Source: Candidatus Poribacteria bacterium (GTDB lineage: Bacteria; Poribacteria; WGA-4E; WGA-3G). Taken from it: a DNA stretch of 64,000 nt. A model generated the notes under the pieces. That model worked only from the letters and a program-made list of their open reading frames with translations. It was not told the DNA's origin and ran no database searches. How positions within the stretch are numbered: the first letter of the stretch is position 1; every line of letters begins with the position of its first letter. The position numbers and the translations under genes were made by a program. Shown in pieces: positions 1-64,000 of this stretch. Location of the stretch: positions 4,256,001 to 4,320,000 of the forward strand of contig OZ243938.1 in assembly GCA_965214095.1 (NCBI GenBank). Reading direction: 5' to 3'.

Positions 1-560
1 TATCAAAACCCGATATGTCACAACGGTCCTACAAACAAGAACAGGTTCCACAAACGTTAAAACCGACCATTGCCTATAGCATGGTGATGTTATCAAGACC
101 GAATCAGGATGACATATTTTTAGATCCGATGTGTGGTGCAGGTACTATTTTGTTGGAACGAGCTGCTTCAGCACGGTATCGTTATCTCATCGGTGGTGAC
201 ATATCTGAAGAAGCGATATACGCTACACAAAGGAACTTTGGCAGAAAGCATCAACCACGGCAGTTCATTCATTGGGATTCAGAAGTACTGCCGATACAAC
301 CAAATTCTGTTGACAAAATCGTATGCAATTTACCGATTGATAACATCTACAACAGAAATGACACTATGCAGGATCAATACAGACATTTTCTTATACAATT
401 TGAAGCAGTGATAAAACCAGGTGGAAAAATGGTGTTGCTGTCTATGAATCCTTCACTACTGAATAAGGTGTTCAAGCAACATAATACGTTGTATGCGCCG
501 CAACAGGTGGGTGTTCAATATGGAGGGAAACGTGGCAGGATATTTGTGGTACACTGTTGA
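1..560 (+). CDS. RNA methyltransferase (UPF0020/TRM11-like SAM-dependent domain), probably 5'-truncated by the window edge
   Basis: LDPMCGAGTILLE SAM-binding motif and (V)CNLP motif; frame is open upstream of the ATG at 15 to the window start. Confidence 0.75.
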   Translation, partial: SKPDMSQRSYKQEQVPQTLKPTIAYSMVMLSRPNQDDIFLDPMCGAGTILLERAASARYRYLIGGDISEEAIYATQRNFGRKHQPRQFIHWDSEVLPIQPNSVDKIVCNLPIDNIYNRNDTMQDQYRHFLIQFEAVIKPGGKMVLLSMNPSLLNKVFKQHNTLYAPQQVGVQYGGKRGRIFVVHC

Positions 561-565
561 AATAT

Positions 566-699
566 GGCGAGGCATAGGAAGATAAATAAAAAATTCGATA
601 GTATTCGGTGAAATCTGGTGCGGTTAGGAAACCGCACCTACCAGGTTTGTGATATTGAGAATTACTGAAAGAATAAACCTATCTTCATAATACCTCGCC
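566..699. repeat. Imperfect inverted-repeat-bounded mini-element containing a REP hairpin
   Basis: GGCGAGGCATAGGAAGATA (566-584) vs TATCTTCATAATACCTCGCC (680-699); internal palindrome GGTGCGGTT-AGGA-AACCGCACC-TAC at 617-641. Confidence 0.55.
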
Positions 700-717
700 G
701 ATAGAATATACATTTGT

Positions 718-1803
718 TTAGAATTCAGGAACCTTAACCGCTACCTCCTTACCTGATGCGTGTGATCGGAAGATACCATCCATAATCACATTTGTCAGGA
801 GTACTCCCTCAGGTGAAATCGGGGATGGTGCATCTGCTTTGACCGCTTCTCGGAATGCGGACATCTGTGCAGCCCAGTTATCTTCTGGCGGGAATCCTGA
901 GAAACTAATAGTCGTCATCCCTTCGGGTGGGTCCGGTTCTGCTGTTAATCCCTCTGATTCAACAAACTTCTTGAGATCCCCTGAATATGCATCAGCGAAT
1001 ACAACGGGTCCATCCAAGGAAATCCCTGCTTTTGTACCAAGATGGAAGTTGCCACCGAGTGAGTTTGCGTGAACTGCCCAAGAGATTTTAAACACCATCA
1101 CGCCGCCATTCTCAAATCGGATCCATGCTGCGCCGAACTCCTCTACATCCATCTTGTCTTTGAATCGATCATCTTGCATAGAGATGTAATCTTCAGTGAT
1201 AGCAGAGACACGTACCGGTTTCGGATACCCCATCGCAAACAGTGATCTGTGCATATTGTAGACACCGATATCAACGATTGCCCCAGCACCTGCGGTCTTT
1301 TTATAGATGAAAGTATGTCCTGGATTACCACGTCTTCTACATCCAGCGGATTCAGAGTAATAGATATCACCGAGTAATCCTTCATCGTACAGTTTCCTTG
1401 AGAATTGGAGTCTCGGACTAAATGTGGGATTGAGACCGATTTGCAGGATTTTGCCTGATTCCTTTGCTGCGCGTACCATTGCAGTTGCATCTGCAAGCGT
1501 CGCTGCCATCGGTTTTTCACAGAGGACGTGTTTACCTGCTTTCAATGCTGCAACAGTGGGTCGTCTATGACCTTGGTTGTAAGTTGTAACACTCACAGCA
1601 TCCAGTTCGTCCATCTCAAGCATCTTGTTGTAACTTGAAAAAGCGTTTTTTTTGGGAACACCCCACTCTTCTGCGGCTTGGTTTGCCTTACTTTTGATGA
1701 TATCACACACGGCGATAATCTCAAAACCACCTACTTTTTCATAGGTGCCACGGTGTGCACGTGAGATTCCACCTGTACCAATAATTCCAACTTTGACAGC
1801 CAT
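718..1803 (-). CDS. Gfo/Idh/MocA family oxidoreductase
   Basis: VGIIGTGGI Rossmann motif, AGKHVLCEKP, GAIVDIGVY; ATG at 1803 follows an AAGGAGA RBS. Confidence 0.9.
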   Translation of the reverse strand: MAVKVGIIGTGGISRAHRGTYEKVGGFEIIAVCDIIKSKANQAAEEWGVPKKNAFSSYNKMLEMDELDAVSVTTYNQGHRRPTVAALKAGKHVLCEKPMAATLADATAMVRAAKESGKILQIGLNPTFSPRLQFSRKLYDEGLLGDIYYSESAGCRRRGNPGHTFIYKKTAGAGAIVDIGVYNMHRSLFAMGYPKPVRVSAITEDYISMQDDRFKDKMDVEEFGAAWIRFENGGVMVFKISWAVHANSLGGNFHLGTKAGISLDGPVVFADAYSGDLKKFVESEGLTAEPDPPEGMTTISFSGFPPEDNWAAQMSAFREAVKADAPSPISPEGVLLTNVIMDGIFRSHASGKEVAVKVPEF

Positions 1804-1926
1804 AAAGTCATCTCCTTTTGAGATAAGCAATTATTTTGATGTGTTAGTTTAGATGATTTTCGTTTGAAATGCAAGCAAAAATTGATTGTATATTTGCGGA
1901 ATTGGATTTGCGCGGCTGTCTTGGAT

Positions 1927-3372
1927 TTATGACAATTTCCGTTGGCGAATTTCACCCCAAGGACCGGTAATTGCAATAGTCACTCCAGGATTCTGGATAT
2001 TGACAAAGAGTGTAGATCCATCAGGTGAGAACGTTGAACCTGCAAACTCAGAGGTGTTTGACGCATTTCTTGCAAATTGGTAGGTGTTCCCTTCAGGTGT
2101 AACACCTACGATGTATTGGTCTTTTGAACCATCTTCACAGATAATTAGGTCACCCCAAGGTGCTACAGTTAGGTTATCGGCGTTTTCCATTAGTGTACTA
2201 TCATTCGGTTCAATGAAGAGTTCAATAGTTCCAGGTTCTTTTTCTTCCCTGTTGGTGCCTTCATAAGGACTTGGTGTATATCTCCAAATTTGCCCTTTTT
2301 GTTCAAATCCACCGTTCGTGCAGGCAATATAAAAATCACTTCCACTGAACCAAATACCTTCACCGCGTGCAAACATTGCAGCATATTTGCCTTCAACACC
2401 TTGTTTACGAAGATCATCTTCAGGCGATTCCACGTTCTCAATATCTACCCAGGTAACAGATAATTTCTCTAATTTAGGAATTGGTTGATATGTCCAAGGT
2501 GCGAATTTATGCTTACGGGTTTTCCAGTTACGAGTATCTGCAGACTTCAGGTCTTTGAGTACCAGTGCTTGTAGTTTTCCACCTTTAGCAAGTTGTCCTG
2601 GTTCATCTGGCAAAAACCGATAAAGTAAACCATCATTTCTATCTTCTGTTTGATAGACGATGCCAGTACGATTATCTACAGCGATTGCTTCATGATAAAA
2701 ACGACCCATCGCTTTCAAAGGGATAGCTTCCACCAAACCGGGTGAGGTCGTAACCGGCACCTCAAAATTGTATCCGTGATCCTGTTCATAAGTAAACTCA
2801 GCTTTTTGCACATTTTCTTCACAAGTAATCCAAGTATTCCAAGGAGTTATGCCACCTGCACAATTTCGGATAGTGCCAACCAAACTCAAAAAATGTGTCT
2901 CAAGCGTCATCGTCTTAGTATCATAGACAAGTGTAGTGGTCGAACCAAGTGAGGGTGCTTTCTTATGTCCTAAATCGTAGAATTTATCTGTGTCCACAAG
3001 ATTGATTTTTTCGTTATTCCAACCAAACGGTCCAACTATCTTATCGTTAACGACCAACTCGTGATTACGAATGAGTATTGTTTTCCCATTAGGTCCAGGA
3101 AATGCTGCCATACCGTCATGCTTTCCAGGTACCCACAACCCATCATCCATCTTCTCACCTGTCCGAGAAAATGCGTGTGCAACGAATCCCTCTGGTAAAT
3201 CGATGAGTTGGTTGCGTGTGGGTTTGAATCTATATGGAGGGTCAGGTTTTAATCCGGGTATATGTTTTTTCAGTTTGCTACTCACGCCAGAAAAACCGAA
3301 ACCTACAGCTGCCGATGCAGCAGCTACTGCTCCATAACTTAGAAACTGACGGCGGGATATGTTAAATTTCAC
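1927..3372 (-). CDS. PhoX-like alkaline phosphatase (DUF839), Tat-exported
   Basis: SRRQFL twin-arginine signal; HDGM, RNHE, NCAGG.TPW.TWITCEE, GRFYHEA, ICEDG, EFAG..FSPDG..LFVNIQ.PG motifs. Confidence 0.85.
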   Translation of the reverse strand: MKFNISRRQFLSYGAVAAASAAVGFGFSGVSSKLKKHIPGLKPDPPYRFKPTRNQLIDLPEGFVAHAFSRTGEKMDDGLWVPGKHDGMAAFPGPNGKTILIRNHELVVNDKIVGPFGWNNEKINLVDTDKFYDLGHKKAPSLGSTTTLVYDTKTMTLETHFLSLVGTIRNCAGGITPWNTWITCEENVQKAEFTYEQDHGYNFEVPVTTSPGLVEAIPLKAMGRFYHEAIAVDNRTGIVYQTEDRNDGLLYRFLPDEPGQLAKGGKLQALVLKDLKSADTRNWKTRKHKFAPWTYQPIPKLEKLSVTWVDIENVESPEDDLRKQGVEGKYAAMFARGEGIWFSGSDFYIACTNGGFEQKGQIWRYTPSPYEGTNREEKEPGTIELFIEPNDSTLMENADNLTVAPWGDLIICEDGSKDQYIVGVTPEGNTYQFARNASNTSEFAGSTFSPDGSTLFVNIQNPGVTIAITGPWGEIRQRKLS

Positions 3373-3530
3373 GAATACTCTTTTCCTGCTCTAAATTTAC
3401 AAAGAACAAAAATTCTGCACCTAAAATGAATCATCGTTGCCTTAAGGATATTCTTAAAATGTTGCATTTCTATTGAGAATTCTCTAAGTTTTGTTGACAA
3501 GTCATTATTCATACAACCCTTGCATTTGTT

Positions 3531-3560
3531 TTGACATAATATACCATTTTGTGTTAAAAT
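3531..3560 (+). promoter_or_regulatory. Putative sigma70 promoter of leuS
   Basis: TTGACA-18 bp-TAAAAT with extended -10 TG. Confidence 0.5.
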
Positions 3561-3679
3561 TCTACAACGAATTAAGTATAACATAGATTTCAGATTAATC
3601 TACATAATTAATGCAGGACGATGCTGATTGCAAAAATTAACCTTATTCGGTATGATAAAATGTTAGGAGAACAAATATA

Positions 3680-6235
3680 ATGGAGAACCACAGTTATGCC
3701 CCTGGAGAGATAGAACCGTATTGGCAAGCTAAGTGGCGGGAAGAAGAAGCATTCAAAATTTCAAATGATATTGACACTTTAAAAAAGAAGCCCAAATTTT
3801 ATGTGCTTGGTATGTTTCCATACACTTCAGGAGCAGGACTACACATAGGACACGCTAAAAACTACGTTCCCACCGATGTACTTGCAAATTATAAAAGAAT
3901 GCAAGGATACAACGTAATGCACCCAATGGGTTGGGACGCATTTGGACTTCCCACCGAAAGAACTGCTGTTCGCGAGAATGAACATCCTGCCCATATTACA
4001 AAACGAAATACAGAGACTTTTCAACAACAAATTCAACGTATCGGTCTTTCCTACGATTGGTCTCGGAAAATTGACACATCACTCCCAGAATATTACAGAT
4101 GGACTCAATGGATTTTTCTACGTTTATACGAACAAGACTTAGCATATCTGGATGAAGTTCCTGTAAACTGGTGTCCGGCATTAGGGACCGTTTTGTCAAA
4201 TGAAGAGGTGAAAGATGGCAAATATGTCGAAACAGGTGACCCCGTTGAACGCCGCCTGATGCATCAATGGATGCTCAAAATTACTGCTTATGCAGAACGT
4301 CTATTAGATGACTTGGATTTACTAGATTGGCCTGAGGGTCTGAAAGAGATGCAAAGAAATTGGATCGGTAAATCTGAAGGAGCTGAAATCACTTTTGGTA
4401 TAGAAGATAGCGAGCTCAACTTTACCGTCTTTACAACACGTCCAGATACACTCTTCGGTGCAACCTATTGCGTGCTTGCCCCAGAACATCCACTTGTCTC
4501 ACAAATTACAAAACCAGAATTAGTTTCTGATGTTTTTAAATATGTGAAGAAGGCAAGTAATAAATCCGATCTGCAACGCACAGACCTTGCCACAGAAAAG
4601 ACTGGTGTTTTCACAGGTGCCTATGCTATCAATCCGTGTAACAACAAACCTGTACCGATCTGGGTAGCAGATTATGTGTTGATGACCTATGGAACAGGGG
4701 CAATCATGGCTGTACCAGGACACGATGAAAGAGACCATGAATTTGCTAAAACCTTTGACATACCTATCGTTGAAGTAATCAGTGGTGGAGAAGAACCAAT
4801 CGAACTGGAAGCTTACGAAGGAGATGGAGTCTGTGTTAACTCAGATTTTCTCAATGGATTGAGAGTTGATGATGCAAAAGAAAAGATGATTGCATGGCTT
4901 GAGACAGAGAGAAAAGGCACACATCAGGTGCAGTATCGTCTTCGAGATTGGTTATTTTCACGCCAACGGTATTGGGGAGAACCCTTCCCACTTGCACATC
5001 TTGATGATGGCACTATTGTTCAATTGCCAGATGACCAACTTCCTATAGAACTTCCACCGATTGATGCTTACAAACCTACTGAAGACGGCAAACCCCCTCT
5101 TGCGCGTGCAGATGAGAGTTGGTTAAAGGTAACTCTACCTGATGGAAGAATTGCCACGCGAGAAACGAATATTATGCCACAGTGGGCAGGTTCATGTTGG
5201 TATTACCTGCGATTCTTGGATGCACACAATACAGATGCCCCCTTTGATCCTGAACTTGAACATTATTGGATGCCAGTAGACCAATATATGGGTGGTGCGG
5301 AACACGCAGTGTTACATCTACTTTATGCAAGATTTTGGCATAAGGTGCTATACGATTGTGGTTTAGTTTCTACTATAGAACCTTTTCAACGACTCCTCAA
5401 CCAAGGAACTATTTTGGCTGAATCTTTCCAAGATGATGCGGGAAAATACTTCTATCCACATGAAGTTGAGAGAAATCAGGATAATGCATCAGTAAAGTCA
5501 TCTGGAAAAGCACTTCACGTACAGATGGAAAAGATGTCTAAATCCCGATTCAATGTTATCAATACGAATGATGTCATAGATAAATATGGTTCGGATGCCC
5601 TTCGTCTTTATCTGTTATTTATCGGTCCGGTTACAAAAAGTGCACCGTGGCAAGATGCTGGTGTAGAAGGTGTCTATACATTTCTGCAACGTGTCTGGCG
5701 ATTAGTTGTTGATCAAGAGACCAATGAACTTAACGAGAAGTTGACTGATGCATCGGGAACAACGGAATCTGAACTTTGGCGTGCACTTCATGAAACAATC
5801 AAACAGGTAACGGAAGATACGGAGTCAATTGACAAAATGAATACCGCAGTTAGCCAAATGATGATCTTTGTCAATACAGCAACGCAGACAGAGTCGTTAC
5901 CAATTGAAACTGTAAAGATATTTCTGCATGTGCTTTCACCGTATGCTCCGCACATCGCTCAAGAGTTGTGGCACCGTCTCGGTGAATCTGGATTTATCGC
6001 ACATGAGTCATGGCCTCAATATGATGAGAAGGTGCTGGAAACTGCTACTGTAACTATCGTAGTCCAGATTAACGGAAAACTCCGAAACCGTCTCCAACTC
6101 CCTGCTGAATCTACTGAGAAAGAGATTGAGGCAGCTGCACTTGCAGACGAAAAAGTCCAAAAATACATTGATGGTAAAACCGTTCGAAAAGTGATTGTCG
6201 TTCCTAAGCGAGGATTAATCAACATTGTTGTTTAG
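3680..6235 (+). CDS. leuS: Leucine--tRNA ligase
   Basis: MFPY.SG.GLHIGH (HIGH), KMSKS, FTTRPDTLFG editing domain, RDWLFSRQRYWG. Confidence 0.97.
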   Translation: MENHSYAPGEIEPYWQAKWREEEAFKISNDIDTLKKKPKFYVLGMFPYTSGAGLHIGHAKNYVPTDVLANYKRMQGYNVMHPMGWDAFGLPTERTAVRENEHPAHITKRNTETFQQQIQRIGLSYDWSRKIDTSLPEYYRWTQWIFLRLYEQDLAYLDEVPVNWCPALGTVLSNEEVKDGKYVETGDPVERRLMHQWMLKITAYAERLLDDLDLLDWPEGLKEMQRNWIGKSEGAEITFGIEDSELNFTVFTTRPDTLFGATYCVLAPEHPLVSQITKPELVSDVFKYVKKASNKSDLQRTDLATEKTGVFTGAYAINPCNNKPVPIWVADYVLMTYGTGAIMAVPGHDERDHEFAKTFDIPIVEVISGGEEPIELEAYEGDGVCVNSDFLNGLRVDDAKEKMIAWLETERKGTHQVQYRLRDWLFSRQRYWGEPFPLAHLDDGTIVQLPDDQLPIELPPIDAYKPTEDGKPPLARADESWLKVTLPDGRIATRETNIMPQWAGSCWYYLRFLDAHNTDAPFDPELEHYWMPVDQYMGGAEHAVLHLLYARFWHKVLYDCGLVSTIEPFQRLLNQGTILAESFQDDAGKYFYPHEVERNQDNASVKSSGKALHVQMEKMSKSRFNVINTNDVIDKYGSDALRLYLLFIGPVTKSAPWQDAGVEGVYTFLQRVWRLVVDQETNELNEKLTDASGTTESELWRALHETIKQVTEDTESIDKMNTAVSQMMIFVNTATQTESLPIETVKIFLHVLSPYAPHIAQELWHRLGESGFIAHESWPQYDEKVLETATVTIVVQINGKLRNRLQLPAESTEKEIEAAALADEKVQKYIDGKTVRKVIVVPKRGLINIVV

Positions 6236-6250
6236 TGATTAAGGTAAGTT

Positions 6251-7276
6251 ATGCATCTATTATGTAAATTGTGTTTTCTTATCATATTCATGATGACAGG
6301 TGTTGTTGAATATATTGAGGCTAATGGAGGCAAATTGGTCTTTGCCATTAAAGAACCGTTACAAAATGAGGATGGGTTCCGTGCAACAACAAATACATTG
6401 AAGAAAGGACAGGATAAATCCAATTGGTGGGAATTCCATCACTATAATATAGGTATTATGAATCCTGATGGCACGGAGTTCAAACGTCTAACGAATGATG
6501 GGTTATCACGCAAACCAAGATTGTCACCTGATGGCGAGTTAATTGCATACATATCTGGTGTAAATAGTGAGAAATCTTTGTATATGATGTGGACTGAGGG
6601 TTCTGAAAAGACGGAAAAGTTGAAGAAAATGTATAACATTCACGATTTCTGGTGGTCTCCTTCCGGTCATGCGGTACTCGTTGTCGTAGAGTTTGACCGT
6701 CCCAAAGATAGACTTGAGAACTGGGTCATTCCTGTGAATGGAAAAGTAAGCAAATGGCGTACAAGGTATTGGGCAAAAGGATGGTTACATTGGGATGCAA
6801 AAGGTGAAAAGGTTAAAGAACCGAATAGAAGAATACTGGAAGTATTACCGGAGGGAATACAATGGCCCAAGTGGTCACCAGATAAAGAATGGATAGCATT
6901 TAGGACCGAAGGAGTTCTGGCACTTGCAGAACCGGATGTCGTTAGTATGGGAAGAACATGGTTCTTGCAGCTAAACGAACCACCTTGTACATACATTGAG
7001 GAGTGGTCACCAGATGGTAAACAAATTCTGTTTTATACATCTGGAGAGATTTGCATTGCGAAAGTTGAAAACGGTAGATTTAAGAGCTATAGAAATCTCA
7101 GTCTTTACAGAGGACGGTCTGCCACATGGAGTCCAGATAGTCGTCAGGTTGCTTTTATTGGTGCAGATAAGAATGGTAGACGGACAAGTGAAATCTTCGT
7201 TATAGATGTTGAAACTGGAAGTATGCAACAGATTACCTCAACGACTCACGAATTTTTTGATCTACATTGGCAATAA
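6251..7276 (+). CDS. TolB-like/PD40 beta-propeller protein, probably exported
   Basis: Repeated (W/L)SPDG motifs; hydrophobic N-terminus. Confidence 0.7.
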   Translation: MHLLCKLCFLIIFMMTGVVEYIEANGGKLVFAIKEPLQNEDGFRATTNTLKKGQDKSNWWEFHHYNIGIMNPDGTEFKRLTNDGLSRKPRLSPDGELIAYISGVNSEKSLYMMWTEGSEKTEKLKKMYNIHDFWWSPSGHAVLVVVEFDRPKDRLENWVIPVNGKVSKWRTRYWAKGWLHWDAKGEKVKEPNRRILEVLPEGIQWPKWSPDKEWIAFRTEGVLALAEPDVVSMGRTWFLQLNEPPCTYIEEWSPDGKQILFYTSGEICIAKVENGRFKSYRNLSLYRGRSATWSPDSRQVAFIGADKNGRRTSEIFVIDVETGSMQQITSTTHEFFDLHWQ

Positions 7277-7291
7277 TGCATTCCAAGTATT

Positions 7292-7428
7292 TATGGTAAA
7301 ACTTACAATTAATGAAACATATTGTCCCAATTGCTTATTCATATAATGTAAGAGGCGCAATGAATTGCGCGACTACAAACGCGTTTTTCTAAATGCAAAG
7401 TGTATAGTTAATTGCAAATTTCACTATA
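7292..7428. repeat. MITE-like element with imperfect TIRs and an internal class-2 REP hairpin
   Basis: TATGGTAAAACTTACAATTAA (7292-7312) vs TTAATTGCAAATTTCACTATA (7408-7428); internal GCGCAA-TGAA-TTGCGC-GACTAC (7355-7376). Confidence 0.55.
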
Positions 7429-7452
7429 GTTTTGACAGTTAAATAAACTTTT

Positions 7453-9174
7453 ATGGAAAATACATATATTACAGATGAACAGAACAATGAACTAATCGGG
7501 AATCAATCTAAAAACTCTTACCCCGTTTCAATCATTCCTTTAGGAGGATTAGGAGAATTCGGACTCAACATGATGGTGTACGAGACTGAAAATGACATCA
7601 TTGTCATTGATACAGGTTTCATGTTGCCGAACGCTGAGATGCCAGGGGTAGATCTGATTTTTCCGGACATCCATTACCTAATTGAACGAAAAGAAAAGGT
7701 CCGTGCAATACTTCTGACGCACGGTCACGAAGATCACATTGGAGCTTTGGCGTATGTTCTTCAGCAATTAGATGTTCCGGTTTATGGCACACAATTAACT
7801 CTTGCGATTGCAAGCGGTAGATTGAAAGAATACGGGGTGTTGAGTAAAGCATCTTTGAATGCTATCACTCCCGGTGATAACGTTAATTTAGGTGATTTCT
7901 CTGCTGAATTCATACATGTTACACATAGTATACCTGACTCAGTTGCAATCGCACTCCGAACACCTGTTGGGGTAATCGTCCACACAGGAGACTTTAAATT
8001 TGATGGCACACCAATTGATGGCAATTTGACTGACATTCAAACTTTAGCACGGTTGGGGACAGAGGGAGTTCACTTACTACTCTCCGACAGTACTAATGCT
8101 AATTGGCCTGGACAGACTCCATCTGAACGCAGCATTTATGATTCAATAGACAACATCTATCAGAAAACAGAACAGAGACTGTTTCTTTGCACTTTTTCTT
8201 CAAGTCTACACCGTATCCAACAATTTATTGATTTGGCGGTGAAACATCGCAGACTTATTGCTGTTACAGGTCGTTCACTTACTAACAACGTCCGTATTGC
8301 CACAGAACTTGGACTTCTTAAAATTAATCCGGATTACCTAATAGATGCAAAAGATGCTGCTATGTTTAAACCGCATGAGGTAGTTATTTTGAGCACTGGG
8401 AGTCAAGGTGAACCCCGTTCAGCGATGGCATTAATTGCACTTGATAACCATCCGTTTTTAAATGTTGAACCGAATGACACAGTTGTCATCTCCGCAAGAA
8501 TCATTCCTGGAAATGAGAGATCTGTTGGGCATGTTATCAACCATTTACTGAGGCGCGGTGTCAACATATTCCATGAACGCAATGCAAATGTCCATGTTTC
8601 TGGACACGGTTCAAGTGAAGACCTAAAACTTATGCTGAATTTATTGCGACCCAAGTTTTTCATTCCAATTCACGGTGAATATCAGAACCTTGTCCGCCAT
8701 GCAGAACTTGCTGAATCTGTCGGTATTCCAAGAGAAAACATAAATGTAGCAGAAGATGGCGAACTTATACAACTGACTTCTGAGTCATGTGAAGTGTATG
8801 AACGACAAGGACGTTCTGGTAGAGTGTTAGTGGATGGAAAACCAGAAATTGAACTTGAGGATATTGTACTAAGGGACAGAATCCAACTCTCACAAGATGG
8901 AATGGTAATTCCTATCATCGTGCTTCACAGTGATGGTAGTGCAATTGCAACTGAACCTGAAATCATATCTCGAGGATTTGTCTATATGGACGAATCTGAA
9001 GAACTCGTCAATGAAGCCAAAGAGATTACTCGCCATGTCATTGAAAACTTAACAAACGAACAGAAGCAAGAAACAGAAATAGTACAAGATGAGATTCGAG
9101 TTGCACTCCGCAAGTTATTTGCTAAACAGATGAAACGGAGTCCATTAGTGATGCCAGTCGTTATGCGCGTATAA
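7453..9174 (+). CDS. rnj: Ribonuclease J
   Basis: PLGGLGEFG.N, THGHEDHIG metallo-beta-lactamase motif, HTGDFK, HVSGH, PIHGE. Confidence 0.95.
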   Translation: MENTYITDEQNNELIGNQSKNSYPVSIIPLGGLGEFGLNMMVYETENDIIVIDTGFMLPNAEMPGVDLIFPDIHYLIERKEKVRAILLTHGHEDHIGALAYVLQQLDVPVYGTQLTLAIASGRLKEYGVLSKASLNAITPGDNVNLGDFSAEFIHVTHSIPDSVAIALRTPVGVIVHTGDFKFDGTPIDGNLTDIQTLARLGTEGVHLLLSDSTNANWPGQTPSERSIYDSIDNIYQKTEQRLFLCTFSSSLHRIQQFIDLAVKHRRLIAVTGRSLTNNVRIATELGLLKINPDYLIDAKDAAMFKPHEVVILSTGSQGEPRSAMALIALDNHPFLNVEPNDTVVISARIIPGNERSVGHVINHLLRRGVNIFHERNANVHVSGHGSSEDLKLMLNLLRPKFFIPIHGEYQNLVRHAELAESVGIPRENINVAEDGELIQLTSESCEVYERQGRSGRVLVDGKPEIELEDIVLRDRIQLSQDGMVIPIIVLHSDGSAIATEPEIISRGFVYMDESEELVNEAKEITRHVIENLTNEQKQETEIVQDEIRVALRKLFAKQMKRSPLVMPVVMRV

Positions 9175-9190
9175 ATCGTTAACTGCTGTC

Positions 9191-9782
9191 CTATTGATCA
9201 AGTTCCCATAAAAGCACGGAATGGTCTTCGCTACCACTTGCTATTGTGTTGCCATCAGGAGAAAAGGCCACACTTCTTACTGAACCGATGTGTCCCTTGA
9301 ATTCTTTTATTGCAGTGCCATTAACAGCATCCACAATTCGCACTGCTCCATCTCTGCCTCCGATTGCGATTGTATTACCATCTGGCGAATATGTCGCTCC
9401 CCAGATATAGAACTTGAATTCTGCGAGTGTGCTTTTTTTACGAGTATTAAAAGCATCCCATAAGCGAACTGTACCATCGGAACTACCGGTTACTATTGTT
9501 GAACCATCGGGTGAAAACCCGACTGAATTAATTACGTGTGTATGTCCTTTGAGTACTGTTTTAGATTGTCCAGTTGCAGCTTGCCATAATATTGCTGTCT
9601 CGTCAGAACTTGCTGTAGCAATCGTGCTCCCATCAGGTGAATACGCAATACTTCTGATGGAACCCGAATGGCCTTTGAGTGTCGCTTTTGTTTCTTCCGT
9701 AGCAACATCCCACAGTATACCAATATTATCCGCCCCACCACTTGCAAGTGTGCTCCCATCAGGTGAATATGCTAATGCTCTC
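9191..9782 (-). pseudogene. 3' portion of an IS-interrupted WD40-repeat gene
   Basis: Minus-strand frame reads ...SPDGSTLASGGADNIGILWDV...LKGH...FSPDGNTIASGSEDHSVLLWELDQ* (TAG at 9191-9193); continues the 5' part beyond the IS in frame. Confidence 0.85.
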
Positions 9783-11269
9783 CATAAGCGTCAATTTAGT
9801 GATTTTTTGCTGCATTTTCAAGGTGTTCTAATGTTGTGTCTCTATTAGCACGTCTCTCAATGTAGCACCCATTTTGGAAAGCGTGTTTTATTTCATCAAA
9901 AGTTTGCCGAAAAGACATTATAGACTTGCGGAAACCTATTGCAAGTGTGCGTGCGAAGGTGCTAATAAGTTCTGCTGTTTTTGTTAGACTATGTTTTAGA
10001 CATCGCCAGCCGACCCTTAACATGATCCAGTGCCGCATAATTGCGACGATGAGTTTTGCATATAACTCACATAAGATTCTATATGGCTTGTCGCTACGGG
10101 AGGTATCAACTTTTCCAATGCTTTTGAAGCACTTGAACATCAACTCAATCTGCCATCGGATGCGTGCGACAGCACAAATCTGTTCAGCAGTCAGATGGTC
10201 TACTTCTATATTAGTAATGTAGATATTCCATCTTGCGAGCTGAAGTCGTTTTGGTGAAGGTTTCGTCTGCTTCCGCTTCGCACGATGTTTTATCTCCTTA
10301 ATACGCTGTTGGTTTTCTGTTTCTGAAAGTCTTTGAACAACTAATCGTGCTTTGAGACGCTTGTTTTTACCTATAAAGATTTGTTTGTCCTTGAAGTTAT
10401 CAGAACCCTTCTTGAGCCATTTTAGCAAGCAAAAAGGGTCACCTGTTTCATCATAGAGAAAACACTGGACTTTGTAGCGTGATATCCAAAAGACGTTTGC
10501 ATCGGAAAGTCTTTTGAAGGTATCAAGTGAATAATAGCCGAGGTCTGCGAGGCGCAAACTGCCGGCGGGTAGCATATCAATCTGCTTTTCAATAGTGCTA
10601 TCAGCGGTGATACCATTGGTCAGTTCAAAGTGTTCAAAAGTGCCTGTGGCACTATCAAAACGCAGGTGGAGTTTCACGGCAGCTGTGTTCGGTTTGTTCT
10701 TTTTGCTTCCACCTTCCCAAGTTTCGTGGAGCACATCAGGGAGTGTAATCCAAGAACTATCTTGTAAATAGACACCAGTGAACTTTTCAAGGAGCGGAAG
10801 CGTTTGCGGGTCGGCAGAAATAACCTGGGAAGCAGTAGCATCAAGGATAACTTTCAGGGTCTCTGCTGCTTCAGATGTAAATCGTTGTTCAATGGCTTGT
10901 CGTGAGATTGAAATCCCCAGTACACCAGCAGTTTGCGCAAGTTGTGTATAGGTGGCATCCGGGTTTTCTAACCAAGTCCAAATAAGTATTTGAGCAAAAC
11001 GACTACCGTTGAGTTTACAACTTCTTTTGACAAAACCTGTATTGAGAGCTGCATCATTGGCTATAGTTGTAAGAATATGTTGCATTTCTTTGGGAACTTG
11101 TGATAATGTATTCATTGGAAACACCTCTTTGTAGACCATAATAACTCTATATCTACATTATATATGAGGTGTTTTCATTTTTACAGAAGTTTTATTTCAT
11201 AATTTATACTTTCTCTGATTAAAAGTTGACACTTATCGGTCTTAGTGCATCCTTAAATTGACGCTTATG
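9783..11269 (-). mobile_element. IS4-family insertion sequence (1487 bp), 16-bp perfect TIRs, 20-bp target-site duplication
   Basis: TIR CATAAGCGTCAATTTA (9783-9798) / TAAATTGACGCTTATG (11254-11269); direct repeat GTGAATATGCTAATGCTCTC at 9763-9782 and 11270-11289. Confidence 0.92.
9796..11139 (-). CDS. IS4-family DDE transposase
   Basis: QDSS, ADLGY and RWQIELMFKCFK (YREK-like) motifs; stop codon lies inside the TIR. Confidence 0.9.
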   Translation of the reverse strand: MVYKEVFPMNTLSQVPKEMQHILTTIANDAALNTGFVKRSCKLNGSRFAQILIWTWLENPDATYTQLAQTAGVLGISISRQAIEQRFTSEAAETLKVILDATASQVISADPQTLPLLEKFTGVYLQDSSWITLPDVLHETWEGGSKKNKPNTAAVKLHLRFDSATGTFEHFELTNGITADSTIEKQIDMLPAGSLRLADLGYYSLDTFKRLSDANVFWISRYKVQCFLYDETGDPFCLLKWLKKGSDNFKDKQIFIGKNKRLKARLVVQRLSETENQQRIKEIKHRAKRKQTKPSPKRLQLARWNIYITNIEVDHLTAEQICAVARIRWQIELMFKCFKSIGKVDTSRSDKPYRILCELYAKLIVAIMRHWIMLRVGWRCLKHSLTKTAELISTFARTLAIGFRKSIMSFRQTFDEIKHAFQNGCYIERRANRDTTLEHLENAAKNH

Positions 11270-11636
11270 GTGAATATGCTAATGCTCTCACATAATCTCT
11301 ATGTTCTGAGAGTGTTGCTTTTGGGAGACCAGCTTCACTTTCCCATAACCATATTTCTTCATAACTTCCAGAAGCAACTGTGTCTCCATCCGGCGAATAT
11401 ACAATACTCCAAACATACTCTGTATGTCCTGCAAGTAGACTTACTTCCTCACCAGTTTTGACATCATAAATCCACGTGCCAATATCACCTGCAACAGCAA
11501 GTCTTGTGCCATCGGGAGAAAAGGCTACATTACCTGTTATGCTACTCTTACCAAAGCGATATTTTGCACCGTCAGGCAATTCTGATCGAGGTATCTCTTG
11601 ACTAATTTCTGTGTTCATCAAATTTATTCCTTTCAT
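11270..11636 (-). pseudogene. 5' portion of the IS-interrupted WD40-repeat gene
   Basis: LPDGAKYRFGK cap motif followed by FSPDG/GHT/YSPDG repeats, ending at the IS junction. Confidence 0.85.
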
Positions 11637-11864
11637 TAATTCTCTTCATCACTGTTAACTATATCACACAAATAGGATTTAAACAATACTCTTAATCTTC
11701 AATTCTATTGACTGTTTCAATCTTATATGTTAATATAATTACTAACAATTCAAATACGAAAATGTTCGGTATTTTCAAATAATGTTTCATAAAATTATTT
11801 GATTTCCCTAAAACACAACTTTCCTCAAAAAAATATCATAAATAAAATATAATGGAGTAAACTG

Positions 11865-13514
11865 ATGAAATGCACATTGATGAAAACTCTTATAATTCTG
11901 TTTTTTGTAAGTTTTACTCTCGCATTAAACGCTGCATCTATTGATGATTTTATACCCTATGATAGTTTTTTATTTGTCAAATTGAATGGACTTGACGAGA
12001 TACCTAACACGATTAAAAATAATGAAATAACTGGAATATTGAATGTATTGGGAACATCAGAGATTCTTGATCTATTCGGTCACAGTAGTGGTTTAACAAT
12101 ATGGTTGGATAAAAAACACAGCGTCAATGCGGCTTATATTGTGGATACTAAAGGGGACATGGTACTGATCCAACGTTTGAAAAAAATCGCACCAAGAATT
12201 TTAGGTGTGTTTGCAACTACACGCAAACAGAACGCAGGAAAACACAGATCAATCCAATATAGCGAACTCAATTTAGATGAAAATAAAATACTATACGGTT
12301 ATGTTGATGAGTTTTTTGTAATAGGGATTGGTGAACGAAGTTTCAAAACCATTATAAATACTTATAAAAAGAAATCTCCTTCAATTTTGAAAAATGAGCG
12401 ATTTGTTGAAGCAACGCAAAAAACAGGTGATGCAGATATATTTGTTTTTTCCAATATTGCCACCATTGATAACGCAAAAAAACGCAATGCTTTAATGTCC
12501 TTTGAAAAAGTGATAGAAGAATTAACACCTTTCACCTATATCTCAGCAACATTAAATCTTCAAGAACCGGGAGAATTTCTGAAAGCTTATGCCCCATTTA
12601 CTCCAAATGCCCTTCAAAACATAGAAGAAATACTACCAATTCAGACACAAATGGCACATACTTTAGATTCAAAGAAAACAATCCGAACCATGTCTGGAAA
12701 AGATGATCTCTTCATTGCCATATCACCGATTGTCACACAAACACTCTGGTCTCTACTACGTGAATATATAGAGCAGAATGCTGATGGTGGCTTTTACGAC
12801 GCTCTTAGTTTCTTAGAAAGTGAATTTAACACGGATTTTTATGCAGATGTGATACCAGCACTTACTGGAGAAGTCGCTTTGTCAATTTCTAAGTTCGAGC
12901 CATTTTTGACTCCTATAAAGAAGGATTCGATTCTATCGTTTCAGGGATCGTTGGATTCAGATGGGAACTCTGAAATAGAGATAAGTCCCATTGAACGATT
13001 TGGGGTCATTTTCAGTAGCATCAACCCCGCCAAATGGAATGAGTTTAATAATGCATTGGCTAATGCAGGTAATACCTCAACAAAACAATTCTTCGAATAT
13101 GGTGGCACGACAGTATCTCAAGTTGCTGACAGTGTCTACCTTTCAAACATCAATGAACTATCAATTGCCAGTTTTGGAGAAGACGATATAATATCATTGC
13201 TTGACACGTTGTCAGCAAACAGACAGTTGCCAATTGATATAGAACATGTAGCACAGTCGTCTATTGCTTGTTTTCAATTGAACCTGATTACTCTTTTGGA
13301 AGCATTACTCGGAACTGAACACATATCAAACCCAGACGATATAGTATCATTGCTTGCGTGGTTATCTCTTGAAGAGAATGCACTCAGTTTACAAGCTGCC
13401 TTTTTAGAGAACACGCCGGCACTGAACTCGTTAATAAGATTTTCAGATACAACAGTAAATGGTATTATATCATCTCTGAAGAAATCGAAAACGAATGCAA
13501 ATGAACTGAATTAG
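11865..13514 (+). CDS. Exported protein, possibly DUF3352-like
   Basis: 549-aa ORF with signal peptide; DFYADVIPALTGEVAL resembles DUF3352-type segments; weak assignment. Confidence 0.45.
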   Translation: MKCTLMKTLIILFFVSFTLALNAASIDDFIPYDSFLFVKLNGLDEIPNTIKNNEITGILNVLGTSEILDLFGHSSGLTIWLDKKHSVNAAYIVDTKGDMVLIQRLKKIAPRILGVFATTRKQNAGKHRSIQYSELNLDENKILYGYVDEFFVIGIGERSFKTIINTYKKKSPSILKNERFVEATQKTGDADIFVFSNIATIDNAKKRNALMSFEKVIEELTPFTYISATLNLQEPGEFLKAYAPFTPNALQNIEEILPIQTQMAHTLDSKKTIRTMSGKDDLFIAISPIVTQTLWSLLREYIEQNADGGFYDALSFLESEFNTDFYADVIPALTGEVALSISKFEPFLTPIKKDSILSFQGSLDSDGNSEIEISPIERFGVIFSSINPAKWNEFNNALANAGNTSTKQFFEYGGTTVSQVADSVYLSNINELSIASFGEDDIISLLDTLSANRQLPIDIEHVAQSSIACFQLNLITLLEALLGTEHISNPDDIVSLLAWLSLEENALSLQAAFLENTPALNSLIRFSDTTVNGIISSLKKSKTNANELN

Positions 13515-13571
13515 TTTTCCAATTTTAGTTTCTATTATTTTAATTTGACATCTGAGGAAATTGAATTAAGC

Positions 13572-14972
13572 ATGAAAAAAACAATGTACGAAAAGATATG
13601 GGATGCACATCTCGTACGAGCATCAGAGGACGAGGTACCGATTCTATATATTGATACACATCTTGTCCACGAAGTGACATCACCGCAAGCGTTTGAAGGT
13701 TTGCGAATCAACAACCGTAAGGTGAGACGACCCGATTTAACTTTCGCAACGATGGACCACAATGTCCCAACTACGGATAGAAGTCTACCTATCAAAGACC
13801 TAATTGCTGCAAAACAGATGGAAACACTCGCACAGAACTGCGCTGAGTTTGAAATCCCTCTCTATGACATCAACAGTCCTGAACAAGGCATTGTCCATGT
13901 CATAGGACCAGAACTGGGTATCACGCAGCCCGGAAGAACTATTGTATGTGGAGATAGCCACACTTCAACGCACGGCGCATTCGGAGCACTTGCATTCGGT
14001 ATCGGTACAAGTGAGATTGAGCATGTGCTGGCGACTCAATGTCTATTACAACACAAATCGGAGACATTCGAAATCCGCGTTGATGGGACACTGCCTTACG
14101 GTGTCACAGCAAAAGACATAATCCTCTCTATAATCGGACATATCGGCATTGACGGCGGCAATGGAGCCGTTGTGGAATATACAGGTTCGACAATCCGTTC
14201 TCTGAGCATCGAAGAACGTATGACGGTATGTAATATGTCAATTGAAGCAGGCGCACGTGCTGGCATGATTGCACCAGACGACACAACATACGAATACATT
14301 GCTGGTAGACAATTTGCCCCAAAAGGTGAAGCGTATGATGCAGCAGTTGAACAATGGAAGCAACTTCCAACAGACGATGGTGCTACTTATGATCGTGTCT
14401 TAGAACTTGATGCTACTAAGATAGCACCACAGGTTACATGGGGCACAAATCCGGGTATGGTTACGGATGTAACAGGTCTGGTACCAAATCCTGATGACAT
14501 GCACACTACTGATGAAAAACGGGCAGCAGAGCATGCTTTGGAATACATGGATCTTAAACCAGGAACTCCAATGACTGACATCAGTGTTGATAGAGTATTC
14601 ATCGGAAGTTGTACAAACTCACGTATTAGTGATTTGCGTGCTGCAGCAGAAGTAGTTAAAGGTAGAAAAGTAGCAGACACCGTCAATGCAATGGTTGTCC
14701 CGGGTTCACAGGAAGTAAAACGACAGGCAGAAGCTGAAGGACTCCATGCAATATTCCGCGCAGCCGGTTTTGAATGGCGTGAGGCAGGTTGTAGTATGTG
14801 TCTCGGTATGAACCCTGATACCTTGATGCCGGGTCAACGTTGTGCAAGTACATCAAACAGGAATTTTGAAGGTAGACAAGGCAAAGGTGGACGCACACAC
14901 CTTGTCAGTCCACAAATGGCAGCTGCGACTGCGGTAGCTGGATTTTTTGTAGACATACGTACTTTTGAATAA
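13572..14972 (+). CDS. leuC: 3-isopropylmalate dehydratase large subunit
   Basis: [47 protein letters not shown]. Confidence 0.97.
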
Positions 14973-15049
14973 GTCAAATACAGACTAATCTAAGATGAAA
15001 GAGATTATATAAATATCCACTCAATATTTAGGAAACAGCCGAGGTAAAA

Positions 15050-15256
15050 ATGGAATCTATTATAATTGAAAAGATTAGGGAACTTCCTTTGGAACTTCAA
15101 GAAGAGGTAATTCATTTCATTGATTTTTTGCGAACCAAAAAAAGTACCAAACAGAAGAAAAAACCAAACTTGGAATGGATTGGTGGATTAAATGCGTATA
15201 GAGATGAGTTCACTGCCCTTGAACTTGAGAAAAAAGCGTCAGATTGGAGGGATTAG
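15050..15256 (+). CDS. DUF2281-like antitoxin
   Basis: LP..LQ.EV..FIDFL..K and W.GGL motifs; directly upstream of and overlapping a PIN gene. Confidence 0.75.
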   Translation: MESIIIEKIRELPLELQEEVIHFIDFLRTKKSTKQKKKPNLEWIGGLNAYRDEFTALELEKKASDWRD

Positions 15257-15660
15257 TGTTTCTTGCTGATACCAATATTTTTCTTGAAGCATTGTTGGGA
15301 CAAGACAAAAAAGACGATGTCCAATCATTCTTACAGAATATTGACTTAAGCACAATCTTCATTACAGATTTGTCGCTTCATTCCATAGGCATTATTCTAT
15401 ATAGATTGCAGAATTATACACTCTTCAGTTCATTCACAGAGGATATAATTGTTGACGGAGTCGGGATTCTCTCATTACCTGCGGAAGATCTTAAAACGCT
15501 GGAGTTGACATCGGTTAAATATAACCTTGACTTTGACGATGCATACCAATACACAGTAGCTGTGAAATATGAAATGCAACTCATCAGTTTTGATACAGAT
15601 TTTGATCAGACAGATAGGAAACGTATGGAACCTAGTGAGGTATTACAATCAATTGCTTGA
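15256..15660 (+). CDS. PIN-domain (VapC-like) toxin
   Basis: DTNIFLE, LDFDDAYQY, ISFDTDFD; GTG at 15256 overlaps the antitoxin stop. Confidence 0.85.
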   Translation: MFLADTNIFLEALLGQDKKDDVQSFLQNIDLSTIFITDLSLHSIGIILYRLQNYTLFSSFTEDIIVDGVGILSLPAEDLKTLELTSVKYNLDFDDAYQYTVAVKYEMQLISFDTDFDQTDRKRMEPSEVLQSIA

Positions 15661-15719
15661 TATGTGTAACCCTATTTAGAAAAGAGACTACTTAAAGACA
15701 CATAGAAGGAAACAGAAAT

Positions 15720-16310
15720 ATGGAAGCATTCAAAGAACACGTTGGACTTGTAGTTCCACTTGACCGAATTAATGTTGACACCGACCAGATCATCCCAAAA
15801 CAATTCCTCAAAAGAATTGAAAGAACTGGTTTCGGTGAATTTTTATTTTTTGATTGGCGTTATCTTGAAAATGGTGATCGGAATTCGGAATTCGTACTCA
15901 ACCACCCACGCTATGCAGACGCAAGTATTCTAATTGCTGGTGCAAACTTCGGCTGCGGTAGTTCCCGTGAGCATGCCCCGTGGGCATTGCAGCAATATGG
16001 CTTCAAAGCAATTCTTGCACCATCATTTGCTGACATCTTTCGCAACAATTGTTATAAGAACGGTATACTGCCTATTGCTTTATCTGCTGACGTTGTTACC
16101 TCGCTTAGTCAAGAAGCACAAGATACCGAAGGTTATAGACTAATGGTTGATTTAGAGGAACAATCGGTAATCTGTCCTGATGGCACTGCACACACATTTG
16201 AAATCGGTGATTTTGAGAAGTATTGCTTGCTCAACGGATTGGATGAGATTGGTTGGACTTTGCAGTATGAATCTGATATTACTGCTTTTGAGAACTTAGG
16301 TCAACAGTAG
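15720..16310 (+). CDS. leuD: 3-isopropylmalate dehydratase small subunit
   Basis: [34 protein letters not shown]. Confidence 0.97.
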
Positions 16311-16405
16311 CCACAAAGCCTGTTCATTCAAATTATTTCTCTGCAACTTGGATCTTTTAAACTGCAGCAGGTATAATCATAAGAAACATAATTGGAGGCA
16401 AAAAA

Positions 16406-16666
16406 ATGGCACAACCAAATAAAATTAGAGCTACCTACAAGAATGGTGTAATTGAACCGTTAGACGAACTCAATCTTCCTGACGGGCAAGAACTTGAGCT
16501 TGAAATCAAAGTACTCCCATCTGCCACCACTGTACTGTCTAAAGAAGAGAAAAAAGACTTGATTCAGAAAATGCGAGGGACTATGAAAGGTACTTGGGGA
16601 AGTAGTGTTGAAGATATCAATGCTTATCTCAAGTCAGAAAGGGATGCATGGAACAGAAGGCACTAA
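16406..16666 (+). CDS. AF2212/DUF104-like antitoxin
   Basis: IRATYKNGVIEPL..LNLPDG signature; upstream of a PIN gene. Confidence 0.75.
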   Translation: MAQPNKIRATYKNGVIEPLDELNLPDGQELELEIKVLPSATTVLSKEEKKDLIQKMRGTMKGTWGSSVEDINAYLKSERDAWNRRH

Positions 16667-17115
16667 ATTTTCGTTCAGTTCTCTTTCAAGATGCGACCGT
16701 GTTACTGGATACTTCTGTTTTAATATATTACTTTGAAGAGATTGAACCGTACTATCATTTAACAGAGGAAATCTTCAACGAAGCTAATGATGACAATATT
16801 AAGGGTTTTCTATCGGCTATATCAGTAACAGAATTTGTAACTAAACCATTTGCAGATGGAAAGGTAGCAGATGTTGAACGTTTTAAACATTTGCTATCTT
16901 CAATTTCAATACAAGTACTTGCTGTCACCTATGAAATTGCAGAATTGGCAGGTAAACTTCGCGCAAAATATCCAAGCACTCACACCCCAGACGCTCTAAT
17001 TATTGCCACAGCGTTAGAGAATAGATGTGATTTATTTTTTACTAACGACAAGAACTTGAAGAAATTTGAAGTTTCTGGGTTTGATGTAATTGTGCTTGCA
17101 GATTATGTTGAATGA
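16648..17115 (+). CDS. PIN-domain (VapC-like) toxin
   Basis: LLDTSVLIY, TPDALIIATA, FTNDKNL. Confidence 0.85.
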   Translation: MEQKALNFRSVLFQDATVLLDTSVLIYYFEEIEPYYHLTEEIFNEANDDNIKGFLSAISVTEFVTKPFADGKVADVERFKHLLSSISIQVLAVTYEIAELAGKLRAKYPSTHTPDALIIATALENRCDLFFTNDKNLKKFEVSGFDVIVLADYVE

Positions 17116-17258
17116 GGATGATGCAAGTTATCGTTATTAATCAAATCTTGGAACTGTGAGGTATTTTCTCAATTTGCCTTGTTATGCAATTATTCTACAT
17201 CTATCTTTAGTACTCACTATATTTCTATTGCAAAGCTTAAGGTAAATTCCAAATTCAT

Positions 17259-17284
17259 TAGGCGAGGTTTGAAACCTCGCCTAC
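17259..17284. repeat. REP-like palindrome (class 1)
   Basis: TAGGCGAGGTTT-G-AAACCTCGCCTA-C; reads GTAG + hairpin on the minus strand. Confidence 0.7.
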
Positions 17285-17373
17285 TTTATGAGGAAGATAA
17301 GTAATAATCTACAAAACTGCATCCGAAAATGTGTATAAGCGATTACGAATAATCTATGCAGTGGAGAATATAA

Positions 17374-19347
17374 ATGAGGACTTTATCAGACAAAATCACA
17401 CTTAATCTTGACGATGGTGCAGAAGTGTCCGTCAAAGGCTTCATCGCGCCGATTGAATACACACAATACAACTACTATGTCAAATGGGATGCATTGGCAA
17501 ATCTGCGCGCAACTGAACCAGAGAAACAGTATCTCACTTCAATTTTCACTGATTTTCTACCCAGTTGTAACATTGCTGTCGGTGATTTTTGGGAAGTTAA
17601 GCAAGATGGTGTATTGGAAATACTAAAGCAACTTCATCCAAAACCGAATGTAGATATGCACCTGAATGCGGGAGATTCTTGTGGCCTGTGGGCATGTCTC
17701 CGCGCATACAATGATGAATATGCCGACATCATGTTTCGTCTACATGCTGAATTCCAACTAAAAAACGGTTGGTTCACACCATCTCAATTTAAGGGTAATC
17801 TAATAATTGATCGATGCAATGGTAGAATTGCCAGTTTTAAGATGTATGTTCCAAAGGGTGTACTAAATTTTGATGTCAACTGGCATACGACATTGGAAGG
17901 CGATAGCGAACCTTCATGGTGGACTGATATCGGATACTGTCCACAAATGGAACTCCGCGCAGGAAATGATGCAGGTCCAAATAGTATAGAATTCACGGAA
18001 TTCATTTCACAGGAAGATGCAGAGCACAGACTGATACGTTGTTTTTACAAATCACAGCAAATCAATTGGGTTTCCTTGGAGGAAGCACTGAAATTGGCAC
18101 CAACCCTACAGAAACCGATCCATGCTATTTCAATAGATGGACCACTGGCAGACGAATCCTGCTGAGGGAGTGGTAAAAGTTTGAGGGCAGGTGTCCTCTC
18201 TAATGAGCAAATTATTACATTCTTGAATGAAAACTTCATCAATACATGGGTGCCTAATGCAGAATTGGGACGAATCCGAAGTTTGCGAGAACCGATAGAA
18301 AAAAGACGATTACAAGAAGGCAAAACATTCAACAAAAACCATGAGTTAGCACAAACTATCATTAAGGGATGGAAAACCGGTACGAAAAAAGGTTCGCCGA
18401 TGGATTGTTTCGTCATATCACCAGAGTTTGAACTGATGGGTAGACAACTCGTGAATGACTTGGACGATGACCGTAGAAATAGAGCATTACCATCAGAAGA
18501 GGCTTATTATCTTACATTTCTCAATGATGCATTGGAAGGAAAACAACCAGGTTTGGGGAATGTTGTTCTGACCTATGACAATCCTTCTCACGAGTTATCG
18601 GATGTTATTAGAACTTCCTCAGAAAACAATCAGAATCTAACTATTGTCATGATTGATGCCAGATCTTGTATAAACGGAGGTATATTGATCATTGACATTC
18701 TAATGGGCAGAGATGATGCAGAAGGTGCATTTTATTTATGTGACGGTGATTATATACTTCCCACGGATAGAGAAGTATCGGAGAATGATAGTCTTGCATG
18801 GACTTGGGGTGAATCCGATGAGACACTTCAGATAAAGCATCAATTCAACAGTGGACAATTTTTCAAGTTAATTGCTACACGTTATTGGGATGAGGATATT
18901 CCTTATATCAATGCATTTCACGCTAAAATTTCTGTAGAAGAAAATGCTCCAACTGGTATGAAGATTGTTCTTGATAGAGAACAACCGAAACAGAAGGCAT
19001 TAGAGACTTTTCGTGCACCTGGACATGGATATCAGGATTATACTGTTGTCAATATTGATACATTAGCGTTTGGTAATGGTGGAATACTAACAATTGAAAT
19101 TCAAGTTGGTAATGCAAAAGCATGCGGGTCGTTTGATCTGTTTGATGATGACACAAAACTGCCGACAAAAGGTACACCAAAGGAAGCACTCAGTTCTGCA
19201 TGGGGAATTGAACCCGGGAACAATGGTACAATCACACACGGTTTTGAGAAAGGTAAGGTCTTCAAGCTTGGTGCTACAGGCGACTGGTTTAGTAAGAAGG
19301 GAGATATAAACGCTTTTCACGCGATTATTTCTGTAAAGGAAAAATAA
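17374..19347 (+). CDS. Selenoprotein N-like protein 1 (Sec at TGA 18163-18165; 657 aa; two C-terminal repeat domains)
   Basis: ORFs 17374-18165 and 18181-19347 are in the same frame, joined by TGA GGG AGT GGT AAA AGT, giving DGPLADESC-U-GSGKSLRAGVLS; SelN-like motifs FRLHAEFQL, WFTPSQF, DIGYCPQMEL. Confidence 0.88.
18183..18198 (+). promoter_or_regulatory. Putative bacterial-type SECIS apical hairpin, copy 1
   Basis: GAGGGC-AGGT-GTCCTC, beginning 18 nt after the UGA. Confidence 0.7.
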
Positions 19348-20883
19348 ATGAATACAACAAGCAAAATATCGATTAATATAGAAAACGAAGAAAAAGTAAC
19401 TGTCAAAGGCTACATCGCACCTATTGAAGACATGAAACCTAACTTTCACGAAGAATGGGATGCGTTGGCGAATATGCGTGTAAACGAACCAGAAAAGGAA
19501 TATAACACAACGGATTTCCAAGCCTTTCTTCCCGGTGAACCTGTTGCTATCGGTGATTGTTGGCAGATTGAAGAAAATGGGGTATTGGAGCTTCTCAAAC
19601 AATTGAATCCCAATCCGAATCTGGATATGCATATTAATATTGGGGATTCCGCTGGATTGTGGGCATGTCTACGTGCATATAACGAGCAACATGCTCATAT
19701 TGTGTTTCGTATTCATGCAGAATTTCAATTAGAAGATGGATGGTTCACGCCTTCTCATTTTGCGGGAGATCTTATTATTGACCGGAACAAACAGGATGTC
19801 GTTTCTTTTCGTCAGTGCGTTCCTGAGGGAAAATGGTTTGATGTAAATTGGAAAAAAGATAAAGACGATCCAAACCATTATTATAGTACAGCTTCCGGTG
19901 TATGTCCAAAAATTGAACTATATGGCGGTTTGCGAGATTTACAGAAAGATACAAAATTTGCTTTATCTATTACACAAAAAGAAGCAGAAGAGAAACTAAA
20001 AAAACAATTCTACAAATCAGAGCAAATAAACTGGGTTCCCTTTGAGGACGCAGTAGAATTAGCACAGGCACATCAGAAACCGATCCATGCATTATCTATT
20101 GATGGACCGCTTGATGATGAAGCGTGCTGAGGCAGCGGAAAAAACTTGAGGGCAGTTGTCCTCTCCGATGACCGAATTATCAATTATCTAAATGAAAATT
20201 ATATCAACACATGGATACGTACTATTGAGTTGAGAAACATGCGTGATACATTGGGATATCAACAAATACACCCCTTGGCGTGGGCTATCATCAGTCATAA
20301 ATGGCGTAGAGGTCCTGTAGACTCTTGGATCATATCCCCAGAACTTGAAGCAATAGGACATGTCCCGATCAATGAATACCTTGGAGAAAACAGACGTGAA
20401 GACGGCACACTTGAAAGTGATAATTACTTGTTGTTTCTCCAAGATACCTTATCAGGAAAACTGCCTGGATTAGGGAATATTGTTTTCACTCCCGATAATC
20501 CATCACATACAGTATTAGACGTATTTCGCACACCAGAATTTGGACATCAGGATTATACCGTTGCTGTTATTGATACGACTGCATTTAAGAGCAAAGGCAC
20601 ACTGACTATTGATATAGAATTGGGCAACGATAAAGCGTATGGTTCATTCTTTTTGCTTGATGCAGACCATAAACTGTCCTTTGATGCTGATAATAAACGA
20701 CCAGATGGTAGCATGTTTGATGGTGCACACGACGTTGGTTGGTATGATCCGTGTGAAATAGGACAGATGACACATCAATTTGAACAAGGACAAATATATA
20801 AACTGGTTGGTATGGGATGGGCATCTAACGAAAAGGGAAGTATTAACGCATATCGAGCAAAAATCACTGTTGAGGTAGAATAA
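19348..20883 (+). CDS. Selenoprotein N-like protein 2 (Sec at TGA 20128-20130; 511 aa; one C-terminal repeat domain)
   Basis: In-frame join DGPLDDEAC-U-GSGKNLRAVVLS; ATG immediately follows the TAA of copy 1. Confidence 0.88.
20148..20163 (+). promoter_or_regulatory. Putative bacterial-type SECIS apical hairpin, copy 2
   Basis: GAGGGC-AGTT-GTCCTC, same spacing from the UGA. Confidence 0.7.
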
Positions 20884-20884
20884 A

Positions 20885-22912
20885 ATGAAAATCAATCTAA
20901 AACTAAATGATAGCGAAAAAATATCAGTCCAAGGATACATAGCACCGATTGAATACACACAATACAACTTCCATGTTGAATGGGACGAACTCGCAAATCT
21001 ACGTGTTGCAGAACCTGAGAAGCAATATCCTTTATCAATCTTTCAATCTTTTCTACCATTGGAACCTGTTTCGGTCGGTGAATGTTGGGAAATTCAAGAG
21101 GAAGGTCCATTGGCTTTACTAAAACAACTCTACCCACGTCCAGTGCTGAAACTGGTTATTGATTCAGGGGATTCTTACGGTCTGTGGGGATGTCTACGCG
21201 CTTACAACGATAGGTATGCTGAAATTATTTTTCGTATTCATGCAGAATTTATCATGAATAATGGTAAGTTTACACCATCACAATTCGCAGGACATTTGCA
21301 AGTTGACCAAATTAAGCAGGAAATTGTGCATTTCAAGATGTATGTGCCTCCTACTACACTGAACTTTGATGCAGGTTGGACACGGGAAAATGAGGATACT
21401 TGTGCTGAAATCGGATATTGTCCAAGAATGGAACTATCTGCGGGGGATTCTGTCATTAAAACAGAATTTATTGAGTCAATACCCCAAGGCGAAGCGGAAC
21501 GTGCACTGATATTACGTTTCTACAAATCACAACAGATAAACTGGGTATCTTTGGAAGAAGCGATGGTACTTGCAACGACACAACAGAAACCAATTCACGC
21601 TATTTCCACCGACGGTCCACTTGCGGATGAGTCCTGCTGAGGGACTGGTAAAATCTTGAGGACAGGTGTCCTCTCTAATGAGAAAATAATAACGTTCTTG
21701 AATGAAAACTTTATCAATACTTGGGTTGCTAATGCAGAATTAGGACGCACCGGTAGTTTACAGGAACCGATTGCCAAAAGACGTGAACGTGAATGCATCA
21801 CCTTTGATGCCTCACACATCTTAGCAAAAGTAATTATGAAAGGATGGGTAAAAGGCTCACCTGTAGACTGTTTTGTTATATCGCATGATTATGAATTGAT
21901 GGGTGGTTTAGATTACAATGAGTTCCTTGATAACTTAGGGAGAATGCACGATTTTGATGCATACATGTCATTTCTCCAGGATTCAATGAATGGAAACCGT
22001 CCCGGTTTGGGAGATGTTATTCTTACGCCAGAACAATCATCACAAGAGGTATTAGACACAATATCAACTCCAAAGAAAGCACATCAGGACTATACAGTTA
22101 TCGGCATTAATACAACTGCGTTTGAAAACGGAGGCACGCTTATTATTGATTTCCAAGTTGGCAGAGATGATGCAGTCGGCTTATTTTTTCTGCTTGATGG
22201 AAATAGAAAAATCCCATCTGAGAAAGTTCCTGAAGGTATTGACCCAGCAGCATGGCACAGTCAAGAAAGTGATGAATATGAGAAGGCTCTTGATGCACTT
22301 GCTTATTGTTGGGGTGTATTTCCAAACGAAACCAGTCAACTAAAATACGATTTTGATAAAGGTCAACTGTTTAAATTATGTGTTACTGGAGATCAATGGG
22401 GTGGAGCCGGTGCAATAAACGCTTATGTCGCTAAAATAACCGTTGATAACAAAATAGATGTCTCATCGAAAATTGACAAAACTGAAGATGAAGAGGGTAT
22501 TGTTACTCCCATTTCAAGTGAGATAAACGTAGTCCTTGATAAATCACATCCTTCCAAAGAAGTATTAGACATTTTTCGTGCACCAGGAAGTGAGAAACAA
22601 GATTACACCGTTCTCAATATTGATACAACCGCATTTCAAGATGGTGGATTACTTTCTATTGACATACAGGTAGGTGGTGCAAAGGCTTACGGATCATTTG
22701 ATCTCTTTGATGAAGATGCGGAACTGCCAACAGAAGGAATTCCAGATGAGGCATTGGAATCTGCATGGGGAATTGAACCCGATACAAGTGATAATATAAA
22801 ATACCGTTTTGAAAAAGGCAAAATTTTCAAGTTAGGTGCTACCGGAGATTGGTATAGTAACAAAGGTGACATCAATGCCTTTCATGCCATTATTTCAGTG
22901 AAGGGAAAATGA
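20885..22912 (+). CDS. Selenoprotein N-like protein 3 (Sec at TGA 21638-21640; 675 aa; two C-terminal repeat domains)
   Basis: In-frame join DGPLADESC-U-GTGKILRTGVLS; starts 1 nt after the copy 2 stop. Confidence 0.88.
21658..21673 (+). promoter_or_regulatory. Putative bacterial-type SECIS apical hairpin, copy 3
   Basis: GAGGAC-AGGT-GTCCTC; the G-U pair of copies 1 and 2 is A-U here. Confidence 0.7.
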
Positions 22913-22930
22913 ATGTCTTTGATACAGAAT

Positions 22931-22959
22931 TTGACATTTCTGTTATGATATGTTAAAAT
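22931..22959 (+). promoter_or_regulatory. Putative sigma70 promoter of the ferredoxin-gmk-coaBC-rsmA run
   Basis: TTGACA-17 bp-TAAAAT with extended -10 TG. Confidence 0.6.
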
Positions 22960-22985
22960 ACAATATATCAGGAGGTGCCGCAACT

Positions 22986-23444
22986 ATGGCATATTTTATT
23001 ACTGAAGAATGTATCGGATGTATGGCATGTTTAACCAACTGTCCCGTGGATGCAATCACTGGGGACCGCAATATGCTTCACATCATTGACCCAAATATCT
23101 GTATTGACTGTAGTGCTTGTGGGATGGTCTGTCCGGTAGAAGCAATCCGTGACCAATTTGGTGATGTGTGTAAATTTATTCGACGACCAACTCATAGGCC
23201 AATTGCTGTTATCTATGAAGAACTCTGCTCTGGGTGTGATTTCTGCGTCCATATTTGTCCGTGGGAATGTCTGGAACTGAAAGACCCTGAGACAGGTGAG
23301 CATGCTGAAAGTTTCTTCGGGATCTGCGAATTGGTGAAACCAAAAGATTGCGTTGGCTGCAAGTTATGTGAAGAGGTCTGCATAAAAGATGCTATCCGAG
23401 TCGAATCACCTGTGTTATTAGAACTCGCTGAAGCCGCAGACTAA
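22986..23444 (+). CDS. Ferredoxin with four [4Fe-4S]-binding motifs
   Basis: CIGCMACLTNCP, CIDCSACGMVCP, CSGCDFCVHICP, CVGCKLCEEVC; AGGAGG RBS before ATG 22986. Confidence 0.9.
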   Translation: MAYFITEECIGCMACLTNCPVDAITGDRNMLHIIDPNICIDCSACGMVCPVEAIRDQFGDVCKFIRRPTHRPIAVIYEELCSGCDFCVHICPWECLELKDPETGEHAESFFGICELVKPKDCVGCKLCEEVCIKDAIRVESPVLLELAEAAD

Positions 23445-23460
23445 ACTCATCAATATAGAA

Positions 23461-24120
23461 ATGAGTTCTACACCTTTCAAACCTACTAATTTAGTCTTTG
23501 TCATCTCTGGGCCTTCTGGGTGTGGGAAAAGCACAGTTGTAAATGCATTGTGTGATTCTGATAACACATTAAGACTCTCAATCTCCGCTACAACACGCGC
23601 CGCACGACCTAATGAAGTTGACGGTGTGAATTACCATTTTTTGACACGCGATATATTTGAGGAACGGATCAAACAAAATGCATTCTTAGAATGGGCAAAA
23701 TACCATGACAACTATTATGGGACACCGAAATCTGAAGTTGAAGAAGCAAGTAAAGATAACAAGGATACTGTTTTAGAAATAGAGGTAAACGGAGCACTAC
23801 AAGTCAAAAACCAGGACCTCACACCTGTCAGAAGCATCCTAATATTCCTGATACCATCGTCTTATGATTCTTTAGAGAGTAGGCTACGAGGAAGAAAAAC
23901 CGAATCTGAGGTAGAACTACAGAAGAGATTAGAGATCGCACAAACTGAGATACAACAAATTACACATTACGATTATTGTGTTATCAACCATAAAGGTAGA
24001 TTGAAACAGACTATACGTAATATTCAAGCTATTATCTCTGCAGAACGGTGCCGCATTAATCCTGAACAAACTTCCGAGTTCATCCAATCTTTTGGAATTC
24101 CAAATAATGACGACTTGTGA
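23461..24120 (+). CDS. gmk: Guanylate kinase
   Basis: SGPSGCGKST P-loop, SATTR..RP.E.DG.NYHF, NYYGT. Confidence 0.95.
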   Translation: MSSTPFKPTNLVFVISGPSGCGKSTVVNALCDSDNTLRLSISATTRAARPNEVDGVNYHFLTRDIFEERIKQNAFLEWAKYHDNYYGTPKSEVEEASKDNKDTVLEIEVNGALQVKNQDLTPVRSILIFLIPSSYDSLESRLRGRKTESEVELQKRLEIAQTEIQQITHYDYCVINHKGRLKQTIRNIQAIISAERCRINPEQTSEFIQSFGIPNNDDL

Positions 24121-24132
24121 GCCATACTTCCC

Positions 24133-25326
24133 ATGGAACTCAAAAACCGAACTATACTTTTAGGTGTTACTGGTGGAATCGCAATCCATCGTTCACTTGA
24201 TTATGCCAGTCAGTTGGTAAAATCTGGTGCATCTGTTCATGTTGTAATGACAGAAAACGCCACTCGTTTGGTAAATCCGTTACAATTTCAAGTGTTGTCA
24301 CGGAATCCCGTGCTGCTTGATCTGTTTGAAACAGGTGATGATTGGAAGCCTCCACATATTGACCTTGCTGACCGGGCAGACTTGCTTGCTATTGTTCCCG
24401 CAACTGCAAACATGCTCGGCAAGATGGCTAACGGCATCGCTGATGATGCACTCTCTACTGTCGCTATCTCTGTTCACTGTCCGATTCTCATTGCTTCTGC
24501 GATGAACGGACACATGTATAAAAACCCTATCGTGCAAAAAAACATATCTGAACTCAGTAGACATGGTATTGAATTCGTTGAACCAGAAAGCGGTGACCTT
24601 GCTTGTGGGTATGAAGGTATTGGACGATTGAGTTCTGTGGATATAATTCTTCAACGCACACATGAAATATTAGGTGTCCATCAAGATCTGCGGGGGAAAC
24701 GAATTCTGGTTACTGCAGGTGCAACGCGCGAATACCTTGATCCTGTTAGGTTTATCACCAATGGATCAAGTGGAAAGATGGGATATGCCATCGCAGAGGC
24801 AGCAGCACATCGCGGGGCATCAGTTCAATTGATTAGTGGACATGCGACGATCTCACCACCCAATGGAATTGATATTACCCATGTTGAAACAACACAAGAG
24901 ATGCATGAGACTGTCCTTGAAAAGTTTGATGAAACCGACATCGCCATAATGGCAGCTGCCCCTGTAGATTTTCGTCCAGCAGAGTATACACCACACAAAA
25001 TAAAAAAACACACAGACACATTATCAATTACATTGGAGAAAAATCCAGATACTGCACAGAAACTTGGCGAAATCAAAGACCATCAGTTGACTATCTGTTT
25101 TGCAGCAGAGACGAATGATGTACTTGAAAACGCTAAAGGGAAGTTAGATCGCAAGAACTGTGACCTGATAGTTGCAAACGACATACTCGCTGAAGGTGCA
25201 GGTTTTGCAAGTGATACGAATATAGTTACTTTAATGGATAAAACAGGCAATTGTGAACAACTTCCTCGTCTTTCCAAACGGGAAGTAGCAACTGCAATTT
25301 TGGATCGCGTTGTTAGGTTATTGTAA
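24133..25326 (+). CDS. coaBC: Phosphopantothenoylcysteine decarboxylase/ligase
   Basis: LGVTGGIA, PATAN, G.LACG.EG.GR, TRE.LDPVRFI.N.SSGKMG, FAAET. Confidence 0.95.
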   Translation: MELKNRTILLGVTGGIAIHRSLDYASQLVKSGASVHVVMTENATRLVNPLQFQVLSRNPVLLDLFETGDDWKPPHIDLADRADLLAIVPATANMLGKMANGIADDALSTVAISVHCPILIASAMNGHMYKNPIVQKNISELSRHGIEFVEPESGDLACGYEGIGRLSSVDIILQRTHEILGVHQDLRGKRILVTAGATREYLDPVRFITNGSSGKMGYAIAEAAAHRGASVQLISGHATISPPNGIDITHVETTQEMHETVLEKFDETDIAIMAAAPVDFRPAEYTPHKIKKHTDTLSITLEKNPDTAQKLGEIKDHQLTICFAAETNDVLENAKGKLDRKNCDLIVANDILAEGAGFASDTNIVTLMDKTGNCEQLPRLSKREVATAILDRVVRLL

Positions 25327-25393
25327 CAATAGTGTGTACTTGCTACCTTCGCATCTGAGAATGTACATCAAGAAAGCATGGTAATGGAAATAA

Positions 25394-26245
25394 GTGAACC
25401 ATTCCCGACTGACACTCCTTCAACACGCCCAAACATTCTTTAGGTCAAATCGAACATACCCAAAGAAACAATTAGGACAACATTTCCTTATTAACCCCGA
25501 AGTCCTATCCATTATTGTTGATGCTGGTGAAGTAGCACAAACGGATGTTGTTATTGAAATTGGTGCTGGACTTGGATGCCTAACAGCATCTTTGGCTCAA
25601 ATAGCAAAAACCGTAATTGCAATTGAAATCGATCCGTTATTACATGCTGAATTAGAAGTGCAATTTGCTAATGACAAAAACACAGATATAATCCAGGCGG
25701 ATATCCTTGAAATACCAATACCATCCATCATTCCCCAAGATACATGTCCAAAGGTTATCGCTAACCTTCCTTATGGAATAACTACTCCTATTTTGTGGAG
25801 ACTTCTGAACCATGCGAACTTGCTAAATAACTGTATATTAATGATGCAATGGGAAGTCGCTGAGCGAATAGTGGCAAAACCCGGAGGTAAAGACTATGGT
25901 GCTTTGACAATCGGTATATCCTATTATGCAGATAGTGAATTAGTCGTGAAATTGTCCCCTGAGAACTTTTATCCAACACCACAAGTCGAATCAGCTCTCC
26001 TTAAACTGACTATGCTTAAAGAACCGAGGGTTTTAGTGAACGATGAAGTCCATTTCTTTAGGGTTGTTAGAGAGGCATTTCGGGGAAGGCGAAAGATGCT
26101 TAAAAATACGTTACGTCGCTATGCTACAGTTGAGACTTTGACAAACACGTTAACCGACCTAAACATAGCACCAGAAAGACGGGCAGAGACATTAGATATA
26201 ACGGAATTTGCTGCTTTAGCAAACAGACTACAACCGGATGTCTAA
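25394..26245 (+). CDS. rsmA: 16S rRNA m6,2A dimethyltransferase
   Basis: KKQLGQHFL, EIGAGLG.LT, ANLPY.ITTP, RRAETL. Confidence 0.95.
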   Translation: MNHSRLTLLQHAQTFFRSNRTYPKKQLGQHFLINPEVLSIIVDAGEVAQTDVVIEIGAGLGCLTASLAQIAKTVIAIEIDPLLHAELEVQFANDKNTDIIQADILEIPIPSIIPQDTCPKVIANLPYGITTPILWRLLNHANLLNNCILMMQWEVAERIVAKPGGKDYGALTIGISYYADSELVVKLSPENFYPTPQVESALLKLTMLKEPRVLVNDEVHFFRVVREAFRGRRKMLKNTLRRYATVETLTNTLTDLNIAPERRAETLDITEFAALANRLQPDV

Positions 26246-27268
26246 ATTCAGAAGTTCCCAATATACAATCTTCCACTCCGATTCTTCCCGTCGAAATTCA
26301 AAGATACACTTCGCTTCAAGGTGGCTCACACCATCGTCTTCTGCGTTCACTGAGTCTACTTCCAACAACAGTTCTATAGATGCTTTCCTCGCATGGGTGA
26401 TATCCATCTCTCTATCTTTAAACAAAAAATGCAGTTGTGAATACTTTTCAAAAACATTGGTGAATGTAGGTTCAACACTTTCATAGTTGGGTGGGATGAC
26501 ACCTGATGCAACACCAAATATCGTAACGGGATCATCAGATGCGACATAAGATTCTGAAAAAAGAGATTGGATTTTCGGTATATTTTCAAAGTCTAACGAT
26601 TCAAGTAGGTCCGATAAGTTTTCAAGAAACGCATTTAATTCGTCAGTAGGATCGTGTAAAGGGGTTATGGAAATTGGTAGAACCAACCGTTCTCTATCAA
26701 GTATAAATTTGTGGGTGTAACTTTGGTAATCAGGATCAAGAACGACTAATTCATGCTCTGCTACATAAGGTATGTCGAAAAAAGTGAAACCCCCATCCGC
26801 TTCCGTGTGCACTTCCTTTCCATCTAAACGGACAACTGAGCCGGGAATAGGATTCTTAGTTTGGGCATCTTTAACAGTACCAGACACAGTCCCCATAATA
26901 GGTGTCAATGTTACATTTAGAGTCAACTGTTTCTGGTTCAAAACAATGGTCTTGGAATAAGTCTCGTAAAACTTGACTTCAACGGTGAGTTTTTGATTGT
27001 CTGTATATGGGATTTCCGATAATGTAAATTTACCTTCTGCATCTGTTCTTACTTCCATATCTAAGAATTTTACAACTGCATCAGTAATCGGTTGGTTTGT
27101 GTGATTATCCGTTACAATACCTGTGATGCTCCCAGTATTACTTGACTCAGTTTGTGTAGGTACTTTAGGATCTACATTGTCTCCGTCATCATCTGTTCCA
27201 CAACCAAGGTGAACAGATAGTATTAGTAATAAAATAAAAATAAAGTGTTTAGAAAGAAAAACTTGCAT
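26228..27268 (-). CDS. Lipoprotein with tandem carboxypeptidase-regulatory-like (Ig/transthyretin-like) domains
   Basis: Lipobox-like LGC; two G.(I/V).G.V.D..T..PI....V...TD/TE..G.F repeats. Confidence 0.7.
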   Translation of the reverse strand: MQVFLSKHFIFILLLILSVHLGCGTDDDGDNVDPKVPTQTESSNTGSITGIVTDNHTNQPITDAVVKFLDMEVRTDAEGKFTLSEIPYTDNQKLTVEVKFYETYSKTIVLNQKQLTLNVTLTPIMGTVSGTVKDAQTKNPIPGSVVRLDGKEVHTEADGGFTFFDIPYVAEHELVVLDPDYQSYTHKFILDRERLVLPISITPLHDPTDELNAFLENLSDLLESLDFENIPKIQSLFSESYVASDDPVTIFGVASGVIPPNYESVEPTFTNVFEKYSQLHFLFKDREMDITHARKASIELLLEVDSVNAEDDGVSHLEAKCIFEFRREESEWKIVYWELLNLDIRL

Positions 27269-27332
27269 TTATACTCCAAATGTGATACTCTTTAAGCATT
27301 AAATTTATCTAATTTGTAAAGGAGGACGTAGA

Positions 27333-27545
27333 ATGTCACGCGTATGTACATTATGTGGAAAACGACCGAGAACAGGGAATAAAATCAGTGCATCAGAACA
27401 GCACACCAAACGCCGTTGGCTACCGAATCTTCAACGTGTTCGGACTATGACCGAAAATGGTCCGAGGCGAATACGTGTATGCACGTCTTGTATTCGTAGT
27501 GGTAAAGTTGCTAAAGTCATCTCCCGCATGTCGTCCGATGTGTAA
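27333..27545 (+). CDS. rpmB: 50S ribosomal protein L28
   Basis: MSRVC.LCGK....GN..S....TKRRW.PNLQ, VCTSC; AAGGAGG RBS. Confidence 0.95.
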   Translation: MSRVCTLCGKRPRTGNKISASEQHTKRRWLPNLQRVRTMTENGPRRIRVCTSCIRSGKVAKVISRMSSDV

Positions 27546-27549
27546 GACC

Positions 27550-29682
27550 TTACATCTTTCGGACGACCCTATCCACACCATTCAAGTCTCTAATTGTATC
27601 CATTACTTCTTTCAACTGTTGGATACCCGTTACTTCCAAAGTGAAATAATCGTTTGCAGTATCATCAATTCTTGTTTTGTCAGAAGATTTGAAAGTGCCT
27701 TCTCGAATGTTAACTTGGAAGCGAGCGATCGCAGTTGTTATTTCCCCCAACATACCGGGTTTATCGTCACATTCAACATATATTTGTGCTGGATATGTCA
27801 CACCTTCATCTGCATACATGTTAACTCCAATGAACCGCTCCGGTTCATCTAATAAGCGAGCACATCCAGTTCTATGTACAGAAACCCCACGTCCGCGTGT
27901 CAGATAACCTACAGTGTCATCACCAGGAATTGGGTTACAACACTTCATTGCACGTACCATACCCAAGTCAATACCATTTTCCAGTTGGATTGGAACTTCT
28001 TTGCGTTTCGGCACCTGAACTTCTTCCGCGTCTTTTTCCTTTTCAGGTCTTAACTGGTTCACCACCTGCGTTGCAGATGCGTTGCCATTACCTATTTGGA
28101 TATATAGTTCTTCTACATCCTCAAAATCAAGATGTTGAGCGATCTCAAGTAGTTTAGGAGATTTCATATAATCGCTTGCATTCAGGTATGATACTTGCAG
28201 TTCCGCTTTGAGGAATGTCTTTCCTAATTCAATTGCATCAGCTTTGTCTTTATCACGAAACCAGTGTCGTATCTTGGAGCGTGCATTATATGTTTTTACG
28301 AATCGAATCCATGACCTGCTTGGAGAGCTCTTCGGGTTAGTCAATATGTGTACGCGATCACCATTTTGTAAAGGTTCACGGATCGGTTTTAGGATATTGT
28401 TAACCTCGGCTCCACAACATGTGTTTCCTATGTCTGTATGGATTTTATATGCAAAATCAATTGCAGTTGAACCTGATGGAAGCGCGTGAATATCTCCCTT
28501 TGGTGTAAAAACATAAACTTCATCCTGAAATAGTTCCAATTTCATTGATTCAATGAATTGACCGGGGACATCTTGTGTTTCTTGAATGTCTTCAAGCATT
28601 TCTTTGTAATTGGCGAATATAGATAATGCTTCCTTGGTTGTAGGAACACCTTCTTTATAACTCCAATGTGCTGCAATACCATTTTCCGCGACTTGATGCA
28701 TCGCTTTACTCCGAATTTGGATTTCTATCGGGTTTCCGCGATCTAAAATAGTGGTGTGAAGTGATTGGTACCCGTTCTTTTTCGGTTGGCCAATCCAGTC
28801 TCTGAGCCGGTCAGGAAGGTATCCCCATCTTAGATGCAATACACCAAGTGCGTTATAACAATGCCAGTCATCTTCAACAATTACGCGAAGTCCAACTAAA
28901 TCACAAATATCCTTAAATGGTGTACCCTTCAGATGCATTTTTTGGTAGATGCTATAAATATGTTTCGTTCGTCCCCTGATATTTGCGATGATTCCGTGTT
29001 TCTTGAGCTCTGCATGAATTACTGCTTCCATTTTTTTGCAATAGGTTTGTCGTTCTTCCAATTTGTCTTTAAGAAGGTCTGCAATTTCTCTGTATACATC
29101 GGGGAGTAGGTATTTGAGCGACATATCTTCAAGACGGCTCATGATTGACCAAATACCAAGACGGTGGGCGATAGGGGCATATATTTCAAGTGTCTCTTTA
29201 GCTATTCGTTGCTGTTGTTCTGTAGATAAGTATTCTAAGGTCTCCATATTGTGGAGCCGATCAGCCAATTTTATCAAGATAACACGCATATCTTCAGCGG
29301 TTGCTAATAATAATTTTCTGTATGTGTCAGCTTGTCGTTTCCGTTTACCACCACTGAATTTATATCGACTGATTTTTGTTACACCCTCAACTAAATGAGC
29401 GATATTTTCCCCAAACTTCTCCTCCATTTCATTACGCGTGACACCAGTATCTTCCAACACATCATGCATCAAACCCGCGCAGATAGTGTCAATATCTAAT
29501 CGCAATTGCGCAAGGATTTCTGCAGTCCTCACACAATGCATAAAGTAAGGATCACCTGATTTACGCAACTGCTTTCTATGTGCGGACTCGGCGAAACTGT
29601 AACTCTTATTGAGGAAATCAAAGTCTGTTTCAGCTTCTGGATTATGTTTCTGAATAATCTGTAATAGGGATTCCACACTCAT
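27550..29682 (-). CDS. relA: Bifunctional (p)ppGpp synthetase/hydrolase (long RSH)
   Basis: R.SGDPY, MHDVLED, IKLADRLHNM, NGYQSLHT, EIQIR, TGS and ACT domains. Confidence 0.93.
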   Translation of the reverse strand: MSVESLLQIIQKHNPEAETDFDFLNKSYSFAESAHRKQLRKSGDPYFMHCVRTAEILAQLRLDIDTICAGLMHDVLEDTGVTRNEMEEKFGENIAHLVEGVTKISRYKFSGGKRKRQADTYRKLLLATAEDMRVILIKLADRLHNMETLEYLSTEQQQRIAKETLEIYAPIAHRLGIWSIMSRLEDMSLKYLLPDVYREIADLLKDKLEERQTYCKKMEAVIHAELKKHGIIANIRGRTKHIYSIYQKMHLKGTPFKDICDLVGLRVIVEDDWHCYNALGVLHLRWGYLPDRLRDWIGQPKKNGYQSLHTTILDRGNPIEIQIRSKAMHQVAENGIAAHWSYKEGVPTTKEALSIFANYKEMLEDIQETQDVPGQFIESMKLELFQDEVYVFTPKGDIHALPSGSTAIDFAYKIHTDIGNTCCGAEVNNILKPIREPLQNGDRVHILTNPKSSPSRSWIRFVKTYNARSKIRHWFRDKDKADAIELGKTFLKAELQVSYLNASDYMKSPKLLEIAQHLDFEDVEELYIQIGNGNASATQVVNQLRPEKEKDAEEVQVPKRKEVPIQLENGIDLGMVRAMKCCNPIPGDDTVGYLTRGRGVSVHRTGCARLLDEPERFIGVNMYADEGVTYPAQIYVECDDKPGMLGEITTAIARFQVNIREGTFKSSDKTRIDDTANDYFTLEVTGIQQLKEVMDTIRDLNGVDRVVRKM

Positions 29683-32215
29683 CTTTAATTTGCTCCCAAA
29701 TTTGACGACTATTCTCTTCTACCTGGAATTTCAGAAATTCTTGGCTGTTCTGCAGTAACCATTCACATTTCAGATAAGTTGTTGACCTATTCAATTGTTT
29801 TTTTTCTGATGGAAGTAACTTTATAGTATGATTATCAGATTCAGTTCTGTTTTCAATAAAACCTAATTCTTCAAAGATTGTGAGTCCGGTGTAGATAACT
29901 TGTTTTGAAGTATCTTCAAATGAATCGGTAAGTGATTCAATACCAATATAATTTGTTCTAGCGTTCTGTCTCAATTCTTGGTAAAGAAGTGTAAGAAACT
30001 TTCTGTCTGGAACCACTTTATTTAATGCATTCTGTAGTAATTCTACATCCGTCTTAGTATTGTATAGGAGATGTAGCAATGTCGTATTTTGCGTATTTGC
30101 TGCTGGTTTGCTCCGGCTGAAGAAATCCGCAGATTGCTTTGTTAAGTGACAAAATATAACATGCTCTACATCAGGAACAGTATCTATTGCAGATTCTGAT
30201 ATGATATCTGAAGAGACAACTGCGGCAAGTTCTCCACTCTTAAGTTTTTCCAATAGTTTAATTTCTTCTTCCAATACTGTTGTTTGGTCGTGTCGACCTG
30301 TAGATTCTGCATGTTCAGGTATAACATGAGTCAACAATTGTTCTATTTTCTCAGGACTGTGTACATATATTATACACTTATTTTTGTTATTGAGCAAACC
30401 CAAGAGATATTCTTTTTTGTTCTTGTTTCTTGAGTCAACGACTCTTCCAGATGAAGGAAAATCACTGGGTGGAAAAACCGTTTGGTTTGGTGATCTTTCA
30501 CGCACACGAAATTCTTCAAGAATAAGTTGAACGGATCGAGTGTCATTATACTCATTGATTTGAGGAGAATATGCCATATCTATTGAAATGGCTGGTCGAC
30601 TCAATGTTGTGTAGTGTTCAGATTTCCGCCAACCTACCGTTCTTAATTTAGAGGCCCCATTGCTTACTCTCATTGACAGATGAAGTTGATCCTTTCCCAT
30701 CAACGTAGGTGGACCTACAATTGAAAGACTCTTGCTAATAAAGCGTGGAGATGGATTTTCTAAGCCAAATGGTTCCAATATTGAGAACTGTTCTAAAGTT
30801 TGTAACGTAAGGGTTTGTAAATTTGTTTCAAAATCTAAGGTAAGTTTGGGTATTAAGTCGGTTTCAGTAAGATGTTCGCATGCGAATTCGTTGAATGCTC
30901 TTTTAAATTTATTGAGATTTTCTTTCTTTAGTGTCACTCCCGCAGCTGCTTTGTGTCCGCCATGTTTGATGAGAAGGTGTGAGCAGCTATTCAAACTATC
31001 AGCAAGATTCATTCCTTCTATACATCGTCCCGACCCTGTGGCTTCATCCCCATCTATCACAAGTACGAAGATCGGACGATAGTACTGTTCAAGCAGACGC
31101 GCTGCAACAATCCCTACGACTCCTTTCGCTTGTGGACCCCATTCGCTATCTGCCACAACTAACCCTTTATACTCATCAAGGTTCTCATCTATTCTGAGTT
31201 TTTCATTAGCTTTTTCCTGTATGTCTTTTTCTAAATCTTTTCGTTTCTGATTACATGAATTTAATTCATCGGCAAGTTTCTCAGCAGTTTCAGCTGACTC
31301 AGTTGTTAAGAGTTCAACAACCGTTTTTGCAGTATCCATTCGTCCTGCTGCATTTATACGAGGTCCCAATCCCCATGATAAAGCCTGTCCATCTAATTCG
31401 TTATCAGGAAATTTAGCGACATCACACAGTTTGCGTATTCCGATACGGCTTTGCTTACTGATTTCTTCTAATCCAAGTTTGCTTAACGTACGGTTTTCAC
31501 CAGTAAGTGGTGCGAGGTCAACGACTGTACCTAACACGACGAGATCAAGCAATGAAGTAAGGTACGCCTCATCTTCTATCAATCCTTGTGCTAATTTGAA
31601 AGCTAATCCAACGCCAGCCAGATCGGTGTAAGGATATTCATTTCCTGGAATTTTCGGTGATATGATTGCATAAGCAGGAGGAGGGTCGCTTTCAGGGGGT
31701 TGGTGGTGGTCAGTCAGAATTACATCCATACCAAGTTGATTTGCAAATTTAACTTGATCAATTGAAGTTATTCCGCAGTCAACAGTTATCAGTAATTTAC
31801 ATCCTTTCTCGCTGATTTCTTTAATCGCTTGTTTATTAAGACCGTATCCTTCTTCATACCGATGTGGGATGTAGTATTTGACTGGAAAATCAATATGTTG
31901 AAATGCATTGACCAATAGTGCTGTTGCAGTTGTGCCATCTGCATCATAATCACCATAAATACATAATTGTTCACCGTTTTTGATAGCATTCCGGATTCTT
32001 TCAATTGCTTTTGCCATATCTGCCATGTCAAACGGAGAGTGAAGGTCAGCATAGGTTGGGTATAGATATGTTTTCGCATGTTCAACCGTTTTTATTCCGC
32101 GGTTAACAAGTAAACGTGCTACAAGTGGTGTGATGCCGAATTCCGCTGCCAGCATAAGACTCGTGTCAATATCTGGGTTCTGGTATCGCCATATTTTTGA
32201 GGGCTGCTGTTTCAT
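29642..32215 (-). CDS. recJ: ssDNA-specific exonuclease RecJ with C-terminal extension
   Basis: YGDYDADG, TVDCG, TDHH, PRINAAGR, GGH.AAAG, EPFG..NP.P. Confidence 0.93.
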   Translation of the reverse strand: MKQQPSKIWRYQNPDIDTSLMLAAEFGITPLVARLLVNRGIKTVEHAKTYLYPTYADLHSPFDMADMAKAIERIRNAIKNGEQLCIYGDYDADGTTATALLVNAFQHIDFPVKYYIPHRYEEGYGLNKQAIKEISEKGCKLLITVDCGITSIDQVKFANQLGMDVILTDHHQPPESDPPPAYAIISPKIPGNEYPYTDLAGVGLAFKLAQGLIEDEAYLTSLLDLVVLGTVVDLAPLTGENRTLSKLGLEEISKQSRIGIRKLCDVAKFPDNELDGQALSWGLGPRINAAGRMDTAKTVVELLTTESAETAEKLADELNSCNQKRKDLEKDIQEKANEKLRIDENLDEYKGLVVADSEWGPQAKGVVGIVAARLLEQYYRPIFVLVIDGDEATGSGRCIEGMNLADSLNSCSHLLIKHGGHKAAAGVTLKKENLNKFKRAFNEFACEHLTETDLIPKLTLDFETNLQTLTLQTLEQFSILEPFGLENPSPRFISKSLSIVGPPTLMGKDQLHLSMRVSNGASKLRTVGWRKSEHYTTLSRPAISIDMAYSPQINEYNDTRSVQLILEEFRVRERSPNQTVFPPSDFPSSGRVVDSRNKNKKEYLLGLLNNKNKCIIYVHSPEKIEQLLTHVIPEHAESTGRHDQTTVLEEEIKLLEKLKSGELAAVVSSDIISESAIDTVPDVEHVIFCHLTKQSADFFSRSKPAANTQNTTLLHLLYNTKTDVELLQNALNKVVPDRKFLTLLYQELRQNARTNYIGIESLTDSFEDTSKQVIYTGLTIFEELGFIENRTESDNHTIKLLPSEKKQLNRSTTYLKCEWLLQNSQEFLKFQVEENSRQIWEQIKDECGIPITDYSET

Positions 32216-32449
32216 TAAATTATAATCTCTTATGTATGTTAATTGTAATATAGTACAAGAATCTATTAGTTTAATAAGAGTTAATATATCATGAAATGTC
32301 TCATTCGTCAATGTAATCTAATATTTTTGCCAGGGTTATTAATGAATACGACTCCTTAAAATTAAATAACCCTGCCAAATTTGCCAATCCGTTGCAAATA
32401 TGTTACAATAGCCACATAATACCTTTTACCTAAAAGAGTCAAACATTAG

Positions 32450-32806
32450 ATGGGAAGTGAATTTAAAAGAACACTCATAGTTTTCATAGGATTTATTCTG
32501 GTTTTAGCTGCTATCCTAATCGTTCTCATCCTACGTTATTCAGCCTATGGTTCAATCATAGAAACGATGGAGATGGTAGACTTCAATGGGATTTTCTTAG
32601 CATTTATGGGTGCAGCAGTGCTGAACCTGATTAGTGTTGTTCTAACATTCGGTCTGGCGCGTGCGTGGGTAAAAGAACAACCAGAATTCGCTGAGAACAT
32701 ATTTCGTTTTGCCAAAACTATCAGTATAACGTTGATCATTATAATTGGTGGTTTAGCAGGGGGAATTATTGTACTAAGAACTTTGTGGACAATCGGATAT
32801 TTTTAA
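32450..32806 (+). CDS. Small membrane protein (about 3 TM helices)
   Basis: Three hydrophobic segments; isolated ORF occupying an intergenic gap. Confidence 0.6.
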   Translation: MGSEFKRTLIVFIGFILVLAAILIVLILRYSAYGSIIETMEMVDFNGIFLAFMGAAVLNLISVVLTFGLARAWVKEQPEFAENIFRFAKTISITLIIIIGGLAGGIIVLRTLWTIGYF

Positions 32807-32808
32807 GT

Positions 32809-32837
32809 TTGCATTTGTATTGTAAATGTGATATAAT
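32809..32837 (+). promoter_or_regulatory. Putative sigma70 promoter of the infC operon
   Basis: TTGCAT-17 bp-TATAAT with extended -10 TG. Confidence 0.55.
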
Positions 32838-33036
32838 ACCGTAATTAATATTTGGCTAAACATTCAATAGTGTTTAGTATGTATCAACATTTTGTAAAGA
32901 TTGATTAATTGTCGTCCAGTTTACAGAAAAGGTAAATACAAGATTAGTCGTGTGTAATCGCTATACGGGTTGTTCATTTTGTTCAATTACACGTAACTAT
33001 ATTGCACATGCAGGATTATTCATGGGGGTGTGAAAA

Positions 33037-33582
33037 ATACACTATAGAGGCAGACGTAATCAGAAACCGAAGGAAAGACAGACTCGTTCTAATTATCAAA
33101 TACGAGCCAAAGAAATTTTGCTTATTGATGAAGAAAACAATCAGGTTGGTGTGATGACACCACGCGAGGCGATGAATCGTGCTGAAGAAGTCGGTTTGGA
33201 TTTGGTTGAAGTTTCACCAAATGCGAAACCACCTGTTTGTAAGATAATGAATTACGGGAAATATCAATACGAGAAGAATAAACGTGCAAAAGAGGCCCGA
33301 AAGAAACAGTCGAAGATTGTCCTGAAAGAGATACAGTTTCGACCAGATACTGCCGAACATGATTACCAATTCAAAAAACGTCATGTTGAAGACTTTTTGA
33401 AAAACGGTTGGAAGGTACGGGCAACTGTGCGTTTTCGCGGTAGGGAGATGCTCCACACAGAGTTGGGCAGAAACATGCTTTCCCGATTGGAAGAAGACGT
33501 GGCTGAACTGGCAGAGGTAGAACAACCTGCTAAGATGGAAACACGTGTCATGACCATGCTTCTAACACCGAAATCTTCATAA
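33037..33582 (+). CDS. infC: Translation initiation factor IF-3 (non-canonical ATA start)
   Basis: LDLVEVSP...PPVCKIM.YGK, KE...RP; the frame extends to ATA at 33037, 6 nt after a GGGGGTG SD, with an in-frame TGA at 33031. Confidence 0.92.
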   Translation: MHYRGRRNQKPKERQTRSNYQIRAKEILLIDEENNQVGVMTPREAMNRAEEVGLDLVEVSPNAKPPVCKIMNYGKYQYEKNKRAKEARKKQSKIVLKEIQFRPDTAEHDYQFKKRHVEDFLKNGWKVRATVRFRGREMLHTELGRNMLSRLEEDVAELAEVEQPAKMETRVMTMLLTPKSS

Positions 33583-33796
33583 GTTAGTGTCTCATACATT
33601 CTATGAACGGCACAACAACGCATATTTGTGTTCATAGAATTCTGTATCCCTTCTGATTTGACGGCTATTGAAGAGATACACCTTTTGCGAGGGGACAACG
33701 TTTCTCCTCGTTTATTTTGTAAGTTTATGTCTACACCCTATCTAAAGAGGACCTTCAATAAGTCAGTTAATAAAAGCCGTAATAGAGGATATTGTA

Positions 33797-33988
33797 ATGC
33801 CGAAAAAGAAAACGCATAAAGGCGCAGCAAAACGTTTCAAATTTACTGCAAAAGGGAAGATTCGCCGTAATCGAGCGTATGCGGGACACTTATTTATCTC
33901 AAAATCTGCGAAACGGAAACGACGTTTACGACAATCTACATTAGTTGATCCAAGCAATGAGAAACGATTGAAACGTTTAATTTATTAG
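33797..33988 (+). CDS. rpmI: 50S ribosomal protein L35
   Basis: MPK.KTHKGAAKRFK.T..GK; infC-rpmI-rplT synteny. Confidence 0.96.
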   Translation: MPKKKTHKGAAKRFKFTAKGKIRRNRAYAGHLFISKSAKRKRRLRQSTLVDPSNEKRLKRLIY

Positions 33989-33997
33989 GAGTTCAAA

Positions 33998-34345
33998 ATG
34001 TCACGAGTAAAAACAGGGAATATCCGCCGGAAACGGAGGAAACGGATTCTTAAGCATTCCAAAGGTTTTCGTGGTGGACGTAATAATCTCAGACGTACCG
34101 CGGTGGAAGCGGTTGAAAAAGCGTGGAATCACGCTTATACACATAGACGTGCGCGAAAACGCGACTTTAGACGACTCTGGATTATGCGTATTAATGCCGC
34201 CGCAAGACTGCACGGATTGACATACAGTAAATTCATTCACGGACTAAAGACCGCAGGTGTGGAATTAGATAGAAAAGTCCTTGCTGACATTGCAGTGAAT
34301 GATGCATCAGGATTTGAACAACTTGCCACCTTGGCAAAGGGATAG
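33998..34345 (+). CDS. rplT: 50S ribosomal protein L20
   Basis: [30 protein letters not shown]. Confidence 0.97.
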
Positions 34346-34352
34346 ATTGAAC

Positions 34353-34604
34353 GGCAGTGAAGGGCAAAGTAGGTCGTTGAGACATCTCAAACAGAGATAC
34401 CGTGCCATCGGCTGGAAGCGCGGTTTTGGGAGCAACGACTGAATTTCATCCTGGAGCCAATTGACAAAGAAATGAAGCGGGCAGATTTAACAATCTGTCA
34501 AGCGGGGTGGTACCGCGGAAGTAGATGCTTGTCGCTTTCGTCCCCATAAATATCTCAAGTAAAACTTGAGATAGAGGGACAGTGTGACAGGCATAAATTT
34601 TTTA
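34353..34604 (+). promoter_or_regulatory. Phe-specific T-box riboswitch leader
   Basis: Stem I elements AGTA, AGAGA, GCTG; specifier loop GAA-T-TTC-A (UUC at 34445-34447); T-box AAGCGGGGTGGTACCGCGG (~34500-34518); downstream hairpin plus T-run before pheS. Confidence 0.88.
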
Positions 34605-34614
34605 TAAGGCGACT

Positions 34615-35631
34615 ATGAAAGCAGAATTAGAAGCAATTCAAGTAGCAGCACAGGAAGCATTAAAAGATGTGAAAACTGCAGAGGCACTTGAATCGCTGAG
34701 AATTGAATACTTTGGACGCAGAGGAAAGTTGACAGATGTTATGAAGGGCATGGGGCAACTTTCTAAAGAAGAACGACCTGTTATTGGAAAACTCGCGAAT
34801 GAGGTGCGTGCATCCTTAACGGAAGCTTTTGAAGTGACGAAGAACGCACTGGAGAGCGAACATCAAGAACAGCAACTCATTGCAGAATCAATTGATATTA
34901 CACTTCCTGGACGAAAACCTGCTTACGGGAAAGCACACCCCGTGATGCAGACGTTAGAACGGATTGAATCGATTTTCACACAAATGGGGTTTCAAGTGGT
35001 GACGGGACCAGAAGTTGAAACGGAACATTATAATTTTGATGCGCTAAACACACCACCTGACCATCCCGCCCGCGATCTGCATGATACTTTCTATCTGACA
35101 GATGGTCATCTGTTACGGACCCATACTTCCCCAGTTCAAATCCGAGCGATGGAAAACCAGAAACCACCAGTTCGTATTATTGTTCCCGGTAAAGCGTATC
35201 GTGTGGATTACGATGTATCACATACACCTATGTTTCACCAGGTTGAGGGGTTGCTTGTGGATAGACACGTCACTTTCAGTGAATTGAAAGGGTTGTTAGT
35301 ATCTTTTGCCAGACAGATGTTTGGTGATCAGACGCGGATGCGTTTCCGTCCACATTTTTTTCCGTTTACTGAACCGAGTGCTGAAGCGGATATTACATGC
35401 ACTGTGTGCCGAGGTGAAGGTTGTCGTAGTTGTGGACACACAGGATGGATAGAGATATTAGGGGCAGGTGCGGTTGACCCAGAGGTGTTCCGTGCTGTCA
35501 ACTATGACCCTGAAGAAGTTACTGGATTCGCCTTCGGGATGGGTGTAGAACGTATCGCCAATCTTCAGTTCCGTATCCCAGACATCCGCACATTTTATGA
35601 AAACGATCTTCGGTTCTTAAGACAGTTTTAA
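34615..35631 (+). CDS. pheS: Phenylalanine--tRNA ligase alpha subunit
   Basis: HPARD.HDTFY, LLRTHTSPVQ, FHQVEG, FPFTEPS.E, GFAFGMGVER. Confidence 0.97.
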   Translation: MKAELEAIQVAAQEALKDVKTAEALESLRIEYFGRRGKLTDVMKGMGQLSKEERPVIGKLANEVRASLTEAFEVTKNALESEHQEQQLIAESIDITLPGRKPAYGKAHPVMQTLERIESIFTQMGFQVVTGPEVETEHYNFDALNTPPDHPARDLHDTFYLTDGHLLRTHTSPVQIRAMENQKPPVRIIVPGKAYRVDYDVSHTPMFHQVEGLLVDRHVTFSELKGLLVSFARQMFGDQTRMRFRPHFFPFTEPSAEADITCTVCRGEGCRSCGHTGWIEILGAGAVDPEVFRAVNYDPEEVTGFAFGMGVERIANLQFRIPDIRTFYENDLRFLRQF

Positions 35632-35692
35632 ACAAATTAAAGCAAGTTTGATATAATCATATATTAGAATCGGTGCGATTGGGAAACCGCAT

Positions 35693-35862
35693 CATAAACG
35701 TCAATTTAGCATCCTTCCAGTACCGGTAGGTTCGGTTTCCTAACCGAACCGGCTTTGTGCCAAATACCTTCTTAGAGGTTCTCGCGTACGATCCGGTTCG
35801 GTTAGGAAACCGAACCTACCGTCCTAGGAAAACGCCTAATTTACACTAAATTGATGCATAAG
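35693..35862. mobile_element. Non-autonomous MITE (170 bp) with TIRs related to the IS4 element, carrying two inverted REP hairpins
   Basis: Left end CATAAACGTCAATTTA (15/16 identical to the IS TIR); right end TAAATTGATGCATAAG (13/16); REPs at 35726-35750 and 35795-35819; degenerate 20-bp flanking repeats. Confidence 0.7.
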
Positions 35863-35991
35863 TTGTGATTAGGAAATCGCACCTGTCGGAGTTGTGAGAG
35901 TAAGGTCATAAGCAAGAAAAACACATAAATAAAGTATCGATTCACATTAAATTAAGTAAATTTCTGATTTGCTGTAAAAAGGACTCATAAA

Positions 35992-38388
35992 TTGAACGTA
36001 ACAATAAATTGGCTGAAAACATACATAGACTTTGACTTTTCTGCGGAAGAACTTGCGGAAAGGTTAACGATGTTAGGGATTGAAGTAGAATCTATCAAAG
36101 AACTTGGCACTGCATTAAAAGGTGTCGTCGTCGGTAAAGTGAATTGCATCAAACCACATCCGAATGCGGATAAACTTGTGCTTTGTCAGGTGGATATTGG
36201 TGAGGAAGACACACTCCAGATAGTTTGTGGCGCACCAAATGCACGTGAAGGAATGTTCGCACCTGTCGCAACAATAGGCACAGATTTACCCACTGGTATC
36301 TCAATAAAACGCGCTAAACTACGTGGTGAAGAATCGCACGGGATGCTCTGTTCAGAGAAAGAGTTGGGAATCTCTGATGATGCTGCAGGACTGATGGAAT
36401 TATCCTCTGATATTCCCATCGGTATCGGGTTCACCGATGCCTTGGGTTTAGATGATACAATCTTTGAACTGGAAATAACCCCGAACCGTCCAGACTGCTT
36501 GAGTTTAATCGGTGTCGCTCGCGAGATTAGAGCAGAAACAGGTAATGACATAAAATTGCCTGAAGTGAATATACAAGAAGACGGCACTGACATTCGCGAA
36601 ATCACTTCTGTCACTATTGATGCACCAGATCTCTGCCCTCGTTATGCAGCACGTGTGATCCGTGGCGTGAAAATAGGGGAATCACCGGATTGGTTAAAAC
36701 AGCGACTTGAGTCTGTCGGCATTGGTGTTATCAATAATATTGTGGATGTTACAAACTTTGTCTTGATGGAGTATGGACAACCGTTGCATGCATTTGATTA
36801 CAACAAACTGGGAGAAAACCGCATTGTTGTGCGTCGGGCAGCAGAAGGTGAACAGATCACAACCCTTGATGAAGAGGAACGCAAACTCACGCCTGATATG
36901 TTAGTGATCGCTGATGCAGAAAGACCTATAGCACTTGCTGGAATTATGGGAGGATATGATTCAGAGATCACTGGCACAACGTGTGATGTGCTGCTGGAAA
37001 GTGCTAATTTCGATCCTTCAAGTGTTCGTGCAACCGCAAAAGCCTTGGGTTTGAACACAGAGGCATCATATAGATTTGAACGAGGTGTGGATCCAGAGAC
37101 AGTTATTCCGGCAATTGACCGCGCAACGCAACTTATTGTAGAGTTGGCAGGTGGCACAGTATGTGAAGGGATTATTGATGAATATCCGGGGAAATGTGAA
37201 CTCTTACAGATTCAGCTTCGTCCTGAACGCGTCAACTTCATATTAGGAACCGAACTTGAAGCAGATGAGATTAAACAGATTCTGCTCCGTTTAGGGTTTG
37301 GTGTAGACACTTTACAACAACAGGATTATGTCTATCAGGTCACAGTGCCGACATACCGTAGAGATATTACACGTGAGATTGATCTGATTGAGGAGATTGC
37401 GCGTGTACACGGGTATGACAACATCCCTACATCGCTGCCAAAAGGCGACATCCCTGTTCCCACGACTAACACCTTAGATGAAGTCCGCAGACGCATAAAG
37501 CAGTATCTGCTTGGTTCAGGTATGATGGAAGCGATAAACTATAGTTTCTGCCATCCGAACTGCTTTGACAAAATACGTTTAACTGAAAACAATCCACTCC
37601 GTGATGCATTGAAACTACAAAATCCGTTGAGTCCAGAGATGTCAATCCTTCGCACGACATTATTGCCGAGTCTACTTGAAAATGCTCTCCATAACCATAA
37701 TCATCAGATAGATACTATTGCACTCTTTGAGATATCCACAGTGTTCTTGAATTCCGAAGAACCGGCACGCATTGCTGGCATTCTTGCAGGTGAAATAGGG
37801 GGAGGAGTCTACGGAAATCCGTATCACCCACCAGATTTCTTTGACATCAAAGGGCTTGTTGAGGGAGCACTTGAGACATGCGGCATTACCGATTGGAAAT
37901 ATGCGAAAACTGATGAGCCAACATTCCATCCGGGGCGAAATGCTGAAGTGTTGTTGAGAGATCAACGTATCGGGATTCTGGGTGAAGCACATCCAGAGGT
38001 GCTTGATAATTACGAACTTCCTTACAAGGTATATCTCTTTGACCTTGATCTTGATAAACTGGCAGACGCAGCAGATTTCTCCAAACGATTTGAACCGATT
38101 CCTGTCTATCCCAGTGTTTTGCGTGACCTTGCGATTGTTGTAGATCAGGAAATGCCATCCGATATGCCGATAGATATTATCTATTCCACTGGTGGGGATC
38201 TGGTGGAATCGGTGCGACTGTTTGATGTATATGTGGGTGATCAAGTGCAAGAAGGCAAGAAAAGTCTGGCATATACAATAACATATCATTCTACCACCGT
38301 GACCTTGACGGATAAGGAAGTCAACGACCTTCATGAAAAAGTTGTCAAACGGCTGAATCAGGAACTCGGCGCGGAGCTGCGGTTGTAG
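35992..38388 (+). CDS. pheT: Phenylalanine--tRNA ligase beta subunit
   Basis: HPNADKL, IVCGAPN, S.GMLCS..ELG, TPNRPDCLS, RFERGVD, DLIEEIAR, FDVY.G..KKSLA. Confidence 0.97.
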   Translation: MNVTINWLKTYIDFDFSAEELAERLTMLGIEVESIKELGTALKGVVVGKVNCIKPHPNADKLVLCQVDIGEEDTLQIVCGAPNAREGMFAPVATIGTDLPTGISIKRAKLRGEESHGMLCSEKELGISDDAAGLMELSSDIPIGIGFTDALGLDDTIFELEITPNRPDCLSLIGVAREIRAETGNDIKLPEVNIQEDGTDIREITSVTIDAPDLCPRYAARVIRGVKIGESPDWLKQRLESVGIGVINNIVDVTNFVLMEYGQPLHAFDYNKLGENRIVVRRAAEGEQITTLDEEERKLTPDMLVIADAERPIALAGIMGGYDSEITGTTCDVLLESANFDPSSVRATAKALGLNTEASYRFERGVDPETVIPAIDRATQLIVELAGGTVCEGIIDEYPGKCELLQIQLRPERVNFILGTELEADEIKQILLRLGFGVDTLQQQDYVYQVTVPTYRRDITREIDLIEEIARVHGYDNIPTSLPKGDIPVPTTNTLDEVRRRIKQYLLGSGMMEAINYSFCHPNCFDKIRLTENNPLRDALKLQNPLSPEMSILRTTLLPSLLENALHNHNHQIDTIALFEISTVFLNSEEPARIAGILAGEIGGGVYGNPYHPPDFFDIKGLVEGALETCGITDWKYAKTDEPTFHPGRNAEVLLRDQRIGILGEAHPEVLDNYELPYKVYLFDLDLDKLADAADFSKRFEPIPVYPSVLRDLAIVVDQEMPSDMPIDIIYSTGGDLVESVRLFDVYVGDQVQEGKKSLAYTITYHSTTVTLTDKEVNDLHEKVVKRLNQELGAELRL

Positions 38389-38401
38389 TAGTTGTCTGAA
38401 C

Positions 38402-38434
38402 CAGGATTTTCAGGATTGTAGGATTTTCAGGATT
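38402..38434. repeat. Short imperfect tandem repeat with AGGATT cores (4 copies)
   Basis: CAGGATTTT CAGGATTGT AGGATTTT CAGGATT. Confidence 0.6.
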
Positions 38435-38463
38435 AGTCCATTTCTGAAAATTACTTACCTATA

Positions 38464-38510
38464 AGAAATAGATCGTTTGTAGTCGCGCAATTCATTGTAC
38501 TTCTCACATT
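38464..38510. repeat. Class-2 REP copy (degenerate)
   Basis: CGTTTGTAGTCGCGCAATTCATTG...CACATT matches the reverse complement of 7345-7390. Confidence 0.7.
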
Positions 38511-38536
38511 CGTCTTAAAATATGGCACATAATATC

Positions 38537-38639
38537 TATGGTAAATTATTGAATTCATTCTACACATTGCTGAGGCGAGGTTAGGAAACCTCGCCTACCG
38601 TTGATAGAAAGTGTTGATATAATTCTATGCTTTACCATA
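38537..38639. repeat. MITE-like element with TATGGTAAA/TTTACCATA ends and an internal class-1 REP
   Basis: 9-bp perfect inverted ends; AGGCGAGGTT-AGGA-AACCTCGCCT-AC at 38573-38598. Confidence 0.6.
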
Positions 38640-38675
38640 AATGGGATTTGTTATCAGAAACTCGGCAAAAACGCT

Positions 38676-39377
38676 ATGCAGGCACACCGTATCAAGAAGT
38701 TATTTTCTGCTATTGCACGACACTACGATTTTCTCAATTCCTTGCTAAGTCTGCGATTTGACCGTGTATGGCGTAGAGAGACAGTCAAAGCGAGCAGTGT
38801 AACGCCAACAAGTAAAGTGCTTGACGTTTGCACAGGGACAGGTGAACTTGCACTTGCTTATGCTGATATGCTTGAAGCGGGTGGTTCTGTTATCGGTTCG
38901 GACTTTTGCTATGAGATGTTAATTGTTGGGAAGCAGAAGGTAGAACGACAGAATAGACAATACGCGTTCATTCCGATTGAGGCTGATACCCTAACCCTCC
39001 CATTTTCGGATAATACTTTTGACATTGTTTCAGTTGGTTTTGGTATTCGGAATGTATCTGATCTTGAATTGGGTATCCGTGAGATGACGCGCGTTGCTGT
39101 TCCCGGTGGAAGAATAGCCATTCTGGAGTTCACACAGCCGGTCAATCCGGTGTTCCGCGGACTCTACTATTTCTATTTTACGAAGATTTTGCCGTTCCTT
39201 GGCAATTGTATCTCCCGCAATAAAGATGATGCTTACGGGTATCTTCCGCGTTCAGTCATGCAGTTTCCAAATTGTGATGCATTGAAACAGGTGATGGAAC
39301 AGTGTGGACTGACAGATGTTGAGTATTATCGGAAGACCTTGGGTATTGTAGCGATTCATATTGGGAAAAAAGCCTAA
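38676..39377 (+). CDS. menG: Demethylmenaquinone/ubiquinone methyltransferase (MenG/UbiE)
   Basis: F..IA..YD.LN, VLDVCTGTG, FGIRNV, RV..PGG, AY.YL..S. Confidence 0.9.
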   Translation: MQAHRIKKLFSAIARHYDFLNSLLSLRFDRVWRRETVKASSVTPTSKVLDVCTGTGELALAYADMLEAGGSVIGSDFCYEMLIVGKQKVERQNRQYAFIPIEADTLTLPFSDNTFDIVSVGFGIRNVSDLELGIREMTRVAVPGGRIAILEFTQPVNPVFRGLYYFYFTKILPFLGNCISRNKDDAYGYLPRSVMQFPNCDALKQVMEQCGLTDVEYYRKTLGIVAIHIGKKA

Positions 39378-39399
39378 ATTTGTCTGTATAGGAGAAACT

Positions 39400-40530
39400 A
39401 TGAAAACTTTGCTAAGAATATATGCATCAGTGATAGTGATTATGTTTTCAATTAACATAATTGGATGTGGTGAACGTGTTGAAGATGATGAAAGTGCGCT
39501 TCTGCTGCGCGCAAATCCATCCCCTGGTTCCACACTTGAAGAAAACAGCACAATCACTGTAACTTTCGATAAATATCCCGGCAGTGTCCAAGTGAATGTA
39601 GGAACTGCTACTATTTCTGGTACTACGGTTACTATAGAGGGACCGTTTCCAAAAGGGCAACTAAAACTCACAATTACTTGGGAGGGTGGAGACCGTGATT
39701 TAACTTACACCATTGGCACACCAGAACAGATTGTAGATAAACCAGAAATAGAACCTGACCCAGAACCTATTGCTCCTGATGGCATGGTGCTTATACCTGA
39801 AGGTGAATTTGAGATGGGAAGTGATGATGGAGACGCAGATAATGATGAACAACCAGTGCATACCGTTTTTCTTGATGCTTTCTTTATTGACGAGAACGAA
39901 GTGACGAATGCAGAATTTAAGGATTTTGTCCTTGCGAATCCAGCTTGGCAAAAGAACCAAATTGATGAAAAGTTCAAAGATGACAATTACCTCTTTGACT
40001 GGCAAGGAAACAACTATCCTAATGACCAAGGTGATCATCCAGTGCGTTTCGTGAGTTGGTATGCGGCGATGGCTTATGCTGTTTGGGTAGACAAACGTCT
40101 GCCGACAGAAGCTGAATGGGAGAAGGCTGCCCGTGGAGGACTAAAAGGTAAAAAATATCCGTGGGGAAATGATATTACCGCAAAAAGAGCCAATTACGGT
40201 AAGAGACTTGGACATACAACACCTGTGGGTGATTATCCTCCGAACGATTATGGTGTATATGACATGGCAGGAAATGTATGGGAGTGGTGTCTTGACGGTT
40301 ATCTGAGTGACTTCTACGCAAACTCACCTCGTGAAAATCCTGTTGCGGTTGATAATAATGTTGAAGATATCGTTAATGATTTTGAGAATATAGTAACTAA
40401 TCGTGTCCTACGTGGTAGTGGATGGAATGGTAATCCTGAATGGTTACGTGCTGCGAATAGACATGGTACCGGTCCAAATTATGCCGGTATTGGTGCGCTC
40501 GGATTCCGTTGTGCGAAAGACATTGAGTAG
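39400..40530 (+). CDS. Lipoprotein with Ig-like N-domain and FGE-sulfatase (SUMF1) domain
   Basis: IIGC lipobox; FEMGS, EVTN, RLPTEAEWEKAARGG, DMAGNVWEW, GFRC. Confidence 0.88.
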   Translation: MKTLLRIYASVIVIMFSINIIGCGERVEDDESALLLRANPSPGSTLEENSTITVTFDKYPGSVQVNVGTATISGTTVTIEGPFPKGQLKLTITWEGGDRDLTYTIGTPEQIVDKPEIEPDPEPIAPDGMVLIPEGEFEMGSDDGDADNDEQPVHTVFLDAFFIDENEVTNAEFKDFVLANPAWQKNQIDEKFKDDNYLFDWQGNNYPNDQGDHPVRFVSWYAAMAYAVWVDKRLPTEAEWEKAARGGLKGKKYPWGNDITAKRANYGKRLGHTTPVGDYPPNDYGVYDMAGNVWEWCLDGYLSDFYANSPRENPVAVDNNVEDIVNDFENIVTNRVLRGSGWNGNPEWLRAANRHGTGPNYAGIGALGFRCAKDIE

Positions 40531-40539
40531 TTACCAATA

Positions 40540-41484
40540 CTATGGATAGCAGCTCAAACGTTCCACATGTGTCACAACAGATTCGGAAAGACCTTCTAAA
40601 CTATAACCACCCTCTAATGCTGAAACGACATTGCCAGATGCTACTTCCTCTGCAACGTCCAAAACCAAATCGGTTAACATTCCAAATCCTTCTGCAGTTA
40701 TATAAATATTAGCCAGTGGATCAAGGTGGTGTGCATCAAATCCTGCAGAGATAAGGATAAACTCTGGTGAAAAATCTTGTAATGCTGGAATAAGAACATC
40801 CTCAAAGACTCTGATATATTCGTCATCGCCAGTATCACGTGGCATTGGGACGTTTAGTGTGGTACCACGTGCATTCCCACTCCCCTGTTCATATCGTGAA
40901 CCTGTGCCGGGGTATAGGGGAGATTGATGGATTGAGAAGAAGAAAACCGTCTCGTCTTCATAGAAAATATCTTGTGTTCCGTTACCGTGATGGACATCCC
41001 AATCCACAATAGCAACTCTACCTACACCATGCTCTTGTTGTAGGTAACGTGCTGTAATGGCTATGTTGTTGAACAAACAGAACCCCATGCTCTGTCCCGG
41101 TGTAGCGTGATGACCCGGTGGACGCACCATAGCAAAGGCATTTTTCACCTTGTTAGTCGCTACTGCTTCTGCTGCACACAGCACACCGCCAGTTGAAAGC
41201 AAGGCAATATCGTAGGATTCATATCCAACAGGTGTGTCGTAGGTCAATGGAATTTCTGACTCACAGGATTGCTGGATATGTTCACAGTATCCGGGATTAT
41301 GTGCGTAAGCAATCTGTTCAGGAGTTGCGGGTGTTGGGTCAATGTGGTGTAGTTGGTCCCAAACATCGCTTTGTTGGAGGGCTGCAAGGCTTGCTCTGAG
41401 TCGGTCGGGACGTTCAGGATGTCCGTAACCTGTGTCGTGGTTGAGGTAGTCTGGGTGGTAGATGAATGCAGTGTTTTGTGGCAT
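40540..41484 (-). CDS. Histone deacetylase-family amidohydrolase
   Basis: HPERPDR, RPPGHHA, GFCLFNN, DWDVHHGNGTQ, SAGFDAH, LEGGY. Confidence 0.93.
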   Translation of the reverse strand: MPQNTAFIYHPDYLNHDTGYGHPERPDRLRASLAALQQSDVWDQLHHIDPTPATPEQIAYAHNPGYCEHIQQSCESEIPLTYDTPVGYESYDIALLSTGGVLCAAEAVATNKVKNAFAMVRPPGHHATPGQSMGFCLFNNIAITARYLQQEHGVGRVAIVDWDVHHGNGTQDIFYEDETVFFFSIHQSPLYPGTGSRYEQGSGNARGTTLNVPMPRDTGDDEYIRVFEDVLIPALQDFSPEFILISAGFDAHHLDPLANIYITAEGFGMLTDLVLDVAEEVASGNVVSALEGGYSLEGLSESVVTHVERLSCYP

Positions 41485-41531
41485 GATATTAAGTTCTACG
41501 GAAGCAATGCTCCTACTGTCTTAGGCGTATA

Positions 41532-41864
41532 TTATTGGGCATTGCAGGGAGTTTTGTTTACTGCACGTAGGTCAACTTCTTTACGTAAGCGAGAATTAAC
41601 ATCATTATCGCTATGGACACAAATACAATTGACACCGTAATTGTTAGCACAATGCCACTTTTCGTGGTTTGGTATTCTCTCCTTCAACGATTCAGTTTGA
41701 CCAATGTATAGAAATGTGTGTGTTGCCCTCCCATCCGAACCTACATCACGCTTTGATAAGATATAGACTGCCCCAACTGTGTTGAATATTGTATCAGTAG
41801 AATATACTTCAAAGGCATAGGTTCCATATTTGCCTTCAAATGTCGCATCAGCTATCTTTCCCAT
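41532..41864 (-). CDS. Small GIY-YIG-like protein
   Basis: GAVY...LYIGQT..L.ERI..H...E pattern. Confidence 0.55.
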   Translation of the reverse strand: MGKIADATFEGKYGTYAFEVYSTDTIFNTVGAVYILSKRDVGSDGRATHTFLYIGQTESLKERIPNHEKWHCANNYGVNCICVHSDNDVNSRLRKEVDLRAVNKTPCNAQ

Positions 41865-41994
41865 GTTCCTCTATCCTAATTTTAATGTTAGAAACTATTC
41901 CATTTAAGCATAAAAAATAATACTTAGACAACGTCGTAACACATCTAATACTTATGTTCATGAAGGTCTGGCAATGTTCTCATAGCATGTTAGG

Positions 41995-42357
41995 TTATAA
42001 GGAAGCAATTGAAGTTACAGACCATTCAAACTCCCAAGTTTGTGAAGCAATAGCAAAAGGTTCGTCCTGGTGTATTACCTTGTCATGGTTAATACCTGAA
42101 GGATTCTCTTCTCTTCTATTTCCTTCCACTATGTGTTCAGAAGTAAGTAGAGAAGTCTTAGGTTGAGGAATCACATCGCCATGCTCTTTTGCGGTTTCTA
42201 TCCAGCATAAGATGGCATCCCTTCCATTTGCAATCGCTTCGTCAATAGTGTCACCATCAGAGACACAACCTGGTAAGTCAGGAAATTCAATCAGGTAACC
42301 TTCTCCTTCTTCTGTTGTTAATATACTTATTTTAGGTGGGTAACCTAGCTCATTCAT
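41995..42357 (-). CDS. HicB-like antitoxin
   Basis: GY.IEFPDLPGC.SDGDT..EA..N..DA...WI..A...G..IP.P. Confidence 0.85.
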   Translation of the reverse strand: MNELGYPPKISILTTEEGEGYLIEFPDLPGCVSDGDTIDEAIANGRDAILCWIETAKEHGDVIPQPKTSLLTSEHIVEGNRREENPSGINHDKVIHQDEPFAIASQTWEFEWSVTSIASL

Positions 42358-42598
42358 GATTTTCCTCCAACTGATCAATCATTTCAACAAGTTTTCGAAT
42401 ATATACCGGTTTTATCGGACGACGGACAGGGATAGTTAACTTACCCCCGGAATTGTGTCGTAGTGTGACATGACTGCTTCCGCGTTTTGGACGGTTTATT
42501 GATAGACCATAGCGATTCGCAAGGGTTTCAACATCTCTCATCCGCCAATCATTACGCGGATTTGCTCTCATTCTTTCCAGTAATTTATCTCGGCGCAT
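42350..42598 (-). CDS. HicA-like toxin
   Basis: KLL..MR.NP, GSSH, LTIP..RPIKPVYI; overlaps the HicB start. Confidence 0.8.
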   Translation of the reverse strand: MRRDKLLERMRANPRNDWRMRDVETLANRYGLSINRPKRGSSHVTLRHNSGGKLTIPVRRPIKPVYIRKLVEMIDQLEENHE

Positions 42599-42761
42599 AG
42601 AAATAGAACTCCACACAACATCAATTTCTCGCACCGTTGTCGTGTTAGTAATTCAGTTTAATTCCTGCATAAAACAATTTAATGATGAAAACTATGTTAA
42701 AATCGTACCATGTTCAATGGCAATTGTCAACTTAGATTTGTTATTATATATCTCACGTACA

Positions 42762-43862
42762 TCATCCCTGCATCCGTCTAACCCGTGCAGGCGTGTCATC
42801 ACCGCGAATTTCAGACGAAAGGATACGCAGACTCCGATCTTCAACCGGCAGTTCCACTTTGACACCACCGCGCCGATGCGACTCACGTAGTGCTATAGCA
42901 ACCTCTAAAGCAGCCCGTCCATCTTCACCAGAACATTTAGGCGAACCACCATTCTCAATCGCGTTAATGATGTCGTCAACAATGGTCAATCCCATCCCTT
43001 GCATCCGAACAGGATACGGAAACGGACAAGTCGCAGGAACACCGCGTCCACGACGACCACCGGGCAGCACGCGAATCAATTCAAACTTCTCAGCATTGTT
43101 GATTGAACGGATACGACCACCTGAACCGATAACATCTACTTCCCAAGGTGCTGCCCCACACGATGTGCTACGCAGATATGCACGGACACCGTTGTCAAAC
43201 ACGAGATAGCCGTTACCCGACAGGTCGTTTTCACTTTCGGCGGATTCGTCAGACTGCATCTCACCGAAAACCCACTCCACATTGCCACCTGCCATGTATC
43301 GTAGAATATCAATTGCATGGCTGCCGTTATGTGATAGACCACATTGAGCATAGACTGTAACCTGCAGCACATTACCAATTTCACCTTCGTCAATGAGTTT
43401 TCGTGCCTCACTAAAGAAAGGATTCCAACGTCTTGCACAATTGATTGCTACGACTACACCGTTTTCATTGCAGACATCTAACATCTCATCCGCTTCTGCG
43501 AGACTGAGCGAAATTGGTTTTTCTGCCCAGATGCCTTTGACACCCGCACGTGCTACATCCTGTACAATAGTTGAACGCACCCGTGCTGTCGTGCAGACAC
43601 TGACAAGATCGAGATTTTCCTTCTCTAACATCTCACGATAATCGCTATAGATATGTTCTGAACCAAGTCCCCAACGTTCACCGAATATCTCTGCTTGTTC
43701 CTCATGAAGGTCAGCACCAGCGACTAATTCTGTTTTTGGTGATGCATCATAACTCGGCGCATGACAGTATGGCAGGAAGAGCGACCCTCCCTGTGTTATT
43801 TCGTCGTCAAAAGTGCTCCCCATCCGTCCTAAACCGATAACACCTGCACGATATGTTGCCAT
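42762..43862 (-). CDS. Gfo/Idh/MocA family oxidoreductase
   Basis: VIGLGRMG, AEKPI, HNGSH.ID. Confidence 0.88.
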   Translation of the reverse strand: MATYRAGVIGLGRMGSTFDDEITQGGSLFLPYCHAPSYDASPKTELVAGADLHEEQAEIFGERWGLGSEHIYSDYREMLEKENLDLVSVCTTARVRSTIVQDVARAGVKGIWAEKPISLSLAEADEMLDVCNENGVVVAINCARRWNPFFSEARKLIDEGEIGNVLQVTVYAQCGLSHNGSHAIDILRYMAGGNVEWVFGEMQSDESAESENDLSGNGYLVFDNGVRAYLRSTSCGAAPWEVDVIGSGGRIRSINNAEKFELIRVLPGGRRGRGVPATCPFPYPVRMQGMGLTIVDDIINAIENGGSPKCSGEDGRAALEVAIALRESHRRGGVKVELPVEDRSLRILSSEIRGDDTPARVRRMQG

Positions 43863-43919
43863 CTTTACCTCCCGATAGTAATCTCGTAATCTAAAACGAG
43901 TTTTGTAGTATTTACTCAA

Positions 43920-44570
43920 CTAAGTTGGTAATTTCTCATAAACAAAATCCAACCACTTATCTTGTGGTGGTATAATTTTAGGTTTTGGTGAAAGTGGTGT
44001 CCAGTAAGGCTTGAAAATATGTCCTAAATCGCTCTTCAATTCCCACGCATCCTCTGTTTTCTCTTGTGTGGATAGATAGAAAAAGTGTCGTTTTTTCTGA
44101 GCACTTAAGTGTTCATTCGGCACCCATCCTGTAATATTATGGTCAATATGTGTTGGTTTGAAATTTCTGTTATATACATATTCAATGTACGAAATATGTG
44201 TGAAATCTTCTTGGGTTGAATGGTAATCGACAGTGAGTCCTCTGGTAAGTTTGTCTTTGTATGGAACTGCAGTCAGATCGGGTTTTATGTAGACTTTGGT
44301 TGTATTCGTGATAATTCGTTGGTTTTGTTCTAACTCATTTTCAAAACAACCGAGATATTTTTCAACTTTTATATCTCGTAGACCTGTTTCTTCATAAGTT
44401 TCGCGTATGGCTGTAGTTTCAATATCTTCACCTACTTCAACAGAACCTGCGGGAATTTGAATGCCTGCAGTAGGGTGTTTGAATACAAGCAGCATCTTTA
44501 TACCATTCCGTTCTTGTGTAATAAATGCTGTGACTTTTTCAAGTCGATTCTTCATTCGTCGCTCTCCCAT
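43920..44570 (-). CDS. NUDIX hydrolase
   Basis: Nudix box GSVEVGE....TAIRETYEETGL. Confidence 0.85.
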   Translation of the reverse strand: MGERRMKNRLEKVTAFITQERNGIKMLLVFKHPTAGIQIPAGSVEVGEDIETTAIRETYEETGLRDIKVEKYLGCFENELEQNQRIITNTTKVYIKPDLTAVPYKDKLTRGLTVDYHSTQEDFTHISYIEYVYNRNFKPTHIDHNITGWVPNEHLSAQKKRHFFYLSTQEKTEDAWELKSDLGHIFKPYWTPLSPKPKIIPPQDKWLDFVYEKLPT

Positions 44571-44692
44571 ACTGCTTCCGTTACAATATCTGCAGCCTTC
44601 GTTAAGTCAAAGTCCAACACATGTTCATAAGATTACGGTTCTTCAATACCTACAAACAGCAAATGAATGTAGGATTGAAGAACCGCAGCATA

Positions 44693-46249
44693 CTAAGCAT
44701 AGATATTCTTCATCTGCCAAGCATCTAATGATACAAGCTGACTGTCTTGCCCTTGAGAACGCAAAGATACGCCAACACTGTCTTCTCTGTCAGGATAAAC
44801 ACGCATAGCAACACACTGCCTACCATTAGCGAATACCTCAACGACACTCTTGTCAATAAACACTCGCAGTTTGAGCGTTTCGTCTCCCAAAATAGACAGA
44901 CCGCCAGTTTCAGGTGCACGCGAACGTACATCCGGTGCAAGTGATGAATATGATGAATCTATCGTTAACAGACTTTCGCGAACATTCCTTTCTGAGTCAT
45001 GATTTCGCATACCGCGTTCTCTGAAGAATGCAATACGGGTGAATTCCTCTTTCTGCGGTGAACGAAGCACGTTCAACTCAACCATGGGTGAGCCTTTCGT
45101 GTCTATTTCCAATTCCAGTTCCATTGCATTGCCATTGATGTTTTCTAATACAACTTCCTGATTCGCAGGTAACGTTGTCGCATCAACATGTTGATGGTCA
45201 GACCTTAGCGATTCTATATCACCTGCAGGTTCAACACCGATTTCGTCTCTTGGGAGAAGTGTCAACCGCCGTGGCAACGTCATAATCTGATTCCAGCCTT
45301 TCGTCGGTTTAGCGGGATTCATGTTATAGATGACGATGACACCACCTTCACCATCAGGTGTCGCAGAGGGTGCGTGTACACCAGCAGGGGATGCAGCCCC
45401 AAAGTTGTTTTTCGCCCCTCCTGTCACGACAAACTTATCCCGTGCTTTGTCGTAATCACCGAGTAGATATTGTCCACCACTCATGTGACTGAAGAAGAGG
45501 AGGATATGTTTGTCACCGATAGGCCAAAAATAGGGACATGCCCCATCATCACCGACCAATGTATATTGATCGTCTTCAACAAATGGATGTAGATAAACCC
45601 AATTCGCCAAATCAGCAGAACGGAGTAAGAAATTCGCACGCACAGGTTTTCCAGCAGGACCGTGTGGTAATGTTCCACCCGATAACGAGTAATACATATC
45701 ATCCTTTTTCCAGATGCATGGATCGAAAACACGATAGACAGGATTTGTGCCATCAGCATGCCTTGAGGGTATTACTGCCTTTCCAGACACCTTCTCCCAA
45801 TTTAAGAGAAGTGGATCGCTTGATACAGCAACCATGTTGCCGACTACTGTGCCGTGATACATTGCAATCACGCGGTCTTCTTCAACGAATGTGGAACCAG
45901 AGAAACAGCATCTCTCTGGATTAGGATAAATCGCGTAAGGTAGGTCGCGCCAGTGGATAAGGTCATCACTAATTGCGTGTCCCCAGTGTTGACGTGTGTC
46001 TTCCGGTGGATATGCCTGATAGAAAAGATGCCAACGTCCCTGCCAAAAGCATAATCCATTTGGGTCATTGAGCATCGCTTCTGGATTGATGTAGTGGTAG
46101 ATTGGACGATGCGGATCCCCTTCATAAGTCTTACGATATTCGTTCAACCGTATCATCAAGGGATTAGTCTTTAACTGTTCTTCCTGTTCTTCCAATGTTT
46201 CCGCGAACGTAAAATGCGGAACTTTAGAGGTGAAGTCTTCGTTAGCCAT
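44693..46249 (-). CDS. Glycoside hydrolase family 32-like protein (atypical catalytic motifs)
   Basis: NDPNG, HLFYQ, HWGHA.S.DL.HW, FSGS, FDP, C-terminal LRVFIDKSVVEVF beta-sandwich. Confidence 0.85.
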   Translation of the reverse strand: MANEDFTSKVPHFTFAETLEEQEEQLKTNPLMIRLNEYRKTYEGDPHRPIYHYINPEAMLNDPNGLCFWQGRWHLFYQAYPPEDTRQHWGHAISDDLIHWRDLPYAIYPNPERCCFSGSTFVEEDRVIAMYHGTVVGNMVAVSSDPLLLNWEKVSGKAVIPSRHADGTNPVYRVFDPCIWKKDDMYYSLSGGTLPHGPAGKPVRANFLLRSADLANWVYLHPFVEDDQYTLVGDDGACPYFWPIGDKHILLFFSHMSGGQYLLGDYDKARDKFVVTGGAKNNFGAASPAGVHAPSATPDGEGGVIVIYNMNPAKPTKGWNQIMTLPRRLTLLPRDEIGVEPAGDIESLRSDHQHVDATTLPANQEVVLENINGNAMELELEIDTKGSPMVELNVLRSPQKEEFTRIAFFRERGMRNHDSERNVRESLLTIDSSYSSLAPDVRSRAPETGGLSILGDETLKLRVFIDKSVVEVFANGRQCVAMRVYPDREDSVGVSLRSQGQDSQLVSLDAWQMKNIYA

Positions 46250-46690
46250 AGTTTCTCCTATGTGTAATGAATGTAAGATATATAGTGCTTAACATAGCAT
46301 GGGATTTGCTATGTGTCCAGTAAATTGTGAGTTCTGAATGAAAAGGTGTTTTCGGTGAAAGGTAAGAGTGGATTGATTTCTTTGGTAATTGGAGAGAGAT
46401 AGGTTAGGTAAGAATGGTTAGATTATTGGTATCCAAAAGAACTTGAAATTGCATTCAGGGTGAGGAGTCTTCTGAATTGAATTTCACGATTTCTTCCCAA
46501 AGTATGTTACCATCCGTATCGCAAAATTTCTGTATGAATTCTAAGGTAAACTTATTGACAACTTTGGCATACTCTTGCATAATCGTAGAATCTTCAAGTG
46601 AAATGTATGTATTTCAATGTTGCAGACATAACAAAATTCAAGCACAATTGCTCAGTAACAGTCCAAGGTGGACATATTCCAAGTTTTAAG

Positions 46691-46720
46691 TTGACATAAT
46701 TCAGATTCACATGGTATCAT
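46691..46720 (+). promoter_or_regulatory. Putative sigma70 promoter
   Basis: TTGACA-18 bp-TATCAT with extended -10 TG. Confidence 0.45.
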
Positions 46721-46872
46721 TAATCCATTACAAATAAACTGGTTTTTGCAACATGAATCATTCGTTGTGTGGCAATAGATATACCTTTTTATTGATACAT
46801 GAGTTCTAACAAAAAATCTAAGTTGTGTCATACATGTAAATTGATTTCAATAAATCAAAGAGGAGTAAAGTA

Positions 46873-48762
46873 GTGAAAAAGAATTTACTTTGTGTGCTTG
46901 TAGTATTCTGCATGATTGTACTCAATGCAAACGCACAAATTGAATGGGACGCTGACGAGTTCATGCCGTTGTCTGAAGTAAAAAAAGGCATGAAAGGTAA
47001 AGGATACACAGTGTTTTCTGGTACAGATGCTGAAGAATTTACTTATGAAGTAACCAGCATTGAATACAACTCAAATCCAGGATGGCACGTGGTATGGGCA
47101 GAAGGTACCAGTGAGAACTTTAAGCGTACCGGTGTTGCTGGTGGAATGAGTGGTAGTCCAGTCTACATTAATGGACGGTTAATGGGAGCTATTTCACTTG
47201 GTTATTTCAATCAACGTGAACACTCAAATAACTTTGGAATCACACCATTCGAACAAATGGTTGATGTCGCAGAACGCGGTATGAAACCCAACCTTTTATA
47301 TGCTCACACACAACAGACCGAACTCGGTTCTGAATTTGTCCAGGAAGGTCTCAATATGTTGCCTACCCTTCTTCCTAAAGGCGATAACGGTTTGTTCACA
47401 AATCCGATTGATAATGCCAACATGGCATCAGATTTTGACTTGAATGTTGAAGAGTTTTCATTGCAGTTGGCAATACCTGTCACCATTCCAAGGCTTGATA
47501 GACAAACCCTGCAGCTACTAAAACCATTTTTTGCAAGAGGGAATATGGTGCCTCTCCAAGCAGCAGGAGGTGGAGCTCCTGTCAAAGAATCCCCTGTTGA
47601 ACCGGGACAGATTGTTGGACAAGAGGTAATACGGGGTGATGTTGCATCTTTTGGCTTTGGAACTATCACTTATGTTGACAAACAGAAGAAAGAATTACTT
47701 GCTTATGGACATTCTGCGTTTGGTGAGGGCAATGTCAACCTACCGTTGTCTGGAGGTTATGTCCACTTTATTCTGCCAAGTCGGACTCGATCATCTAAAG
47801 TTGCTTCCGCAACGCAACCAATCGGAACTTTGGTACAAGATCGTGTTCCCGCAATTGCTGGGCTAATTGAAGAACTTCCGAACACGCATCACTTTATTCC
47901 AGTGACAGCAAAGGTTCAAACATCTGATAAGAAAGTGCATAATCTATCCTATGAAGCTGCACGAGATAAGACGTTCACAGCACTTTATGCGGCTTCTGGA
48001 ATTTCGGGTTTAGTAAGCGCGATGGAATTCTCTGGTAATGATCACACAGTCAATGTAATGGCTAAAATTAAACTTGAAGATCATCCAGAATTAGACAATA
48101 ATGAAGTCGTCGTAAACAACATCTTTTCATCAAGCGGATCCCCTGGATTTAACGTCTCACAGACAATATTATCCCCGATGCTGGATCTGTTAGTGAATCC
48201 TTATGCTAAAGTTAAAATAGAGTCTATTGACTTTGATATTAAATTAGAGGATAGACGAAAGACAGCGGTGATTCTGAAATCACGACTTGATAAGAATGTC
48301 TATCGTCCAGGGGAAGAAGTAGAAATTACATATACTATTCGTCCCTATCTTGAGCAAACTGAGACATTATCAGTTAAAATTAAAATTCCGAAAGATACAC
48401 CTGATGGAATTGTCTTGCTACGAGCAATGAGTGCAAACTCGTATCAGAGTTGGAAACGTTCACGAGCCCCAGGAAGTTCTCGTGCGACAAACATCAATCA
48501 GTTGGTAAAATTATTAAATGACGGTGAACCGAACACAAACCTTATCCTTGAACTCTCCGTACCACAACCCGGATTAACCGTTCAAGGTGAGGAATTTCCT
48601 AATCTACCGCTTTCCGTTATGTCTGTGATGAACACCACACTCCGAAGTGGAGAAAATGGTTTCACGTTTGGCACAGTGGTACATACGGATAAGGTTGAAA
48701 CTGACTACATTATCGTTGGCACTGCTTCTATGCCGGTAGCCGTTAATAGGAATGCACAATAA
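46873..48762 (+). CDS. Exported SpoIVB-like peptidase S55 domain protein
   Basis: Signal peptide; GMKG.GYTVF.G, GV.GGMSGSPVYI.G.L.GA, AYGH. Confidence 0.8.
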   Translation: MKKNLLCVLVVFCMIVLNANAQIEWDADEFMPLSEVKKGMKGKGYTVFSGTDAEEFTYEVTSIEYNSNPGWHVVWAEGTSENFKRTGVAGGMSGSPVYINGRLMGAISLGYFNQREHSNNFGITPFEQMVDVAERGMKPNLLYAHTQQTELGSEFVQEGLNMLPTLLPKGDNGLFTNPIDNANMASDFDLNVEEFSLQLAIPVTIPRLDRQTLQLLKPFFARGNMVPLQAAGGGAPVKESPVEPGQIVGQEVIRGDVASFGFGTITYVDKQKKELLAYGHSAFGEGNVNLPLSGGYVHFILPSRTRSSKVASATQPIGTLVQDRVPAIAGLIEELPNTHHFIPVTAKVQTSDKKVHNLSYEAARDKTFTALYAASGISGLVSAMEFSGNDHTVNVMAKIKLEDHPELDNNEVVVNNIFSSSGSPGFNVSQTILSPMLDLLVNPYAKVKIESIDFDIKLEDRRKTAVILKSRLDKNVYRPGEEVEITYTIRPYLEQTETLSVKIKIPKDTPDGIVLLRAMSANSYQSWKRSRAPGSSRATNINQLVKLLNDGEPNTNLILELSVPQPGLTVQGEEFPNLPLSVMSVMNTTLRSGENGFTFGTVVHTDKVETDYIIVGTASMPVAVNRNAQ

Positions 48763-48817
48763 TCTAATATTGGATTTATTTTCATTTACGCGCAATTGTA
48801 ACAGGAGGATATGTTTT

Positions 48818-50923
48818 ATGCGCAGCTTTTTTCGCTTTTGGAGCCTGATGGCATTACTCTTAATTCCCGTATGTATTGCATCGGCTGTGACCACATCATT
48901 GTGGGAACAACATCAGAGATCGGATTTTGAATCAGGAGAAATTAAGAAAATTTCTGTTTCAAGCACCGGAGATGCCATGTTATCACGCAAAATTGACGGT
49001 TTCTCAAAAATAGATGAGGCACGTGTCTGGGCACTCGTTGAAGACTCTGAAGGCAATATCTATGCTGGAACAGGCAGCGAAGGCAAAATTTACAAAATAG
49101 ACGCAGACGGTCAAAATTTCTCACTTTATTACGATTCACCTGAAGTAGAAATATATAGTCTTGCTATCGGAGCAGATGATACCCTCTATGCAGGCACAGG
49201 TCCTGATGGGTTGATCTACAAAATTACAGATGAATCTACACCGCCAGAAACCATTCTAAAAGAAGGCGACAAATACGTATGGTCTATGCATCTTGACGAC
49301 GCAGGAAACCTGTTTGCCGCTACGGGTCTTGAAGGCAAAGTATATAAAATTACACCTGACGGCGAAGTCAATGTTCTATTTGATGCTGAAGAAAAGAATA
49401 TCGTTTCTTTAGTCGCTTATGATGGTGGGTTTTATGCTGGTAGTAGCGGAAACGGTATTATCTACAAAATCGGTGAAGATGGAACTGCAAACGTAGTATA
49501 TCAAGCCAAGGAGAAAGATGTACGGAATCTGGTCATGGATAGTAAAGGCAACGTCTATGCTTCATTAATTACATCCGTACCTATTGATAGAAGTAGTAGA
49601 AGTGCACGTCCAAGCAGAGGTCCATCTGTGCCTTCACCACAGGCACCAGGCAGCGGTCCACCCAAGGAAAACAAATCCTTTATTTATCGGATTCACGCCG
49701 ATGGAACAGTTGCCCAAGTATGGAGTTCACCAGAACCGCTGATCTCATCTATTGTTTTGGAAGACGACGATAATCTACTGGTTGGAACCGGAAGCAATGG
49801 CAAATTATTTCGCGTTGAAACAGGTACAGGGGAATTTGCTGAAATTGGCAAATCTTCTTCAAAAGATGTCGTAGGGATATACCAAACAAAGAATTCGGAT
49901 AACATGAAGACGATCCTTGCTGCTGGTAACCCAGGTAAACTCTTCCAGCTTACAGCAGAACATGTTGAGGAAGGCACAATTGAATCTTCTGTTCACAACG
50001 CACAGAGTTTGTCACGTTGGGGTAAACTCTCGTGGGAAGCTGATGTACCAGAAGGTACTTCAATTAGTTTTGCTACTCGTTCAGGTAACACCAGAAAACC
50101 TGATGATACATGGAACGAATGGTCAGATGAACTCATGACACCTGAAGGATCGCAAATTCCCAATGCGGATGCACAATATATCCAATGGCGAGCAAAGTTC
50201 ACTACAACTGATCCTGCCAAATCACCTACACTGAAGAAGGTAATACTCGCATCTGCTCAAACAAATGTTGAGCCACGGTTTACCAGTATTTCTGTAGGCG
50301 CAGCCGGTAGAAGTAGTTCACAACGTCCCTCAGCCGGTCCGCCATCAAGCAGTGCAAGTAGAGGCTCGTCCTCAGCTTCATCACCCAAAAGATGGAAAAT
50401 TGAGTGGAAAGTTGAAGATGTCAATAAGGACACACTACAATTTACCGTTTACTACAAAGGTGTTGATGAAGAAAACTGGCAGCTCCTCAAAAAAGAACTC
50501 GCTGCTCCCAGTTATGATTGGGATATCACCTCAATCGCTGATGGCAGATACAAACTGAAGGTCGTTGCTACCGATAAGCTAAGCAATCCTGTCGGATGGG
50601 AAAAAACTGCCAAGAAAGAAAGTGCACCGTTCAGTATTGATAATACCGATCCGAATGTCGGTGAAATTGAAGTTGAACCAAACGGTGAAGGATTTAAAAT
50701 CACATGTAAGGTCTCGGATATGATGAACACTGTCCAGAAAGCTGTCTATAAGATTGACAACGACGAAAAGTGGAAAGTCATATTCCCAGATGATGGCATC
50801 TTTGATTCCAAAGAAGAGACCTTATTATTAGAAACTGGAAAACTATCCGAAGGTGCTCATAGCATTACAATTCGGGTAACCGATAAAGCACAGAACACTG
50901 CAACTGGTCGTGGAAGTTTCTAA
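48818..50923 (+). CDS. Exported beta-propeller protein with C-terminal Ig/Fn3-like domains
   Basis: Signal peptide; repeated D..GN(I/L)YAGTG..G.IYKI blades; RSGNT..PD.TW..WS; AGGAGG RBS. Confidence 0.7.
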   Translation: MRSFFRFWSLMALLLIPVCIASAVTTSLWEQHQRSDFESGEIKKISVSSTGDAMLSRKIDGFSKIDEARVWALVEDSEGNIYAGTGSEGKIYKIDADGQNFSLYYDSPEVEIYSLAIGADDTLYAGTGPDGLIYKITDESTPPETILKEGDKYVWSMHLDDAGNLFAATGLEGKVYKITPDGEVNVLFDAEEKNIVSLVAYDGGFYAGSSGNGIIYKIGEDGTANVVYQAKEKDVRNLVMDSKGNVYASLITSVPIDRSSRSARPSRGPSVPSPQAPGSGPPKENKSFIYRIHADGTVAQVWSSPEPLISSIVLEDDDNLLVGTGSNGKLFRVETGTGEFAEIGKSSSKDVVGIYQTKNSDNMKTILAAGNPGKLFQLTAEHVEEGTIESSVHNAQSLSRWGKLSWEADVPEGTSISFATRSGNTRKPDDTWNEWSDELMTPEGSQIPNADAQYIQWRAKFTTTDPAKSPTLKKVILASAQTNVEPRFTSISVGAAGRSSSQRPSAGPPSSSASRGSSSASSPKRWKIEWKVEDVNKDTLQFTVYYKGVDEENWQLLKKELAAPSYDWDITSIADGRYKLKVVATDKLSNPVGWEKTAKKESAPFSIDNTDPNVGEIEVEPNGEGFKITCKVSDMMNTVQKAVYKIDNDEKWKVIFPDDGIFDSKEETLLLETGKLSEGAHSITIRVTDKAQNTATGRGSF

Positions 50924-50949
50924 TACTGTGATTTAGAGCAGACAAATTA

Positions 50950-50981
50950 TAGGGCGGGTTTTAGACTCGTCCTATTTTTTT
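50950..50981 (+). terminator. Rho-independent terminator between convergent genes
   Basis: TAGGGCGGGTT-TTA-GACTCGTCCTA followed by a T-run. Confidence 0.6.
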
Positions 50982-52330
50982 GTGACAGCATCAATAGCAC
51001 GGTAGGTAATGTCAAGCAAGGAATTCAACTCTGGAATAGATATATTTAGAGGTGGCATCAAGACGATGGTATTGACAAGAGGTCTGAGAATTGCCCCTTC
51101 AGTAAGTGCTGCTTTGCATACGTTAATACCCATTTTCTCTTCAAAAGTATAAGGAATTGCGTTGTTGGGATCATCCATTATTTCTATGCCTGCAGCCATA
51201 CCGCAAACACGTACATCACCCACATGTGGTAACTTGTAGAACGCCAGCAGACGGTTCCTAAAATGTCTGATTGTTACTTGCAGTCGGTCAAGTAGACGTT
51301 CTCTTTCAAATATCGCTATGTTTTCTAATGCCACTGCACATGCTAACGGATTCCCAGTAAACGTATGACCGTGGAAAAATGTCTTGAGCTCGCTGTATTC
51401 TCCAAGGAAGGCGTTATAGATTTCATCAGTAGTTATCGTTGCTGCAAGTGGCAAATAACCAGCTGCCAATCCTTTCGCTGAACATAAAATGTCTGGTGTA
51501 ACGTTTTCATGTTCACATGCCCACATCTTTCCGGTGCGCCCAAATCCCGTCATCACTTCATCAACAATCAGAAGTGTTTCTCTCCTTTTTGCCAATTCCG
51601 AGAGTTCTTTCAGAAAACCCTTCGGTGAAAGAATCATGCCACCCGCACCTTGTATCAAAGGTTCTAATATGATACCTGCGATTTCTCCTGAGTGATCAGA
51701 AATGGCACGATCCACCGCATTCAACCAACGGGTTTTCGTTATATCTGTAGTAGATTTTGATGGATGATTAGTTTCGGAGTCAGATACACGGATACTTTTG
51801 AAAAGGAGAGAATTATAGGTATGATGAAAACTCTCAATCCCACCGACACTCATAGCACCGACAGTGTCTCCGTGATAGGCTTTATCAAAGTGAATAAAGA
51901 GTTTTCGTTGTGGTTGTCCTTTATGCTGCCAATACTGAAACGCCATCTTCAGCGCGATTTCTACTGCTGTTGAGCCGTTGTCAGAGTAAAAAACTTTGTT
52001 CAGACCAACTGGGGTGATCTCCACAAGTTTCTGTGCAAGTTGAATAGCAGGGATATTACTGTAACCAAGCAGTGTTGAATGGGATATCTTATCTAACTGA
52101 TTCCTAAGTGCAGCATTGAGAGCGGGATGATTATGTCCGTGGACGTTTGTCCACATAGACGCAATTCCATCAATATACCGATTGCCCTCAACATCAAACA
52201 GATAAACACCATCACCACGTTCAATAATAACGGGTTCCTCTGCCAACCAATCATGCATCTGTGTGAAAGGATGCCAGAGATAATCTTTGTCCCAAGCGAT
52301 TAACGTCTCTCTATCCCTTAAGTTTTGCAT
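50972..52330 (-). CDS. bioA: Adenosylmethionine-8-amino-7-oxononanoate aminotransferase
   Basis: WHPFTQ, DNGSTAVEIALKMA, YHGDT.GAMSV, DEVMTGFGRTG, AKG PLP-lysine, FFHGHTFTGNP. Confidence 0.95.
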   Translation of the reverse strand: MQNLRDRETLIAWDKDYLWHPFTQMHDWLAEEPVIIERGDGVYLFDVEGNRYIDGIASMWTNVHGHNHPALNAALRNQLDKISHSTLLGYSNIPAIQLAQKLVEITPVGLNKVFYSDNGSTAVEIALKMAFQYWQHKGQPQRKLFIHFDKAYHGDTVGAMSVGGIESFHHTYNSLLFKSIRVSDSETNHPSKSTTDITKTRWLNAVDRAISDHSGEIAGIILEPLIQGAGGMILSPKGFLKELSELAKRRETLLIVDEVMTGFGRTGKMWACEHENVTPDILCSAKGLAAGYLPLAATITTDEIYNAFLGEYSELKTFFHGHTFTGNPLACAVALENIAIFERERLLDRLQVTIRHFRNRLLAFYKLPHVGDVRVCGMAAGIEIMDDPNNAIPYTFEEKMGINVCKAALTEGAILRPLVNTIVLMPPLNISIPELNSLLDITYRAIDAVTKK

Positions 52331-53603
52331 AGTGAACAGGCTGTTCTAACGCGAGTTCTTCATACGTGCCTTGCTTCGGCACGATAATCTCAAGCATCCT
52401 ATTTTGGTACTTTGAGTAGAAATCCTCAGGCTGTCCTGGGATAGTAAAGATATTTCTGAAACCGTCTGGAAACGAACTGGTACGACCAACGACCTTTTCA
52501 AACCGCGGATCAGCAAATTGCTTGGGGTTTTTTATATCTCTTGGAAGTTGTGTTTGAACAGTCACAACACTTTCTTGAGTAGGCGATGTTTCTGGGGCAT
52601 AAGGGGAACTTAGATAGACTTCATAAGCGTAGTCCGGCATTCTGTCCGGTAACTCAAAGGTCTCTTTAACTGAGGAATTCGGCACCCAACGAGGAAACTC
52701 AATCTCAATACGATAATGATCAGCAAGTTCGGATACACGATTGACCATGCCGTAGCGACGGTAACGTTCTGTGATATCGTCAGAGAATATTGTGCCCTCA
52801 GTTTGAACAGCACCGGGCATTGTTGTTCTCGGCTCTGCAGGTACTTTTACCAAAGCAGAGCGCAGTCCTTTGAGGAGTGGCGTAGCAATGAGCGAAGGGA
52901 ACCATCCGTAAAATGAAGCACCGTAACGTGCTTGTTCAGCATCAGGTGTCGTTGTGAGTTCATCTCTAAAACGAAAAACACCTTCAGCGATGGCTATCAC
53001 TATTCCCAAAAAGAGCATGAGGTTGCCTTGTGAAGAGAAAAGTCCGAAACCGCCTTGCTGCATCCCGATGAAAAAGAGTATAAGCGGATAAAGAATCAAA
53101 TTGATCAAACTGTTGATGCCAGTTGAAATAGCACTACTGAAAACCCATGGATTCCCTGCCATGCCCTCTAACTCCGTCTTAAATCTTGCAGAGAAAGCAC
53201 CGAGCAGCGGTTGTCCGAGCATAGTAATGAAGGCGAAAGGTTGACGTAAAGACGACCCAACAGTATCTGGCAGCTGCACAAATTCTTCAGGGACTCCCTG
53301 TTCTTTCCCTCTCGACTTACCTGCTTCATCAGAATCTCCATCAGCTTTTTCTGGATATTCAAATGTTTCAAAGAATTTACTATTAATATCAATGTATGAT
53401 TCCCACTGACTTGGAACATCGCTTTGCTGATAAATCGCTTCAACGGGACATTCGTCAACACACGCAGCACAGTCTATGCACACGTCAGGGTCAATATAGA
53501 GTTGATTTTCACCGTCAACCGTATGTATACAATCCACAGGACACACAACAACACACGCGGTATCCTTCACATCTACACAAGGTTCACAAATTATATACGC
53601 CAA
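52311..53603 (-). CDS. 7Fe-type ferredoxin fused to a membrane domain and an Hsp20-like C-terminal domain
   Basis: N-terminal CEPCVDVKDTACVVVCPVDCI...CIDCAACVDECPVEAI; central hydrophobic helices; C-terminal FRNIFTIP...YQNRMLEIIVPK. Confidence 0.7.
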   Translation of the reverse strand: MAYIICEPCVDVKDTACVVVCPVDCIHTVDGENQLYIDPDVCIDCAACVDECPVEAIYQQSDVPSQWESYIDINSKFFETFEYPEKADGDSDEAGKSRGKEQGVPEEFVQLPDTVGSSLRQPFAFITMLGQPLLGAFSARFKTELEGMAGNPWVFSSAISTGINSLINLILYPLILFFIGMQQGGFGLFSSQGNLMLFLGIVIAIAEGVFRFRDELTTTPDAEQARYGASFYGWFPSLIATPLLKGLRSALVKVPAEPRTTMPGAVQTEGTIFSDDITERYRRYGMVNRVSELADHYRIEIEFPRWVPNSSVKETFELPDRMPDYAYEVYLSSPYAPETSPTQESVVTVQTQLPRDIKNPKQFADPRFEKVVGRTSSFPDGFRNIFTIPGQPEDFYSKYQNRMLEIIVPKQGTYEELALEQPVHYAKLKG

Positions 53604-53843
53604 TTCTATCTTCCTCCTTTATAGGATACAACAATTATACCACATTAACTTGTAGATAGCAAGTTGAAAAATAGGCAGAACAAAGTTCGGAATTCGCTTC
53701 TACTACGATATTGTGAAACAACTTACACAATAATACTTGAATAACATTTTGAAATTGTGATAAAATTCATTGCAGTAGAAATCTTACATCTACTTCTTCT
53801 CATATTTAATACTTTCCTGATACATGGAGGCATCATAACCAAT

Positions 53844-56459
53844 ATGAAGAAACCTGTATCCTTACTCACATTTATATTAATCACAATACAATTACAAGTT
53901 TTCGGCAGTGGTCCCAGTCCACCTCCACGTGCATTGCCTGATGGTGCAATAAAGCGTATCGGACAAGGACACGGTACCGATTTCGCTTTTTCACCAGATG
54001 GCAATAACATCGCTATTGCCTGCTCAAATATAGGAATTTGGATTCATGATGTGCACACGGGGTTGGAAGTTGAGTTGCTTACAGGACATACGGATGCGGT
54101 TACTTCTGTTGTGTATTCTCCTGATGGTTCAATACTGGCGAGTGGGAGTTACGATAAGACAGTTCGATTGTGGGACACCGACACTTATGAACTACGCGCG
54201 ACGCTTACTGGACATACGGGGGATACCAAAGCATTAGCATTTTCACCTGATGGTAAAACGCTTGCAACAGGGGCAAGTAGAAGCAGCGAAATACGTCAAG
54301 TTAGACCATTTGTGCAAGAAGAAAAGGTAATAGAAGTAATTGATAGTACTATTCGGTTGTGGGACGTTTCTACAGGGAAATACAAGATGACACTAAAAGG
54401 ACATTCAGGATGGATTTCTGATCTGACATTTTCTTCCGATGGTTCAACACTTGCAAGTGCAAGTACAGATCGCACAGTCCGATTATGGGACGGGGGCACT
54501 GGAAAACATAAAAACACTCTCAAAGGACACACCCAAAATGTGGCTTTAGTATTGTTTTCACCAGAAAATAAACGACTCGTAAGTTGGGGGAACGATGCAA
54601 CTGCACGATTGTGGGATACGGATACCGGTAAACAGATAGCACTAATTAGCGACATTCATTATAGATCAGTTATACTTTCACCAGATGGCAGAACCTTAGT
54701 CTGTGGACAAGGTAAAGACAACGGTACAATTCGTTTGTGGGATGCTCAGACTGGAAAACAGAAAGCAGAACTTAACGCACAACTCGGAACAGTCTTCTCA
54801 GTTGCGTTTTCTCATGATGGTTCAAAACTTGTAACCACTGAAGACTGGCAAAATAAGACAATTCGGTCATGGGATTTAAACAGTAACGACTTTCAGACGA
54901 CATTGAAGGGAGATCCACATCTGATACACTCTCCACAGAGACCACATCCAGTCCAAGTTGTTGGGAGATCTGGATGGAATGCACGACTTGAGTACTCTCC
55001 AGATGGAAACACGCTTGCTAGTTGGAGCTTTGATGAAATACGGCTATGGGACGCACAATCAGGAGAGCAGAAAGCAAAGATGTCTTATCCACGGCAGCGC
55101 GAACATCGGTATAGCAAACCTTTTGTCGTCCATTCTTCTGATGGCAATACACTTGTCTGCGGAAACGGAACAACAAAAATATGGATCTTTGATACCGAAA
55201 CTTACAAATTTCGGACCACACTTAATGGACATACAGCACCCATAATTACAGTCGCACTTTCACCGGATGGAACAATGTTTGCAAGTGCAAGTAAAGGTCA
55301 TGCAATAAGACTCTGGGATATTCAGACAGGTAAGCAGCGCGCAACACTTAACGGACATGTGGATGTAATTCACAAGTTAACTTTCTCACCGGATAGAACA
55401 ATGCTGGCAAGTAGTGGTTCGGATAAAACAGTGTATATATGGGATGTCCAAAGTGGTGATGTACTAAGAAGACTGGTAGGACATACAGATGCAGTCAATA
55501 AATTAGTGTTCTCACCTGATGGAGAATCACTTGCAAGTGGGAGTAAAGAGGTTATAGTATGGAATACAATGACAGGAAGAAAAAGGTATGCTGTTGAAGG
55601 TCCCGCATCTATAGCGTTTTCAAAAGATGGGAAAACACTTGTCACTGGAGATGAGTGGGAGATTCACCTATGGGATGCCCTCACAGGAAAACACAAGAAA
55701 ACACTCTCAGGACATCTGGATAAGAGTTGGAGATTAGCATTTTCTCCAGATGGCAAAAATCTCATTAGTAGCGGTGAAACGGTACAGTTGTGGGATGCAA
55801 ACACCGGAAAGAACCTCTCTACCCTCTCTGAAAAATTCGGTATAGGGACATTAGCGTTTTCTGCAGATGGGGTAATTCTCGCTGGAACAAGTGGAGGCAC
55901 AATTGAATTCTGGGATATACCTTTGCATCAACATATAGCTACCCGTAGTGGTCATAGCGAATCTGTCTCGTCATTAGATATTTCACCGAAGGACAGAACT
56001 ATAGCCTCCGCCAGTTATGATGGCACTATTGTTTTATGGCATCCTGTGCATACAAAGGATCAATTTACTCTTACGAAAATCACTCCTTCGTCAAACTCAC
56101 CTAATGTGGGAGATCAATTGACATTCAGTATTGAGATTACAGGAGCAGAAAACGTCGCCGGATACCAGTTAAGTGTGCAGTATGATGATACCACACTAAA
56201 ATATATCTCTTGTGATAATGGAGACTTTCTTCCCGATAACGCTTTCTTTATCCAACCAATACTCCAGAATAATCAGTTGACACTTGCCGCAACTGCACTC
56301 ACAGGAACAGGAAATGGTGACGGAGCACTCGCTACCGTAACATTTGAAGTATTGGATGCTAATCTATTATCCTTGAATATAATAGATTTAATTCTATCTG
56401 ACAAAGACGGTAAGCGAATACGTGCCACAATAAAAAATGAAGAGGAGACTACAGAATGA
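53844..56459 (+). CDS. Exported WD40-repeat protein with C-terminal cohesin-like domain
   Basis: Signal peptide; many GH...FSPDG..LAS...D.TVRLWD repeats; C-terminal VGDQLTF.I.I...NVAGYQ...YD..L...GDFL...G.G.LATVTFEV. Confidence 0.85.
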   Translation: MKKPVSLLTFILITIQLQVFGSGPSPPPRALPDGAIKRIGQGHGTDFAFSPDGNNIAIACSNIGIWIHDVHTGLEVELLTGHTDAVTSVVYSPDGSILASGSYDKTVRLWDTDTYELRATLTGHTGDTKALAFSPDGKTLATGASRSSEIRQVRPFVQEEKVIEVIDSTIRLWDVSTGKYKMTLKGHSGWISDLTFSSDGSTLASASTDRTVRLWDGGTGKHKNTLKGHTQNVALVLFSPENKRLVSWGNDATARLWDTDTGKQIALISDIHYRSVILSPDGRTLVCGQGKDNGTIRLWDAQTGKQKAELNAQLGTVFSVAFSHDGSKLVTTEDWQNKTIRSWDLNSNDFQTTLKGDPHLIHSPQRPHPVQVVGRSGWNARLEYSPDGNTLASWSFDEIRLWDAQSGEQKAKMSYPRQREHRYSKPFVVHSSDGNTLVCGNGTTKIWIFDTETYKFRTTLNGHTAPIITVALSPDGTMFASASKGHAIRLWDIQTGKQRATLNGHVDVIHKLTFSPDRTMLASSGSDKTVYIWDVQSGDVLRRLVGHTDAVNKLVFSPDGESLASGSKEVIVWNTMTGRKRYAVEGPASIAFSKDGKTLVTGDEWEIHLWDALTGKHKKTLSGHLDKSWRLAFSPDGKNLISSGETVQLWDANTGKNLSTLSEKFGIGTLAFSADGVILAGTSGGTIEFWDIPLHQHIATRSGHSESVSSLDISPKDRTIASASYDGTIVLWHPVHTKDQFTLTKITPSSNSPNVGDQLTFSIEITGAENVAGYQLSVQYDDTTLKYISCDNGDFLPDNAFFIQPILQNNQLTLAATALTGTGNGDGALATVTFEVLDANLLSLNIIDLILSDKDGKRIRATIKNEEETTE

Positions 56460-59400
56460 AACCCATGAGAATTCTTGTCATAACCTTTCTGGCACTTATG
56501 GCACTGATACCAATCGTTGGTGCTGAAGATGTTTCTCAATGGTCACTGCCTGAAAATGCTATAGCACGTTTCGGTAAAGGGGTGATATCCGATTTGGCGT
56601 ATTCACCTGATGGTAAGCTGCTTGCAGTATCCACTTATATTGGCATGTGGCTGTTTGATGCAAATAGTGGCAAAGAACTCGCGCTGCTTACTGGGTATTC
56701 GAATGAAGATTTCAAAAGGTTTTCTGGCAATGCGTCACACTATTCCACCCTATCATTCTCACCAGATGGAAAATTACTTACCAGTCCCAGTTGGGATGGC
56801 AAAGTCCGTGTATGGGATGTCCCAACTCGCAAACTTATTGCCACAATCAAGGGGCATCACCGTTCTGCCCTATTTTCTCCAGATGGAAAAACATTAGCAA
56901 TTGATAAAAAACTTTGGGATACACACACTTTCAAAGAAATAAAATTCCTTACAGAAGATCCGACATCAATGCGTGCCCTTGCATTTTCTCCTGATGGGAC
57001 AACACTCATTACCAGTACTGTCAGAGATTCTATTATATTGTGGAATCTAAGAACTGGTGAAAACAAAAGCATTCCTATAGGACATACATCTTACCTCAAT
57101 ACGCTTGGGTTTTCACCAGATGGAGAGATAATTGTGTGCCGTGGGAATAAAGGCAATACTGTAGCTTTGTGGAATACTGCGACTGGGAAACAGATAACCG
57201 ATCTTTCTGGTAATAAGAATGTTGTTAACTCCGTTGCCTATTCTCCTGATGGCGAGACAATTGCCAGTTCTTGTTCTGAAATGATCTGTATATGGGATGC
57301 AAAAACTAAACAACAGATAACGACTTTGCCAAGAAACGGCACGCGATTCAATGAAGTTGAATACACACCTGACGGAAAAACACTTGCAGTTGTAAGGACT
57401 AATGGTGAGATCCAATTGTTTGATGTAAAAACTGGGCAGCTAATACACACCTTAATACAACCACAAACTATATTTACCATGTTACCCTCTCCTGATGGAA
57501 AAATGATTGCTACTGGTGCATTAAGCGATATTATACTATGGGATCTCCACACCAGAAAACCGAAAACTTATCTCATCGGAGACACCGATTTCACCACCCC
57601 CGCACTCTTTTCTCAAAATGGAAAAAACCTGATAGGTATCAGTAGGAGTGAAGATCAAACAAAATTGGATTCATGGGATATTTCAACAGAAAAACGTCAA
57701 GAAACTTTCTCACAGAATGTAAAAGATGTATCCTCAAGTGAACTTTCGACAGATGGTAAGACCTTAGCAATCAATCTCAGAGAAAAGGGAATACAGTTGT
57801 GGGATATAACCACAGGTAAACTTAAGAAAACCCTCTCAACACAGACAGGTGAGTTTGGTACTATGGTATTCTCTCCAGATAATAACCATTTTGTTACAAG
57901 AGATAACCAAAGTACAATTGAACTGTGGGATGCAGTCACTGGAGAACATAAAGTAGTCCTAACCCAACATAGTGGTGGCACAAAAGAATTAGTTTACTCA
58001 AAAGATGGGAAAATGCTTGCTAGTTGTACCGACCACGAGGCACGTTTATGGGATATGCAAACAGAATCTCAACTCCCTACTACTTTCAGCACATCTGGAC
58101 TCATGCCGGGATTTAACGCATTAGCATTATCACCAGATGGAGCCATCCTTGCAAGTGGCAGTTATGATGCAAAAATCCGTATATGGAATACAAAAACTGG
58201 ACGACTCATGGATACTCTCATTGGACATACTGGTGTTATTGAGGAGTTAGTTTTTTTACCGCAGCAGATAAACGAATTAAAAGAAAATAATGAAATCAAC
58301 ATTTCAATACCAAGAGGAACAACCTTAGCAAGTAGAAGTAGAGACGGCACCGTTCTGTTATGGGAGATTAGACCTTATGTTGGAACAGAAGCATCTGTAA
58401 GAGTAATTCCAGACATTATAGAATCCCCAAGTGTCGGTAGGGAGGTGACGGTTAATTTGGATATTGAAGGTGGAGAAAAGGTCAGTGGTTTTCAACTGAC
58501 ACTGGATTATGACCCTGTAGCATTCCAATATGTCTCAAGTAAAAGAGGCACTTTTCTTGCAAATGAAGCGACCTTTGATGTCTCAATAGAACCGTCTTGG
58601 AAAAGTGCTCCAAATCGTGTTAAGCTTGTAAGTTCGTCTTCACCTGATGCTGCAATGAACGGCAATGGAACCCTTGCAAGTGTTACATTTGAAGTTATTG
58701 ACCAGAAAGCATCAACCTTAAGTCTGCCGAGAGCACGTCTTGAAAATCAGGATGGAAGTGTTTCACGTCCTATAGTATTTAGCAGTTCTGTTAGCAAACC
58801 AGCAATAATGAAGGATATCTCTTTAGATACTATGCAATTGGCGTTGCCTGAAGGTGTGAAAGCACGTTTAGGCAGAGGCACAATATATGATATAAAGTTC
58901 TCACCTGATAACACACAACTCGCAGTAGCGAGTTCAATTGGAATTTGGATTTATGACATTAACAATGACGAAGCACAATCACTATTTGCCGATAACGCTG
59001 CCGGTGCTATTAAAATCGCATTCTCACCTGATGGTAAATTTATAGCGAGTAGTTGTTCTGATCGCAGAGTCCGTGTGTGGAATCTAATAAACGGGCAGCT
59101 ACTAAGAGCTTTTGACATCGATCATAGATATAGTAATAACAATGCAATAGCGTTTTCTTCAGATGGACGTACCCTTGCAAATGGAACAACGTTATGGGAT
59201 ATTCATACGGGACAACATAAAAATACCCTAAAGTGGCACCATTCTGATCGCGTACAAGCGATGACTTTTTCACCTGACGGTAAAATGATTGCAACTACGA
59301 CTCGGCGAAGCAATGTTCGATTATGGGATGCTGCTTCTGGACAAGAAATTGCTAAACTGCATGAAGGTGGAGAATATACCTCTCAAAACCACCAAGTAGT

Positions 59401-61267
59401 ATTTTCACCAGACGGAACTAAGTTGAGTGCAATTGTATCACCACGTAACCGACAGAACGGTTCAGTTATGCTATGGAATACACAAACACATGAATTGGAA
59501 AAAACCGTTATTGAGAAGAAATACTCCTTTCTATTTGTGTCTATAGATTTTTCTAACGAAGGTAACCCAATCGCTGTAGTTGGAGAACGGAAAAAACTCT
59601 ATATCAGGAATCTTGATACTGATGAAAACATCGCAATGCTTGAAGGACATGATGAGATCGTCCATATAGCAGCATTTTCACCAGATAAATCTATGCTTGC
59701 GAGTGCAGGAAGTAGCGGGGCAATCCGCTTGTGGGATGTAGAAACTGGTAGACTCCACTCAATATTTTCTGGGTATACGAATGCTATTTTTTCAGTGGCG
59801 ATGATGTCTAACGGTACAACCCTCGTTACTGCAAACCGTGATCAACCGTTGCAGTTGTGGGATAGCCTGACGTTAAAAAATATAGGGACAATTCAGGGAG
59901 CAAGAGATCCTTATGCTGCATCAGCTGTGACGTTTTCACCCGACGAGACGATCCTTGCAGGTGGTGCCTATGATGATGTGGTGTTATGGGATGCAAATAG
60001 TCTACAAAAAACTGTTACTTTGAAAGGACATAAAGGGCAAATAAGAACTCTTGCTTTTTCTCCTGATGGACAGACACTCGCAGCATTTAGCATGTATGAT
60101 AAGACTATTCAATTGTGGAATGTGTCTACCGGAGAAGAAAAATTCAAACTTAATGGGCATGCGGAAAAGATTTATTCTTTGGCGTTTTCTCAAGATGGCA
60201 CACTAATCGTCACTGCTGAAACTTTGTCGCAAGACGACCAAGCAATCCGACTCTGGGATGCTAAGACTGGTGAGAATATTACTACATTCGCAAATTTGAT
60301 TCGCGCGAACATAAATATGAGATTACCTGTCCTGGCTGTTGCATTTTCACCTGATGGAAAGACTGTTGCCAGTATAGATTTCAGTGCCGACATTCAATTG
60401 TGGAATGCGGAAACAAAAAAACACAGAACTACACTGAAAGCGGATTTAGAAAACATTCACGGTCATTACAGTGAGTATTCTGCAATAGCGTTTTCACCAG
60501 ATGGGACAACCTTGGTAAGTAGTGGACCTCGCGCTACCATTAATGTTTGGGACATTGAAACCGGAAAACATCAAAAAGTGTTGAAGGGACATACAGGTCA
60601 GGTCACATCTCTTGAATATTCAACGGATGGTACGACACTTGTAAGTGGAAGCATAGATGGCACCGTGCTTTTATGGGAAATGAGTGCATCCCCTGTCACA
60701 CGTCTGGACATCACACCGAATACTGTCCAATCTCCCCCTATTGGTCAACAACTCACATTTAACATTGATATTGCAGATGGACAGAATGTTAACGGTTATC
60801 AATTTACAATAAACTATAATGCATCTGCACTACGTTACATCTCAAAATCCGAAATTCAGATCAACAATACAATTCCTCTTGAAATTGCGGAAAATACCAT
60901 TACACTTGCAGGAAATGCAACACAGGGTAGAATCATAACAGATGGCACAATCACCTCCGTAACATTTGAAGTTATTAAACGCATAGACACAACCTTAACG
61001 ATAACGGATGCACACCTTACTCACAGTGATGGCAGCCGTTCAATTCCAGTAGTTGGTCAAGCAAAGGTAATTGAACCACCGCGTATCCCGGAAGATGTTA
61101 ACCTTGATTGGCAATTAGATGTTGCAGACCTTGAATTTGTATCAAAACGTCTTGGACAAAAAGGAAAGGACAATCCTGCTGATGTTAACAAAGATGGAAT
61201 TGTGGATATAGCAGATCTTGTCTTAATCAGAAATGCATTATATGGACCTGAATCTGAAACAGAATGA
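56456..61267 (+). CDS. Large exported WD40-repeat protein: 2x(WD40 block + cohesin-like) plus C-terminal dockerin-like domain
   Basis: Two WD40 blocks each begun by an LP(E)..ARxG(K/R)G motif; two cohesin-like segments; DVN.D...D..DL / DVNKDGIVDIADLVL paired dockerin motif. Confidence 0.88.
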   Translation: MKPMRILVITFLALMALIPIVGAEDVSQWSLPENAIARFGKGVISDLAYSPDGKLLAVSTYIGMWLFDANSGKELALLTGYSNEDFKRFSGNASHYSTLSFSPDGKLLTSPSWDGKVRVWDVPTRKLIATIKGHHRSALFSPDGKTLAIDKKLWDTHTFKEIKFLTEDPTSMRALAFSPDGTTLITSTVRDSIILWNLRTGENKSIPIGHTSYLNTLGFSPDGEIIVCRGNKGNTVALWNTATGKQITDLSGNKNVVNSVAYSPDGETIASSCSEMICIWDAKTKQQITTLPRNGTRFNEVEYTPDGKTLAVVRTNGEIQLFDVKTGQLIHTLIQPQTIFTMLPSPDGKMIATGALSDIILWDLHTRKPKTYLIGDTDFTTPALFSQNGKNLIGISRSEDQTKLDSWDISTEKRQETFSQNVKDVSSSELSTDGKTLAINLREKGIQLWDITTGKLKKTLSTQTGEFGTMVFSPDNNHFVTRDNQSTIELWDAVTGEHKVVLTQHSGGTKELVYSKDGKMLASCTDHEARLWDMQTESQLPTTFSTSGLMPGFNALALSPDGAILASGSYDAKIRIWNTKTGRLMDTLIGHTGVIEELVFLPQQINELKENNEINISIPRGTTLASRSRDGTVLLWEIRPYVGTEASVRVIPDIIESPSVGREVTVNLDIEGGEKVSGFQLTLDYDPVAFQYVSSKRGTFLANEATFDVSIEPSWKSAPNRVKLVSSSSPDAAMNGNGTLASVTFEVIDQKASTLSLPRARLENQDGSVSRPIVFSSSVSKPAIMKDISLDTMQLALPEGVKARLGRGTIYDIKFSPDNTQLAVASSIGIWIYDINNDEAQSLFADNAAGAIKIAFSPDGKFIASSCSDRRVRVWNLINGQLLRAFDIDHRYSNNNAIAFSSDGRTLANGTTLWDIHTGQHKNTLKWHHSDRVQAMTFSPDGKMIATTTRRSNVRLWDAASGQEIAKLHEGGEYTSQNHQVVFSPDGTKLSAIVSPRNRQNGSVMLWNTQTHELEKTVIEKKYSFLFVSIDFSNEGNPIAVVGERKKLYIRNLDTDENIAMLEGHDEIVHIAAFSPDKSMLASAGSSGAIRLWDVETGRLHSIFSGYTNAIFSVAMMSNGTTLVTANRDQPLQLWDSLTLKNIGTIQGARDPYAASAVTFSPDETILAGGAYDDVVLWDANSLQKTVTLKGHKGQIRTLAFSPDGQTLAAFSMYDKTIQLWNVSTGEEKFKLNGHAEKIYSLAFSQDGTLIVTAETLSQDDQAIRLWDAKTGENITTFANLIRANINMRLPVLAVAFSPDGKTVASIDFSADIQLWNAETKKHRTTLKADLENIHGHYSEYSAIAFSPDGTTLVSSGPRATINVWDIETGKHQKVLKGHTGQVTSLEYSTDGTTLVSGSIDGTVLLWEMSASPVTRLDITPNTVQSPPIGQQLTFNIDIADGQNVNGYQFTINYNASALRYISKSEIQINNTIPLEIAENTITLAGNATQGRIITDGTITSVTFEVIKRIDTTLTITDAHLTHSDGSRSIPVVGQAKVIEPPRIPEDVNLDWQLDVADLEFVSKRLGQKGKDNPADVNKDGIVDIADLVLIRNALYGPESETE

Positions 61268-61460
61268 TATTCTTATCCTATCAAGGTTATTTTCAAATGA
61301 AACCCAAAAGTGTACATTTTAGAACATTGGATGTACTTTTCTGTGCAGCTCTTCAGCTTATGTATGCTAATACACATCTAAACAGTGATATCTATTGGCA
61401 TATAAATTGCTGACATGCAGGTATAGTCGTATGTAAAATGGTATTCGGAGGATAAGAACT

Positions 61461-64000
61461 GTGAAACTTTATAGGTTTCTAATTGCAACATTACTATTTC
61501 TATGTGTTTTTCTTCAATATGTTGTTGCTGAAGATTCTTCTCAGTGGTCACTACCAGAAAATGCTGTAGCACGTATCGGTAAAGGACAGATAACTGATAT
61601 GGCATATTCACCGGATGGTAAATTGCTTGCTGTGGGAACTTCTATAGGCGCGTGGCTATATGACACACATACAGGGAAAGAACTGGCACTGTTTGCTGGA
61701 TACAAATTTTCCAGGATTGTAGAGTTTCGGGATAATTTGAACCGTATTATTTATTATAACACATCTATTGCGTTTTCGCCAGATGGTAAGACTTTGGCAA
61801 CCGCATGTTGGGATGATAACATCCGTTTTTGGGATGTGCAGACACATGAGATCAAAGCTACATTGGAAGTGCAAGGAGGCGTTAAGACAGTTTTATTCTC
61901 TCCAGATGGAAGGACATTTATTAGTGCAGGTAGTCTTATCCAACTTTGGGACGCGAATTCTCTACAGCATAAATTCACCTTTAAGGAAAATTACGAGTAC
62001 ATTACATCATTAGCAGTATCCCCGGATGGTACGACACTTGCCAGTGCAAGTGATGATGAAAGGATAGACCTATGGGATATGCAAAAGGGTGAACACCTCA
62101 CTAAGATACACGGACGAACAAGATCGGATAAGGTATTAGCGTTTTCACCAGATGGTACTATACTTGCATGTCGTGGTCCTAACGAAACGATACGCCTATG
62201 GAACACAAAAACAAGAAAACGACTAAAATTGCTCATCGGACATTATAGAACAGTCGTGTCAGTGGGGTTTTCCCCAGATGGTAAAACCCTTGCCAGTGGA
62301 AGTTGGGATAGGACAATAATGTTGTGGGATGTCCAAACAGGAAAACACAAAGCAACTCTTACTGGACATAAAGGTGAGGTAAATACCTTAGTATATTCAC
62401 CGGATGGGAAAACCTTGGCAACTGGAAGTTCTGATGGCACAATTCGTTTTTGGAATACACAAGCTAATCAACATAAGAACACCCTCATCCATTCACATTC
62501 TTGGTCACAAATGGCTCTCTCTTCGGATGGCAAGACATTTATAACTTCTGAGAGTAAAGATATATTGTTGTGGAATATTCATACACGTCAACTAAAGACG
62601 CGCCTCACAAGCGATCTACACTTCCGTTACTACATCCTTTCTTCACAAAGTGGATCAACAATCGCTAATGCTGGCTATGGAAATAGAGATAAAGAATTTC
62701 CGCAATTTCCATACGGAAATAAAGATAAGCAATTTCTATTATGGAATGTGCACACAGGGGAACGTAGAGAACCCTTCATAGAACAACATAAGGATGTTTT
62801 TTCAGATACAAGATCAAGGATGCTATCGCCAGATGGAACAATACTTGCTGTTGGTAAAGAGGACGGCACGGTGCAACTGTGGAACACCCATACGGGTGAA
62901 AACAAAGCAACGTTCACAAAACACAATAAATATATATCTGCTTTAGTATTCTCACCAGATGGTAAACTCCTTGCAACAGGTGATGAACAACAGACAATCC
63001 ATTTGTGGGATACCGTTTCTGCAGAACACATAATATCCTATACGACTGGTTTTGGCACAATTGGATCGTTAGCGTTCTCACCAGATAATAAAGTACTCGC
63101 GAGCGCAACCCAATTTGAAATCCGCTTATGGAATTTAGAAACAGGCGAATACACCGCAACTTACAAGCGACTTAGTACAACATCGTTAGCATTCTCTCCT
63201 GATGGGAAAATGCTTGCCAGCGGTTATCGGGATGCTAAAATACGATTGTGGGATACACGGACAGGACATCTCTATGATACATTAATTGGACATTTTGGTG
63301 GGATTACTTCGTTAGCATTCCTGCAACCAAATGACATGTCAAAAACAACGTATAGTAAAAAGGACATTGCCACACAAAACCAATATATTATAGCGAGTTT
63401 GAGTGAGGACAAAACCGTTTACTTATGGAAAGTAAAACCTGTCGTTGATACAAACACGGTTGTAAAACTCACCCCACATCTCGTGGAATCCCCTGCTGTT
63501 GGAGAACAGTTGACATTCAACATTGACATTAAAGGCGCGAAGAATATCACTGGTTTTCACACAACAATAGATTTTGATAACACTGTTCTTCGTTATGTCT
63601 CAAGTAAAAATGGAGACTACCTCACTGGTGAGATTTCTGCTGAAGTAACACATATCTATCCAAATCGCGTAAAACTTGTATCCACAGCTTCAAGTAAAAT
63701 TGGTCATGGTGATGTTACACTTGCAAGTGTAACATTTAAAGTTATTGATCAGAAAGCCTTGTACCTAAGCCTATCAAAAGTTCGACTTGAAAAATCTGAT
63801 GGCAGTTTAGCGCGTCCAACTGTTATAGGCAGCACCGTATACGATCCACAGCAGAATATGCAACCTATAGAAGATTACACACAATTTGCTTTGCCTGAGG
63901 GTGCTACCACGCGACTTGGTAAAGGTAGAGTAAATGCTATGGAGTTTTCACCTGACAATACGCAGCTTGTTGTTGCAACTTCTATTGGAATCTGGATTTA
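61461..64000 (+). CDS. Large exported WD40/cohesin protein, runs off the window end (absent from the ORF track)
   Basis: GGAGG RBS then GTG AAA CTT...; AEDSSQWSLPENAVARIGKG; same frame still reads LPEGATTRLGKG at 63891; paralog of 56456-61267. Confidence 0.82.
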   Translation, partial: MKLYRFLIATLLFLCVFLQYVVAEDSSQWSLPENAVARIGKGQITDMAYSPDGKLLAVGTSIGAWLYDTHTGKELALFAGYKFSRIVEFRDNLNRIIYYNTSIAFSPDGKTLATACWDDNIRFWDVQTHEIKATLEVQGGVKTVLFSPDGRTFISAGSLIQLWDANSLQHKFTFKENYEYITSLAVSPDGTTLASASDDERIDLWDMQKGEHLTKIHGRTRSDKVLAFSPDGTILACRGPNETIRLWNTKTRKRLKLLIGHYRTVVSVGFSPDGKTLASGSWDRTIMLWDVQTGKHKATLTGHKGEVNTLVYSPDGKTLATGSSDGTIRFWNTQANQHKNTLIHSHSWSQMALSSDGKTFITSESKDILLWNIHTRQLKTRLTSDLHFRYYILSSQSGSTIANAGYGNRDKEFPQFPYGNKDKQFLLWNVHTGERREPFIEQHKDVFSDTRSRMLSPDGTILAVGKEDGTVQLWNTHTGENKATFTKHNKYISALVFSPDGKLLATGDEQQTIHLWDTVSAEHIISYTTGFGTIGSLAFSPDNKVLASATQFEIRLWNLETGEYTATYKRLSTTSLAFSPDGKMLASGYRDAKIRLWDTRTGHLYDTLIGHFGGITSLAFLQPNDMSKTTYSKKDIATQNQYIIASLSEDKTVYLWKVKPVVDTNTVVKLTPHLVESPAVGEQLTFNIDIKGAKNITGFHTTIDFDNTVLRYVSSKNGDYLTGEISAEVTHIYPNRVKLVSTASSKIGHGDVTLASVTFKVIDQKALYLSLSKVRLEKSDGSLARPTVIGSTVYDPQQNMQPIEDYTQFALPEGATTRLGKGRVNAMEFSPDNTQLVVATSIGIWI

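What the first reader, a model, noticed from the sequence alone, without database searches (positions are those of the whole stretch)
17374..22912. Operon of three tandem selenoprotein N-like genes hidden behind in-frame UGA codons
Seen in sequence: three diverged paralogs are each split at the same point by TGA, in the context DGPLxDE(S/A)C-TGA-G(S/T)GKxLR. Exactly five sense codons separate the TGA from the TTG the ORF caller picked, and the downstream half is in frame each time. The genes abut with 0 and 1 nt gaps. Established (recalled from memory): animal SELENON has the motif [20 protein letters not shown]...LLNESFISTW, preceded by FRIHAEFQL, FSPAQFTG and DIGYIPQMEL. All of these have ordered counterparts here (FRLHAEFQL, FTPSQFKG, DIGYCPQMEL, FLNENFINTW). 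Inference: the TGA encodes selenocysteine, giving 657-, 511- and 675-aa CU-motif redox proteins that lack the eukaryotic N-terminal TM/EF-hand region. SelN is regarded as an essentially animal selenoprotein, so an expanded family in a probable sponge-associated bacterium raises host-symbiont transfer or a bacterial origin. I recall that a Poribacteria SelN-like sequence may have been noticed before, so novelty needs a literature check. Standard annotation would call six hypothetical proteins.
Basis: partly seen in the sequence, partly recalled or inferred. Interest (0 to 1): 0.93.

Follow-up and report, generated by a model that had tools for sequence, protein, structure and literature searches.

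The report
Three tandem bacterial selenoprotein-N genes
Three neighbouring genes of a sponge-associated bacterium each read one UGA stop codon as selenocysteine and encode relatives of selenoprotein N, a human muscle-disease protein, showing that this family is widespread in bacteria and offering simpler proteins in which to study it.

Summary
Three abutting + strand genes (17374-19347, 19348-20883, 20885-22912) each carry one in-frame TGA in the motif SC-U-G.

Evidence that the TGA is read as selenocysteine:
- The genome holds selA, selB, tRNA-Sec and a Sec-containing selD.
- TGA stands at this codon in all 199 distinct Poribacteria copies read.
- Synonymous sites are frozen over a 6-bp hairpin that starts 20 nt after the UGA.
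- dN/dS is 0.06-0.18 on both sides of the TGA.
- Cys-containing homologs exist.
- Vertebrate selenoprotein N aligns across the site (E 1.6e-30).

It is found in 95 of 121 Poribacteria genomes sampled, with up to 16 matches per genome. It also forms many clusters of other, unnamed bacteria, which have signal peptides or ECF-sigma fusions. In 28 of 28 metagenome loci these bacteria keep the same TGA, and most keep the same hairpin.

Poribacterial copies nest among bacterial sequences, not among animal ones. This argues against recent host-to-symbiont transfer, but the point where the animal clade attaches is unresolved.

A 2026 inventory of 119 prokaryotic selenoprotein families lists no such family.

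The biochemical function is inferred only.

The parts
17374..19347 (+). Gene 1: SelN-like selenoprotein, 657 aa, Sec at residue 264. No N-terminal hydrophobic signal. It has a SelN-homology region followed by two copies of a C-terminal domain.
18163..18165 (+). UGA codon of gene 1, read as selenocysteine (motif SC-U-G)
18183..18198 (+). SECIS-like hairpin of gene 1: 6-bp stem, loop AGGU, starting 20 nt after the U of UGA
18058..18249 (+). Segment of gene 1 (residues 229-292) that aligns with Thioredoxin_7-type domains. Sec falls on the first Cys of their CxxC.
   Evidence: hhalign probability 75%, E 2.5e-5, 57 columns
18586..18948 (+). First copy of the ~125-aa C-terminal domain of gene 1. It is absent from animal SelN and has no Pfam match.
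18976..19344 (+). Second copy of the C-terminal domain of gene 1 (41% identical to the first, E 8e-23)
19348..20883 (+). Gene 2: SelN-like selenoprotein, 511 aa, Sec at residue 261, with one C-terminal domain
20128..20130 (+). UGA-Sec codon of gene 2
20148..20163 (+). SECIS-like hairpin of gene 2 (loop AGUU)
20885..22912 (+). Gene 3: SelN-like selenoprotein, 675 aa, Sec at residue 252, with two C-terminal domains. Its true stop is a TGA at 22910-22912.
21638..21640 (+). UGA-Sec codon of gene 3
21658..21673 (+). SECIS-like hairpin of gene 3. The G.U pair of gene 1 is an A-U pair here.

Best explanation
The three genes are bacterial members of the selenoprotein N (SELENON) family and are translated as full-length selenoproteins. 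Shown: each has one UGA at the position of the Sec of animal SelN, and a GC-rich 6-bp hairpin (loop AGGU or AGUU) begins 20 nt downstream, inside the codons for L-R-A/T-G/V-V-L-S. Inferred: this hairpin is the bacterial SECIS that recruits SelB with Sec-tRNA(Sec), both of which the genome encodes. Inferred from sequence: the products are cytoplasmic, because they lack the signal peptide that some paralogs carry. Each product has the SelN-homology region, then a thioredoxin-like segment in which Sec sits where the nucleophilic Cys of a CxxC would be with a Cys directly before it, then one or two copies of a ~125-aa domain unknown to Pfam. Inferred mechanism: the adjacent Cys-Sec pair cycles between selenol/thiol and selenenylsulfide and so reduces or senses an oxidised client. 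This is the role proposed for the SCUG site of animal SelN (passages of PMC8148124 and PMC12839072). Tight spacing (0 and 1 nt) suggests that the three genes are co-transcribed. They are one small array of a family amplified in Poribacteria and present in many other bacteria.
For: Sec machinery:
- selA 616 bits, selB 355 bits, tRNA-Sec 78 bits right after selB, and selD 361 bits.
- ARAGORN calls tRNA-SeC with anticodon tca.
- selD itself has an in-frame UGA in its N-terminal loop.

Homology to selenoprotein N:
- Vertebrate 'Selenoprotein N' scores E 1.6e-30 at 33% identity over 71% of residues 60-400, and the alignment spans the U.

Conservation of the TGA:
- 194 of 194 motif instances in the window plus 75 Poribacteria loci have TGA.
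- 199 of 199 distinct TGA-bearing segments keep TGC before it (198 of 199) and GGG after it (162 of 184 Gly).
- 140 of the 150 listed genome matches hold exactly one TGA.
- 28 of 28 loci of a distant bacterial branch have TGA at the same place.

RNA-level constraint on the hairpin codons, against family-wide codon use:
- Arg is AGG/AGA in 199 of 199 copies (family-wide AGR 32%).
- Ala is GCA in 180 of 181.
- Gly is GGT in 136 of 137.
- Leu is CTC in 192 of 199 (family-wide 20%).
- Flanking codons show mixed synonymous use.
- The hairpin is more stable than synonymously recoded controls (-9.2 vs -6.2 kcal/mol, 183 sequences).
- 95.4% of pair cells are paired, against 44-81% when the pairing is slid. 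17 cells show a change on both sides against 4.8 in shuffles (0 of 500 shuffles reach this) (148 of 174 distinct sequences were given).

Both halves are coding:
- dN/dS is 0.06-0.18 upstream and 0.11-0.17 downstream of the U, in four ortholog comparisons.
- The five codons between the TGA and the TTG vary synonymously.

Other support:
- Cys homologs with a CC motif: P0194, P0196, P0220, P0222, P0247, P0318.
- Thioredoxin-like relation with Sec on the first CxxC Cys: hhalign probability 75%, E 2.5e-5.
Against: - There is no protein-level or selenium-labelling evidence.
- No RNA run holds the locus.
- Folding each window hairpin alone is not remarkable against dinucleotide shuffles (z -1.02, -1.58, 0.01).
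- The hairpin overlaps a peptide (LRxxVLS) that is also conserved in animal SelN, so part of its conservation is protein-driven.
- Only 2 pairs show changes on both sides, a count that 120 of 500 shuffles reach.
- Orthologs that replaced Sec by Gly still keep a hairpin.
- No Rfam SECIS family matches.
- The thioredoxin-like assignment rests on one profile comparison at 75% probability. Pfam gives nothing and no structure could be predicted.
- Sec is replaced by Gly or Trp, not Cys, in some Poribacteria paralogs, which is odd for a purely catalytic residue.
Confidence: 0.88

Rival explanations
1. The TGAs are real stops. On this reading the locus holds six separate genes, or three genes decayed into halves (pseudogenes), and the likeness to SelN is only historical.
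For: Table-11 ORF calling gives six ORFs, each second half with a possible TTG start. Public collections hold the halves as separate proteins. TGA is also a normal stop in this family, in 68 of 166 genes and in gene 3 itself.
Against: The same TGA is kept in 199 of 199 distinct Poribacteria copies and in 28 of 28 loci of a distant branch, and never as TAA or TAG. Both halves are under purifying selection. The five codons before the supposed TTG start are conserved as GSGK with synonymous changes. Animal SelN has Sec at this position, and Cys forms read straight through it. The Sec machinery is complete.
Confidence: 0.02
2. UGA is read through as a standard amino acid (Trp, Gly or Cys), either by near-cognate decoding or a changed genetic code, rather than as selenocysteine.
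For: Some orthologs have Gly (GGA/GGC) or Trp at this position, each one base change from TGA.
Against: TGA ends many genes of the same family and genome. The genome has a dedicated tRNA-Sec, selA, selB and a Sec-type selD. A SECIS-like hairpin with frozen synonymous sites follows every such UGA. The homologous residue in animals is Sec.
Confidence: 0.03
3. On origin only: the Poribacteria genes were acquired recently from the sponge host and then amplified, as a eukaryote-like protein of a symbiont.
For: Poribacteria are sponge symbionts. Identity to animal SelN is 31-35%. An AU test does not reject Poribacteria plus animal-type rows as one side of a branch (p 0.433).
Against: The animal-type rows form their own clade (support 100 in both trees). 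The Poribacteria rows nest, with support 95-99, among unnamed bacterial-type sequences. Those sequences carry bacterial signal peptides or lipoboxes or ECF-sigma fusions, an in-frame bacterial hairpin, and 44-76% GC. The Poribacteria genes lack the TM/EF-hand region. No sequence known to come from a sponge was in the set, so a sponge-specific link was not tested directly.
Confidence: 0.08

Closest known systems
Animal selenoprotein N (SELENON/SEPN1)
   Same: Homologous over about 330 residues on both sides of the Sec (E 1.6e-30, 33% identity). Both have the S-C-U-G site at the same alignment column, followed by G-[KR]-x-LR...LN-x-x-F-I. Both are almost always Sec forms rather than Cys forms (passages of PMC7539508).
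   Different: The bacterial genes have no transmembrane segment or EF-hand. They lack the two animal inserts seen in the alignment. They carry one or two extra C-terminal domains. Sec insertion is signalled by an in-frame hairpin right after the UGA, not by a 3'-UTR SECIS (the eukaryotic rule is as stated in the PMC3316567 passage). The window's copies are cytoplasmic by sequence, not ER-luminal.
Bacterial selenoproteins with a thioredoxin-like fold (the Trx-, Prx- and DsbA-like families listed in Table 1 of PMC13188914)
   Same: A single UGA-Sec sits in a redox motif next to Cys. A SECIS hairpin lies immediately downstream. Synthesis depends on selA/selB/selC/selD. The segment around Sec is thioredoxin-like.
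   Different: The motif is CU (adjacent residues), not UxxC or CxxU. A large N-terminal SelN-homology region has no Pfam or NCBIfam model. The family is not among the 119 families of that table.
Thioredoxin_7 / DsbD-C-type domains (PF13899)
   Same: Profile-profile match of SelN-like residues 229-292, with Sec on the first Cys of the CxxC and a similar following helix.
   Different: The match is only 23% identical over 57 columns at 75% probability. The second Cys of the CxxC is Gly here, and the partner Cys lies directly before the Sec.
C-terminal GCUG of thioredoxin reductase
   Same: An adjacent Cys-Sec pair followed by Gly. The PMC12839072 passage notes this likeness for animal SelN.
   Different: No sequence homology was tested or expected. 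In TrxR the motif is at the flexible C-terminus, whereas here it is internal to a thioredoxin-like segment. The selenenylsulfide chemistry is recalled knowledge and was not tested.

Membership tests
Selenoprotein N (SELENON) family | Sequence homology to SelN across the region on both sides of the Sec | tested here: met
   UniRef 'Selenoprotein N' of three vertebrates scores E 1.6e-30 to 7.9e-27 at 33-35% identity, covering 64-71% of residues 60-400. In the profile search, named Nematostella, Sanderia, Rotaria and Mactra SelN are among the hits.
Selenoprotein N (SELENON) family | Sec encoded by UGA inside the S-C-U-G motif at the homologous column | tested here: met
   Animal-type proteins end in ...DDQSC exactly where the window's genes have ...DE[SA]C followed by TGA.
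Selenoprotein N (SELENON) family | N-terminal transmembrane anchor and EF-hand (ER calcium sensor architecture) | tested here: not met
   EF-hand Pfam hits appear only in the 3 vertebrate rows of 54. The window's proteins start about 20 residues before the shared region.
Selenoprotein N (SELENON) family | Eukaryotic-type SECIS in the 3' UTR | tested here: not met
   no Rfam SECIS match in 17300-23000. The genes abut, and an in-frame hairpin is present instead.
Selenoprotein N (SELENON) family | Redox activity toward a client such as SERCA | not testable with these tools
   Known for the animal protein only from passages of PMC8148124.
Bacterial SelB-dependent selenoprotein | In-frame UGA conserved across homologs, never TAA or TAG | tested here: met
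   194 of 194; 199 of 199; 28 of 28; 140 of 150 listed matches with exactly one TGA, 9 with none, 1 with three.
Bacterial SelB-dependent selenoprotein | Stem-loop immediately downstream of the UGA, under selection at the RNA level | tested here: met
   The same place holds a 7-8-bp stem with a GGUC loop in 24 of 27 foldable loci of a distant branch. Single-sequence z-scores alone are weak.
Bacterial SelB-dependent selenoprotein | selA, selB, selC and selD in the genome | tested here: met
   in a genome 94.5% complete. selA is over its cut-off in 118 of 121 genomes of the phylum sample.
Bacterial SelB-dependent selenoprotein | Homologs with Cys in place of Sec | tested here: met
   six proteins with CC at the site. 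Their DNA was not seen. That C is a real Cys codon is inferred from their being ordinary gene-caller products.
Bacterial SelB-dependent selenoprotein | Selenium actually incorporated | not testable with these tools
   No proteomic or labelling data are available, and no RNA run was listed.
Thioredoxin-like fold | Fold with the redox residue at the N-terminus of helix 1 | tested here: inconclusive
   hhalign probability 75%, E 2.5e-5. Pfam gives no hit. PDB sequence searches were empty.

The most novel reading that the evidence does not exclude
Selenoprotein N is at root a large bacterial selenoprotein family, and eukaryotic SELENON descends from it by an old bacterium-to-eukaryote transfer. 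In bacteria the CU domain serves as a redox sensor or reductase module. It is exported in many lineages and wired to ECF sigma factors in some. Sponge-associated Poribacteria have amplified it to ten or more Sec-bearing copies per genome, possibly the largest single-family selenoprotein expansion in a bacterium, as an adaptation to life inside the host.
Probability: 0.3. Interest if true: 0.9.

Novelty: new variant of a known kind. Interest (0 to 1): 0.8.

Why it matters
SELENON mutations cause a human congenital myopathy. The reviews I read in passages (PMC8148124, PMC12839072) describe only a thioredoxin-like CU motif. My PDB sequence searches found no solved relative.

Soluble bacterial homologs without the membrane anchor and EF-hand, including natural Cys forms, would be tractable material for structure and enzymology.

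For microbiology, this adds a widespread and highly amplified family to the prokaryotic selenoproteome. That family is absent from the 2026 inventory of 119 families, and gene callers split it into 'hypothetical' halves.

It also bears on why sponge symbionts are enriched in selenocysteine machinery (passage of PMC5649159). And it reopens the question of where a eukaryotic selenoprotein came from.

Tried and rejected
**Family and structure searches with no usable result**
- Pfam and NCBIfam scans of the three proteins gave nothing meaningful.
- Scanning all 54 members of A4 gave only weak BrnA_antitoxin hits (9 members, best E 0.0054), EF-hand hits in the 3 vertebrates, and one Thioredox_DsbH hit at E 0.16.
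- PDB sequence searches were empty, or gave one chance hit at E 0.59.
- Rfam returned six sub-threshold chance matches and no SECIS.

**Expression and read support**
- Expression: no RNA holder was listed among 21 runs.
- Laying the contigs of 4 runs showed the stretch whole and identical in X1 and in two pieces in X2. These may be the source sample, so this is not independent support. Nothing was listed at the three TGA places among the 40 rows shown (115 rows were not shown).

**Genomic context**
- In the window the neighbours are leuD, an AF2212-like/PIN pair, a 4Fe-4S protein, gmk and coaBC. Of these, only leuD recurs next to arrays in other loci (12 of 105 loci). No functional link was drawn.
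- The promoter and terminator scan was no better than shuffles.
- Neighbours of five metagenome loci were mixed.

**Phylogeny**
- I hoped to reject a Poribacteria-animal sister grouping, but the AU test did not reject it.
- Rows were dropped before the trees. Only 129 sequences covering profile positions 75-275 or more were kept. The IQ-TREE run used a random 62 of those 129.
- The taxonomy of the non-Poribacteria branch could not be named, because the records are unnamed.

**Literature**
Nine searches on bacterial or Poribacteria SelN found no paper describing it. One search was too broad to be useful.

Passages only were read from:
- PMC11227280
- PMC4807772
- PMC8148124
- PMC12839072
- PMC7474598
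- PMC7539508
- PMC13326102
- PMC3316567
- PMC5649159

Section 7, parts 1-2 (Table 1), of PMC13188914 was read in full.

Castets et al. 2012 (J Mol Med) is not held. That memory is unverified.

Supplements are closed. Family lists in the supplements of bacterial selenoproteome surveys, and the BSepDB database itself, could hold this family under another name.

Full report
**1. Observation**

Under table 11, the region 17374-22912 holds six + strand ORFs. Reading TGA through joins them pairwise into ORFs of 657, 511 and 675 aa, each with exactly one odd codon, at residues 264, 261 and 252. The TGAs are at 18163-65, 20128-30 and 21638-40. In each case five sense codons lie between the TGA and the TTG that the ORF caller chose. 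Gene 1's TAA abuts gene 2's ATG. One base separates gene 2's TAA from gene 3's ATG. The three proteins are 49% and 57% identical to gene 1. A search of the whole genome (5.25 Mb, 4 contigs, 94.5% complete) with gene 1 finds only these three copies.

**2. Is the UGA selenocysteine?**

*Machinery.* The genome encodes the following:
- selA (616 bits)
- selB (355 bits)
- a tRNA-Sec (78 bits) about 150 nt after selB, which ARAGORN calls tRNA-SeC with anticodon tca
- selD (361 bits), which itself has an in-frame UGA in its N-terminal loop

*Conservation of the codon.* A genome-collection scan found 232 related stretches. The best 80 (75 loci) are all from Poribacteria MAGs or single-cell genomes, or from MAGs labelled only 'uncultured bacterium'. 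A motif scan that allowed any residue at the site found 194 instances in the window plus these loci. All 194 were TGA. They make 166 distinct complete genes, with up to five in one 8-kb locus.

*Codon use around the site.* Over 199 distinct segments, the codons that form the hairpin are nearly frozen at synonymous sites.

| Codon after UGA | Codon use at this position | Family-wide use |
|---|---|---|
| +7 Arg | AGG 166, AGA 33, CGN 0 | AGR 32% |
| +8 Ala | GCA 180 of 181 | not stated |
| +9 Gly | GGT 136 of 137 | not stated |
| +11 Leu | CTC 192 of 199 | 20% |

Flanking codons, by contrast, use synonyms freely (for example GAG 106 / GAA 93).

*Hairpin.* All common sequence variants fold into a 6-8-bp stem with a 4-6-nt loop starting 20 nt after the UGA. 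The stem is more stable than synonymously recoded versions, at -9.2 vs -6.2 kcal/mol with mean z -1.25. On 148 of the 174 distinct sequences, 95.4% of pair cells are paired, against 44-81% in slid controls. There are 17 cells with a change on both sides, against 4.8 in shuffles.

*Weaker points.*
- Single-sequence z-scores are unremarkable.
- Only two pairs covary on both sides.
- The peptide encoded here is also conserved in animals.

*Both halves are coding.* dN/dS is 0.06-0.18 upstream and 0.11-0.17 downstream of the U in four ortholog comparisons.

*Cys homologs.* Six were seen: P0194, P0196, P0220, P0222, P0247 and P0318.

**3. Is it selenoprotein N?**

No Pfam, NCBIfam or PDB sequence match exists. 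A search of 5.8 billion proteins with residues 60-400 returned 108 hits. They included UniRef 'Selenoprotein N' of three vertebrates (E 1.6e-30 to 7.9e-27, 33-35% identity, 64-71% coverage), with the alignment running across the U column. The bacterial proteins begin about where the shared region begins. They lack the transmembrane and EF-hand part. They add one or two copies of a ~125-aa C-terminal domain; the two copies in gene 1 are 41% identical (E 8e-23).

A profile-profile comparison with Thioredoxin_7-type domains taken from Poribacteria genomes aligns residues 229-292. It puts Sec on the first Cys of the CxxC (probability 75%, E 2.5e-5).

**4. Extent of the family**

*Within Poribacteria.* Of 121 genomes sampled from the phylum, 95 have a match at E <= 1e-20. 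By family this is f1 79/81, f2 8/9, f3 7/19 and f4-f8 0/11. There are up to 16 matches per genome (150 listed plus 613 more). Of the 150 listed, 140 have exactly one TGA, 9 have none and 1 has three. selA is present in 118 of the 121.

*Exported forms and loss of Sec.* Some paralogs carry signal peptides and still have Sec. In the 17 closest orthologs of one exported form, 8 have TGA and 9 have none. The 9 read Gly (GGA or GGC). Two other full-length proteins read Trp.

*Beyond Poribacteria.* A profile search of 1.84 billion cluster representatives found 1205 clusters at E <= 1e-3 and 246 at E <= 1e-30. Of the best 150, 82 end exactly at ...[ST]C, which means they were cut at the U. About half of these are animal-type. 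The named ones are from Nematostella, Sanderia, Rotaria and Mactra.

The rest are 270-330-aa proteins with signal-peptide or lipobox-like N-termini and different local motifs. Evidence that they are bacterial:
- Three relatives are fused to ECF sigma-factor domains.
- One lies on a 9.3-Mb contig and a Cys form lies on a 12.7-Mb contig.
- A metagenome scan with 17 of them returned 28 loci of 44-76% GC, and 28 of 28 have TGA right after ...SC.
- In 26 of the 28 the frame runs on for 56-356 codons. One locus is cut by the contig end and one stops after 8 codons.
- In 24 of the 27 loci long enough to fold, the minimum-free-energy structure holds a 7-8-bp stem with a GGUC loop at the same distance from the UGA.

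JGI/IMG's automatic annotation already names one such N-terminal half 'selenoprotein N'.

**5. Relationships**

The trees use the region before the U. FastTree used 129 rows and IQ-TREE with LG+C20 used 62 rows. Both split the animal-type rows from all others with support 100. Both place the Poribacteria rows inside the bacterial-type group (support 95-99), next to two Cys forms.

This does not fit a recent acquisition from the sponge host. However, the AU test does not reject a tree that holds Poribacteria and animal-type rows together (lnL difference 6.6, p 0.433). The trees are unrooted, and no row is known to come from a sponge. The direction of any transfer between bacteria and eukaryotes is therefore open.

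**6. Function**

Shown:
- the domain layout
- the CU dyad
- the lack of a signal peptide in the window's three proteins
- the links to ECF sigma factors

Two weaker links were also seen: alpha/alpha-toroid (LanC- or prenyltransferase-like) neighbours and one fusion.

Inferred: the proteins are thiol/selenol oxidoreductases or redox sensors working through a Cys-Sec selenenylsulfide, as proposed for animal SelN. The C-terminal domains may bind a client or ligand. Nothing here identifies the substrate.

**7. Novelty**

Nine literature searches found no paper on bacterial or Poribacteria SelN. The May 2026 inventory of 119 prokaryotic selenoprotein families lists deiodinase-like, SELENOW-like and selenoprotein O-like proteins but no SelN-like family (PMC13188914, Table 1, read in full). 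The BSepDB paper's text does not mention it (passages). SelN reviews do not mention bacteria (passages).

Caveats:
- One older review is not held.
- Supplements and databases could not be seen.
- An automatic annotation already uses the name.

I rate this a new variant of a known kind. It is a bacterial branch of the SelN family with its own Sec-insertion signal, its own architecture and striking amplification.

Noticed in passing
P0196, P0267, P0294; L136:3681-4385: ECF sigma-factor domains (Sigma70_r2 + r4) are fused N-terminally to a SelN-like domain, in one Cys form and one Sec form, or to the C-terminal domain alone. In one metagenome locus an ECF sigma gene lies directly downstream of a SelN-like gene.
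   Followed up: partly
L139:425-1834, L144:885-2102; P0281: Alpha/alpha-toroid proteins (LanC-like, prenyltransferase-like) lie just upstream of SelN-like genes in two loci. A 1101-aa protein with a weak squalene-hopene-cyclase-N hit carries a SelN-like domain at its C-terminus.
   Followed up: no
L101-L117; P0017, P0019: Among close orthologs of an exported paralog, Sec (TGA) alternates with Gly (GGA/GGC). Two other proteins have Trp. No Cys replacement was seen within Poribacteria.
   Followed up: partly
G000:C1:1272212-1273138 (L011): The genome's selenophosphate synthetase is itself a selenoprotein, with an in-frame UGA in its N-terminal loop.
   Followed up: yes
G000:C1:5109228-5109479 and C1:4158482-4158742, and relatives: Several Thioredoxin_7-type matches in this and related Poribacteria genomes contain one or two in-frame TGAs. 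This suggests further thioredoxin-like selenoproteins in the phylum.
   Followed up: no
window 16406-17115: An AF2212-like small protein and a PIN-domain protein overlap as a VapBC-like toxin-antitoxin pair, just upstream of the array.
   Followed up: no
window 22950-23444: A 164-aa protein with several 4Fe-4S ferredoxin motifs follows the array. It recurs at the matching place in only 1 of 105 loci held.
   Followed up: partly
P0084; alignment A4: NCBI names one C-terminal half 'BrnA antitoxin family protein'. Nine of 54 family members give weak BrnA_antitoxin Pfam hits (best E 0.0054), which is probably the source of that misnaming.
   Followed up: partly
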